Assembly: GCA_026026165.1 (NCBI GenBank)
Contig: JAPEUD010000013.1
Location: forward strand, 124,001 to 188,000
DNA: 64,000 nt
From: Sarea resinae
Lineage: Eukaryota
Reading direction: 5' to 3'
In this document: positions 1-64,000 of the stretch, piece after piece
How positions within the stretch are numbered: the stretch's first letter is position 1
Layout of the letters: every line of letters starts with the position of its first letter
The notes under the pieces: generated by a model
Database searches by the model: none
Seen by the model: the letters and a program-made list of their open reading frames with translations, nothing else
What the model was told of the DNA's origin: nothing
Program-made: the position numbers and the translations under genes

Positions 1-290
1 GCCGTGAAATAGCTTTGGGGGAAGAACGACGAGAAGGGACGAGATGAGACGGGACGGGGCGAGACGAGACGAGACGAACGGAAGGGGAGAGCAGGGGAGG
101 GGCAAGAAATGGAACTGGATTGAATGGAATGGGTATATAAATGGACTGTGGAATGAGAAAAATCGGGCTCCAGAAATAAAAGGGGGAGGGATGGAGGAGA
201 GAAAAGTAGGGAGAAGGAGAAGGAGAGAGAGAGAGACAGAGAAGGAGAGAGGGAGAGAGAGAGGGAGAGGGGAAGGAGAAGAAAAAGGCC
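1..290. repeat. Purine-rich (GA/GGA) low-complexity tract
   Basis: Long runs of G and A such as gagagagagagacagagaaggagagagggagagagagaggg; the overlapping 44..397 ORF is a low-complexity artefact. Confidence 0.8.
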
Positions 291-768
291 ATCCGATTAA
301 TCTGCGACTCGAGTCGAAGACAGAAATGTGGATGTGGATGCGAGGCATTGCCGATATTTTGGTTGCCTTATTATTGAGTAGGTTGATGGATCGATGAAAT
401 TGATTGGACGGAGTGAGCGATAGGGTCGGATATGAGGATATGTCTATTGAAATCAAGAAGGCTACAGCCGGGGTTTGCTTCGATTCGACCAGGGATACAG
501 GGACCGCGGAGATCAATTTCGGCGACATCTCGAGACACAATCGCGTCCAAAGCGAAGCAAGGAGATGGATGAGGTAGAGGTCAAGTGGGTTCTGCTGGTG
601 ACAAATAGGTCTAGTCGTCGATTTGGGGGACTCCTATAGGATAATTCTGGTCGTTCCCTTAGCAGGGTCGTGGGAGGATCATCCATCTAACGACATACCC
701 TAGACCGTCACCATGACTCCGATTGCTCCGTTCACGGAAAACATTTCTCTGACACAAGTGTAATCTAT

Positions 769-2730
769 TTACGAGATCACAAAAGGCGGCTTGCCCTCGC
801 CGAATAATAGATGTGGTTTCCTCGCCGCCAGGTCCAGGATCGTTTGCGCAAAGACCGAATTGGCCCAGGCGAACCAGCTCCCTAACGTAATCGATCAGTA
901 AATCCGAACACTCGAGGAGGTTCCATCAGTCCTTACTCGTATATTCCCCTAGTCGATTGACGTTGATACTCTCATGCACCAGGCCCAGCTTACTCACATC
1001 CCTAACCATGTGCAACGATTCCACTATCTCCGCATCGTTCTCACTAGTCATGGCCTGCACCAACAGGCTCATTGGCCACGCATTCTGCAATCCGATGTGC
1101 GGACCACCGACTCCCTTGAACGTCTTTCCAGCGAGATAATAAGGATTCCCTTGCTGCTCCAGAATCATCTTGCGTGTATTCTTGTAAACGCTATTGGAAG
1201 AGTCGACGAAGCCGAGAAGAGGGAGAGCGAGGAGCGAAGGCAGATTGGCGTCATCCATGATGATGGCAGAACCATAGCCGTCGACTTCGTACGCGAAGAC
1301 TTCTCCGTATTTCTTATGCGTCACCACACCGTGCTCCCACACGCCCTTCTCCATGCTTTGACCCCGGTCACGCAGCGTCTTTGCCAGCGCGGCTTTCCCG
1401 GCCTTCTCGAGGATTTCGGCCGTGCGCTTCAGCTCAACGGACATCATGGCGTTGGCAGGGATGTAAAAGCCGAGGATCGTCGCGTCGTCACTGGGACGGA
1501 AGGCACTCCTTACAAGTCCGGTCCTGTCGTGCAAGGGATTCCCGACCCCGGCAAGGTTGAGCGTCTCCGTGCCAATGTCTGTCCTCCTCTTGAAGGTATA
1601 CTCGTTCCTCTGAAACTTGCCCGTTGTTGCATTAAAGGTCGGTTCGGCCTGCTTGTCGAGAACCTCCAATATCGTCCTGAGAGCTTCGTACCACCGGGAG
1701 TTCAGAAATTCCGTAGAACCGGTGCTTTTATGGAATTGGTTGGTCAAGGAAAGGAAGTGAGCGAGAGAGTCAAGCTCGTATTTGCATTCAAAGACAAACG
1801 AAGGTTCATAGGCAGGATGAACAGTGTCCTCCTGGCCGTTGCCCGTGGGTGGTAGACGGCTTGGAGGAGGCGGCTGAAAGGCATTGCAGTACGGTGATTC
1901 AATAACGAATTCCGCCTGCGTATTTATTGCCCCTAGTATCAAACTGTATATCTTCTTGTCCTTCTTCGCGAGCACTTGGTACTGAGCCAGCTGGTTCGTC
2001 GAGTCTCTCAGCCACTCGGCATTAATGTCGCCTGTGACAATGAAGCTCTGAGGCGCTTTCCATTTCTTTCCATTATCCTGTCTATAGGACTTTTTCTCGG
2101 TGCCATCAATGTGCCATTTAACGGTCGTATCCAACGTATTTGGGAATGCGTTTTCGAAGATGCGAGCAAGGTCCTTATCTACCAGTCGTTGGCTGAGGTC
2201 TTCGATGACCTTCTCAACAAGATCCGAAACAAAGGTTCGGCATGCTAAAGCTGGCCGCTGATAAGGAAGCCCTAAGGGCCCATCACTGAAAGGTTGACTA
2301 CGTGACAGCCATTGCGTCAGAATCTACCACCCTTGGAGCGAATGTCTGCAGCATTTACTTACTGCGGAAAGCCAGCATAATGCTTGTATTCTGGACAGGC
2401 TTCACGATACTTCTGAGGATCGGTGAGGATATCTTGGCCCTTAGGCACCTCTCGAGCCGCGCCGTTGGACACTCCAGATACCTCCTGAGCAGAATTCAGA
2501 AACAGCCCAATGCAAAGCAGCAGCGAAGCCGTTCCTAAAAGTACCATCGCTATGAGCGCCCAGGGAGATCGAGATGATAGTAATGGCGATGCGGTCTGAC
2601 GTCTGTCCTGCCCGCTCGACTTGGGACCGTCCTTCTCGATTTCGAGGAATGTAGATGGATTCGATTGTTGCGGAGCGTTATTGGAAGTAGGATCAAGGTC
2701 TGGCTTCAATTTCGACGGGCGGTAATGCAT
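769..2730 (-). CDS. Glycoside hydrolase family 125 (DUF1237) exo-alpha-1,6-mannosidase-like protein, multi-exon
   Basis: ORF 926..2134 has the GH125 motifs TGDINAEWLRDS, FECKYELDSL, SAFRPSDD, MDDANLPSLL and GVGGPH. The last exon reads WFAWANSVFAQ...VIS* (stop 769-771). The N-terminal exon (ATG 2730) has a hydrophobic anchor. GT-AG introns lie near 2300-2360 and 885-932. Confidence 0.88.
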
Positions 2731-2908
2731 TCGCAACGGATCGAGGAACGACGTTTGAGGTAACCAGAGACAAAGACATCAAGACACTAAGAGGTTGGTG
2801 TTGACAGCTATAGATGGTCAAGGAACTGGAATGAAGAGCGGCAATCTACCACCAAACACCATCCATGGATACTTGATAGTGGTGTAGCTCCCTCGCATCA
2901 CCGCCGAT

Positions 2909-2917
2909 AAACACTAT
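2909..2917 (+). repeat. Left target-site duplication AAACACTAT
   Basis: An identical 9-mer at 10897-10905 lies immediately outside the other terminal inverted repeat. Confidence 0.9.
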
Positions 2918-3025
2918 TTGCCTCAGTATACTCAGACCTCGCTTGGCGGGTGGTCCGCTGCGCACGGACCACTATTGCCTAAATAGGCAATCCACCAGCA
3001 TGAGGTCTGAGGCAACTTCTCTGAC
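2918..3025 (+). repeat. Left terminal inverted repeat (imperfect, about 110 bp, internally palindromic)
   Basis: Blocks TTGCCTCAG..CTCAGACCTC, TGCCTAAATAGGCAATCCAC and AGGTCTGAGGCAACT match the reverse complement of 10775-10896. Confidence 0.85.
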
Positions 3026-3164
3026 GTACTATGGCTGAAGCGGGCCGTTTGTATGGAGTCAACGATCATCGACTTCAAGGCATAAGATATCCGCAACTAT
3101 AACGCTGACAACACTGAAAGTTGCATCAATCGAAAGCCACACTTCTACTGCATAATCGATTACA

Positions 3165-5873
3165 ATGTCCGCGTCCGCAAAGAAACCGTCTGGTCAGAGG
3201 AAGCGTCGCAGGACAACGACTATATCCGCACCGACCGCACCGATCACACCGCAGACGTTCGCAACTGCAACGCCTACCTCGACTGATAGTCAATCTGAGC
3301 AACCGATATCAGCATCTGATAGACTATCTGCGAAGGAAAAGGTTAATATTATCCTGACAAAGCTGCGGGAGTGGCGGTTATCGCCTATCAAGTTTATAGA
3401 GATCTGGCTTGCTTATCTAGAAGAAGATCGAGGTTATATACAGTCGATGCATCGAAAAGCCCTTCTTGACTTAGTCCTTCAGTTCGACGACATTGTCTAT
3501 CTCTTGCAAACTGCGGATAGAGGTCTAGTCGCGGTCATCGACAGCAGTGTCGCTCTCATCCGCAGCGATCTAGACCAGCTACAAAGCCACTGTCCGCTGC
3601 TTAGCCGATATAACAAAGAGACAGACTTTAAGACACTCGACTTAGCTAGCTCCGCGGACCAAATCAAGAACATCGCGCCTAGGTTGTCACGTCTTATCAG
3701 CGGAGCTGCTGAATCGCAGTATGTTGCGAAACATCAGCGGACAACGTACTCAGCGGACAATGGACGAATGGTTATGACCGCATCTATGCTTGGTCTCAGA
3801 TATGCGCAAAAGACAATGAATTGCTTCGCCCGCATGCTAGGACTATATTTAAAAGACTCTGGACTGACCCGGAGAGGATTAAGCACGCTTCATAGCTTAG
3901 GCTTAGTGGATGGATATCGCACATTAGATGCGCAGAAACAGCGGATATCAGAACAGAGCAGAGAACGTGGTCCTTGAACGCTGTTATTTTCGAAGGCTGA
4001 CCAACCAAAGATAGCTATCCGCTCCGCCGCGCGGACGTGGGACTACGCGGTTGTATACGATAATTTCGAGTGGCACGCAAAAACACGGCATCAATCAGTC
4101 GGTCATACAGGAACTCTATATTCATACACGACCGGAAAACTATTACGCGGACGATGCCTACCAGACGGCGGACTTACACAAGATATGTTTCATCCTGGCG
4201 TTCGGGTGGACGTGATAGATCTTCTAGCTGCGGACGGAAATCGGATAGACGACACACAGGCGCGGATATCGACATATTTCATAGCTAGTGCTATCCGCGC
4301 GGCATATCCAGATGTTATCGATGATATCTTCGCTGCAGATACCCTTATGTTTCTGCAAATGCCAACCCTTGACGTCATTCCGCACAGGCGGACTAAGCAG
4401 ATTACCCTCAGACTAATCACTGAGTCAGAGGGTTCTACTGCGGGCACGTATAACGTGTTAGACAACATATTCGCCAGTCAGCTAGGGAAGGACACGGTTG
4501 ACTTCGAAAAGCAGCTGATATTAGTATTTGGTGATCAGAAAACAGCAAGCCTGATCCGCTCATGTCAGCTTGAGCGATCAGAGGCAGCGGATAGATACGA
4601 CCGCCTAGACTGGATATTATCTGTACCCGGCCTCTTCCACGTGCAGATGAACCTTCTGGCATTGATTGTTAGATCACACTATAGAGGACAGAGTAGTCTC
4701 CAGCAATATTCGACGCTATATTCGCACATCAATTTTCTTGGCCGTCGGAGTATACCTGCGGATAAAGCGCCCTTCCACTATCAGCAAGAGCTTGTTTAAC
4801 ATAGCTTTCAGGCAAGGATTGTTGCGTTATTCTTGTCGAAACTCCTAGGTGCATAGAAAAGACGGCATTCAGGTCGACTAGACATATTCCTCTGCACATT
4901 GACTCCTGCAGAATTCCTTGCTTATGTAGAGGATATCCGCAAAACCGCCTTCTCCGCTACTAGTTATCAAGAGCTAGCGCAATATGAGGCGGATATTCGT
5001 TGCGCGGATAACGCTACAGGGGATTCAAAGCATAAACAAACGCATAAACAGCAGCATCTGCCTCATGATACAGAGTATTTCAACCATATCCGCTTTATGC
5101 ACCACGTCGAGACGTACCTGACATTAAGGCATGCCATCAAATCTGCGGACATTGGATTGCTCCGCCGTGCGATTGCCTGCAGTTGTCTTTACTTCAGCGG
5201 AAGCAGGTCGTACAACTATTCGCGGGAGATGATTCGTTTATAGCAGCTGATATCTACACCGACGTGTGATCGTTGTCTGCAGCAGGCGATACTTGCAAAC
5301 AGTCTGGTCAGCAACTATAATAAACCAGGGACCTTCTTCGAAGTTGATCAGATGAATGAACTTCTTAATCTACAGCTAAAGACTATTCTACAGACTAAGG
5401 GTAATTCAACTCTCGATGTGACGGCTTTGTTCAAGTGGTCGGTGTTGATGACTAGTTATCTTGCTCCGCTGCGGTCTCAATTTGAATTTACGTTCGGAGA
5501 ACGTATTAATACGTCTCACACCGACAGATCCGCTACGGCGGATATCAGGAGTCTTGCGGATATAATTGCTTAAGACTCTATTATCTGTCGCGAGGACAAG
5601 AGATCTGCTCACGCAGCACTAGGATTGTTGCAATTAGGTGTTATGCGGCTAGCTGAAAAGGGACTGCCTACGTTGAGTAGCGGATATGTAGATCCAGATG
5701 AGGCGGATAATAACGATATAGACCAACAAGTTACAGAGGCGTTAGTAGGTCTTGATGTGAGTGTATATCCGCAGCTTTATAGTCATGACTCTGATGCAGA
5801 AGACCCTAGGCATTCGATGCTTAACCTGTTTAGCGGACATCCTAATACAATGCCTATTATATCGCTCCTGTAG
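3165..5873 (+). pseudogene. DUF6589 / Academ-type transposase with in-frame stops
   Basis: ORFs 3165, 4185, 4899, 5352 and 5625 are all in one frame. Motifs VVYDNFEW..RHQ, FGDQKT, PGLFHVQMN, ADIG, FSGSRSYNYSRE and FFEVDQMNELLN resemble DUF6589 proteins. Stops at about 3975 (possibly inside a short intron ending 4014), 4797, 4854, 5241 and 5571. Confidence 0.82.
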
Positions 5874-5987
5874 GCGGATATCGTGTCAGATCATCAGAGT
5901 ATTAACATCGAAATTTCATTCAACTAAACGAACGACCGCGAACGCAACCAACGATATCTATCGTATCTATAAACACCCTCATCACGA

Positions 5988-7818
5988 TTACCCTTGACTA
6001 TGTGACTGCTGCTGTTACTCTATCTAGCTAAACTACCTTCGGCGGATGTAATTCAGAATTTCCAAGACATCTGCAGATAGCCTCATGACGTCCGCTCTCA
6101 ACAAGGTCACCTCTGATCGCAACTCCGCTATATCTTCTGCTGTACTGGCGTTATTCGCGTTTCCTGCTTCGGCAGGGGCGGACGGCAGGGCATTACGCGG
6201 GGCATTACGCGGCTGGAGGAGGCTGCGGACGCGTTCGTTGACAGTGGCGGCTGACTCACAGGGAGGGCTGGCGGACGACGCAGCGCGCCAGGTATAGAGT
6301 CTTTCACGAACGAGGGCAGCGGGCGATGATGTGGCAGCGGGTGTAGAGCTGATGATAGCCTCTTCTGCTTCGATGTCCTCAAGCCTAGTCGGATCCCTTG
6401 TCTTCTGTGACTGTATAACGTGTCAGCTCCCACCAGATATGCATATCCGCGTCGAACATACCTTGCTAGGGCGCGGATGACTCTCTTCAGCGGGTGTGTC
6501 AGCCCTACGCTTCCGCGATTTCTTGTTGGAACTGTCTTTGATCCTACTAGAGGCACAGACTGTATTCTGTAGTGTCTGAGGCCCCTACAACCGCGTCAGC
6601 TATCTGGATCATCCGCCTAGCAGATATACAAACCTAATCACCTGCGGACAGATCGATATTGAATTTGCACGGCTTGCCAGCTTGTCGGCAACCAGCGCAG
6701 CTGTCTCTGGGTTTTACCATGGCCTTCTTAGGCTCATTTTTGTAAACCTTACAACTCAATCCTCTCTCAAGGCAGCGTTCACACTTCGTCCGCAGTTCAA
6801 CTCCCCAGTATAGATCGTTCATAATCAGATCTGCATAGGCGTAGGCCTTCTAACGAGTTCCTCTGAGGCTGTCCCATACTGACTGGTCACACGCTAGCCA
6901 ATCCAGAGTCGTGGGCTTGTGGATATACCATTGCTTGTTGAAGAATCGAGACTGTGCACGATTACAAGGCGCGGATAGATCCGCGGACGAACCTGCTTGT
7001 TCAGGTGATGCGTCTGACGTCTGGTCCGATCCATTTTAGGAGCCTTCTGGCCCGGATGGCAGCTTCCGTGATTTCTTACCTCTCTGCGTATTCGTAGTAG
7101 TCTCTTCGGCCGGTGTCTCTTCAGCCAGTGTCTCTTTAGCCGGTGTCTCCTCCGCTGGTGTCTCCTCCGCCGGTGTCTCATCCGCCGGTATCTCTGCCGA
7201 TGTCTCATCCGCCGGTGTCTGTTCAGCTGATGTCTCATCCGCCAGAGGATTCGTTCCTACTCCCCGCATAAGGAATTGCTGGAATTGCGGAGGTCAGAGC
7301 AGTTCAGGCGTGTCTCCACGACGCAGGTCTTGTGTCATCACTCTAACACGCGAACGATGACCGTTGTCACCTGACGGAAATGCGAATGGATCCTCGCTGT
7401 AATATGTCAGTTATTGCAGCTGATATACATATGCATATAACGGCGAGGGACAGCATTCAGCTGACAGTCAAATCACTTACATAGCGGACGCGGACTGGCT
7501 TATACCCTCACTTTATAGAGGTTAGTAACAGCAGCTGATATAGTTATGCGTTCAACGCGAAAGATGACAGTCAGCTGACAGTAAGATCACTTACCTAGCG
7601 TTGATAGCGGCGGATGCGGATTGAACCAGTTCCTCTCTATATAGAGGTCAGCAACTACAGCTGACATGTGCTGCTGCAAGACTAATCTCGAGTCAAAGGA
7701 CTCGAGGTTAGTTGGAAGTTATCACTCACATAGGCCTCAAGGTGCCTTCTTGACTACTAGCGACAGCTTTGACATACTCAGCTAGCTCATCTCCGCTATC
7801 ATCTGATCCACTAGCCAT
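5988..7818 (-). pseudogene. Transposon-borne Zn(II)2Cys6-like DNA-binding protein (acidic repeat, basic NLS-like patch, C-terminal coiled coil), 6 exons, stop-disrupted
   Basis: Hand-built model: ATG 7818; exons 7818-7730, 7636-7595, 7510-7481, 7396-6634, about 6584-6462 and about 6410-5988. The introns are GT-AG with CTRAC branch sites and keep the frame. Contains CERC-x6-C-x17-CAGC-x6-C, KKSRKRR and EDIAELRSEVTLLRADVMRLSADVLEILNYIRRR. The true stop is uncertain (6033 or 5988). Confidence 0.7.
7098..7245 (-). repeat. 15-bp coding minisatellite encoding (ETPAE/ETSAE)n
   Basis: Repeats of ccggtgtctcctccg and variants; translation ADETSAEQTPADETSAEIPADETPAEETPAEETPAKETLAEETPAEET. Confidence 0.85.
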
Positions 7819-8004
7819 GACTAGTATTAGAAGTGATAAGAGCAATGAAGTTACGATAGAGATAGTTGACGTTGATCAGTTCAACTAGGTAAAGACGATG
7901 ATATAATCACGAGAAGTTGAGTTAGAAGTTGAAGGTGGGTGCTGAGGTTAGTTGCTGAATATAAGCAGACTAATTAGACGAGGTGCTCTTTGTTCGAATC
8001 GCAT

Positions 8005-10440
8005 TCACCTATCAATAGCGCGGAAATGTGGTTTCTTTGTTGCACGAATTGGCTGCGGGTGAATGTTTATATCTGCATCCGCTAAGGGCTGACGTCTCTT
8101 ATGTGACCTGTCTACTGTGGCGGACGACGTGTTACCTTGTGAGTTATAACGCGAACGACTGATTGCTGGCGAATCAGACAGCTGACTTGATATATCAGAC
8201 GTTGCTAGAAGAGACGAGTCAGCTATAGCTGATATCGAGGTATAAGTTTCAGTCGTCGAATCATCCGCACAGATACAGGCTGCTAACGCGCCTAGTTCAG
8301 ACTTGTCTAGAGGCCTACCATCCTATTCCGCACATCTGATCAACGATTCTGCATCATGAATACTAGTCTTCTGCACATATATCCGCTCTATGACGTCCTC
8401 TGATATCACACATCCTAGCACTAGGACCCAAGTCATATCCTTGTACTTCGTCCGCATCCACTCTGACATCTAGCGGTTGATCCGAGCGGCGAGATACTTA
8501 TTTGTAGAAGGCCTTTTATTATAGGACCTGAATATCGCGAGATTTGGCTTATCTAGCACCCTTAATGCTGGGTCGCAGTTCGAACAGCAACGTCTGCGCG
8601 GGACTAGTTCCTTAGTGTCATCGTCCGCTAAATCCTCGTTGAATGCCCGCATAAAGATCTGGCGTAGGCAGTCTTTGTCTTCGTTCGCAAAATCATACAG
8701 CGGACGAGGAAGATCCGCTCGCCGCTCATACGCACTTTGGCGCTTCATTTTTGCGGAAGAACCTTGCACTTCAGCAGGCACAATGAAATGCGAGCCCCTA
8801 GGACTCAGCTCTCGCATCGTCTGCCGTTCGATGTCCGCATTGACCGCGTCAGCATCCGCTAATACAGCGGAAGATGCGATAGAATCAGTACTCATTCTAT
8901 CAGAGTCATCGCTGTCTAAGCAGGTCTGATCTTGACTTAGTAGGCTTGGCTGAGATAATGCTGGTGACGTCCGCGCAGTAGATCTCTGCACTCGTGACTG
9001 CTGACTGCCAACCTCCGCACCTTTTCTTGTTCTTGTCCGCACCCTAGGCCCTCTGCACCACTCATCAACGAGAAAGATTGCTTCTCCTTTCCGATCAACG
9101 CCTCGCGCTGCTCGGCCAAAACGCTGCCACACTAAGCTTAGGAGGCGATCACAGAAGATGCTATAATGAACCACCCGTTCAATATCCGCTATGTCTGCGC
9201 CCTGGGCAACCGCATCAGAGCAGAAGAGGATCCTTATCCTTGAGTGCGGTTTTGAATATTCGTCCTACATCCGCTCTTTGTCTTTCTCTGCAAGGGTAGA
9301 GTGATACACATCAACTGTGTGCATTGCTAACTGCGCTGAATATCCGCAGTTCTGCAGCCATCCACGGACTTTATCGCGAGCCTCCCTCAGCCGCCGCTTA
9401 CTGCTCATGAAGATCGCTGTCTTCTTGATCCGCTGCAGAGTAGGCCTCTTGGATTCCAGGCCTAGTGCGGCCGACGCCATGGCCTCTAACACACCCGCTG
9501 CAGACGGAGCCTCTGACCCGACCGCTGCTGATAGAGCTATATCCGCACCGTCGTGGGTTGAGCCATCGATAACGAAATATAGACAGTCGAATGACGTCTT
9601 CTCGCCGCGAGACATAGGTTTGCAGATGATAGCTAACTCGGGTCGATCGATTGATGTGCGGATCATTCTGACGTCTCAGTCAAAGCCAGCAAGCCGACAT
9701 ACCTCTGCAAAGGTGTCATCATCTAGCGTTGCGGTGCAAGCAAACCAGGGCTTGTTTCCTAGTAATCCGCGCAATATGTTCAGACTAGCATAACACTTGC
9801 GGAAGGAGGACCAGTCTGAGACTAGATGAACTTCATCTAATACCACAAGGGCTATCCGCTCTCGCAATTGTATGTCTTTCTATATCCGCTCTAGTTTCAG
9901 GCTAACCGCGAGTTCCGGCGATATTAGGATGTGTGTATAATTGCTATTGCGGATATCCTCAAGCAACTAGCGGTCATTGTTATTACCTGTTATGTGAACA
10001 GGCTTCATACCTGTGAGTTCCTTTATCTGCGCAGTCTGCTCGTCGCCAATCTTGTTTAGCGGAAGAATAACAAGAACAATAGCCCTGCAGACAAGGCATA
10101 GAATTGACTGCATAATCATACTCTTACCAAACGAGGTTTTCGCAATCAGGAAGAGATCCTTCTTCTCATATATCAGCCAACGGAGTGCATCTAGCTGCCC
10201 TAGTCTCCCACTATATAGATATATCGCGCGGATAAGCGTGTCGATCGCTATAAGCTGTTCTCCTTCGTCCGCATTACACAGCGCTTAGAGTCTGTTCTGT
10301 AGGTCCTATATCTGCCGCTCGTCATCCGTCTCAAGGTTACTGTATGCTATTGCCTCTGCTTGCAACAAGGCTTGCTCTGCGGATGTTTTTAGGTCCTGGC
10401 AGATATATTTGCCGCGGTTGCTAGGTCTCCTTCTAGGCAT
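8005..10440 (-). pseudogene. RecQ-like superfamily 2 DNA helicase of the transposon, with in-frame stops
   Basis: One frame from ATG 10440 to TGA 8005 links ORFs 9676..9867, 9265..9666 and 8470..9174. Walker A AKTSFGKS, SPE, DEVH followed by WSSFRKCY (RecQ aromatic loop-like), TAT, YHS, QRFGRAAR (motif VI) and the Zn module CLR...CCSNC. Confidence 0.88.
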
Positions 10441-10774
10441 CGAACGAGGCGATTATAGGGTATAAGACTCTATACAACCGCGCTATATCGCGTCTCATAC
10501 CCCACCCCTACACACTCAAGCTGTTATAGCAGATATGGTGCAGGTGTTGTTCTAATATTCCTACTCCTGCTCGTTAGTAACAACGCTTTTTTCACTTTGA
10601 GGCATAAGATCTCAGGAACAACTGCACCTTAGACATTGTAAATAACAGTAATAGATAGCCTTGCATATTCTCCAGAGATGATTAGATTATGAGCCTAGCT
10701 GCGGATGTGGTTGCAGATATATGCTGATAAACACGTTCGCTATGCGGAGGATAAATCCGCTTGTCCCACCAAAA

Positions 10775-10896
10775 TCAGGAAGAGTTGCCTCAGACCTTCT
10801 TTTCGTGGGTTGCCTATTTGGGCATGCTTAGTCATGCCATAATAGCGCCGGGTAACGCCCGGCGCCACGAAAGGAGGTCTGAGCATGCTGAGGTAA
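10775..10896 (-). repeat. Right terminal inverted repeat (imperfect, internally palindromic)
   Basis: Its reverse complement matches the conserved blocks of 2918-3025. Confidence 0.85.
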
Positions 10897-10905
10897 AAAC
10901 ACTAT
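10897..10905 (+). repeat. Right target-site duplication AAACACTAT
   Basis: Identical to 2909-2917. Confidence 0.9.
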
Positions 10906-11132
10906 CCGTGCTGTCATCGCTACGGCGGTCCAGGAAGATTGCGAGCGCACTTCTAAGCCCAACGAGGTTACGCGAGGTGCGACTAACCTATATGGCCGAA
11001 CAAGCCTGGTAGCAACTAACATTGGATAGACACTGCCTGGTTGCCCCTCTAATCTTTTATGCTATCATACATTTACAAATTTGATGAACTCAATTGCTGA
11101 AAAGGCCGACGAGTGCCTTCTTGTTATTGCCA

Positions 11133-13031
11133 TCATTTTTTCGAGAAAAAAGACATGATGTTTCCCTGTCCCTTGCCACTGGCCTTCTTATGCTTGCTTG
11201 TAGAGACAGCCGCGGGCGTAGAACTCTTTGCCTTCCGAGGCTCCGGCTCCTCCTCAGAGAAGGATTCCCACACCGGCTCCTCTTTCGTCACTGGCCAAAA
11301 GTCAGCCTGTCGTTGATGAAGTTAATGGGGTTTCATTGATGACGAACCCAGATACCCTTCTTCATCTTTAATCGTCTTCTTCCTCAAAACCTTTCGTCTG
11401 CCCCGTCTTCGTCCTCCTGAGACTGTCACTGGAAGTGTCTCTTCCTTCTGCACTTCAGGCTCTTCGGGTTCAGCTGTCTCGATATCCTGCGGGACTTCGA
11501 CGGGCACTGGAGGCGGATCTGGCATCAATTCATCTAAGATTGATCAGTAGCTGCCTTTCTTGTATGGACGATCTCGTACCCTCTTCCTCCATCATTTTTC
11601 TTAATTCATCCTCTCGCTGGCTTTTGGCTTGTCGTCTAGATTCATCTTTACCATCGAATTTGTTGACGACGAAGTCCTCTTCTTGTTCGTCTTCCGAAGC
11701 ATCTTTCATCGGCTCTGGTCTAGTTAGAAGCAAGCGACAAAAGTCAGGTTTGGGCAACGAACCATCTTCACGAGCACTTGGCTCAGCCTGAAAATTGATT
11801 AGCGGCGTAGCCAGATTTACAATGATAGTGAAGACCAACTGAGTCAGGAGCAGAAAGGGCTGGTGAAGCCTCAGCCGAGCTGTCTGTATCTTTACGTTTA
11901 AGCTTTGGCTGGGATTTAGCAAATGATTTGAAGATATCAGAGGTATCTCGTCGTATCGACGGCTTGACGTTAGCCTTTCGCGTTTTGCCCTCCTTCGTTT
12001 CAGTGGTAGCATCAGGAGTTGCACTCTTCGCTTCTGGAATCTTGATTTCTTTGCTAGGATTTGCTGAAGCTTTCTTCTCACTCGTACTCTCCTTTTTGAC
12101 GTTGAGAGCCTGTGCCGAAGATCCAGTCGGGTTTTTGGATGCCATCGGTGCTTCTGCTGCTGGTGGAGGTGGACGGCGTGTTGATCTCCGCTGGATCGAG
12201 GAAGCGTCAATGACATGGCTCTGGCAAGGGAACATTGAAACGGACCTTCACATTCGGATTTCGTATAATGCCATATCGGCCCCCAACTTCCAGCGGGTCT
12301 TCATCAGCATATTTAGACGATATGTCTCGATTGCAATCTGACAAGATCTGTAAGTTCTGATATCAGAGGAGTCAGCCGCAAGAATTCCCCTTAGATTGCT
12401 TAGACCTTTGACTACCTTCGGTGAGCTTGGTCCAAGACTGTAGATATGGATGGAAGTGATCTTTTGGTATTGTGCTCTCACAGCTAGGCAGTATCAATAT
12501 TGGGCCATCTATGAATATTTGCAGCTTCATTCGATAAGGTGTGGCACCATGGACCTACCTTCGAGGTCTTCTTGCCGAGCCAAAGTGATCGAGTGTACGG
12601 GTATGCTCTCTTCCTGGGTAGATTGGTTCTGAGGTGGGCTGCTCATGAACGGACTGCTCTGCATATACCGGTCCTCCCCATCCGTGTGAGACTCTCCATT
12701 TGCTGCAACATCCGTAGCAGGCCGCCGTTCACCGCTGATGAGATAAGTCGCATGTACCGATCCAGGCTTTTTGGTGATCTCTTGTCGGTGAAATTCGAAC
12801 AACAGCCTGCCAGGTCTTAGTCATGGATGATGAGGATAGAATGAAGGTCTCGTTACTCCTTCGCAAGGCTGCTGTGGACTTTTAGAGCTCTGCTCAGCGA
12901 ACGATAGCTGACCTAGACCAACTTGCGTGAGTGGATGGTATTTCGGGTTGATATATGAAAGTCTCGTATCTTACTACATGGCCATCGTTGAGCACCCAAG
13001 CAGCAAGAAGGTGCTTGAAACCTTCGTCCAT
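11133..13031 (-). CDS. POL32: DNA polymerase delta subunit 3 (Pol32/Cdc27), multi-exon
   Basis: N-terminus MDEGFKHLLAAWVLNDGHV, then VHATYLISG, SIHIYSLGPS and GRRRGRRKVLRKKTIKDEEGYL. C-terminal PIP box QGNIMSFFSKK* (stop 11133-11135). Confidence 0.88.
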
Positions 13032-13398
13032 CTTGGATACGATGTTTAGACTTGGCTATGCTGTCTGTTGGATTAATACGTTCCTGAGAAGTTGGTGTTC
13101 ACGCGCGCCTTGGGGAGGACGCGACCAATTTACGCGTATTACGTACTCCGGAGTAAAGTTCAGCATTTCGAGCTTCGGATTTCTTGGCTTACGGCCGGGA
13201 ACTGTCAGCTTCCCGTGCTGACGCCTAGCATGGCCAGATCCACAGAATTCACCATTGATTCCGACGATGGAAACTCTACTTCGCAGGAGATGACGAGGAA
13301 CATAATTCCATCTATCAAATCAGCATTTACGATTGAGCATTCTTGATAACATAGAGCTTTCGACAACCATATCTGTACATCTCCGGAACATTCCAGCC

Positions 13399-14980
13399 AT
13401 GGCAGGGGACTCTCACATCATTCGCGAGGTTGGTATGTATTTGAGATCAAGAACTAGATCATGCTTTTTTCCACTTCTGACATTCTCGATGCTCAGGGAA
13501 TCTCGAGAGGTTATCGACTGCCCGCCATTCGCTCGGCATATATCGTTGCGTCATTGTCACCGCTAGATACTGTAATGGAAATTTCGATAGCGAAGCATCT
13601 TTCAAGTCTTTCTTTTTCAGCGCTCTTTCTCGAGTCGTCTTGAGGCACCCTGCTCTGTGTTGTGGCTTCGTCGATGAAGACAAAAGGGACGCTTCTTTTG
13701 TTGGACTGCGCGAAATTGATCTCAACCGTGTTGTGAGGTTCCAGACATACGACAGTGGAGATGGGCCATCCTACGAGAACGGCCAAAGAAAGCTATTGGA
13801 GCATGAACATTTGCAGCTGTGGGAGCATCTAGAAACCAATCCGGGATGGAGAGTGGTCGTCAGCCATCTCCCCCAGGCAGACCACGAGACGGTCAAGTCT
13901 CAGACGTCTATGATGGATGTTGTGTTTGCCTTTCATCATGCAGTGGGGGATGGACTGAGCGGAGCTGTATTCCACAGATCTCTGCTGAAAGAACTCCGGT
14001 CCACTACCTCGACTTTCGACCCTACAAAGCCCTGCACACCTCTGGTGCAACTACCCGAGAAGATCGAACTTGTCGAGCCAGTGGAGAAGCTTCTTAAATT
14101 CTCATTCTCGCTTCGGTTTATTTGCGGCTTCGTGTTCCGTGCATTGATTCCGTCGTGGCTGTTGGGAAAGGGTCCCATATGGGCGGGCGCACAGTATTAT
14201 CTGTCGAGTCCAGAGGAATTCAAGACTCATGTTCGCCACTTCTCAATCCCACAAGAGCAGCTCAAGTGTATCCTCAGTGCTTGTAAGGCCAAGAGTGTAA
14301 CACTGACGGGTCTCCTCCATGGCTTGCATGTTACATTACTCGCACAAATGGTTCCAGACGCCGACCGGCTCTCTGGTCATACCCCTTATTCGCTCCGACG
14401 CTTGATTCCGAAATCAGAGGAAGAAGTGGCTGTTCAGGTTTCGGTGTTGGAAATTGATTTTCCTTCACGGTTTTTCCGATCCAGCCGAAACGCGGCTGGA
14501 AGCGGAGAACCAGATTGGGAAGAGGTCTGGAAGGTGGCGAGATATTACGGCAAATTGATGCAGCGAGAGGTGGACAGGGCTCCGAAAGACAACGTAGTTG
14601 GTCTTCTGGGCTTCATCGGGGATTATCATGACCATTACCGCAAACTTTTGCAGAAAAAGCGAAAGTCGACTTATGAGATATCCAATATCGGGGTCTTTGG
14701 TGAACGCGCGTGCATTTCATCTGCTGATGTGCATGAAGACGGCAGTGGCTGGGGTATACACAGCATGATCTTCACCGGAAGTGGCATGGTTACTGGACCT
14801 GCATTGGGCGCGACTGTGGTCAGTGTCCAGGGAGGGCCCCTGAGCATTGCCTTCACTTGGCAAGATGGCATCTTCGAAGAAGCTTTCGTCGACAACTTCG
14901 TCGACAACTTAGAGACATCACTGCGGGAATTGAGCAGCAAGGAAGAGAAAGTTGTGTCGATATTGGAGACACCAAAGTGA
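13399..14980 (+). CDS. Alcohol acetyltransferase-like (condensation-fold) protein
   Basis: HHAVGDGLSG (HxxxD) motif, SNIGVF and GPLSIAFTW. A short first exon MAGDSHIIREV is followed by a GTATGT intron. Confidence 0.8.
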
Positions 14981-15555
14981 GGATAATCTTTCCTGAGGAA
15001 GGAGGCATTCTGATTCCCTGCTAACCCTAGAGTAATGTTTAATAATGTACGGGAGTCTTGATACACGAGACTTCAATGATAAACTATTCTTTTCTCCATG
15101 ACATTCCAAGTTGTGCCTACCTTATCTATCCTCGCTATTGAATAAAACGTGCGACGGCTATCTCTCAACACTCGACGTAGCGGATGAAAGATGAGTGGCC
15201 CGGAGACTACTCCGGAAGGTCGAACTGCTACATCGATCTTCGTACCTCAGGCACGCGTACCTCTTGCACCCCCGGACCCTTCCCATCGTCATCAGCATGT
15301 GCATCAAGGCGACATGTGAATTGAGGATCCACCTCAACAATTCCACTTTTCGAGTGATTCGTGAAAGAAGAATCTTATCTTTCGCTATTGTTGTCGACCA
15401 TGCAACAGCAGCCACGGCCCAGATTTGACGCATAAAATGTCCAACTCTCCAATATCTCCATCATCCTCGTCATCTTCGTCTTCGTCTTCTTCGTCTTCTT
15501 CTTCTTCTGCAGCATCTTTCCTCACTTACCCGAGCAGGCCTTGACTCTTGTCACG

Positions 15556-17206
15556 ATGCTCGGGACATCCACCCCAGAATATGTCTTCATCTGCACCTGT
15601 ATAATCTTCCTGCACAGTATAGCGCCTTTCAGCATCCTCTATGTTGTCTTGCGACAGGCCTCGCCCCTTCTGCCATTGCCCTTTCAAGTTGTCCACCTTC
15701 CCTATTACTTCGAAGTGTGGCTCTGGTGCGAGGCCATTTTCTACGCCCTGATCTATCTCCCATATAGAGCCTATCTTGAGCGCGATGCCGTTCATCCCGA
15801 ATTACTGCCGCAGGCGGAGAGGACGGAGCTCTTCGCTCGCTGTAACGCCCACGTGGATGATCCAGAGAGATACATCAGTCAATGGATGCTAGGAGCCAAG
15901 AAAGAAGACATCCGGCGTGAGAACGTCAAAGAATTTCTCAGATGGGCTTTCTTCAATGCCGGCAAGGCAGAGGAGAAGTACGAGGAGGAAGTTGAGGGCT
16001 ACGTACAAGCTATCGAGAGGCTGTCGGGGAGAGAACTCCCACCAGGAAAGGGCAAAGCGAGATCTTTGAGATTGACGCTGGATAGAGTCGGCTGCCTGCA
16101 TCGAAGTTTATTGTGGTATATGGTTAGTAGCCTTTCGTTCTATACTCTCTGGGTTGAAAAATGACTGACTGAGATATTCGCAGTGCCTGGCTGTCGTTGA
16201 TACTGCCGCGCACTGTATCTTGTCATACCACGGCTTTCGGTTCTACAGAGCCTCCTTCGCGAAATTCTTCACGCTTTTCCCTTTCCGCCCTCTGACGCTC
16301 CTGTCTCCTTTCAAGTCCCCGTCAGAGAAGCTGACGTACTGGCATCGCCCACATTCGTCACGTACCCGACTGCCGGTGCTCTTCCTCCATGGTATTGGTG
16401 TAGGACTATTCCACTACACCGCATTCCTCCGCGAATTAGATCTGAAGGGAAAGGGGTCAGAAGAAGACAGTGGAGACGTTGGCATCATCGCTCTTGAGAT
16501 CATGCCCGTAAGCTCTCGCATAACTTACCCGGCGCTGGAGAAGGATGTCATGGTCCGTGAAGTCGTGACGATCGTTAAGAAGCACGGTTGGAGCAAATTT
16601 ATACTCGTCGGCCACTCGTACGGCACCATCATCTCCACACACTTGCTCAAATCGCCACTCAGCTCGCCTCTCATTGGCCCCGTTGTCCTCGTGGATCCCA
16701 TCTCTTTCCTCTTGCACTTACCAGACGTCGCATACAACTTCACCGCTCGTCAGCCCTCACATGCGAATGAGTACCTTTTGTGGTATTTCGGTAGCAAGGA
16801 TATTGGGGTAGCTCATACGTTGGCAAGGCGCTTTTTCTGGACCGAGAACATAATGTGGAAAGAGGACCTGGGCTTAGAAGGGGATGATGGAAGGAAGGTG
16901 ACGGTAGCGTTTAGTGGGAGGGATATTGTGATCGACGCGAACAATGTCGGACGTTATCTCACGGCAGAATCACCGAGAGGCCAACGGAACGGTACCAAAG
17001 CACTGGAGACTGCCCATGGAGATGAGCAGACCAGGCGTGGCGAACTCGTCAGCACCAAGGGAGACGAATGGAAAAGGAGACCGTGGGTGGGATCTGGATT
17101 AGAGGTACTGTGGTTTGATTATATCGGTCATGGTGAATTGTTTGAGCATGAAGAGACTCGAGGGCCGGTCATCGAGGCAATCGTGGCGTATTCTGCGGCT
17201 GGATGA
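15556..17206 (+). CDS. Membrane-anchored alpha/beta hydrolase
   Basis: PVLFLHGIGVG, nucleophile elbow GHSYG, VDPISFLLH and C-terminal GH. Intron at about 16123-16183. Hydrophobic N-terminus. Confidence 0.82.
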
Positions 17207-17623
17207 TTTCATGTCATATATATAGATACCTTGGTAGCAACGGATGGGATAGATTTGAATAGATTCATGAATCTCATGAATAAATCAACTGGTTGATAGA
17301 GGCTGACATGGCTGACTCAGGAGACAAGGTGCGCCAGTCGTTCCAGAACATCTGGCGGAAGTTACCGAGTGACATCGCCGGTGATCTTCAATTGATAGTC
17401 TCAACAGCTGGCAACCGCCCGAGAAGCCATGCTGATGCTGATGCCCATGCTGATCGTTGTTTGAGAGACTCGAAACCTCGAGGTGCTGCTAAAGATCCTC
17501 TGATCCGTCATATGGATCTCTCTGCCTTCATAACAGAAGCCCTCCCTTGGATTCGAGAGGCGTCTTGGAGTGACAGCACATCGCTGAGATCGGGCACGAC
17601 CTCGGGAATCTCCCCGGCTGCCA

Positions 17624-20192
17624 ATGGCTGATCGTGATCGAATTGCCGGAAAGCCACTCTCTCCGGGCTCGGGTGGACCGTTGATTGTGCAAAAGAAGAG
17701 GGCAGATCGCCCGCACCCCTCTCCATCTCCCGCGGCTTCTCTCGCAAACCTACCTTACCGACGCTCAAGCGCCTCGCTGTCGACCCTGTTCGCATCAACG
17801 TCCAACTTGCCAGCTTTGAAACCGGTATCTCCAACGGAGACTCCACCACTAGCTGCAAACTCCGGCTCCGTCTTCTCGCCGAGCGCCTCGACGGTAGCCT
17901 CTCCACTGTCCGACGTCAAGTCCGATGATGCGCGAACCCTCATATCACGATCCTTTGTACCTCATGTCGCCATCCATGCATCCATCGACACGGAAGAGAT
18001 CGCAAAGGAGAAAGGCTTCGATGGAGGTTTCTTGCAGCTGCTTCGCCCATTCGGGGAATTGGTGTCGGGCAAAGTCACCGTAAGAGATAGTGTGGGATCC
18101 AGCAGAGCCTGGGAAGATTTTGGAGTACGATTTAGTGGACTTGGGGATGGACTGGCCGACTATTCCTCTGCAGATCGAAGAAGTATGGATTTGAGGAGCA
18201 GGCCAATCAGCGGAGCCCCAGACGTGGGATCCGACCTGCAATCGTTACCTACTTCTGTTCTGCGCAGGGGTGGAGATCTCTCCTCAATAGAAGCCTTGGT
18301 CGACCGTCACCTTTCGCACGCGGAGATGGTGTCCGATAACTATGTCACCGACTACATCAATTACAAAGACTCTGCCAAACAGTCTTCATCCTCTACGTCG
18401 CCATTCTTGATGCTCTATCTCCGAAGACTCCTCTCTGGCCTGCCCCTGGCCCCTCAAGAAACCTTTTCGCATCCTGTCGCATGTGTGATCGCCATCAGCT
18501 CACGGAACCCATCACCGATAGAGACCCTTCGCCGACTGTACAGTAGCACCAGCCAAGGAGAAAAAAGATTGCCAATGTGGGTAAATAATGAATACCTGAG
18601 ATACTACGTTTTGGTCCACGACGAAGATAGAGACGACATCACGAAATCGAATGCTTTGTTTGACCAGATGAAACGGCATTTTGGACTTCACTGCCACCTC
18701 TTGCGACTGCGAAGTGTCCAGTGCGTTCCTACAGATGATGACAGTATCAGAATACCAAGTTGCGAGTGGATCTCTGCGACAGAGGAGCTAGCAGAGATCC
18801 AGAAGAGAGGTATCTTCCGGTCACCCACCGATATAGATATGGCACTGACCCTTCTCAGAACTCTCCGAGGACCTTGAAGACCCCACTCCCTGCATATTCG
18901 AGTCGGACGCAACTGGGATTCGCACTTTTGTGCGAGAAATGGTGACACAGTCAATTGTCCCATTCATGGAACGATGCGTCAGCACCTGGAACGACCAAGT
19001 CGCATCGCGGAGGCGAGGTCTAAGCGGACGATTCATGTCTCTCTCGAAACGTTGGGCCGGCTTCGGCGCAGTATCACGCGCCTCTTCAGGCGCGGGACTT
19101 GTGGGGTCGGGCGGCTCCAACAGTAATTACGACTCCCTTCAAGGTTTCTACCGCGCCGACACTCCCGAGGCCACAATGCGCAGACTCGCCGACTACGCCT
19201 TTATGCTCCGAGACTGGAAACTGGCCCAATCGACATACGAACTCCTCCGTTTGGATTTCAATAATGATAAAGCCTGGAGATACCACGCCGCCGCCAATGA
19301 AATGACGGCCATCAGTACTCTACTCATCCCGCAAACCATGACCTCTAAGACGCGCTCCGAAACCATCGATCAAATGCTCGATTCAGCCGCATATTCCTAT
19401 CTCACCCGCTGCTCTAACCCCTACGGCGCCCTTCGCTCCCTCGCCCTCGCATCTGAACTCCTCAAAGTTCGAGGTGGCTCGGCCGCAGACGACGCCGCTA
19501 AATGGGACATTCGGGTCCTCGAATCTAAGATCCTAGGCCCGGTAGGCAACACGCTCTTTACGGAGCGCGTGGCCGCCTGCTTTGCGTCACGTAAGGGCGC
19601 AGGGACCGTCGGGTGGGGAGCTCGACGGCGAAAAGGCGCGCTGTGGAACGTACTTGCCGCAGATGCATGGCTGAAGCTGGAGAAATTCGTGCAGGCGGAG
19701 AAATGTCTTGATGAAGCTGAGAGACTGTACAGCCGGTACAACCACATGAACATCACCTCCAAAGAAAGAGAAAATGCAGAAGAAGGAGCAGCAGCTGGAG
19801 CAACAAAAGACCGTAGAGGTAGTAATAACCTCGCCTTCACCGCCATGGCGACATTCATCTCGGACCTCCGTCTCACGCTCAAAGCCAACCGAACCTTGGC
19901 CTCTCGCGCCGCCGGTGGTGGTACTAATGGTACTAATATGTTAGACGGTGGCGCAGACAACATGTTAGCCGAGGACGGCGACGCGGACGATGACGGCCAA
20001 GGGCTCGTGGAAGAAGAGAGCGAGAAACTCGATCTGAGAAGCCACCGGAAGAGTCTCATCGGTGGCGGCGTAGGCGGCGTCGCACCCTTTGCGTCACTGG
20101 ATACGGGTCCCTTGGGCGGGTTCTCGAGAACGACGACGGATCAGGATGAGTCTGGCGAGGGGGGCCGACGGATAGATGATCATTTCGAGTGA
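17624..20192 (+). CDS. TRS85: TRAPP III-specific subunit Trs85 (TRAPPC8)
   Basis: ETFSHPVACVIAISSR, YYVLVHDED, MKRHFGLHCHLLRL, VREMVTQSIVPFMER and RRLADYAFMLRDW. Intron at about 18810-18857. Confidence 0.88.
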
Positions 20193-21192
20193 TTGTCATG
20201 GCCGCTCGATTTGAGTTTTTTCCCATATTCTGGCGTCGTGGTAATCTCCTGGATCTCTACGCCCTTCCCCCCTTTCTCGATTTACTCCATGTTCTCCGGT
20301 CCTCCCTCTCTTTTTCCCATTTCACCAGGCATAAAGGCGTACGCACATCTCATAGCCAGCGATGGGCCGAGCCAGCTGGGGCCGACTTTCCTTGCATCCA
20401 ACTTCTTTTGTTTTCCGCCCGGTATGAGCATTTCTGGCGTTCCGAGGCGTGTCAGAATAGGTTTTCTTTCCCAGTGGTCCACTTCCCTGCCATTACGCCA
20501 TCCATTCGGCCTGCATACAGCTAGCCACCTCATTCAGGGAAGAGGGTGAAAGAGAGGGAGAAGAAGGGCGCTCGTTGGTGTATATAGTGTCTGACCGACC
20601 TCTACGACTACTACTACCACCACCACCACCACCATCACCATCTAATATATACACGGCATGCGGCGGGAGGGGGAGGCAAGGTGCCCCATAACGAACATGT
20701 AATTGAGTCCTCTATCAACTTCATCCTCTTCATCTTGGATCTGGGTCCTCAAGTGGCAGTCCTTGATCGCGAGTCTTGACCAAGAGATAGAACGTGTTGT
20801 GTCAATGTGCATCTATGAAAAACCATATAAGTGTATGCACATAGAGAGAGAGAGAGCACAAGAGCTATCAGTAAAAACCGGTGAAACCTCAAATCAATCA
20901 TGCAAAACCCAAACACACACAACAGACCTAGTGCCTTCCCTCTTTCCTTTCTACCTTCCTTCCCTCATTACACGGAAGGTAGGGGTGACCAAGACGTGAG
21001 GGCAAAATCCCTAGAAAGAGATAGATAACCCAAAATAAAGAACAATAGTAACGAAAACATCAGGGTTCTCAGTGTAATAACGAGTCTGCAACCGGATTTT
21101 CTCGGACTTGTTTTAAGTCTAGGAGGACGGATGAAAGAGTTAAGTTATACGTTGTCCGGAAATTAGATGGCAGGGGAAGTCGGGTTGTGTAG

Positions 21193-21236
21193 GTTGTGTT
21201 GTGTTGTGTTGTGTTGTGTTGTGTTGTGTTGTGTTG
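21193..21236. repeat. (GTGTT)n microsatellite
   Basis: About 9 tandem pentamers. Confidence 0.9.
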
Positions 21237-22012
21237 CGTAGCTGCGTTGAGTTATACTGTATTATATTCTGTAGTGTTAATCTCAAGCAATAATCTACCT
21301 AGTAGTTTAGTTTAGTTTGCAAGAGGCAGTTCGTTGACTGGGTTTAGCTTGCACTTGACTTGAATTGACTTGACTTGGCTCGGACTTGGCTTGAGAGGGT
21401 TTTGAAAGTGAGATAGAAGAGAGGAAGGGAGGAGAAGATGAGAAGGGAGGTGGGGGAGAAGAAGAAGAGAGAAAAGGAGAAGAGGATAGATTAGTGGATT
21501 AATGGTTAACAGTTATTAATTAGGAGGTGAGTGAGGGGGTGGATTAGGTTAGTGAGTTAGTTATAGGTAGGTAGGTTAGTAGATGGGTGGGTTAGTAGGT
21601 TCGTAGGTGAGTGAGTAAGTAGGTTCGTAGGTTCGTAGGTAGGTGAGTAAGAGAACAAGATAAAGGAAGGAAGGGGAGGATGAAGAGAGGAAGAAGGATG
21701 ATATGAAGTGGCAAGAGGACTAGAAAGCAACGAGAGAGAGGGGATAAGGGAAAAGGGAAAGGGGAAAGTGGAAATACGAAAGACGAAACGGAGCAGGGCA
21801 TGGAAGGAGAGAAAGAGGAAAAGGGGAGGGGGGTCGGAGGGAGGGAGCTCAGATAGATAGATAAGCAAACAGATAGACGGTGGTAATGACAACAGTACAG
21901 GAGATCATATTTCTGCCTTCCTCTTCCCTCCCCCTTGATAACCCTTCCACGCCATACCACAGCATATCATCTCGCCAAAGCCCAAACCCGAACCCAAACC
22001 AAACGAACACCC

Positions 22013-24430
22013 TCACAAATACTCCGCCGTAACCGCCGCATATTTGACGTCGTTATACACAAGCTCCCACTTGGTATGCGCCGAGTAGCACGTCATGGCG
22101 ATGGCGTAGTCGAGCACGTACCACATGACGCCGTCCTCGCCGCGGCGCTGCGTAATTTTGTCCGCGGGGATGCAGCTGAAGTCGCCTCGGAGCGCGGCGA
22201 TGTTGATTACGTCTGTGAAGCGGGAATGAGAAGAGTGAAAGAAGGGAGAGAAGCAACAAGCAAGCAAGCAAGCGAGCAAGGATGGATGGATAGAAGGATG
22301 GAGGTACGGAGAGGAGAATAACGGCATACCGAGATTCGCATGCGCGGGCTCCTTTCCCGCGCCCGCAAACGAATAGAGCACCGCGTCTACGCGTTTCGGC
22401 GGCCCCTCGGCCACCCGCTTGATCGACCAGAATTGGAATAGGGTGGGCTCTTCCTCGGTCATGGCCGTGCCTTTGGAGACCATCCAGTGCATGCCCTTGC
22501 ATAGGTCCCGGCCGGAGAAACTGTCGTAGTATCTGTTTGTGTGGAGAAGGGTGGGTTAGTGCGGTTGGTTCGTTGATTGGTAATATGGGTGTGTGTATGG
22601 TATAGGAGAAAAGCGTTTGGATAAAGAAAAATGACTGAGGCCAGGGCGAAGGAAAGGCAAGAGCCCCGGCTAGACTGGATTGGATTGGATGGAATTGGAT
22701 GGGATGGGTAGAATTGGACGTACTTGTGCACCACATTATGCACGCCGTCGATATACGGCACGCCGCACACGGTGCCATAACTCTTCCTCGCGCTCCTGGT
22801 CCTGACCCTAACAGTAGCAAGGGTGGGCACGGCCTCGGCGAGCCCCTTCATCAGCGCGCCCCTGACAATGGCCGTCCAGGCGTTAGGACTCTGGAGGACC
22901 TCCATGTCGGCGCCGACCATGGCGCGGATCCGGTCGCGGAGGTAGGCGCTCTGGCCGAAGCCTCCGACCAGCAGCACCGCCTTGGGTGTGGCGCGAGACG
23001 CCTCGATCTGCCCTTGTACGAGTGAGAGCACTTCGCTGATTACCGGCTCGAAGATAGCCTGGATCTCGGCTCGCGTCATTCGGAGACGCCCTTTCTTTAT
23101 GCCGAGGGTAGCATTATCGCGGAGGCCGTGGACTGATTAGAGAGTCAGCGGGTTCAAGCATTTGGTTGCCCAAGGGAATACAAGGGCTTTCTGCTTGCTT
23201 GCTTCCTTACCAGGTATGGTGAAGGTCTCGGCACTGGACTCTCCGTTGAATAGGCGCTTCGTCTTTGCAGGCACAAAGGTCAATACCCAAGTCTTCGACT
23301 ATCATAATAGGAGAGTGCTTACATCCGTGTCGAATCGCTTCATTGCCTGATCAAATATCAGAGAAGGCTCTTCAGAGGCAAAAACACAATAGAGCGTACC
23401 TCTTCCAAGATCTCCTCATCCCAATCCTCGTCATCGGCGAACTTGTCTTCCAATGTCTTCTGGAATATCCGATTCAGGTACGTGCTTCCGCACAGAGAGC
23501 CCGTGCCTGGAGCAGCCTCGTCAACTTCTAGGGGGTTCAGCGATCTGATAGTATATGAGATCAAATCGACGGTCCTGTGTCTCGGCCGTTAGTCGATGCT
23601 GATGCAAGAGGAGAAGAGATGTAATCCCACCCTCCACCAGCATCACAAAGGACGAAAGTATCGCCAATGTTCAGACAATGCGGATCCATGGCATCCAAAG
23701 CATACATGGCAGCAGCCTCCGGCTCGGAGATCATATGGAGCTTTCTATCCCCGCCCATGCCGGCCGCCTCGGCACATTTCCGCGTCTGGTCTCGAGCCTT
23801 TTCGGACCACACCGCAGGGACGGTGATGACATACTCCACAGGAGTCGAACGCAACACACCCTTTGGTAGCTTGTTGTTCAGGATGTACTCGGTGTGCTTG
23901 CGGAGCGCAAGGAGGTAGTCAGTAACGAGATTCTGAGCGGCGACGTTGTAGCCTGGAGGTAAGGCGTTTCGACTTGGGAATTGCTTTGCTAGCGCAGAAA
24001 CGCCTCTCGATTGGTTGGGATCAAGGTCGAGCTTGAACCATTGATACCTTGGAGCTGAATCATCAAGTTGAAATCCCCATTTGGGGAGGCCCCCTTTATC
24101 GTAGCGGAGTTCTCTACATGAAAACACAGAAACGTCGTTAGGGATTCCCAAATTGCCCAAGAGCAGTAAGACCACCACCTAGGATCCTACTCACGTCGGA
24201 ACTTTATCGCTGGTGATCCCCTCCATACCATTTCCTTCCGAGTCAGGCCATTGAATAATGGTCGTCTGGATGTCAGGCTTCTTGGTTTGCGCCCAAGCAA
24301 TTCCCGAAAAGGTGGTTCCGAAGTCGACGGCGACCAAGATTTTTCGGTCGACCGCCGCGTCTTTCGTTGCTGTAGCTTCCCCGTCAAGTTTTGACCAGTA
24401 ATCGTCTGCGGCTTTAACAGGGTCCGCCAT
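22013..24430 (-). CDS. Atypical Hsp70-family ATPase (HSPA12-like), multi-exon
   Basis: VAVDFGTTFSG, ITVPAVWS, ISEPEAAA, LCDAGGG, CGSTYLN and LLVGGFGQSAYL. No EEVD tail; ends AVTAEYL. Confidence 0.88.
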
Positions 24431-25234
24431 GATCAATGATTATAGAGCTTTCGTGTATGCTCAATGCAGAATGGTACTGGAAGTAGTGAACGAAAGAGGG
24501 CATCAGACAAGTTTTTAAACTCCTTTCGATATGAAGTGTTCGCAATTAACGTACAGAACGCCTATTGACACATGCACAAACGACATCTTCGATGGACTGT
24601 CAGCCTTGTGTCCCATAGACCCCCGCGAACAATTCCAATTCCTCCAACCAAACCAAGGCGGCGAAGCTACACTGAGGGAGCCAGCTTCCTATTAGAGGTG
24701 CCAAGGACCGCCTCGCAGCGCAGTAAGGAATGAAGCTTCACACCACAGCCTCCAATGATGAAATTGACCGTAGCCTGAACTCTAATGATGGCTCAGGCTA
24801 TTGCTATTGACAGGCATCATATGCACAAGAAAAGCTGGACGAACGACAGAATTTGAGACTAGATGATAGTCGAAATGCTTTGTAGCACCCGGTAGGGAAG
24901 GCTGCTGCTATTGCTATTGCTCAGCCTTGCAGCAGTCGACTTGGCGTTGGCGCATCATGCTTATCCGAAACAGTAATGATTAGCGAACTCGCTCTCCGCA
25001 ATCAACACAGCCTCCACGAGACTACTGTATCGGCGAAAACGCCTTTGACATTGGGAAAGTGATGCATGCCTTGTCGCCCGTTGTATATAATGGAAATCGT
25101 AGAACGCGGTGCGTCTGTAATAGTTGTGATTATGCGATCCAAGCCGGAGGCAATCCCTGAATAATAAATATCAAGTCGCCTGCCCATCCGTCGAGGACAG
25201 GCGTATCGCACCCCGACAGCACAAAGGGTGAAAC

Positions 25235-26930
25235 ATGGCATCCACGGAAAGAGCAGAATGCGAAACGAAACCCACAGATGCGCTGCCAACGGAGAAGATC
25301 GTCATGAAGGATGTGAAAAAGGAGAAACCAGCTGATAGCGGCAATCATTCACAGCGCAATGATCCTTTGAGCGCTCGCGCTAAAGCAGCACAGACCGGCA
25401 CCAATTCTAAGCCGAAGCCCAAAGTTGGCCCCAAACCGAGCAATCTACGCGCAAAAACACCAGAAATGACTCAGATCCGGGCGAATGCGAGCTTTGCAGC
25501 ATCTCCTGCACCGCCGGACGAGGATGAAGAAAGCGAAGATGAGGCTACGCAAACATCTCCATCGAAGAAGAACCCACGACAGCACGAGGTGACGATGAAT
25601 GCTCGAGCAGCAAGCAAAGTAACCTTCAAACACCCTGGAAGACGCTCCAATCCCCGCCAGTCCCCAAGGAAGCTAGCAACGTTGCCGAGAACTTCCATCA
25701 TGAACAGCGTAGCCCGGGAGCAGCCAAAGCCGACGGTTTTTGAGATGGAGAAGATGCAATACTGGCGATCGGTTGCTCTTCAAAATGAAGTTGCCTTTTT
25801 AAGAGATGAAAGCACGAGACGGCGAGAGCTTTTCCAATCTCTAGAAGAACAGACCCGCGCGGCGACTGTAGAGCTGAAGCAGGTCAAGGGCGAGAACGTC
25901 ATGCTGCGCCAAGATCTGGAGAACTGCAAAACGGTCATCTTCGACCTACAGCCTCATCATCAGGTCCCGGATGCTAAGCTGGGTCAGGAGTACCACAAGC
26001 TGCAGCAGGCCATCGCGAAAATCATCGAAGAGTTGACATGGGAATTGGAAGATGACGAAGAAATAGTAGACTGCCTGACCAAGTGCGAGAGCCAATATGC
26101 AGAATTCTTCTCCGACGAAGGGAGGGCGGGATCAGCTATTGCTCGTCAGAATCCAAACGCTCTCAACTATTTGCTTTGCATGGCCATTCAGCGGCTCCTC
26201 GCTCAGTCGGTATTTGGGAACTATCTTCTTGGCCTCGAGGAAAAGCAAAAAGAGATATTAGAGAACATCGAGCAATGCATGAGAACAGCCGAGCCTCGTC
26301 GAGGTCAGTCTATTTCGTCAATTTTTTCGAGACACCAAGACTGACAATATGTTAGATGAAGGGAAAATCGACACGTGGAGATCGGAGACTTTTGGAGCCA
26401 TCATCCCCTCGCAGGAGTACAAGGGTTGTCAAGACAAGATCGCTCAAGCCATCAGGGAAGCAGCGATGGGATTACTTGAGCCATTCTTACCAGAAGATTC
26501 AGAACTTGCGGCGGTTTCGAAGAGCTTCCACGAGGAGATCATCTTACCCGCCATCAGACTCCATCAAGACCTTCGTCTTTCGAGCAGTCGCTACGCGTTT
26601 GAGTACCAAGCAAAGGTCGAAGATGCAGACAGGCGTAGTTCAGGAAGTCCGATCTTCTTGAAAGACCTACAAAGATTGGAATTGATCGATGTCGATACCG
26701 AGCGAACGTTGAAGCCTGACAGCTCGGTGAGATATACCGACGATGGATGCATCGGCCATCTGGTCTTGGTCGTTCACCCGCAATTGGCACGAAAGGCAAG
26801 TGACGAGGAGAGGAAGATCATCATCCGCAAACCGGTTGTCCTGGTCAGGCTCTTGGCTCCAGTGCGTAGTCGAGGCCAAGGACCGCTTGGAGGATTATTC
26901 GCGGCTTTGATGGGCGGAGGTGGCGATTAG
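25235..26930 (+). CDS. Hypothetical protein: disordered N-terminus, coiled coil, helical region, beta-rich C-terminus
   Basis: ORFs 25235..26344 and 26349..26930 are joined by an intron GTCAGT...CTGAC...TAG (about 26303-26354). Heptad region LQNEVAFLRDE...LKQVKGENVMLRQDLENCK. Confidence 0.75.
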
Positions 26931-27355
26931 ATCGATTATGATAGACAACATCGAGAGAGTCTGGCAATGTTGGTGTTAGATCCCACAGTATAGCAAGGTT
27001 GTTGGAATATGTTGAAATAATATCCATGATCCTGATGATACGTGCATTGATGCATGTCTATCTGGAAGTTCATGTCCAACACGCGAAGAACACGGTGAAC
27101 ATCGCGTGTTAGTCAGCATTCGCATGCAACAATGACGCTGGGGGTCGAATGGATCGATATTGATGTGATGGATGGTATTCGTACTAAGATCTGAAGGATT
27201 TTGATGGTGGTCGTACTGATATCTAGTGGATCATGCGGCTCTTGAAGCACAAGATCGCAAGATAGCCATTCCTTTCAGCGCCACAGAGCAAGCCTGGCCC
27301 TACAAGCCCGCGCTCTTCAACGGCTTCAACAGCACTCACCAGCCAACCGTCGCCG

Positions 27356-28919
27356 ATGGAGAAAAGCTTCACGATTGCGGATTCGACCGACTGGCTCTCG
27401 ACACCCTTATCCGCATTCGCGCCTCTCGAAGCTTCTCTACGATGCCAAGTCTGCAAAGACCTTTTCAACACCCCCATGATCACGTCCTGCTGCCACACCT
27501 TCTGCTCGCTCTGCATTCGCCGCTGTCTGGCCTCCGAGGGCCGCTGTCCCACCTGTCGTGCCCAGGAGCAGGAGCTGAGATTACGTCGTAATGGGACAGT
27601 ACAGGAGCTCGTGGACGCTTTCCAGGTCGCTAGACCACAGGCTCTGCGCTTTGCCACCGATGCTTCGGCCCAAAAAGAGACTGAGTGCGGGGGGCGGACA
27701 CCGAAGAGGAAATTAGCGGACATGGATTTGGATGAGGAGGAACCGGCGCAGCAGCGAACGAGTCGGACACGAAAAACAAGATCGCAGAGTAAAAGGGCTG
27801 CTGCTACATCGCCTTCGATGATACCTCGGGACGCAGATATCATGGTCATCGACGACGGCTCCGACGAAGACTACCAGCCTGGTGAGTTGCGGCCAATCCC
27901 CCGCTCCTACTATTCTACTTGCGTCCGTCTTCATGGAACATCAGTCGCTGACATATTCTCTCTCCGGAGCAGACGACGGACTCGTATCATGTCCGATCTG
28001 CAAGAACCGAATGAAGGCCGAAAACGTCTTTTCCCACCTCGACAGATGCGAGGGCGAATCCAAAGCACAAACACAACCAACCAAACGCCACCCCTCCTCC
28101 ACCCCCACCTCGAAAATGACCAACACGCCCTTCACTCGGCCGGCCCAGAAACCAGCCGCCAAACCCCTGCCCCGCCTGCCAGCCCTCAACTACTCTCTCA
28201 TGCGAGACTCGGCGCTCCGCAAAAAGTTCAACGAACTCGGCATCCCGTCATGGGGCCCCAAGCCGCTCCTCGAGCGCCGCCACACCGAATGGGTGAACCT
28301 CTGGAACGCGAACTGCGACTCGTCGCGGCCGCGCTCGAAGCGGGATCTGCTCCAAGACCTGGACGTCTGGGAGCGCAGTCAGGGCGGACACGCCAACGGC
28401 GGAGCGGCATCAGCGGGGATGGGCAATAGCGGGTTGGGGGGAGCTGGGAGTGCTGGTGGCGCGGGCAAGGACGTCATGCGGAAAGATTTCGATGGCGCAG
28501 GGTGGGCTGCGAGTCATAGTGGCGAGTTCCAGGCCTTGATCGCGAACGCACGACGGAAAAGAGGTCGACCCGGAGCCGCAGAAGGAGGGGGAGGAGGAGG
28601 AGGAGGAGGAGGAGGAGGAGGACCGCTAAAGCCGGAATCTAGCGACAACCAGACGCCCGACAACTCGGGGACAGGAGCAGACATGCCAGCACCAGCCATG
28701 ACCCCATCATCATCATCCCCATTAGCCACCCCACATCCCTCAGCCTCCCCATCCCATAGTGCCTCCCAATCAGCCGCAACCATAGCCACAGCTTCAGCCC
28801 CAGCCTCGGCCCTTTCCTCCGCCACCTCCGCCATATCCGCAATAGAGTCTCCAGACGCCCCACTCGAGGCCCTCGCGCCTTCGCTCCAGCTGAACCGGCT
28901 TTCGCCTCCGCAGGAATAA
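27356..28919 (+). CDS. RAD18: Post-replication repair E3 ubiquitin ligase Rad18
   Basis: RING CQVC...CCHTFCSLCIRRCL...CPTC, UBZ CPIC...HLDRC, SAP-like LRKKFNELGIPSWG and WNANCD. Intron at about 27882-27971. Confidence 0.93.
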
Positions 28920-29648
28920 TAACAGTTACAGCAACAAGAGAGGGATGAGGGGGGCGCCGGAACTGGAACCACAACCACAGCGCGGATCGAAACCGATAGC
29001 AGCCCACCTTTTCGACCACCACGTCTGAAGGAGGGCGGGTGGTACGAAGACGGGACGAGCCGGAACACCTGAGACCATGAACGGTTGGCTGGTCTGGGGT
29101 GTCATATGCATAATCAACATATACATTACGTACGCGCGCAGCAGCGCCAAATACAGAGGCCCAAAAAGGGACTGAAACGGGTTCATAGAAAAGGAAAAGG
29201 GGGGAGGGAAATGGAACTATAGGAAAGGAAGGCGGAAAAAGGAAGCACCCAGAGGAGGTGCAAAGACCCTATCATATCCTCGTGTAGATGTTATAGTAGT
29301 ATACTCTAGAGGCCTCCGTTACTGTGGATTTAAATGCCAGGTACCATATACCACATACCAGAAGCCAGATTCCCCTGCTTATCGTCGTCATCATCATGAT
29401 CATGACCATCAATAATTAGATCCCAGAAGCCAATGCCAATGCCAGTGCCGACGCCAAAGCCGCACGCAAGCCATCGGCTTGACTATGCCGTGCCTTTCCG
29501 CTTCCTCGAGAGCCCCTCTATCTATATACATACACGCGCACCGAACACGCGCACCACCCCCGTCACCATTCCTCCCCTCCGCCACACTGCACATATTCCA
29601 CACGCAAAGCCAAAAGGTGGTCTAGTAGGCACCAGCTGGACCACCCAC

Positions 29649-31573
29649 CTAAGTAGCAGGAAGGGCATCGGTATGCCGTTCCTTCTGTTGCGCTGATGAC
29701 GCTTCCATTGCCTTCTTCTCTGTAGAAGCAGCCTCAGTTCTCGCGTCGTCGGAGGCCGTGCGGGTGGGCCTGGGTGGGGAGGAAGAGGAGGAGGTCAGGG
29801 ACATACTGTTCAGGCTCTGGACGAGGGTGTTGTCGTCATCGTCACGGTCTTGGTTTTGCGCTGAGTTTGTGTTTTGTTGTTGGCTGCGGGGGAGGGAGGG
29901 TTGAGAGGGCGAGAGCGGGGGGAGAGATGGGGCGGAAATGGGGGCCTCGGGCGCTAGTTCTGATTCTGGTCCTGAAAGTTTGGTCGGGTCTTGGACTTTG
30001 TCCTTCTCTTCATTCTGGCGAGCAGCGGCAGCTTCCTTCATTCTCTTCTCCTCCTGCTCTAGGACAGCCAATCTCTCCCTCGTAGCTTCCGCCTCGGCTG
30101 CCTCTCTCTTGTCCCTCTCCTCGCGTTCCATGGCCTCTAACTCATCGTCGACCTCGCCCTCATCGACGCCCTCCCTTCCAGCATCCCCAAGAACGCCGCC
30201 GACCTCCTCAACAGTACTCATCTGGTCCCTGAGCGCATCAACGACGTCTTCAACCCTCTCGACACCGCCAACCTGCTTATTCAAGCTCTTCAGCACGGCC
30301 GCGCTCTCGCTCATCACGTTGACAATGTCGATCTGGTTGGCCGCTTGCTCGAGACGGCTGTAGACTTCCTCAAGCTGGGCGAGGGTGTCGAGACGGCGCT
30401 GGAGAGTCGTCTCGGCCAGCTTCTTGGACCGCAGCGCCGAGAGCGCGGTCTGGCGATTCTTGCTGGCGAGCGCGGCGCGGGCAGTGGCGTCGAGCGCCGA
30501 GATGCGGGTTGTCAGGGTAGCGGTTTGCAAGGAAAGGGAGACTAGGAGGGTTTTGAGGGAGGCGATGGTCGCGTCTTCTGGTGTTATCGGGGAGGGAGAG
30601 GGGGAGGTAGGTTGCTTGAATTTAATGGTCTGTAAGGGGTGAGCATTAGCTGTTGTCCTTCCTGGCGCTTGTTAAGTGCAAAGGCTTACTTGGCCGTTGT
30701 AGGATATCTCGCGCTTGTCTCGGGCGAGAAAGATCAAGAGGACGTCAATGTCTGTGTTCGTGAGGTCATGGGAGGGATTTAGGGCGTGCGCGAATTCTTT
30801 GTGGAACATTTCTTTGGAGAGGATGCAGTCGACTCTCGAAGTTCGGCCGGCCATTTGCTTCAGGACGTTGCGCCCTGCCTCCTACAGATCGTGAGTCCGG
30901 CTATATTAGGGCCTTAAGATTCTGAGGGCAGGAGGTTACCTCTATATTCCCGACGACCACAAAACGCCCAACAGATAGCTTGTCCTCGCCCGATGCTCCG
31001 CCCGCAAGTCCTAGTTGCCTTAAGCCCCATGATAGGACTTGCCAAGGTGTCACGACCCAGCTTCTGTGGTAGATACTTGTCGTAGCGGTTTGAAACTCCG
31101 ATAGAGGAACCATTTCTTTTCTAGCAACAGCTTCGCTCTGAGACGCTGACGTTAGCATACTTTCCAAGTGCAGTTACCCTGTTCAGATTGCAGAAGAAAG
31201 TATGCTACGTACGATGACCGTGCCCAATGCCAGCGGTCTTCCCCAGTCTCTTGTCTCCAGCTCCTGCAGCAATTCCGCGCCCGTTCTCAGAACCAAGAGA
31301 TCATTACTCGCGCCCGGCGCAGGGACCAGTCCCGCGCGCGTAGCGTTCGACAGTGCCGTGCGCCATGCCGATATGTTCGCTGCGTAGCCATCTGGGTTTG
31401 TGGTTTGTTGGACCCGGAAATCGGAATAGAGAGATGGTAATCGTGCTCTGCGAAAGGTTCGCGGGTCATATCAGATACTGTATAGATGCGTAGAGGGCGC
31501 AAAGTAGGAGTTCTGGGACAAACCGTCTAAATTGTTCTTCGTGGCTTAGTATGAAGCTCAAAAGCTCACTCAT
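29649..31573 (-). CDS. SNF7-family ESCRT-II/III hybrid protein (CHMP7/Cmp7-like), multi-exon
   Basis: Start MSELLSFILSHEEQF, LYSDF...NPDGYAAN, PWQVLSWGLRQLG and the Snf7 domain ALSALRSKKLAE...GGVERVEDVVDAL. Confidence 0.85.
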
Positions 31574-31875
31574 TTTGGAGACTGAGGAGTCGCTCTGCTT
31601 GGGTTGATATGAGGCACTGGAATGTGGAGCTAGATATGTAGGTAGCTTGAGCTTGAGCTTGTGACGCTGGTCGACGACTATCGCTATCTGGCGCTTCTAC
31701 CTCGTCAATAGGCGCGCGACTTCATGTTTACCTCCTCCACAGCAGTGGAGCGAAAGACATATCCCAGACCCGAAAGCACATGCAGGGACAAATTTTAAAA
31801 AATTTCCCTACTTTTCTCTTCTGGAAAAGCAAAACAATTGCACTGAAAAACACTCCGCCGAGGAAAAAATCAAAA

Positions 31876-31994
31876 ACATACAGCAGTGGGTATTCGCTGG
31901 TCGTCACCGACCCAACTACTAATCCACCGGTTTGCAGATTGAGTACAGGAGAGCGGACGGGATCCTCTATTTTCTACAACCTATGGCCGTATGT
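31876..31994 (-). rRNA. 5S rRNA gene (dispersed copy)
   Basis: 119 nt ACATACGGCCATAGG...TTAGTAGTTGGGTCGGTGACGACCAGCGAATACCCACTGCTGTATGT followed by a T-run terminator; TATA about 28 nt upstream. Confidence 0.95.
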
Positions 31995-33347
31995 GACAAA
32001 TAAAGTACTAGCTAGCAATATAATGGTTCCTTCTAATGCTCTACCAGCCATAACGACGAAGACGGCGACGGCACGAGTCACAAGCATACCGAGGCTGGAA
32101 TCACCACTTCACTATCACCTCACGTCCTACTACTTATGTTTTTTTACACAGAAGTGGTTATTCAAAGCTAGCTTTTTTCTTTGTCCTCTATTGAGTTTTG
32201 TAATACTACTTTCTTGTCTTCAGACTTTGCCGTCGCAGCTAGCTTTGGGATTTCATTCTGGTTTCTTCTCGTTAGTTGCTCCTTTGCTGATGCCTGCGGT
32301 GTCCTTGGCTTCACTATTCATCAATTTCCTGCCACTGCAAATGTGTGAAAAACTTAGAGTACTAGGCGACTAAAAGACTTTGAATGTCTGAATACTCTGA
32401 ATGTCTGGACTGACTATGGCAGCTATTTTGAGCGTCAAGAAGGCTCCTTATACATCTCTCCCACCAGAAGAAGAGTCCATGCCAATCATTTACAGATTAC
32501 TTTCTTTAGAGATCGGGGTTTCAAGGCAGAGTGTACCTACTTGAATATTTCGATCTGAATTTATATTCTCGTCGAATACAAAAGGCGCCTACAAGCGTCT
32601 TTGTGTTTTCGGAAATGGCAGAGAGAGAATTGATCACCCCCACAGAAAACATTTGATCCTTAATCTATAAGTATGTCTTGTCCACTCCGCCTCTTCAAAA
32701 TTTCTCATAACCTAACGGTATCGAGGTCTTTGCTCTTACTTCTCACTCGGCGAGCTGTAGTCTCGACGCGCAAGGCAGATGTGCAATACAACGCCGCGTC
32801 CTTACCACCAATTTATCTCCAGACTCTTTCGGAGAAGAACGTCTGCCATACTGTGATATAGCAGATTCCTATCCTGTCTAGCCCATGAGTTCGAGCTTAC
32901 GCTGGAGTTGATGAGATTCTACTTGGTATGCCTGTCCCACGGCCTCGACTGTCTTCAGTTCGAGTGTCGTATCGTCCACACCGGTAAGTTAGATAAAGCA
33001 TTTTCGTTACTGGAGGACATGGGGAGGGAGGCGGCCTTTATAGCACATGCACCAACCAGAAAAGAAAGCAAAGCGGAAGACAAAATCTCTAGACGTATTA
33101 TCAACAGAGCAGTCGCATGAGCATCGAGATACTCTACGCTTCATGTCCTATATTGCCTCAGTGTATGGCTTTTCACATTACAGAATGCAATTTCGCTGGC
33201 AATATCAAATGAAGACAAAGCCATCGAACGCAATTGAATGATCAGGAGACGTGATCTAACATATAAAAGGAAAGGAAAAATGGCGAGAGAGAAAAAAGAC
33301 AAACCCTCTCCTGAGATACATACTCTCCACTAATCGCCATATCCAGC

Positions 33348-33387
33348 ACATACGGCTATAGGTTGCACGCTCTCCTATATCTAATCT
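33348..33387 (+). pseudogene. Degenerate, internally deleted 5S rRNA fragment
   Basis: ACATACGGCTATAGGTTGCA joined to CGCTCTCCTATATCTAATCT matches two separate segments of the 5S gene; its upstream flank is homologous to the flank of the 35098 copy. Confidence 0.75.
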
Positions 33388-33681
33388 CTGTATTCATAGA
33401 CTCTAGAGTTAGAGCTTCTTGCACATCGCCGCTAGAGAGTGAGTCTAGTGATATGCTTGCGGTGCTATGTATTGTTTACGCTGCCTGTGACAACCTCAAG
33501 GTGAGCCGAGTGAAGCGGGAATCGCCTCGCTGACCAGCCCTCCCTTCTTTCATGAGTCGTCACCATCCACGCGAGAACAGTTCGCGTTTGGTGCAGAATC
33601 CGCACTCTTCGGAAGTCCATTGGCCTTTGCAGGCTTCGCACATTACAGCCTCCAGCTGCCTCGGCGCATGACTTGTTGAGA

Positions 33682-34610
33682 ATGGGCACCCGTCATCCCC
33701 GACGCAACGTCTATGTTTATCCTGCATTATCGGACTGGAACTTCGTCGGACTTGGCAGTAGCGCAGAGGTTGACTGGGTTGACGATCACATTGTTGTCAA
33801 GTATGCTCGACGATACGAGGTCCTGCATGACGTTGGAGACACACAAGGGGAACTTGACAGAAGAATGCGGACGGCCTTTCTCAACTTCGCCAGGAGCATA
33901 TTCAGGATGAGCAAGCCATCCTCAGAATCTTGGAATCGCATTCGCCACATCCCCATATAGTTCAGAGCCTTCTACTCTGTCCGGAAGCTACCTTCCTGCA
34001 TCGTTTATCCTGCAATTTGGAGTATCGTCTTATCACCAGTCCCGCATCATGCAACAAACTCCAATCTCAATGGGTCAAAGAAATAGTCGATGGCGTTAGT
34101 TGGCTTGAATCATTGAGCCTCGCGCATGGTGACATTCGACCTCAGAATATTCTACTTGACAGCCACGAGCATGCTAAGCTCTGTGACTTTGATTGCACAG
34201 TCAAGTATGGCGAAAACGTTCAGTCACACAACACACGCTTTTCAAGGCAAACTGAACAACAGGCCTCTTCCCAAAGTGAGCTCTTTGCCTTGGGATCGAC
34301 TATATATTTTATCATGACAGGAGAGGCTCCATTCTCTGATATTGATGACGAGGAAGTTGAACAGCGATTCTCTCAAGGTTCTTTCCCTCTAACCGATGCG
34401 CTGGCCTCTCATTCTCTTATCCAAAACTGCTGGACCAGAGGCTATGTATCAGTTCAGCAGTGTTTGCAAGATGCAATTGTCCTGTATTCCCAGATCACCT
34501 GTGAAGAGCATGATCACAATAGTAATGCTCGGGTGTTAGACAAGAGAGAAATAAAAGACCTCCGCCAACGCTGTGAGGAGTTCCGCCAGCGACACCGAAG
34601 CCAATCTTAG
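33682..34610 (+). CDS. Small atypical Ser/Thr protein kinase (frame break near 33820-33860: short intron or frameshift)
   Basis: Gly loop VGLGSSAEV, VVKY, PHPHIV, HGDIRPQNILL, KLCDFD and SELFALGSTIYFIMTGEAPF. Confidence 0.75.
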
Positions 34611-35097
34611 TTATCGCCATCGACATCGCTGAACCTGTACGGGCTGCTGCCATACCTTAAGGGGGGAAAGCGACTAGTTGCTTTCATTGGCTTTCCTACC
34701 GTTTGTATTCTCCTGTTCGCTGTCCTCTGGGCTAAGACGACGAGCTTAAGGAGGCCATGAAGTGAAAGGGAAATGAGAGCATTGTTATGTCGAGGTCATG
34801 CTTGTACCTGTGCTCAGGCCTTCACTCCCGGCTCTTAGTCCTTTCTACCGGGGCAACGTTCTTTGAAGACTCTCTTTTGGACTCTCCGAGGCTTTTTGGG
34901 CACGTCAAAGCCAGGAAGTCGATCACCGGTACTGGCGGCACTGTCTGACTTTTCCACTCAGATGTAAACAGACGGCGCCCTGGAAAACAAATTTCTTTCC
35001 CGTGACTCAACGGATAGAAGTAACGAAAGAATGGCGAGAGAGAAACAAACGAATCATTTTCTGAGATACATATCTTCCATTAAACATCTTACCTAGC

Positions 35098-35216
35098 ACA
35101 TACGGCCATAGGTTGTAGAAAATAGAGGATCCCGTCCGCTCTCCTGTACTCAATCTGCAAACCGGTGGATTAGTAGTTGGGTCGGTGACGACCAGCGAAT
35201 ACCCACTGCTGTATGT
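35098..35216 (+). rRNA. 5S rRNA gene (dispersed copy)
   Basis: 119 nt, identical by eye to the reverse complement of 31876-31994, followed by a T-run. Confidence 0.95.
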
Positions 35217-35772
35217 TTTTTGACGTTTTATTTTTGCGTACCATAAATCCCTCTCAAGGATGGGCATATCAATAGATGGACAGATAAATATGAAATGGTT
35301 CGCGAGGCTGGATTGATGTGATGGCATTTGGGAGAAGACGTATGTTTTGTGTGTAGTAGGCGGAGAATAAGGGATCCCAGATGGCACAAAAAAAAGCTAC
35401 TTACCTTAGCTCAAAAAGTTTCTAGACCATTTCTTTTCTTTTAAAAAGGAAAACCTTTCCAGATCTCTAGCCGGCAGAGAGAAGAAGATCGATCCCATGG
35501 CATGGGGAAGATTTGGCTGGAAGGGTTTCTAGATACTTTTTGGTGATGATTTTATCTCTCCAGATATGAAACGAAGGACTTCGATCGAACTACGGTCCTT
35601 GGAACTTCAACGAAACCAAAGACGAGGGGGAAAAATAACGCCTCCTTGAACCTCAATCCTGCAAAGCATTTTGAACAGCCCCGTCCCCGCCCCTTCATAA
35701 CACACGTTATCTTCTCTCGGCCTTTTAGCAGCAGCTCCCTCTCTATCGAAGACCAGACCAGCCCAAAGCACC

Positions 35773-37527
35773 CTAGCCGACAAGCTCACCCACCGCACCC
35801 GGCCATCCACCCCACACAAACACGTTACCAGGCAGTCTCCCCGCAACGGGACTCAGCACTCTCAAGCGGCCCTTCTTCTCGTCCACCTCGGCCACGTAGA
35901 CGAAACCCAGCACGGCGGCGTCACGGAGGGTCTCTTGGGAGTCGCTGGGCGCGGCATGCAGCAGGGCGAGGATGGACTGGTGGAGTTGGGGTAGCGACGA
36001 CGGCGTGGTGAGGGGTTCGAAGAGCTTTTGATGAGCGGCGGAGGAGGCGGGCGAGGTGGGATCGTCGTCGGTGGCGCCACCGGGAAGGAGCGACGGGAGC
36101 AGTGTATTTGCTATTTTCGTCACGTCCGCGCGGTCAGCTTCTGGTCGTCGCCATTGCCAGCAGGCTTGTATATTACGGACAGCAGTCGTACGGCTAGCGC
36201 TTCAGAACACTTACATTCGGCATATTTGTAGATGTGCACGCTCCCCAATTCGACCATCTGCGTGTGCGGACTCAGCGCCCTCCTTGCATCGCCGAAAAAG
36301 TATTCTCGGATCTGCGCTTGTCGCACCGCAGTCATGTAGCCTTCGTCTCGGTCTACACAGCCGCCCGATTTCGAGATTTTGAGTACGGAGATCGGCTCAT
36401 TTGTGCTAGCTGTTTGGTTGTCGAAGCGTCGAAGAAGATGGGTGTAAAGACGCTCGGAGCCGAGGACCAGGAGGATGGTCACTTTGTGCCAACGTTAGTT
36501 TGCACTGCTCGGGCGGTTGCAGAAAAAGAGCTCTGAATCGCGGCAAATTGTGGAAAGGGAAAGTCATATGGAGACAGACCTGAAAATTCGGAGACGATAT
36601 GCTGAATGATATCGTATCCATCCTTGCCCTGACTGATTATCCCTGGCGTATCAATCACGCACCCCGCCTCTCTAGCATCGACATCCTCGGCCATGCGACT
36701 CGTCACCGCCAGTGCCATCCGCGTAACAAGCGGTTTATAGATAGCCTTGTTCTCCTCGGGGCTCTCCTGCCCGTAATAATAGACCAAGGGCAGCTTCACA
36801 GGTACGGGGCTTGGTCCAGACGTAGGGCTACTCCCCCAGCCCTCCTCAACGTCTAGAATCGACCTCACCGCCGTAGCCGTCAGACTCCCCGGTACGCTCA
36901 ACATGCCCTCTCGCGGGTCCAAGTTCACGGCAATGGGCTGGCGTCCAACTTTCGTTGCGTAGGCTGTCAAGATCTTGACGAGACTTGTTTTCCCCGCATC
37001 GTCGGGGCCCACGACCAGGACGCGGGGTCCTTCTTTGCTACCTTGTAGTGATGTCTCGTGTCTTATTTTCTCAAGCGCAAAGTGCGTGTTTGCGTAGCTG
37101 TTCATAGGCGTTTCTTCGGCGGTGTATTCGACGGCGCAGTCGCCGGTGACGTGCAGACGGCAGCCATGCCAAGTGTAGATTGCAGCTTTGGTGCCGGTGA
37201 AGGTGTAGGTCTGGTTTGGGGCGAGCTCTGTACCGAAGAGTTCTGCGGTGCCGTAAAGAAGCTGAAGCCAATGAGGATAATTCGTATTAGCTGACTGAGC
37301 TATACGTCTTGGAACGTGCCGTGCGATGGTTGGCCTGACCGGACTGGATTGCGCAGGAAGATGCTCAAGACGGGCCAATTGAACAGACTTACCTTCACTT
37401 CGACGGTGCTACCGAAGGAAACTTCAAAGCGCCATTCCGAGCCCTTTGGAAGCTCGTGGATGAGAGGCGCTGCGGCGGCAGTGTCTACCTCTGTTGGGGC
37501 TGAAAGCTGGAGTCCTGGTAACGACAT
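35773..37527 (-). CDS. CLP1: mRNA cleavage/polyadenylation factor and polynucleotide kinase Clp1
   Basis: SEWRFEV, GTAELFGTEL, P-loop GPDDAGKTS, NLDPREG, IDTPG and LGFVYVAEVDEKK. Confidence 0.93.
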
Positions 37528-38035
37528 TGCATTGTTGCTGGTGATGTCGCATTCGCGAAAAGATATACTCCGGGTAGAGCTATCTGGCGAATTGAAGATG
37601 GTCTAGACCAGTGTTCCAGATCCCTCGATGTCCAAACTGCAGTACAATGGCTTGTATCTTTTTCATTGAGCAAAGTAATATACAGGCAACTAGACCTAGA
37701 ACTAGAGATGAACTCCAATTAAGGAGTAGTTTCTTTCTCAAATGGAACTGATGAATTATGTTCATCTTTCGGTTCTATGAAAGCGATAATATAGTGCAAT
37801 CGAACACTCTACACCACACCCTTATATCTGAATACCCCCGTCTTTACCCTTTGCTTCAATCGTGTCTTCCCGGTCTTTAACGTGATTGAAATAAAACTTT
37901 GAAAGCTCATGCTAACCATGACCATGTCTGCCAATCGTTTGACTGCCCTCTCGTAGATGACAATCTATTTCGGTAGGAGACCATGTATGCACGCTTTCAT
38001 ATAATATAGCCCAAGCAGGTAATTAAAAGTCCAAA

Positions 38036-39771
38036 TCAAATCTCTAACCCCTCCAAGATACTCGTCACACTCCTGATCCCACGCAGTACATTCTCGTCGG
38101 CCCCCTGACCAGGAACGAATTGTGCGTGAGCAAAGTCGATCAGTTTGAGGGTCAGAATTTTGGGTCTGTCCTCTTCATCGCTTTCCTCTCCGCTATCCTC
38201 ATCGAAGAAATCCTCGCTTCCATCCTCGGCAGCACCAGTGCCATTTTCGAAAAAAGAAGCCGCGGCATTTTGGCCAGATGCAGTTGCGCTGGCAACGGCA
38301 ACACCAGATCCACCTATCTGGATGGCCTCGGCGATCGTGGATCCCTCTTCCCCAATCTCCTCCGCTGGCATTGCATCATCCTTTCTCTTTCCCTGTCCCT
38401 TTAACCTCTTCGCCATCTCTTCCTGACGTTCCTCCTCGTCTTCGATAGCTGTTTCAAGGGCTTCGGCGTCGCCTTCGTAGACGAAGAGAATACTGGCTGA
38501 ATAAAGTCTGCATTCTTCATCCTCGAGGACAGATTGCAAACCTGTGAGGTAGGCGTTGAAGAGATCCCGGATGATATGGAAACGGGTGGAAGGTCGACAC
38601 TTGGAATTGGGCGGCGATAGATTGGCATTGGCACTGGTGGTATCCCGGGAAAGCTTGAAGAATTCACGAAATCCCTCATGTATATTTTCGGCTGTTAGAG
38701 AACGCCCGTACAGCTTATCGTAGGTCTGATAGCCGTCTGCATCAATTTCTATCTTGGTATCCTTTTCCTCTCTCGATTGCGCATCGGACACGGTCCCCGC
38801 CTCTCCCCTCGAGCGTTTACAGCCGTTCCCGTTGACGTCGGCTTCCGTCGCACCAGCGTCACCACTAGCATCTGAAGAGGAAGCTGCATTACCACCTCGC
38901 CAGATCTTCATACCCGCGATTCGAAACCCGAGGCTCCCACTCGTTGTCTCCTTTGATACTTGGTCAAGCCGAGCCCGCTTCTCGGGCGGTGCATCATCAT
39001 CCCACAGCCGAGCACCAAGCTTGACATCCAGGACGTTCGGATGCTTGAACCCTGCGGTAGCATTCGCTAGTACAATCGAGAGCCCTGTGTCGAGCTTCTT
39101 GCCACGCAGTCGCAAAGGTGGAGGAGGGGTTGGGGAACGAGCGTCGAGAGATGCAGTTGACGGGGATGCAGCACTGGTTATGGCAGCATTGGAGGAGGCG
39201 ACCGCGTCGGCGACGGCTGCTGCTGTTGCAGCCGTTGTTGCTGGCTCGGAGTCTGCCGATGCGGACGAGGAGGATGTTATCGGAACGGCAATGGGAGTAG
39301 CAGTCGTCAGAGCATCCGAGGCTGCTGCGATCGCCTCCTCGGAGACTTCGTTGGGCGGCGGCCCCAGTGACAGCGTGCCCATGAAAGTCGGCATGTAGGC
39401 TGCTAATTCTGGATGATTGAGCGCAGACTCGTAGAAGGCGATCTCGGCAGCCGTGCATGGCTTGATGATCAGAGAGCCCGAAGCGTCTGACATGACACCT
39501 TCACTGTGATTTGAGGGCATGATTAGCTGACTTGTGAATCATTTATTTTGTATGGAGTTAAGACATGAAAAGAGTGGGTTGAATGCACGAATTCAATTGA
39601 ATTAGGTCAGGTTGGGCAAGGATGCACTCACTGGCCTGCTGCAGCACTGTCGAAGGCGATCAAATCTGCCTCTTTGAGGGAGTGCTGCTGCTGCTGTTGA
39701 TGCTGTTGATGCTGTTGATGCTGTTGCTGCTGCCGTTCCTGCGGCAGCGGCGAATCTAAATGCCTAGTCAT
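38036..39771 (-). CDS. IPK2: Inositol polyphosphate multikinase (Ipk2/Arg82)
   Basis: PNVLDVKLG (PxxxDxKxG), LGFRIAGMK, SASILFVYEGD and LIDFAHA. Exon 1 (ATG 39771) has a Q/H repeat and ends AFDSAAAG; intron at about 39505-39631. Confidence 0.88.
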
Positions 39772-40867
39772 GGCTCGTACCAGTGTAGGTTCCGAAGGGT
39801 AAGGACAGGATCCAGAGGAGTTCTCATTCAGCGAATATTGAAATTTGATACCTCCTAGATGATTTGATACTTTGGCGTGACAATTTGTTCGGGGAGCAGA
39901 TTGTTACGCTGCGTTCGGTCGTGTCTTAAGATTTTGATGGTCGAGGCCACTTAAGTTTCAGTCGGGATCGATCTGACGATCTGACGTCGTAGGGTCAATA
40001 TACCCTGCAGGGGAGGGCAGCTAGGGACCGACTTCGACGTTGGTAATGGATCGACGGATCTACGTGCGCTGATGCCTTCACAACAAATACGGGTGCAAAG
40101 TCAACAAAGTCACCATCAATCGAGATTATCCTTTGCGTGCGATGTAGATGCATTTCAAGCGGCCTTTATTTACGTCAAACCCGTCCAGCACGTTGATGGC
40201 TGCTCGATTTGGCGGCGGCAGGATGGGATCAGGAGGAGACCCTAGTCCCGGTCAATGCAGGGTTCTAGCCATATTACGTGCATAACGGAATGCTTGGCTT
40301 GACAGCGGCTACTTTGCCTCACTTTTCAAACCGCTGTGACTCGTGAGGAGATTCTCCGATGATTTCATCAGTGGTCCTTAATCCATACGGCCGTGATAAT
40401 GCGCGCCTCCAATATTTATTTCAAAAGTATCTTGATAATCAACTAAGCCATTCTAGCTAAGAGCTCCCAGGGCGGAGATCTGTACAGACAAGACCCTCGC
40501 CATCCACGTAATCAACCAGGCGATCAGCTACGCAGAAAAGGGACCACCACCGCCTAGAAGGGGGCCATCAGCGCCCCAAACGCAAGGAGAAATCCGGTTG
40601 TCTTGGCAAACAGAACAAAAGAAACAAAGAACGAGCACATCGTTTGGCTCGGCGGTATCACGAAGTAGAAGGGAAAGGCGCGGGGTGATTCCACCGTCGT
40701 CTGGTGGGTGACGCGCTAGGCGTTTGCGAGCAGAAAGCCACCAGAACATCTGCATTACGCAAACCCCATTTAAGAAGGACGGTTTCGGGAAGATGGTGAG
40801 TGGCTGTCAAAAGTGAAGTCGAAAGAATAATTATCCCTTGAGCGTAGAAGGAAACATTAAAAAAAGA

Positions 40868-42299
40868 TTAAAGAACGTATGGTAGAATTGCCCTAGAGTA
40901 ATTGGTCAGTGATCGTGTATTGAAAGCGCGTAGCCTTCGCACTTACCCAATCGCCAACGTTGCGCTCAACCCAAGCAATGCCCGCGTCCGGATCTTCTCC
41001 TTCTTCAACTCTTGCTCGAGCAACTTCGTCTTCTTTGATGCCTGAGTCTCTAAGCTGCTATCTTCATCTTCCTCCAAATCGACGGCCTTGCGCTTGCTGG
41101 CCTTCTTCTCCTTGGCGACCGACTCGCCCTCTAGTTTTCGTGCCTCTTCCACCATTTCCTTCGCACGTGCTATCATCTCCTCGGTGCTCTCTGGTGTTGG
41201 GAGTTCGGGAGAACTGGCAGGCATCTCAACCTTCACAGCTGTATGCGTAGTTTCGACGTCCCCGTTTGTATCGACTGTCGAATCCACCTGTACCTGCGCC
41301 TTCTCGCCCTCCTTCTCGCCCTCAACCGAGTCAGACTCGGCTACGGATGCAGCGCTATCCAGAGCAGCTTGAAGTGAAGCGCTTGCCGCGGTCGCAGTCG
41401 CGGCATTTGCTTCTTTGGCAGCCTTCGTAGTACGTTTTCGCGGAGAAGCAGCTTTCTTGGCTGGCGATGCGATTTTGCTCGGCGAAGCCGCACGGCGCCC
41501 ACGGCCGCGCCCCGGGGTGGTTGTTGGGGGTGGTAGAAGAGCATCTGCAATATTATCGGGCAAGATAAATTTCGGTGGAGGAGAGATTGACTTCTTGGTT
41601 GAGCCACTCATCTCGATAGGCGCAGGGTCAAGTAGTGCTTCGATCCAAGGGCGGACGTGATACTCTTCTGCAAGCTTTAATGCTACAGCAATAGTCAGCT
41701 CGGTTGAGATGGATTCGTGTTCCCCACTGACCATGGGATGGAGGGATCCAGATATTGCCGGCCTTCTCGTCTTGGCTTGTGGTAGGGAGACTTTTGATAA
41801 ATTTGCGCTCGGCTTCCTCCTCTGCAAGAGATGCATACGGGAATGATGCTTTAAACATGCCAGTAGCGCTGACGAACCCATCACTACTCCGTCGCTGTTG
41901 TGTATTAGCCCAAATCATTTCTTCATTGGCTCACTCATCTATCAACCTACCATCAAAAAATATGAGTCCGGAAAGGGCTGGTGAGTGCTTTGCGGCCCAA
42001 AGATATCAGAGTCGCTGAGATCTTTGGGGAGTGGCGCACGCAAATGCGCATAGTCGAACATGCCCAGGTTTTCTGGCTTGGTCGCATTCGAGGTGCCAAC
42101 CTGTCCAGGCTTCACAGCAAGGTTGGTCTGCCCCAGGCGACGCCTCTCGACAAGGACCTCATCTGTCCCGAACGTTAGCGGAAACAAAGACCATTTTGAC
42201 GATGATTTGTCCGCTTGCGACAAGACACGTACGAGAAGGAGTAGCCTCAGGATCCAGAAGGGGATTACGGGCTTTCGGTAGCGACCTTTTCTGAACCAT
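40868..42299 (-). CDS. BQT4: APSES/KilA-N domain nuclear-envelope protein (Bqt4-like), multi-exon
   Basis: [42 protein letters not shown] and a C-terminal hydrophobic tail [20 protein letters not shown]. Confidence 0.8.
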
Positions 42300-43329
42300 T
42301 GCGATTGTCGGAGGAGCAAGCGTGCTCGGCCAGGCGCGTCTTTGAGCTGGAAGGATTATTTTTACTGTATAACTAGATGGTCGGCGCGTAGGCGCAACGC
42401 CCTATGCTTCGGCCTATGGTAATAGAATATGATGAAATGGAAGTCAAAGATTGGAGCGACAAGTATCGCGAATGGCGGCGATTGATGAACGACTTCTCCA
42501 GAAGGATCAAGTGCTGCTGGTGGCTCGTTGCGAGGTTGCGACGATGGAGGAAAGAAGAGGAAGCGCACGGATGGATAGAGGACGACTGAGATGGGTGATG
42601 GATGAGAACGGCAATACCTACCTGTACCTACCTACCTACCTTCTTAATGAGCGGGATGAGCTGTCAGGGACCCGAGCCGACCCCAGAGGGTACTTCGATC
42701 AAGGGCGCAAAGAGGTGTGAGGTCAGGTATCTTTCTCGGGTACTAGGTAGCTACAAGGTGATTAATCGCCCGCTTGAGGAATGTGAACAAGAGAACAGGA
42801 GAACAAGAGAAACCCAAAGAGGAAATTAAATGAGATGGCTGGGGGGAGCTCCATCATAGAGACACTGATGACATAATCAATTGGACTGAGTCCTGTCCAT
42901 TGAATATCGCCATTGACGTGCCAGTTTCGTGAAGACTACCGAGTAGATTCACAGAGAGCCGTGGTAGGACAAAGAAGGTTGCCGAGTAGCCAGGTCGTAA
43001 AGAGGAGTTTCTCAAGATTGAAGCTCCCTTTGATCGTTTGATAGGTAATGGGTTTGTATGGATCTTCTATCAATATGAAATCCACACTTCGCTGTCCATC
43101 CAGCGTTCCATTCGGCTTCACCGTCAAAGACGAGAAAAGCGGTGAAGCAAGCGAGCGCGAACTGAGGGGGCAGAACTCCTGCCCCACCACCACTGCCCTC
43201 TCTATCTCACCTCCCACCTCGAGAGCCAACCCATATCGACCACATCCAGCTTAATCAATCAACACTACACGCTCCTGCCAACAGCAACATACAGAAGAAC
43301 TACACGCATTGATCCACTAAATACTCAAT

Positions 43330-44528
43330 ATGGCAAGCCACGCTGAGGACGACTTGGCCCCTTCCAAGACCGAAGGCTACAAGTTGGGCGAGAAGAAGAC
43401 TGTCGCAGAGTACCAGCAACTCGGTAAGCGCCGACCCTTCTTATGTTCTTCAATGAGGGGGAGTTTTCTCATCTTCACCTCTCATGTGCTAAGTTTTTGG
43501 GGGTTCGAACTTGGCCTTAAAACCTCTCCGTCCATATCTGCCTCATGTCGTTTCCTTCTCTCTATGGTTACATAGCATGATGTGCTTTGTGTACTCGTGG
43601 CGCGGTCATCAATTGGGCCTTGAATTACCCCTATTGTTTCTGATTGACGTAATAAGCCTGCCACAGCAATGCTTGGTGTAAAGAATTGCAAGGCAAGGCA
43701 GGTGTACGCATTTTGCTCTTTCAATACACGTTTTTCCAACGGTGATCTATATGTCTTGCATTCTAAGATGTCCCTACCTGCCGTTGTCATCACGCTTTTG
43801 TTTATCCTCCACAAAGCTGAGACGCAAGCAAGAAAACATGTTCGATCCCCTGCTTTATATTCTGCAAGCAATACAAGCATCAGCCATATCGTACATGCTA
43901 ACTCTCTAATTTGAGCGCAGACCAAAATGACGAGTCTCTACGGCGTTGGAAGGAATCTCTGGGCATTGGTGCTGGCCAGGCTATCGCTGATGCCAGCGAT
44001 CCCCGTAAATGCATCATCACTGCTCTCGCCCTGGAAGTTGATGGTCGACCAGACATCGTGGTAGACCTCAGCTCCCCGGGCGCAGCCGAGGCCTTGAAGT
44101 CGAAGCCATTCACCATCAAGGAGGGAGCCAAGTTTCGCATGAAGGCGACGTTCAAGGTTCAGCACGATGTGCTGTCGGGACTGAAGTACCTTCAGGTCCT
44201 CAAGCGAGGTGGCATCCGTATTGGCAAGGACGAGGAGATGATTGTAAGCTTTCAGATTGTGCTGGTCATGCTACTAGCAGTGCTCTGATATCTGGCTTTA
44301 GGGTTCATATCCCCCTAACCCCACTGATAAGCCAACATACGAGAAGAAGTGTAAGTATAGCTGATTCCAAGAAGTGGCCTTGTTAATAGACTTGCAGTCG
44401 CCACGGAAGAGGCACCATCGGGCATGATGGCTCGTGGCCACTACAACGCAATATCAAAGTTCATCGACGACGACGACAACACCCACCTCAAGTTCGAGTG
44501 GTCCTTCGACATCAAGAAAGACTGGTGA
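43330..44528 (+). CDS. RDI1: Rho GDP-dissociation inhibitor, multi-exon
   Basis: DQNDESLRRWKESLG, PFTIKEG, LSGLKY, GSYPPN, EEAPSGMMARGHY and WSFDIKKDW*. Confidence 0.93.
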
Positions 44529-44739
44529 TCTCCTCTTATTTATGCTCCGAGAAACAATATCTGGTGGGGAAGCAGATTGCATAAGATGAAGGAAGCGTGC
44601 ATTTGAATAGTCGTCATTTTCGCTGTGCGAATTGGTGGCCCGCTCGAAAGTTTCGCAAGTACATGGCTATAGCGATGATCCGTTTAAACAAAATGTGCTC
44701 AATGATTCTGATATCCTCCTGAACGCCGTCCGATGTGCT

Positions 44740-45932
44740 TTACAGAAAGTACTCCACAACTACCCCTTGCCCGTCCTTGCCTTGCTGCTGCTGTTGTTCG
44801 CCACGATGCACATCGTTCTCTGGAGCCGCGCCAAAGACGTTGAAGAACCTTTCTCCTGTGTCGCTGACCTCGAGCACGCTCGCCAGATTGCCACATCTGT
44901 AGCAGTAATTTGGAGCACTCCATACTGTACTAAGCCGATCATCGTATAAGACCTGATACCCTTCTTGACATAGCTGATGGGCGCGGAGGATGTGTGACAT
45001 GGAATTGACCTCGAGGAATTTCTTGACTACCTGGGCGCCGAAAGTATAGCCAGCACCACGAGGAGAAAGGGAGAATTCATCCCGGTCGGGGTCAGGATCG
45101 GACCAGACCAGGTCGGCCATGGGACCCTCGTGAGGGATCTCTCGGAAGCGATCAATGATTTTGATCTGGTCGATAGAATGTATGGATGGTGATAGTCCTA
45201 TGGAGGGAAAAAATCAGACTCTGAGTGATGCTGGGGGCCAAGATACCGCAACGAACCTCCATGAACGCAGAATATTTGATCATTGATGACCACGCTCAGC
45301 GTCAGAAAATCGAACATATCCGTGAAGTAATGCCACACGTTGGCATTTCCGTACTTGCGAGAACATTCGGTGTAGAAGCCATAAGACTGAGTAACGCCTC
45401 TCGATTCATGATTCCCTCGTATCAGATGCACACGATGAGGATAACGGAGTTTCAGACAGACAAGCAATGAGATTGTCTCGACGCTGAACAGACCACGATC
45501 AACATAGTCGCCTGGACAATTCGAAGGTCCGGTTAGCATGCTTTGGAAGCAACTATGTCTTCGCGGTACCACATACCAAGAAACAGGTAATTGGTGTCTG
45601 GACAGAACCCTCCGATCTTGAAGATCTCAATCATGTCAAAGAATTGGCCGTGTATATCGCCTACCACGGTGACGGGAGCGGCAATGTGTACCACATTGCT
45701 TTCCTTCATCAACAGTTCCTTCGTCTTGGCACAGATTGCCTCGATGACCGAGTCGGCCAAAAGCTCCTTCTTGTACAGTCGCTCGATGCATTCGTCCAAA
45801 TCGACGGTCGCTGTCGCAAAGTCATCGTTAGCTCGCTTCTCTTTCGTGCCGATGCCGCCTTTTGAAGGCAATATGCAGGTATGACGGGATCGAGGGAGAA
45901 GCTTGGTAGAACGCACCGGGCAAGCCTGGCAT
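44740..45932 (-). CDS. PPG1: PP2A-like Ser/Thr phosphatase catalytic subunit (Ppg1 type), multi-exon
   Basis: [30 protein letters not shown] and C-terminal EYFL. The N-terminus MPGLP...[10 protein letters not shown] is typical of Ppg1 in filamentous fungi. Confidence 0.85.
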
Positions 45933-47142
45933 GGCGACGTTAATGGGCTCAGGCGCACCCTCGAGATATGTAAGCCGGGCGGTATGCGCAGAGCGGAGCT
46001 GCGTCGGAGCTCAAGATACTGCGAACCGTACAATCATAATCTCATCGTCATCCCTGGGGAAAAAGAGAAGATGTAATGCCCTGTCAGATGGCCAGACACT
46101 GAGGGGCGAAAATGCAGTTTTAGTTGATGAGAAATAGTATCGTATGGAGTAGGTAGACAGGTAGATAGATGCCTATTGCGCAGTAGTTCACATTGAACCC
46201 AGGCAGCCCTGAGGTTCCCCGTAATGGATGTAATGGATAAGTGGATGCGTGTCAGGGGGGCCTAGAAGGGCCACAGTGGCTAGAACGTCCAGGAGAAAGA
46301 ACGTCAAAGGCGCAACGGATGCGTGCGATAAGGAGCCGCACCATGTCGCGCCTTTTGCGATCCTATTCGAGAGGAGGAGCACAGCACTGCTGTTGATGTC
46401 TTCGCGTTGAATGCATTTTATCATGCTCATGATCTGGCGTCCATGGAGCACCGATACGTTCATTTGATATATCCATATTAGTCCTGGCCGTACCAGACCT
46501 GGCCGGGACCTTCTCTTTCCTTTTCCCTTGGCTTGTTCTCGCTGGGCTGGGCTGTATTGTATTCGTACCTCCCCTTCTAGACCCCTTAGACGTGCTCTCT
46601 CGACACAATGATCATCTGGCTTTCTTTTGTTGCACCTCTCTCTCGGACCAAACGTGTCCAGCCTTCCTTTCATGGGGTAGCTCTCGATTCGTCTCTTCTA
46701 GAAGTCTGCTCTCGTAACGTCCTTTCTGCCTAAAGTCTGCGTTCCTCGCGATCAGGTCGATCGATATCCTCTCAGTCATCCTTGATGTAAGGCATCTGGG
46801 GAACTCACTGCGCCTTTCTTCACATGATTGCTCTTCAGCCATAGGCGGCCTCCCATGCAGCCTACTACCGTGCGGCCAAGCTTGTATGAACATCGACACC
46901 TTGGGACTCATCCTTCATCAATTGAGCTGCTTGCTTCACCAGGCGTTCGCTTGAACGCAGTCATTCATTGCCAAGCAGCTTCTGCGGTCAACAGCATTTA
47001 AGCTGCTTGAGCTGTTTCTTTCACTCAGATCAACCCTCTCCTCTCTCTCCACCTTCGCCTTGATCAAGTCGTTCATTCCCTCGCGCGCTGTGGCTCATCA
47101 CTTTCCTCATCTGAAGTTATCCTTTGCGGTTGCTACTTCGAC

Positions 47143-49416
47143 ATGCATTCAGCTCCAGAAAACGGCCCGCACCCAGAACCGCCTCCATGGAATGGCTACC
47201 CTCAGTCTATGGTCGGCTACCAGCCGTACAGTCAAGGATCACACGGTCAATATCGCCGCCATCCTGGAACTCCTGGTCCTCTTGGTCCTCCTGCCCTCAT
47301 GCCCCAAGGACATTCTCAGCCGATGAACTACCCTCCCCAGCAAATCCCCCAACATGGCCGACAAAACACCCAAGCCTGCTACAACTGTGGAGCCCCTGAT
47401 CACTGGGCCCAACATTGTCCAGAGCCTCGCCGGATTGTCCCCGCGTAACTTCCGCTCTGCCCTAACTCTATAGCATAACACTAACCTATCGCAGAGGCTC
47501 GGGACAGCGTCCAAACCCTTCACATCCTACGAAACGACAAAAACCAAATGGCCCTTACGACAAGAGACATTCTCAGCAGCAAAGCTACAATGTTCTTACT
47601 CATGCGCCGCAGGGATATCCAAGTGGTCCTGTCAATTGGCCGCCACTTCCGCCGCAACATGCTCCTTATGGTGGTCAAGGTCCGCCAACTCCAATGTCTG
47701 CAGACTCGGCCAAAATGCCACCGTGGAAACAGCCGCCTCCGGCACAGTACATACCATCGTATCCTCACTACGAAATTGGTGAAGATCATCCATCAATAGG
47801 CCCTCCAACTCCCGTGACCGCTTACAATTCACAACATTCCAGCCCGGCCTCTGCAGGGCTCCAGCAACATCAATCGTCCCTCCAAAGCAGACATGACGAG
47901 TACCGTCAGCCATCAGTGGATCGTTCTCATGGCAACCATTACCTTCCACTAGAGCCCACGCCGCCGGTGATGTCTCCTGAAGATTCTCAACGGCAACTAG
48001 AAAGTGGCCACACTACGCCAAGAACTTATAGTGTAGATGACGGGAAATTTTCTTCGAGAGATACTCGCAAATCATTCTCTTCTATAGAGTCTACCACTCG
48101 CAGCGCAGACGTTTCGGACTTTGTCGACGACGAGTCTTTCGACATCGAGTGGGAAGAATACGCGTTTGACAGCGGATGCAAAATGGCTCAGACAGGTAAG
48201 TCTGCCGACTATGACAGCTTGCAGGTCTAAAACTATGACTGCAGTTCACACCGTGGCAAGGACAGTTCATCAACCACTCCCTGCTACATTTGACGAAGAA
48301 GATCATGCCCAAACTCCATTGGCTGTAGATGTACAGTCCGGTCCCAAGCTTTTATTACAGGATCCTCGATCAGCTTGTCTTTCCATCAGGCAAACGGTGC
48401 ATTGGACTGTAATGCAGTGCGATCCAGTATTCCGAGTCATACCGGAGGACTCCGAATGTATCCCTCTGGAGGAGCTGATTGCCGCGCGCAGCTGCCAGAG
48501 ATCACACTTACAACGCGACAAGTCGGGTCACTATACCGAAGAGCTTGGTGGTCGTTCATCCGCGAATGGTGATGGGCGAGAAGAAAACGTTGTGGAAACC
48601 GTCGAGCACAACAAGGCGGCTTGTGGCGATGTCACCACCATCACCCCAGACGAACCGTGGCAACCACCACTCCTAGACAAAGAGGCCGAGGCAAGATTAG
48701 CCGCGCTGGGTGTCACTGGGATCCCGAAACCAGTCGAAGAATATGTCACGCCTCCCCCCGACATTCTCGAGATGATACGACAGGGATCTCTGGAAGCAGA
48801 ATCACAATCTCGTGGTAGGAGTCGAGACGTCAAAAAGAGGTAAGTATTCGTGTCAGAGAAGCCATCGTTGTTGCTTTCTAACCTGTTATATTCTACTAGA
48901 CGCCGTCATTTGGGATATACCAATCTCGACGGCGCTGTCGACGATACGCTGTCGCGGCCATCTCATTCACCAGATCGCAACAGCAAAAACGGCAACTACT
49001 CTGGCGTTCATCCTCTCCCACGAGGTGAAGGAAAGGAGTCAAGTCAAGATTTCCAGGCTCCTGTTCAAGCGGACAACCAGCCCCCGAGTCATGTAATTCC
49101 TTCCGGATGCGACCTCGATCCGCTCAGGGTGAATCAGAGTACGCAACCGATCCCAAATCCAACCTTGATCGAGAATCCACGTAAGAGGAGGTACTCTAGC
49201 CGTGATGGCTACGAGAGAAGCTCGTTCAAGCATGAGCATAAACGTGAGCGTGAGCATGACCGTGGTCATGACGGCGGAAAAGATTCACTCCACCGAGTCA
49301 AACAGCATGATACAAGCCCTCGACCACCGGCCCCTTCGCCGACGTCCACGTCACGATCGCGGGGCAGTAAGAGACGCGTGACTAGTGGTAGTGATGTCTT
49401 CAGTCGACGCTGGTGA
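47143..49416 (+). CDS. Pro/Gln-rich protein with a CCHC zinc knuckle, multi-exon, function unknown
   Basis: CYNCGAPDHWAQHC. Introns are evident near 47445-47493, 48196-48244 and 48840-48899. C-terminus ...DVFSRRW*. Confidence 0.7.
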
Positions 49417-49572
49417 TGGCGATAGTGATGGCGCTGGCGATGATGATGGTGACATGTACACGGTCGTAGTACTAGCGGTGTGGTGTTGTCCTGGCTAACT
49501 TTTCTTTTTCTTTTCTGGTCGGGGCTCGGTACAATGGCATGGGTCTTCGTTAGAATCGTATGTTGTCTGTCT

Positions 49573-49634
<62 letters not shown>
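49573..49634. repeat. (TCG)n microsatellite
   Basis: About 20 perfect trinucleotide units downstream of the CCHC gene. Confidence 0.95.
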
Positions 49635-49635
<1 letters not shown>

Positions 49636-50612
49636 ACTACTCTTTCTCCCCGTGCATCGCAGGTGTGGTGTGGTGTTTTTCTCATTCATTGGCTGATTGA
49701 GTGAGTGAGGAATGGCAAGGAATTGAATGGATCGAATGGATCGAATGGATCGAATGCACTGAGCGGCCGGGGTTATGAGGGGAGATTCGGATACAGTTGT
49801 AGATGCGGAGGGAGAGGTAGATGCAGATGTAGAGGTAGAGGGAGAGGCAGAGACAGAGGCAGAGGGACAGGGGAAGAATAGGTCAGGATAGATGAACCAA
49901 TACACCTACACTATACACACGCCTACACTACACCTAATACCCCATCCACGTCCACATGGATATCCCTATGCACGCACATACGCATTTGATATAGATCTCC
50001 ATAGAGGATGGGCGCACCTACGCGCACATCTTTATACATATCCATACGTATATGCATTCCCTGTGCACATAATACATGGATGCTCACATCCAGGATGCAC
50101 ACAAACAGACATACTCCCTAGGTGCGCACAAACGCATAAACAAACATGTACACGCGGCCCAAGGTGAAGTTATTGGTTTATTTTGTTCGTTCGGTCTAAG
50201 CTTTGAGTTGTTTAAGTCCTTATATTTTGTGATTGGTCGATGTCTGGATATGTTTTGGTTGATTGAATGCTCATATACTTATATGCTCATCTAGATGCTC
50301 AGGGCTCTAAGGAAAGCGGGAGCGGGAGGTGGGAGGAGGAGGGGTGGAAGGAGGAGAGGTGCGGGTATAGTTCATCAAATTCGTAAAAGCATAAACGCAT
50401 CGACTCGGGGCTTAATATACAGAACAAGGACTCGTACGGAGATAGATATAGAATACACGCCATCTACGCGCTCGCCGGACGCTCACCTACTCACTCCGAC
50501 CAATGCACTTACACTCAGTTGCAACGGATCAAGCGTCGAAGAAAGATTCAGCTTGTCTCCCGTTTCCCGCCGAGTTAATCTTCGTTTCTAGTCCCCCCTC
50601 GCTCCAGTCACT

Positions 50613-52338
50613 TCACGACGCCTCTCCGACCGCTTCACGAGCCCTCTCCCGCCATCGGGCAGCCTCCAAGAGACTCGCATAACTCCAGGTCAGATCTCGG
50701 GCGCCGCGCTCGAAGCCGGTGTACCGATCAAACTGCTCGCTGAGACGGCCGCCCCTGTCGTGATTGTCGGGCGTGTACGAGGCGTCGGCGTGTGCGCGCA
50801 CGATCGAGAGGAAGAGGTCCGCGGTTCGGATCAGGTTGCTGGAAGTAGGTTTGATATCGTGTTCGGGAATGACGAGGTATTCGGTGTTGGCCGTAGGAGT
50901 GTGAGCGAACGGGAGAAAATGCTGCCAGAAGTCCAGAGCGGTGGCGTTGATGACAACGTCCGCGGCGTTTCGATTTTGACTCTGGTTTTGAAGGTGGTGC
51001 GCGGTGCGGTAGAGGATTTCGGCTGCCGAAGCCGTACACAGGAACCAGGGATTCCCCCCCTCGGAGGCGGTGCCGTCGCCAGTGTAGACATCCTCGGGGT
51101 AACGGCCCAGTGCTACGGCCGGAAACATGGGGTTAGGGGAAGGCGGAAGAGGTTCATGGGAGTCAGACTTGGACGAGGAAGGCGGCCAATTGATCGGATA
51201 TCGGGCCTGCATATCCCTTGCGAGCGCCAGAAGTGTTTTCAGAACCTCGTCGGACCACGGTAGGAATATCTCCTGTGAGCCGTGGAGAGAGGCAAGGAGA
51301 ACACTACAGTCCAGACCTGAGCGTGAAGGCTGATCCAGCATAGATATCAGATGATTTCTTTGCGAGTCCCAGAATCGCAGCAGGAGCGCACGTATGCTGT
51401 CGGCTTGGGTGTCGTACCACTCTGCGGCGGCAGGATCATTGAAGGCACGAGCAAGTGCGGCGCCGGAGCGAAGAGCGCGCTGTTGCACGCTCATAGTGAA
51501 GAGGTGGCTGCCGCGGATTTCTTCCCATAGGTCGAAGGATGGGAGATGCCAATGATGGCTGACGTACTCGAGGTCTGCTTTTATGATACTGGCGGGCGGT
51601 AAGGCAGGGGCGTAGAGCGTGTTGAAGAAGTCGGAGGCGTCTGTTGAAGTGAAGCGGTGGGCCCATAGAGAGGGATGCGTGGTATTGTAGGTGTGTAGCC
51701 AGCGCATCAGGGTAAGTGCGCGCAGGGCTGGACCATCGGTTTGGGGACGACCCCAGGAGCCCGTGAAAGGGGCGCCAGAGACGAGAAACTTAGGTTCGCC
51801 AAGTGAGGAGAGGTCGGAGAAGGATCCGGACGGGTTGGAGGTGGTTTGGAGAGTGCGTTGAAGGGTAGTATAGGCGGCCATGAGGGAGGTTATGTTGGTG
51901 GTTGTGGGCGATGAGGGAGAGGATGAGTAGACGTTTACGAGAGATGAAGTCGTGATTGCAGCATCTCGGACCCCTTCGAGATGAATGAGTTAACGCTAGG
52001 TATGCTGCAAAGAAGAGAAGAGCTATACATTGGTAGTAATAATTTGGATGCTCCCTTGAAGGGCTAGCGATCACGGTGCCTGGAGCTGCACCGGCAGTAT
52101 TCAAGCCGCCCGGGGCTATATTGGCTAGAAGACGAGAAAGCGCCGTCTCTTCCTCTTCTTGAAGCCATTGCTCAAAGGTCGACGAAGACTCCTTGTCACT
52201 GTAATGATCCGGAAAGGAATCCTCTGGGAATGAATATTGTGTATTTAATGGTTTGAACCGCGCAATTGACGGAATGGTCAGAGCAACGGAGTACGAAAAG
52301 AAAAGAGCCCATAGGGCGTATGTGTATAGTGTGCGCAT
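50613..52338 (-). CDS. Secreted glucoamylase (GH15) without a starch-binding domain
   Basis: Signal peptide, VIASPS..HPNYYYQ/WVRDAA, LGEPKF, WGRPQTDGPALRA, FDLWEE, GRYPEDVY, LSEQFDR and DLTWSYAS. Confidence 0.92.
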
Positions 52339-53079
52339 GCTGCCAAGATATCAAGCATGGCAGATAGAAAAGAAGTCGAGGATGCTTCCTGTGCTGTAGG
52401 TGGAGACGAAGAGAAAGATGGAACAGAAGATTGCGCAAAGCCGCAAAGAGATCAGATCTGTGTCAGACTGCGGATTAATGAAGAGAAGTTAGCTAGTAAT
52501 AAGCATCATGACCCCAGCTTTGCCGTAGGGTGCCCTCGTGGCTCTGTCTGGGGATCATTTTTTTTTCTTTCGCCCTGGCTGGACAGACAGACCGGACAAG
52601 AGGGAAGTGCGAAGTGGGGAGACGGCCGTGGAGTTGTCTCAAGGAGCCAATGGTGATGGGATGAGAATACGAGAGGTGGAAGTCTCAGAGTGACGGCCAA
52701 GTGGCTGTCGTGGACTGGCCGTGTGATGTTTTGCGGATTACATGACGCGAACGCGCGAAAGAAATTCTCTGCAGATCTTGTGATGTTGTCCCTGATCGCC
52801 GACTGGTCGATGATGCAACACAGAACACAGAAGCGTCATCCTCGGCATCTGCATTGGCACGGGATTGGCAACTCGGACCGAACACACCGAATCCATCAGA
52901 ACGATATTCTCTCGATTGATTCATTCTTGATCGGTTCAAGTAAGATCAAGTAAGATCAAGATAATGACTACGATATTGACGATGTGATGTATGATGACCA
53001 AAATGACTAGCAACATGCTCTCGCCGCCATATGCAGATGCCCGACAACAATACACCTCCCGCTCCCCACTCGACTGCCT

Positions 53080-53913
53080 TTACTGAAATTCGCCAAATTC
53101 GCCATCGTCAAAGCCCAGGTCCGTCGTGGATTTCGTCTCGGGCGGCGCAAAGGACTCGGGCGTAAATGTCTGTCTGCTCCGCCTCCGCTCTTGCTTCACG
53201 GACGCGGCGCTCGGGGGAGGCGGTAGGAGCGGCGCAACTCCGGCTCCACTTGGAGGTGGTGCAATCGAGAAGAGAGCGTTCTCCTCGGAGCCATAGGACG
53301 GAGGACTCTTCCTTTCCTCTCGCTGTCTCCGTCCTCTGCCTCCAATGTTCACCGTAATCGTCTCTCCCTCCTTGAGGCTAAAGTCTTTCTTCTCGGGCAG
53401 CTTCTCGGATGCATCCGTTCTGGTCTTCCTGCCAGAGCTTCCCACGGCAGCCTTATCTAGTCCTTGGACCTTGCGCACTTCTTGCAGACTGATGCCGAAG
53501 TCAAAGGCTTCGCTCCTCTCCTCGAATCCAATTCCCAGCGTCGCTTTTCTGCCTCCTTCGCCCACCACCCTCACGGCAAAAAAACGCGAACTGTCCAGGA
53601 CCTGCTCAACAGCCGCCGGAGTCGTATATGGTGCCGCAGCAAATAATTCGCCGGTTTTGGGATCTTCCAGGAGAATATCCGTTCGCACAGTTTCGGAACC
53701 CGAGGAGTCTGTCGTAGCTGTCTCGAGTACGCGCAGGCGGGCGGTGAAGATTTGACGCTCATTGTTATTGGCCGTCCATGTCGAGGCGTTGTAGCCCTTG
53801 GTCGACGTCAGAGGTGGGATGTTGTAGACGTGCACTTGGGGCGCGAGGAAGAGGACGCGCTGGATGGCGTCAGCGGGGAGAGGTTGGCCCGTGGCGGGAT
53901 TGATGCTGGCCAT
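53080..53913 (-). CDS. Adaptin ear-binding coat-associated protein (NECAP, DUF1681)
   Basis: VHVYNIPP, GELFAAAPY, DSSRFFAVRV, GIGFEERSEAFDF, DFSLKEGETI and C-terminal FGEFQ. Confidence 0.9.
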   Translation of the reverse strand: MASINPATGQPLPADAIQRVLFLAPQVHVYNIPPLTSTKGYNASTWTANNNERQIFTARLRVLETATTDSSGSETVRTDILLEDPKTGELFAAAPYTTPAAVEQVLDSSRFFAVRVVGEGGRKATLGIGFEERSEAFDFGISLQEVRKVQGLDKAAVGSSGRKTRTDASEKLPEKKDFSLKEGETITVNIGGRGRRQREERKSPPSYGSEENALFSIAPPPSGAGVAPLLPPPPSAASVKQERRRSRQTFTPESFAPPETKSTTDLGFDDGEFGEFQ

Positions 53914-54487
53914 GATATAGCGGCGTGAGATAGCAGATGTTCGGGGTAGTTGACTGGATCTCGATCTCGATCTCGAAACACCGTAGCTAACAAGGTAATA
54001 TTGCTAGGTCTGTGAGACGAATGAGTAATTGGTGTTTATCGAGGTGAGGGGTAGGTAGAATGATTGGGATCAGATGGCACATGGAGAGGTGTTCAGGCCA
54101 ACGCCATGGTCCTCCTGATTGCGCGGTGACAGTGACAGCGACGGCGACAGTGGCTCTCTCGACATCACTCGCCCACGAGACGTGAAGACGAGCTGGCAAA
54201 GGCAGAGGCAGAGGCAGAGGCAAAGGGGTGCAATGTGCACGGTCAAGACGAGCACGAAATGGCCATGGTAAGCTGATCTGGATGTATACAGTCACATACA
54301 CATACAGTCACAGTACTGCCCGGCGTACTCGCAGAGTGGAGTGGGGAGGTCTTCGTATCTTATCGATTGGCCAGCGCATACTCCGGAGTAGAGAATACGA
54401 ACATGGGCAGCAGGACCCGGTTACCCTGCCACTTGCTCGAGACCATCGGCTTCATCTTTTTCTAGTCATCATGAGTGGGTATTGTTG

Positions 54488-54518
<31 letters not shown>

Positions 54519-54530
54519 CCATCATCGTCA
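54488..54530. repeat. (ATC)n microsatellite just upstream of GCN3
   Basis: Tandem ATC units with a few variant units. Confidence 0.85.
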
Positions 54531-54559
54531 GCTCAGAGTCTTCCATAAACGCCGTCACC

Positions 54560-56013
54560 ATGGCAGACTCGATGCCATCCCGTAAGTCCCACCCTTCAAG
54601 TGTAGAACCCACCAGATCGAAAACAATGCACTACATACACTACCGACAATGCCAAACTGACAAACTTCGCGCCAGCACCAAGCTCTCCCTCCACCCCTCT
54701 GAGTCCCCACCAAGACCCCTCAACAACTCCTCCTCCCCTGCCAGGAAATCCTCCCGCCTTGACCAGAATGAGTACCACAGGCATGGGACCGGGCAAGAGT
54801 GCCCACGACTTTGAGTACGCTCTCCCCTCTCCACTGTATCAAAAATGACTAACCCTCTGCTCCGCAGCATCGTGGCAACCTACCACCGGCTCCTGGCCGA
54901 AGACCCTGATCTGACAATGCCCGTCGCAGCCATCGAATCGCTCGTCGAGCTCCTCTCCGCTTCCAACAGCTCCACCATCTCCGAAACCCTCGACCTCCTC
55001 GCCACCAGCACCGCACATCTGAAGCGCGCCATCGCAAACCCGATCTCACTCTCCGCAGGCACCGACCTCTTCCAGCGCTACCTCATCACCACCCTGCAAC
55101 GGCCAGGACAATTGGGACCGGCGGGGGATTTCCGGAGCATTCGTTCCCACTTACTCAGCAACGGCCGGCTCTTCGTCCAGCGCGCCAAGGCCTCGAGAGA
55201 CAAGATCGCGTCTTTTGGACGGCATTTCGTTAGAGATGGTACGACGGTGCTGACGAATGGCGGCTCCCGTGTTGTCGGTGCCCTGCTTCGCTCTGCCGCC
55301 GAGTCGAGTCCCGGCAGCGCCCGATTTCGCGTCATCTACGTCCTCAACAGCAGCTCCGCGACTCAAAAAGAAGACACCGAAGGTCTTTCCATCGTCCTCG
55401 CTCTCCGCTCTCTGGGCGTTCCAGTAGCCACGATTCCCGAGTCTGCAGTCGGCTACTCACTAGGGAAAGTCGACATGGTCATTGTAGGCGCCGAAGGAGT
55501 CGTCGAAAACGGCGGCATCATCTCTCGCCTGGGCACCTACCAGATCGGATTACTAGCGCAAGCAGCAGCAAAACCGTTCTATGTCGTGGCCGAGAGCCAC
55601 AAGTTCGTGAGGCTGTATCCGCTAAGTCAGTATGATCTGCCGATTGAGCAGCGGGTTCTTGAGTTTGTCTCCGGGGGCGACGCCGAGACGGGCGAGAAGG
55701 AGAACGAGGTGGAGAGGGGCGGTAGGCGAGAATCTGGAGCTCAGTCGATAATAGACTGGACGGAAAAGACGCCCAAAGTGGATGACAGGGCGGAATATTT
55801 TGCCGATACTGACACGGAACGGGAGCGGCATGGGAGCCTTAACAACAATGCTGAGGCCGTTGATTTCACTGTTCGTCCTCCTGTCCTCCCTTTATCCCAG
55901 ACCTAACGCTAAGTGTACAACAGCCACCGGATCTGATCTCGGCCCTCATCACGGAAAGCGGTGTCTTGACTCCCAGCGCGGTCAGTGAGGAGCTGATCAA
56001 GATATGGTTCTGA
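54560..56013 (+). CDS. GCN3: Translation initiation factor eIF2B alpha subunit, multi-exon
   Basis: MPVAAIESL, SLSAGTDLF, VGAEGVVENGG, AESHKFVRLYPL and VDFT/PPDLISALITESGVLTPSAVSEELIKIWF*. Confidence 0.92.
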
Positions 56014-57190
56014 GAAAGCCCGCGCCTCCCCGACCTTTTTCATCTCCTCCGCTTTCTTCATCCTCACGCTGACGACTCGACGACGATGCTCCGACGACCC
56101 GCTGCCATAAACCAAGCCGATCTTCGCCTTTATCCGTCCCCAAGAGAGACCATATCGTAAACCCGCGCTTCGTTTCCCCAGCAACCTACATCCGCATCTA
56201 CTCAACTTTTCCCGTCTTCCTCTCTCTTCCCATGTGGATCACAGAGCCGCCCCCTCCTCGACCACACACACACATACACACATACACGTAAAATCCTCGT
56301 CACACATCTCATCCCAGGCCCCTCACCTCTCTTCCCCGGCCCAATCAACCCAGAAATATTAAATCAGGCGCAAATAGGCGGGGTTTCAAGAGGTCTGCAT
56401 TACGTTGTACATTGTCTCTAGATTTATAGAAGCGTTCCCTACCTTACCGAGTTTATCTACTTAAAATGATTTTATCAAATAAAGAATAGAAATCAGATAT
56501 GGATATACTGTTTTGCTTACTTGACCCCAGCCTCCTCCGCCGCCGCCCCCCCAAACCTCAAAACAGTCGTCTCGAGGATAGTTGCCAGTAAGTCTGCAGT
56601 TGTGCACGGTGGATGTATATGTATGTTCGGATTGAATTATTATTCTGATATTATAGCACTGTGCATGCTCAGCTCGGTCCAAACGAAATTTCGGTTCTCG
56701 CATGATGGACCGCCACCCTGGCCACTCTGCCACCCTCCCCCCAGAAAGAGCAGGAACAGGAACAGGACCAAAGCAAATTGACGCCTCCAGCCGAACCGCT
56801 CCACCAGTCGCCCCAGTATCCACTCGTCCGTTCCATCCACCCCATTTATTTGAACCCAGAAAACCCCCACGAGAGCAAACCAAAGAGACACGTGAGCTGT
56901 GTGGAGTAGGCAAGCGAAGACAATTTTTTTGTTGGAAAAGCTCAAGGAAACGAAATCGAGGAAAAGGAAAAAAGAAAAAAAAAGGAAGAGGGAAAGGAAT
57001 TGGGGTGAGGGGCCGAGGAACCGAGAGATCACCAACGCCAGAAGACGCCCCTTCTTGACAACATGATTGAGAGGGACGATGGAGTGTTGTATTTGGTGGG
57101 GGGGAGTCAGAGAAAGGCCAGATGACGGATTTGGACACTGGAAACACGACAAGACCCAATGGCCATGCATGTTTGCATGCCGTCTTTCGC

Positions 57191-59225
57191 TCATGATCCT
57201 TCACTACCATCGCCGCCATCACCCGTAGCGGCGCCCTCGTCCTCCAGAGCAGCGAGTTCCCTCTCCTTAGCCGCGAGCATCTCCTGGATTCGATCTCTCT
57301 CTCGCTGCAGTTCTTCACGTTTGGTACCACCACCGGTAAGCCGCCTCTTATCCCCACTTCCAGCGCCATTTACATTTACATCCCCACCGCTATCAGCTCC
57401 ACCACCACTGCTAGGACTGCCGGCATTTCTCTCCCAATGATGCTGCGTCTGAGACTGTCTATCCCCATGGCTGTGACTTAACGCCGCCAAAGACGGATCA
57501 AGTGGCATGCTGTCCTCGCCTGCCTGCTGGGCGGGATTCAGGATCGACTTGATGCTGTTAAGCCGGTTCTGTGTCGCGGCGGCTGCTGCGGCTGCGGCTA
57601 CAGCGGCGGCTTCAGTGGTATGGTCTTTGCTGCTACCGTCGGTGCCTTCGGCAACAGAGAGGGATCGTTTACGTCCCTGAGGACCACCGCCATTGTGGGC
57701 CGCTTGCGGGGAGCCTGACGCGTGGTGATGGGTTGGCGAAGGGTAATTGAGCGGCGGCAGAGAAGTGCCGTCTTCGGTGGTGTCGTTATTATTATCGTGT
57801 CGGTTGTGATGCGATTGATAGTCTGTGAAGTCTGTGACGGGTGTATGAATATGAGGATCGTGATGATATCTTGGCGTAGGTGTTTCGGGTCCGGGGTGCC
57901 GTTGAGTGGCAGAGCGGAAACCTAAGTTTACGGAACCGTCGGGGTTGCTGGTTCCTCTGTATTTCTCGACATGCTCTGTGAGATGGTGGTGTTGCTGTGT
58001 TGGGTCGGGAGACGGGGTGCCAAATGCTTGTTGCTGCATGTTTTGCGGTTGATCTTGTAAAGCTGGGACGACGCGTTTTCTTCGTTTGATGATGGACTTT
58101 TTCATCGCTACAGGACGATGAACGCCATGCAATTTGTGATACAGTCCTATGATAGATCAGATTCTGGCTCCTTCAATAACCTCCATGTTGTAACTTACCA
58201 CAAGCGTTGCATATCGTATGACCGCTCTCGTCTCTTCTCCATAGAGGTGTGATCGTGGTTCCGCAATTCTGACAAGCTACCACCACGCTGGTAGTATTCT
58301 GATTCGATGTTTGGCCATCTTCTACAGGTGCATTGTTCTCAATATTCCCAACAGGCGTTGACTCAGCTTCGGTCTGTGAGGGTTCCGTTTGCCTGCTCGG
58401 CGTGTGACCGTGCCCAATAGTGAACTGCGCCGTCTTGGAGACTCGGTTGTTGAATGCTGGACAGCCGTTGCAACCTTCAGCCCCACCGGTCCCATTGCAC
58501 CGCCCGCCGCCTGGGCAGGAGCCATTTTGAACCTGATCTGCCGCGACATATGTAGCTCCAGCGGTGGTATGATGACTGCAACCAGGAGCATGTGTGGGTG
58601 GTGATACGTTTCGTTTCTGTTCGGATTGTGTGTGAGGTGACTGAGCATTGGCCGCCGAATGAGGCGAACGCTTGAGGTTCGTTGGTCGAGAAGTATTGCG
58701 AGCTTTGAGGTAAAGACCACACGCATTGCATATAGTCGAGCCCGTGGGTGAACGTCGCCATAGAGGCGTACGAGTAGTCCCGCAATTACTAGATATCCGT
58801 CAGTCATCTGTAATGCGAAGGAAATCACTCGACGCATACCTGCACACTTGCCCGGTCAAGGGTGCATGATTACCCATTGAACCCTGACGTGGGTCGTCCA
58901 TCTGGTCGCGAGACGAAGGCCGCTCGATCATCTGATGCTGCGTAGTATTTGCATCCTCAGATCCGTTCCTTTCACCATTCTGATCTTCTCTCAGCGCCTG
59001 CCTGGATGAGGCCGTTCCATTCTCCATGGTCGCGCCTGTCTCTGTTCCATCAACGCTCTCGGATGCTCGGCCATATCTTCGACCCTGCGCGTGTTCCACG
59101 AGTTGTCCAGCCAGTTCGAGATCTTCCTTCGAGGGCTGTCGGTTTGGTGGCGATGGGTTGTGCACCGCCGAGGCAGTCGGGGAAAGCGCGTCTGCCTGAC
59201 CGCGCGCCGTCAATACTCCTGTCAT
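57191..59225 (-). CDS. sreA: GATA-type iron-responsive repressor of siderophore biosynthesis (SreA/Sre1/Fep1 family)
   Basis: Two GATA fingers ([27 protein letters not shown] and [25 protein letters not shown]) flank the Cys-rich [21 protein letters not shown] segment; C-terminal coiled coil. Confidence 0.92.
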
Positions 59226-60862
59226 TGCGCCGCTCTCACGCTTTTTGGGGGTGGTGCTATAAACACATGTAGATCGAAGCGAACGACGATCGAGTGTTGT
59301 TGTCGTCTTACGCTGGTCGTCGGTGTTGAAAGGAGGTCTGTACAGGATTATCGAGGTGATCGAATCCTTGATCTGATATGACAAGATCTTCAAACGCACA
59401 AAAGGTTGTGTGATGGTAGGGGAAAGTATGTAAGTTGGGCTGAAGGGCAGGGCAGGGCGGAATAATGCGAATGGGCCGACGTTGAGAATGGGGCGCTTGT
59501 GAGACGAGAGTGGCGATTGGGGGGGAAGGGAAGGAAGGAGGGAGGGAGGGAATTCACGTTCATGGTGGATGACAGAAAGGCGCGATCGTGAGCCAGATGG
59601 CGCTACATGCTACGAGATTCTACTAAGACCTCGAGATCTGGAAAGCTTCTTGATCTTCCCTTTTCTTCGACCTCCATCTTCCTCCTAGGTCTCTACATAG
59701 TACTCTTCCATGTATCCAGGAAGCAGGCAACCGCCGTGGGCAGGGAAGCACAACAGGTGAGGTGGTCCATCCATACCTGAGGTAAGGTAAGGCAGTAAGT
59801 ACTCCGTAGCGTGGACTGCGCCGCTTAGATCGATACGATATGATAGACGGCGATACGACACCCTTTCCAGACCCCATGATGATCTCGACATGTCAGCAAG
59901 ATCCTGTCTTCCATTGTCGGTCTCGTCTCGTCTACCTAGGTAGCATTCAAGATGGCGAGAGATCAGGGTGTTTCTCATGTCTTCTATGCCTCATTTCTGC
60001 CACCGGGGCCAGTGAGGATGAGATGCTTGGTCCAGTACGACGAAATGTACATATCTATTGTGAGCAGGTATTACCATTAGCTCAACGCTCATTGGCCATT
60101 GGACAGGTCGGAAATCGGCCGAGAGCAAAGTGCTAATTCCCACCATCCACACTCAGCTGGACGCCGCTGTCGCTCATCGCCTCTCATTCGCTCCTTCCCC
60201 CCACCCCCCGTCCGACAATCTCTCATCCGATCGCGTGCACGGACATCTCGAATGCAACATCTCTGCCGACAGTTCCAATCTAATCGCATCTGCCTCTCCA
60301 TCTGCTTACCTAAGTAGCATCAATCCTTAGATGATCCAGCTGGAGCCCAGTTTTCTTTCTCACTCAGGTATCACGAGATCCTGGAGTATCTAATCAGAGC
60401 ATAGCCATATCATCGATCTCTCCAACATAGACTCGTGCACGTGACTCGGATTATGAGAATCTGCGTACCCTTCTAGAGCAGCTACATATATCTACTTTTC
60501 CTTCTAGGGTAACGGTGGTCGGACTGTATCATACCGTGAGGCGGGAGATATCATGTATTTTGCAACTTTCTATCGTAACTCTATCGTAAGAGTCATGTCA
60601 TCCTTTCAAGCTCTAGGATTATAATCATGAGTGCCGCGCAAGGACTGAGGAAAGAGAAACGAAACGTGCTTCCGAGCACTTCTGAATAGCCAAATTGCGT
60701 GGTGATAATCAATTCAGCTTTGCACACGAATATATAAATTACATGGAACGCTTGATAGCAGGAGACTTTCGTCTTATCGAGATAGAAATTCCGTATTTAA
60801 CACAGTGACCGAAGTGACCGAAGACTAAGGGGATACGGAGCGAGATTCGAGGCCGCGGCAGC

Positions 60863-61620
60863 TTACACCTCTTCCGCACCCCAGCCGGCGTCCGCCTCCC
60901 TCATGTTCTGAGGAGGTTCGATAGAAGGGATGTATTCCAATACGACGTAGACGACCCCAATGACGCCGACAATCGAGCCAGCGATGATCCTCAAGACGTG
61001 GTCGTGTAGGAGAATCGATCCAATGAATATATAGACTAAAGTGCGCCCACAATATCAGCCTCTTTTCCGCAAATCTACCAGTATTTAGAACCAATTGCAT
61101 TGGATGACTTACAAATACCACGACCCAAGAAAGAGAAGAGGAATGATGCGTAGCGTGCGACGTATGGGGGAATCTGAAATTCTGCTCCGGGCATTAGCAT
61201 TTGAAGTAGTCTGATGTTCGTACGGATCGCGCGATGCACTACTGACCAAGAAGCGCCGTTCCTATTGCATACACGTTAGATGATAGCCCAGCCAATCTTC
61301 AGTGAAGCCCAGAACATACCAAGACCAAACAAGATCACATAACAGCCGATGACAACACTCTGACTATATTTCAAAGTCAATTGAAGGACACGAGGGAATT
61401 GGGGAATGCCTTGTAACTCACAAAGAGATGGGGAAAAATTGGCTGACACCACCCAGGACCATGATCACACCAACCGCGAGGTTGACAAGCCGGCTATGAT
61501 TCAAAGTGATCTTGTTAGCAAAAGGTCTATAAGATCACAACGATAGTGCTCGGGGCCTTGGTGAGCCCAAAACGGTGTTGGTTTCGGATGCGAAGCTTAC
61601 AAGATGTTCGAGAGGTCCAT
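60863..61620 (-). CDS. TVP15: COPI-associated Golgi membrane protein Tvp15, multi-exon (absent from the ORF track)
   Basis: Short exons: MDLSNI.., RLVNLAVGVIMVLGGVSQFFP, VIGCYVILFGL, RYASFLFSFLGRG and EYIPSIEPPQNMREADAGWGAEEV*. Confidence 0.82.
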
Positions 61621-63307
61621 CTTGAATTTGGAACTGTCGGGAAGCCGCAATTAAGGTGGTGGTAGGAGAGGAAGATTTATAGAGGCTATGCGAGTACAAT
61701 CACACAAACCGACGACTGTGAACTTCCGACCTGTATGTAGATGTGATGGGGCTGTGAATTACTGATTGGCAGTTGTTTGGGGACGGAGAAAGGGTCGAGG
61801 ACTCCAGCTTGAAGTAGGGAGATGAGGATAAGCTCCGCCAGCAATGCGACAGCTCTAAGCGAACCAATGGACGTTGCGTGTACCAGCTGCTGTTGCTTAC
61901 CTACAAATACTCAAGTATGACAACGAATTTAGAGCAATACAGCCCTACTCTGGATTCTGGCGATTTCAAGGTTCTGAGACGTGTTGATGGATCTATGTTC
62001 CCGACCTTTGTTGCTGGTCGTTCTAATTGACAAGGTAGGGAGGACACTAAAGAGCATCAAATATGTACGCCATCGCCCGGCTAAGAGTTCGAGAATGAAG
62101 CGGTTCAGAACATCACTTGAATTTCGAGTGCTACAGGTGCGTCGAAGCCAATTGCACCGCACGTAGTCTTTCAAAGAAGAGACGAGAGACCGGCATCTAA
62201 TTGAATCGAGAATCGCATAGGTAGGAAGGTAGATGCTTGTCACATCTGTAGGGATAAGGGTTCGACCTCCGCCTGGACTATCTAGCTTTACACAATACTA
62301 GCTCTTGAGCGAGTTGTCTGACTTCTTACTTTGTGATTGCACTATACACTAGGCCTTCGAGATAGTGAGATGGGATAGTGAAGTGATAGTTATTTTATCT
62401 GTCTGTCTTATTCTCCCTTCATGTAGAGAAAGGTAGGAAGTTAAGTGAATGTAGATTGAACAGTCCTTCCAATCATCCATTCGGCTGTCTGTCAACGGGG
62501 CCACCCATAATGCCTCCCCTCAAGAGAGGACAAAGATGTGTGGCCAGGTCAACAAGAAGGCTGGAAAACGGGCTGATGATAACATGACAAAAGTAGTAGA
62601 GGTCCTTCAAGGGACAAAAACGACGAAAACCGTGGACCACCAGAGCCCTTCTGAGTGAGTCCGATGCAGCTGAATTCGATTCATTTCATTTCATGTCATC
62701 CGTCATCGTGTAGTGCGCTATGCTCTTCCTCTTTGCCAGCTCAGCCAACCAATCTGACCCAATAATACGCGACCAGACTATAATGAAAAGAAAAGGATAA
62801 GGAAAGGGCGACAAATAGAATAAAGAAGAGGGAATCAAAACGCCAATTTGCGCCGTCCTGATGTTCGCTAACCCATTGTTTGAGTTCGTCAAAAGATACA
62901 CATGTAGTGTATGAGGCTGTCATCGAGCCTTGATCATTCTTTCCCATTTCCCAGTGCAGACATGCTGGATTGGATTAGAAAAAGGAATTGATGAATGATG
63001 ATGAGATGACACCCAACGCCGATAATGCTCGCTAGATGTGCTGGGAATGAGGGTCTATCGTGACCTGGAAATGGTGTTGTCGTTGAGGTGGAAGTTGATG
63101 ATGATGTGAATGAGGATGAGGATGTCTTCAGTCGTGATGATGACAGTATGAGATAAGAGGCTGATTGACGTCGATGAGGTGTGAAGTCCAATGTTGAGGT
63201 AATCGTTGTTGTAGCCTTGGTGTCAATGAAGTGGATGAGATGGATTGGGATTTGTTGATCGGGCCCTAGGGAAATGAATGGGGTGATACGGAGAAGAAGG
63301 GTAGACG

Positions 63308-64000
63308 TTAGATGTAAAGAGTCTTGATACCAGCCTCGATGACAGGCGTGTTTCCTTTGCCTGTTTTCGTCGTCACGGCAATAGCAATACCGCCAGCGGT
63401 TTTGATTGCCCCATTTGTATCTCCTCGTGCGTGCCCTGCGATTTGTTTGCGCTCTTTGGCCGCGGCCTTCTGCGCCGCTTTCTTCATGTCCTTTTTCTCG
63501 CGTGCGGAAATTCGCTTGCGCTGCGGACCCGACTGTTTCTGCTGGGTCTTGCTTCCATTGGCTCCTACATTCTTGGGAATAGCATTGATGGCGTTCAGTG
63601 TTGGTGAAGGTGGTTTCGGTGGCTTGAGTGTGAGACGAACACCGCCACCGCCACCACCAATGGTACGCACTTTCTCGACTTTACCTCGCTGGGAGCTACT
63701 TGTCGTTGAATAGTCGGAAGTACTATCCGAATCTTTGATAGATTCAGGCCTCCAGTCTTCATCTTCGGTGTCATCGACGTCCTTCTCCGAGTAGTTGCCA
63801 CGAACACCCTTTCGGTCCGAATGGCTGTTCTCCTGAGAGGAGTCCGGCAAGCCGCCATGATTAGCGAACTTTGCAGCCATCTCTCTCTTTCTCCGGTCTT
63901 CCTTCTCTTTCAAGACTGTCTTCGTCGCACGACTCAGTCGGCGATCTTGCTTCTTGTTCGGCCCGTTATATGCTTCGTCGTCACTATCTGGGTCCCGTTC
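63308..64000 (-). CDS. 3' part of a Lys/Arg-rich hypothetical protein (runs off the window)
   Basis: Open frame continues to the window edge; charged, low-complexity sequence with no recognisable domain. Confidence 0.55.
   Translation of the reverse strand, partial: ERDPDSDDEAYNGPNKKQDRRLSRATKTVLKEKEDRRKREMAAKFANHGGLPDSSQENSHSDRKGVRGNYSEKDVDDTEDEDWRPESIKDSDSTSDYSTTSSSQRGKVEKVRTIGGGGGGVRLTLKPPKPPSPTLNAINAIPKNVGANGSKTQQKQSGPQRKRISAREKKDMKKAAQKAAAKERKQIAGHARGDTNGAIKTAGGIAIAVTTKTGKGNTPVIEAGIKTLYI

Follow-up and report, generated by a model that had tools for sequence, protein, structure and literature searches.

An AcademH transposon family carries the word GCGGA roughly once per hundred bases, which suggests that a protein recognises the element's own DNA

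The window element and its parts

The window analysed here is a stretch of 64,000 nucleotides of Sarea resinae DNA, and the parts of the transposon that it contains are listed in Table 1. The first-pass annotation had called this element an Academ; on the basis of its DUF6589 transposase, RecQ-like helicase, 9-bp target duplications and conserved terminal repeats, it is classed by sequence more precisely as an AcademH transposon. AcademH transposons are said to have been described originally by Kojima in 2020 (Mobile DNA 11:15). In the excerpted text of PMC10045372 they appear as a helicase-encoding Academ lineage of fungi with target duplications of 9-10 bp, and the window element and the three complete relatives that we found likewise each have a helicase and 9-bp duplications.

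The transposase pseudogene contains five internal stops (TGA, TAA, TAG, TAG, TAA) in one frame and would encode ~290 N-terminal residues without a known domain, followed by DUF6589. The helicase pseudogene has several in-frame stops, and its match to RecQ_Zn_bind (21.3 bits) falls under the Pfam cut-off of 25. Between these two genes lies a third, referred to here as the Cys6 gene.

At the left end the terminal word is repeated in inverted orientation (GGTCTGAGGCAA) ~85-100 bp further in, and a single TCCGC lies 37 bp inward of the terminus; the left terminal words are also found in three relatives (L006, L043 and L038). At the right end the sites at 10744 and 10756 form TCCGCATAGC, ~140 bp from the terminus. 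A different word, CTCAGAC (inverted again ~90 bp further in), is found in the terminal repeats, and GCGGATAT, the GCGGA-bearing word considered below, is absent from them; end recognition by the transposase therefore need not involve GCGGATAT.

Table 1. Parts of the AcademH element, in window coordinates
Feature	Position	Strand	Evidence or remark
Left target-site duplication AAACACTAT, 9 bp	2909..2917	none	identical 9 bases at 10897-10905
Left terminal inverted repeat TTGCCTCAGTATACTCAGAC...	2918..3017	+	repeat search and end sequences
GCGGA/TCCGC array	2918..10896	none	105 sites: 52 GCGGAT, 31 GCGGAC, 19 GCGGATAT, 17 GCGGACG
Transposase pseudogene	3165..5873	+	Pfam DUF6589 239 bits, E 7.7e-71
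Cys6 coiled-coil pseudogene	6036..7269	-	family-profile homology E 9.8e-48; at least one in-frame TAG, probable introns
Cys6 motif C-x2-C-x6-C-x17-C-x2-C-x6-C	6667..6786	-	Pfam Zn_clus 17.3 bits, E 0.0052, cut-off 21
15-bp tandem repeat, ~10 units	7079..7258	-	encodes acidic ETPAE-type repeat; 5 of 105 sites (7151-7238)
RecQ-like superfamily-2 helicase pseudogene	8005..10440	-	Pfam DEAD 53.9 bits, Helicase_C 41.5 bits
Right terminal inverted repeat, inward reading TTACCTCAGCATGCTCAGAC..., with inner inverted copy	10783..10896	-	repeat search
Right target-site duplication AAACACTAT	10897..10905	none	matches left copy

The GCGGA array in the window element and its relatives

Along this transposon family the word GCGGA occurs roughly once per hundred bases, the family's own genes included. 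The density in the window element is 13.2 sites per kb (50 GCGGA and 55 TCCGC on the plus strand), compared with 6 sites in positions 1-2917, 2 in 10897-13000 and 109 in 13001-64000 (2.1 per kb). These exact numbers agree with the hand counts of the first-pass annotation (about 105 inside, about 6 on the left side and about 2 on the right). The palindrome TCCGCGGA was found at both of the places that it gave, 3651 and 6980, and the two peptides that it took to be shaped by the word, ADIRCAD and ADIRSLADII, both occur in the read-through transposase.

Within the element the sites occupy all three frames in both orientations, with 41 in the transposase (3156-5873) and 32 in the helicase (7963-10401). 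Densities are 13-16 per kb in the transposase and helicase genes and in two exons of the Cys6 gene; exon 1 of the latter, where the tandem repeat lies, reaches 26 per kb, and the 1,886 bp without a coding assignment have 8.5. The pentamer sits within a longer word, T-GCGGA-T-A-T, of which it is the core: the base 3' of the pentamer is T at 52 sites, C at 31, G at 13 and A at 9, followed by R and then W, and the base directly 5' is A or T in 68 of the 105 (in L002, the reference copy among the relatives, T precedes 52% of the sites). GCGGATAT is present 19 times in the window element against 0.4 expected.

GCGGA is the pentamer most enriched inside the element relative to the rest of the window (105 against 16.7 expected from outside frequencies, z 21.6). 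Markov models of the element itself gave expectations of 16.2 (order 1), 26.5 (order 2) and 83.6 (order 3), the last being high because the same word inflates the 4-mers GCGG and CGGA. Dinucleotide-preserving shuffles (n=300) gave 16.5±3.8 with a maximum of 27, and synonymous-codon shuffles gave 12.6±2.8 with a maximum of 21 for the transposase (n=1000; 41 observed) and 12.6±2.7 with a maximum of 21 for the helicase (32 observed). The excess likewise outlasts dinucleotide and synonymous-codon shuffles in L002, which appears intact. The first-pass annotation had named loss of the enrichment under codon and dinucleotide correction as a refutation, and it persists under both; the enrichment of GCGGA is real and acts at the level of the DNA itself.

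The main new result is that saturation with the word is family-wide. Our set of relatives consists of 46 metagenome loci with transposases ~40-50% identical to that of L002. GCGGA is the most enriched pentamer under an order-1 Markov model in 29 of the 38 loci of at least 3.5 kb, flanks included, and ranks second or third in 4 others; within the transposase gene by itself it occurs at 3.3-6.9 times expectation in 43 of the 46. The loci that bear the word group in one clade of a quick tree (SH-aLRT 95), and the edges of the array match the terminal repeats and 9-bp duplications in all four complete elements. These elements also share subterminal clusters, 35-60 bp from the left end in 4/4 and as TCCGCATAGC 130-150 bp from the right end in 3/4, L043 and L038 having it at a distance similar to that in the window. 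Of the 56 site columns in the transposase gene, 31 are confined to one lineage and a few are common to 4-6 lineages, i.e. the positions of the sites turn over while their density is maintained. In noncoding DNA, extra copies of the word arise through short tandem arrays, and no spacing preference suggesting a dimeric site was seen among the GCGGA sites.

Candidate readers of the word

The Cys6 gene was found by family profile at the equivalent place in 32 of the 46 loci and in the window, in one or two copies. Its product would comprise, in order, an acidic repeat with a 5-residue unit, the W/H/Cys6 domain, a basic stretch and then a coiled coil, an architecture that appears transcription-factor-like; the database entry P0006 is a gene model of the window's own Cys6 locus with the Cys6 part spliced out. 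The first-pass annotation had described a Zn-cluster gene, of which the cysteine-rich motif and its homologues in relatives were upheld and the Zn2Cys6 class is not established: the domain falls below the Pfam Zn_clus cut-off of 21 (17.3 in the window, 17.8 and 14.4 in L002), its first half aligns with the second half of that model, and its nearest Atlas clusters are DUF3716. The domain is described here, from its sequence, as DUF3716/Zn_clus-like. In the wider domain family 24 of 68 members match Zn_clus at E<=0.01. A Foldseek search with the domain gave no match at E<=0.001, and the fold searches were without a significant match; among the weak Foldseek matches 13 of 19 are Zn2Cys6 DNA-binding domains, AlcR and Pho7 among them, with non-significant E values of 2.4-4.4 for AlcR, Pho7 and Leu3. 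The DNA-reading helices of Zn2Cys6 proteins typically hold a run of basic residues, which is lacking from the first C-x2-C-x6-C of the Cys6 domain, and a long loop of 15-17 residues joins the third and fourth cysteines.

The array is real and selected, and it most likely represents a dense set of sites for a sequence-specific DNA-binding protein that would recognise DNA of the element itself. We infer both that a protein binds the word and that this protein is the Cys6 protein, which is the leading candidate reader of the putative sites (probability about 0.4). Selection on the DNA itself keeps the whole element body full of the word throughout this clade of AcademH transposons, in genes (every frame) and introns as well as in spacers and subterminal regions, and the dense array would allow the protein to mark or coat copies of the element. 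The Cys6 protein may recognise CGG-centred sites singly, in the manner of the monomeric Zn2Cys6 proteins AlcR and Pho7, and would act in trans on all word-bearing copies, including those without the gene. Its purpose could be transcriptional activation or anti-silencing of its own copies, or an accessory role in assembly of the transposition complex.

The word and the Cys6 gene can be separated. L038 and L043 are complete elements (6.4 and 6.6 kb) bounded by terminal repeats and 9-bp duplications; they encode only the transposase and helicase, and the family profile found no Cys6 gene in either. They nevertheless contain GCGGATAT 16 and 21 times against 0.4 expected, i.e. at 2.5-3.2 per kb, as dense as in the Cys6-bearing L006 (2.8 per kb) and the window element (2.4 per kb), an outcome that the first-pass annotation had named as refuting its self-recognition proposal. 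Reading in trans or another reader is therefore needed in such elements. The proposal that the k-mer co-varies with the Cys6 protein held in part: the primary word is identical across lineages whose Cys6 proteins share only 23-34% identity, whereas the extended words follow Cys6 gene content. GCGGAG reaches 4.4-7.0 times expectation only in the two-paralogue Cys6 lineages (1.7-2.3 in the Cys6-less ones and 2.8 in the window), and GCGGAC reaches 9.1 times and GCGGACG 19.6 times expectation only in the window, whose Cys6 protein diverges most. Few independent lineages underlie this comparison, namely two that have a pair of paralogues each and a Cys6 module in common, one without Cys6, the window and L001.

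A constant primary word would fit a more conserved protein better than Cys6. The reader could be a protein encoded by every member, namely the transposase through its N-terminal ~290 residues or, less likely, the RecQ-like helicase; the array would serve transposase loading, transcriptional self-activation or complex assembly, and the Cys6 gene would be an accessory with another task. Both genes are present in every complete element, including L038 and L043, the word is invariant over lineages as expected of a conserved protein, the subterminal clusters are alike, and a plant Mutator transposase is reported, in the abstract of a 2026 preprint (10.64898/2026.08.24.746577), to activate cognate copies sequence-specifically. 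However, the terminal repeats hold CTCAGAC, the array runs evenly along 6-12 kb without concentration at the ends, and a sister-lineage transposase that is 50% identical to that of L002 and retains the N-terminal region has no array in its gene. Neither Pfam nor Atlas found a DNA-binding domain in that region, and the tracking of GCGGAG and GCGGAC with Cys6 content would be left unexplained; we regard such a reader as rather unlikely. Recruitment of a conserved host factor (e.g. a zinc-cluster or C2H2 protein) for expression or chromatin state, with no need for an element-encoded reader, would account for the same word in Cys6-less elements and in lineages from differently named records, and GCGGAG fits the CreA/Mig1 consensus, SYGGRG. 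This is improbable given that flanking host DNA shows no excess (GCGGATAT 1 time against 1.4 expected in the 56 kb of the window outside the element), that presence of the array tracks the phylogeny of the transposon, a sister lineage being poor in the word, and that a word of 8-10 bp at ~3 per kb through coding DNA far exceeds the needs of a promoter.

The word might also have no reader, being a by-product of codon or amino-acid usage, of contexts spared by repeat-induced point mutation (RIP), of some other mutation bias or of tandem duplication on a local scale. Changes of the C-to-T/G-to-A type have degraded the window copy and most of the relatives, with TpA/ApT at 0.87 inside the window element against 0.64 outside and at 1.2-1.7 in most relatives; stops and Cys-to-Tyr changes are common in the copies, some sites fall on conserved residues (e.g. 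K-H-A-D-I) and a few lie in tandem repeats. Yet the apparently intact L002 is richest in the full word (GCGGATAT 39 against 0.6 expected; TGCGGATATC 15 against 0.03) and degraded copies are poorer, its noncoding density equals its coding density, and the excess is left standing by the codon and dinucleotide shuffles. TpG is a preferred context of RIP, and the favoured TGCGGA contains it. Just ~8 of the 105 window sites are in tandem or 6-bp-spaced repeats. In the word-poor sister lineage (L008, L041) the conserved residues KRADI, KHADI and EIRKS are encoded by codons that avoid the word, whereas the word-bearing lineages use GCG GAT ATC and ATA TCC GCx for their conserved residues. A by-product origin is largely refuted by the L002 counts, shuffles, density comparison and sister-lineage codons, and it would be surprising if it were correct.

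Comparison with known systems

Neither GCGGATAT nor ATATCCGC was found as a word in our literature search, which covered sources other than the original AcademH description. A close parallel is given by the VANC anti-silencing proteins of Arabidopsis VANDAL transposons. As described in the excerpted text of Hosaka et al. 2017 (PMC5735166), the word YAGTATTAY is dense in its own family and rare elsewhere, binding was demonstrated, and specificity is thought to come from density rather than from single sites. AcademH resembles this system in its dense own-family word and in the tandem repeats that multiply it, and the Cys6 gene could be the counterpart of the extra, non-transposase gene that encodes the VANDAL reader; by Pfam the VANC and Cys6 families have no sequence relation, and the AcademH array is known here from sequence. 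In the same excerpt VANDAL words are mainly noncoding, in arrays of one orientation, with coding probes free of the word, and they differ between close families and change fast. In AcademH, by contrast, the word is as dense in coding as in noncoding DNA, whatever the frame or orientation, and the primary word is constant despite transposases 40-50% identical to L002, only the base after GCGGA varying.

Single asymmetric sites centred on CGG, comparable to T-GCGGA-T-A-T, are read as monomers by AlcR of Aspergillus nidulans, which binds 5'-(A/T)GCGG, and by Pho7 of fission yeast, which binds TCGGA(C/A)ATT... (both from the excerpted text of PMC6265462). There AlcR is described as having extra structure between its zinc-binding halves, where the Cys6 domain has its long loop. 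Unlike AlcR and Pho7, the Cys6 domain scores under the Zn_clus cut-off, is nearest to DUF3716 and has a non-significant structural match. Furthermore, these two proteins are host regulators with few sites per promoter, whereas the AcademH array is element-wide.

Subterminal clusters of binding sites are a feature of En/Spm (TnpA), Ac and Mutator. There a DNA-binding protein of the element recognises a short word that recurs many times in it, and has a part in transposition as well as in transcription or methylation state. Such clusters take up just a few hundred bases at the termini, whereas the AcademH word fills 6-12 kb evenly.

Identity and ends of the element

The first-pass annotation had named positions 2918-10896 of the window as an Academ-type transposon, and the transposase, helicase, 9-bp duplication and terminal inverted repeats found there are all those of AcademH. 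The transposase matched Pfam DUF6589, which we take to be the Academ transposase, scoring 239 bits for the window copy and 246 for L002 (an apparently intact metagenome relative), and the window helicase scored 53.9 bits for DEAD and 41.5 bits for Helicase_C, both above cut-off, with RecQ_Zn_bind at 21.3 bits falling under its cut-off of 25. The flanking duplication is AAACACTAT, and the terminal inverted repeats start TTGCCTCAG and TTACCTCAG. AcademH is defined, according to PMC10045372, by a superfamily-2 helicase, as opposed to an XPG nuclease, together with target duplications of 9-10 bp; duplications of 9 bp were present in all four complete elements (the window element and the metagenome copies L006, L043 and L038), among which terminal repeats of the form TTRYCTYAG...CTYAGAC were conserved. 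The window copy is dead, with TGA, TAA and TAG stops in its genes, and its TpA/ApT ratio of 0.87, compared with 0.64 outside, is a mild RIP-like signature. It was inserted in a spacer between ordinary genes.

Features of the window element, its neighbours and two related metagenome loci
Feature	Location	Strand	Description
GH125 alpha-mannosidase gene	window 926-2323	-	host neighbour; 566 bits
Left end compared	window 2918-3017
Transposase	window element	+	DUF6589; single frame with five internal stops
Cys6 gene	window element, between transposase and helicase	-	acidic 5-residue repeat, Cys6 motif, basic stretch, coiled coil
P0006 gene model	window 6036-7269	-	267 aa
Helicase	window element	-	RecQ-like; several stops
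Right end compared	window 10783-10896
Alcohol-acetyltransferase-like gene	window 13481-14980	+	host neighbour; 75.5 bits
Cys6 duplication, one unit	L002:3382-5348
Cys6 duplication, other unit	L002:5349-7295
Central segment	L002:3057-8098
Central segment	L004:2697-8034
orfX	L002:7715-8119	-	135 aa, Q/S-rich, internal repeats

When the window ends were compared with those of L006, L043 and L038, both ends of each of the four elements carried the terminal word TTGCCTCAG...CTCAGAC together with an inverted copy, GGTCTGAGGCAA, about 85-100 bp inward. The outermost 100 bp of each end could thus form a fold-back structure, a feature that may be of interest for a mechanism assisted by the helicase.

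Density of the word in single elements and across the family

We refer to the GCGGA (TCCGC) core, whose fuller form is approximately T-GCGGA-T-A-T, as the primary word. Exact counting found 105 copies in the element (13.2 per kb), 6 in 1-2917 and 2 in 10897-13000, in agreement with the hand counts of the first-pass annotation (about 105, 6 and 2, respectively), and 109 in the remaining 51 kb of the window (2.1 per kb); the G+C content was 0.49 in the element and 0.51 in the whole window. GCGGA was the top pentamer when k-mers inside and outside the element were compared (105 vs 16.7), and its enrichment survived correction for dinucleotide composition, with 300 dinucleotide-preserving shuffles giving 16.5±3.8 copies (maximum 27). 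The order-3 Markov expectation was as high as 84 because the same signal inflates the 4-mers GCGG and CGGA. Shuffling synonymous codons within each gene, i.e. with the protein and its codon usage preserved, left the excess in place in both the transposase (41 observed vs 12.6±2.8, maximum 21, n = 1000) and the helicase (32 observed vs 12.6±2.7, maximum 21, n = 1000).

As had been noted at first pass, the sites were spread over all of the genes, both strands and the spacers; they occupied all three frames, with 8.5 per kb in the 1.9 kb unassigned to coding; both copies of the palindrome TCCGCGGA were confirmed, and the ADIR-type peptides that the sites were said to shape are present in the translation. 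The two orientations were about equally frequent in the window element (50 vs 55 sites), where each large gene has GCGGA mainly on its sense strand. In the middle of L002, a long run of sites shares one orientation, antisense to the genes of that element, and no orientation rule common to the two elements emerged. Raw distances between direct, inverted and everted pairs of sites in five elements revealed no preferred spacing beyond small tandem-repeat periods.

In the 12,044-bp L002 contig, long open frames encode both Cys6 proteins, a helicase of 1,190 residues and the transposase, which spans two overlapping frames, perhaps because of an intron. The G+C content of the contig, 0.47, is host-like, its TpA/ApT ratio of 0.91 is far below that of its degraded relatives, and it may represent a master copy that is, or recently was, active. 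The word occurred at 7-9 per kb in every L002 gene save two small coiled-coil exons, and its numbers again exceeded the shuffles for the transposase (15 observed vs 6.0±2.1), the helicase (26 observed vs 10.4±3.0) and the whole contig (93 observed vs 24.8±4.9). Since the word saturates an element that is not degraded by RIP, and passes the shuffles, it belongs to the active element and is not a result of decay; RIP was rejected as its cause on the same grounds.

The base following GCGGA in the window element was T at 52 sites and C at 31, followed by a purine and then by A or T; in L002 the form was T-GCGGA-[T/G]-A-T-[C/T]. The longer form GCGGATAT was counted 19 times in the window element (0.4 expected) and 39 times in L002 (0.6 expected), where TGCGGATAT (26 vs 0.14 expected) and TGCGGATATC (15 vs 0.03 expected) were also in excess.

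We scanned metagenome contigs with an 8-row alignment of transposase relatives, which gave 46 loci. With flanks counted in, GCGGA was the pentamer most enriched over an order-1 Markov expectation in 29 of the 38 loci of at least 3.5 kb, ranked second or third in four more, and lay outside the top three in L012, L023, L035, L038 and L043. In the transposase gene alone it reached 3.3-6.9 times expectation in 43 of the 46 loci, the exceptions being L008 (2 vs 4.0), L041 (2 vs 1.4) and L039 (1 vs 0.5); the ratios of L042 and L045 mean little because they come from one site each. The loci are not independent, and the transposase tree resolves them into about five word-bearing lineages, i.e. the window, L001, the L002 type, the L004 type and the L038/L043 type. 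Along the loci the word formed sharp-edged blocks, and in four of four complete elements the block edges coincided with the conserved terminal repeats and 9-bp duplications: GCGGATAT occurred 34 times inside L006 and never in its flanks, 21 times inside L043 with 2 in the flanks, 16 times inside L038 with none in the flanks, and once in the flanks of the window element.

The degraded state of most copies makes the alignments and the tree noisier. In a quick maximum-likelihood tree with a midpoint root, the word-bearing loci formed a single clade (SH-aLRT 95), the sister clade being the word-poor L008 and L041, which are known from 2.7 and 1.5 kb of the transposase gene, respectively. Word-bearing lineages encode K-H-A-D-I with ...GCG GAT ATC and D-I-R with GAT ATC CGC; L008 and L041 encode the same residues with GCC GAT, GCT GAC and ATT CGA. 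Of the 56 site columns in the transposase gene, 31 were confined to one lineage and a few were common to four to six lineages. Because most sites are lineage-specific, the sites turn over while their density is maintained. No other enriched word was found in L008, and L041, which at 1.5 kb is too short to judge, yielded TGCAGAT; this weak excess (4 vs 0.38 in 1,496 bp) concerns a word one transition away from TGCGGAT. Words of the GCAGA type were also enriched in L012, L016, L022 and the window (GCAGATA 10 vs 0.5 in the window), and could represent variants of the word or its decayed remains.

The Cys6 gene and candidate readers of the word

The Cys6 family profile matched in 32 of the 46 loci and in the window, many of the loci with no match ending too early to judge. 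The gene was always on the strand opposite the transposase, and between transposase and helicase wherever a locus contained both. The window and L001 have it in single copy, and elements of the L002 and L004 types have a tandem pair of paralogues. Two Trp, one His and six Cys residues of the domain are nearly invariant. The wider fungal domain family comprises 133 proteins at E<=0.001 among 1.84 billion representatives, some of them fused to a bromodomain or C2H2 fingers. The canonical Zn(II)2Cys6 spacing is C-x2-C-x6-C-x5-12-C-x2-C-x6-8-C. All of the short spacings of the window motif, C-x2-C-x6-C-x17-C-x2-C-x6-C, fit Zn(II)2Cys6, and the middle loop, at 17 residues in the window and 15 in L002, L003 and L001, is longer than the 5-12 range; AlcR, according to PMC6265462, has extra structure in its middle loop.

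The first-pass annotation had called this a Zn-cluster gene, but it is not established that the element's protein belongs to Zn(II)2Cys6: it scored below the Pfam cut-off, has DUF3716 clusters as its nearest Atlas neighbours and gave no significant fold match. Scores for PF00172 missed the cut-off of 21 bits in the window (17.3), in the two L002 proteins ZnA (17.8) and ZnB (14.4) and in the isolated domain (19.6). Within the domain family, 24 of 68 proteins matched Zn_clus at E<=0.01, and at least 21 bits were reached by 4 of the 27 members scanned, all as partial matches. DUF3716 (PF12511) matched 8 of 68 at E<=0.01, gave 14.3 bits with L002 ZnA (E 0.04, cut-off 22), and was present in 28%, 99% and 90% of the members of the three nearest Atlas clusters (scores 0.92-0.88). 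Structure prediction for the domain reached a pLDDT of 40.6 from a 7-row alignment and 91.6 from a 68-row alignment; Foldseek found no match to the latter model at E<=0.001, and 13 of its 19 weak rows were Zn2Cys6 DNA-binding domains, including those of Leu3, Pho7 and AlcR. PDB sequence searches with the Cys6 protein and with the 7-row profile returned chance-level rows (Gfi-1, E 0.69; CFAP45, E 0.32). Among longer proteins the sole database match was P0006, a gene model of the window locus itself, which joins pieces around an in-frame stop and splices the Cys6 domain out as an intron; P0006 is probably a mis-modelled pseudogene.

Our candidate for the reader of the word is the element's own Cys6 protein, to which we assign a probability of only about 0.4 because L038 and L043, complete elements with no Cys6 gene, keep the word and because the word is constant despite Cys6 divergence. 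Judged from its sequence, this protein has a transcription-factor-like architecture. With CGG at its centre, the word resembles the single sites of AlcR and Pho7, the monomeric sites being 5'-(A/T)GCGG and TCGGA(C/A)ATT..., respectively, according to PMC6265462. We saw no dimer-type spacing of sites, and the terminal repeats use a word of the CTCAGAC type in place of the primary word; both points were counted in favour of a Cys6 reader. The proposal that the word co-varies with the Zn cluster held, across the few independent lineages sampled, for the base after GCGGA, which follows Cys6 content, and failed for the primary word, which was unchanged between the window and L002 even though their Cys6 proteins share 23% identity. 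GCGGAG reached 4.4-7.0 times expectation in six two-paralogue elements, compared with 1.7-2.3 times in two Cys6-less elements and 2.8 times in the window, and GCGGAC reached 9.1 times expectation in the window only.

It had also been supposed that relatives without the Zn-cluster gene would not show the same enrichment; L038 and L043 do, at the same primary-word density. The family profile found no Cys6 gene in either, each having only a transposase and a helicase with 900 bp between them. Both are nested inside the word-bearing clade beside the window (support 90), so their Cys6 gene was probably lost, and the word was kept by supply in trans or is read by something else. Holding the primary word with a transposase and a helicase alone, these loci allow for a different reader, and we regard it as unlikely, though worth weighing, that the transposase or the helicase fills this role; the N-terminal region of the transposase has no DNA-binding domain by Pfam and falls only in unnamed Atlas clusters. 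Reading by a host factor seems to us more improbable still, and we would be very surprised if the word were a by-product. The remaining probability is reserved for explanations that we have not thought of.

Comparison with VANDAL elements and a wider reading

Among transposons, high-density words kept by selection on DNA are known from the noncoding portions of plant VANDAL elements; bacterial genomes have such words too. VANDAL/VANC is the system closest to the present one: in it, a short word has likewise accumulated in the element's own family and grown by tandem repeats, and an extra gene acts as the reader (a candidate one here). As with VANC, the word here is specific to its own family. 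A concentration of the word in noncoding arrays of one orientation, as VANC would lead one to expect, was not seen, since coding and noncoding sequence are equally dense in L002 (7-9 per kb) and coding sequence is the denser in the window; L002 has small arrays in its noncoding sequence, where 25 of 29 sites share one orientation. Unlike the VANDAL word, which changes fast, the primary word here is stable and old, fills coding sequence to the same degree as noncoding, and occurs in both orientations. Neither GCGGATAT nor ATATCCGC appeared as a word in the literature searched, which lay outside the original AcademH description, and nothing relevant to transposon-encoded Zn2Cys6 proteins was among the matches listed, although the original AcademH description might mention the extra gene. 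The present case is a eukaryotic transposon family in which one word is kept throughout the coding sequence, in all frames, among transposases less than half identical.

These elements can be joined in one reading, which we offer tentatively and consider doubtful as a whole, in which a fungal AcademH clade has an exchangeable Cys6 reader module, a word running through the whole element, variants split between paralogues, and Cys6-less elements fed in trans. The module would be a single Cys6 (DUF3716/Zn_clus-like) coiled-coil protein or a pair of them, and the clade would write the reader's 8-10 bp word through the entire element sequence, bending codon and amino-acid choice in its own genes, so that every copy would be coated and recognised as self. 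Reader paralogues would split the word into variants with T, G or C after GCGGA, the module would move between transposon lineages by recombination, and Cys6-less elements would use readers supplied in trans. If true, this would be a fungal counterpart of VANC extending into coding sequence, and the first function for a DUF3716-like domain. The family offers a clean and cheap test system, with the word, intact candidate genes in L002, and natural controls in the word-poor sister lineage and the Cys6-less elements. This system could reveal how a fungal transposon distinguishes its own DNA from that of the host, assign a first function to a fungal Cys-rich domain that is widespread but uncharacterised, and measure the protein-coding freedom that an element surrenders for a DNA signal.

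The two Cys6 genes of L002 are a tandem duplication of about 2 kb with about 74% DNA identity, their products ZnA and ZnB sharing 65% protein identity, and the same duplication is present in L004-type elements. The central 5 kb of L002 and L004, containing the two Cys6 genes and orfX, is 88.6-90% identical at the DNA level; the transposase genes are about 68% identical in parts, and the helicase genes have no blastn match. On these sequence comparisons, the Cys6 module appears to have passed between two AcademH lineages, making L002 and L004 mosaic elements. The small frame orfX, which had no Pfam match, is conserved in L002-type and L004-type elements, where it directly follows the helicase gene and overlaps its 3' end; no copy of it was found in the window.
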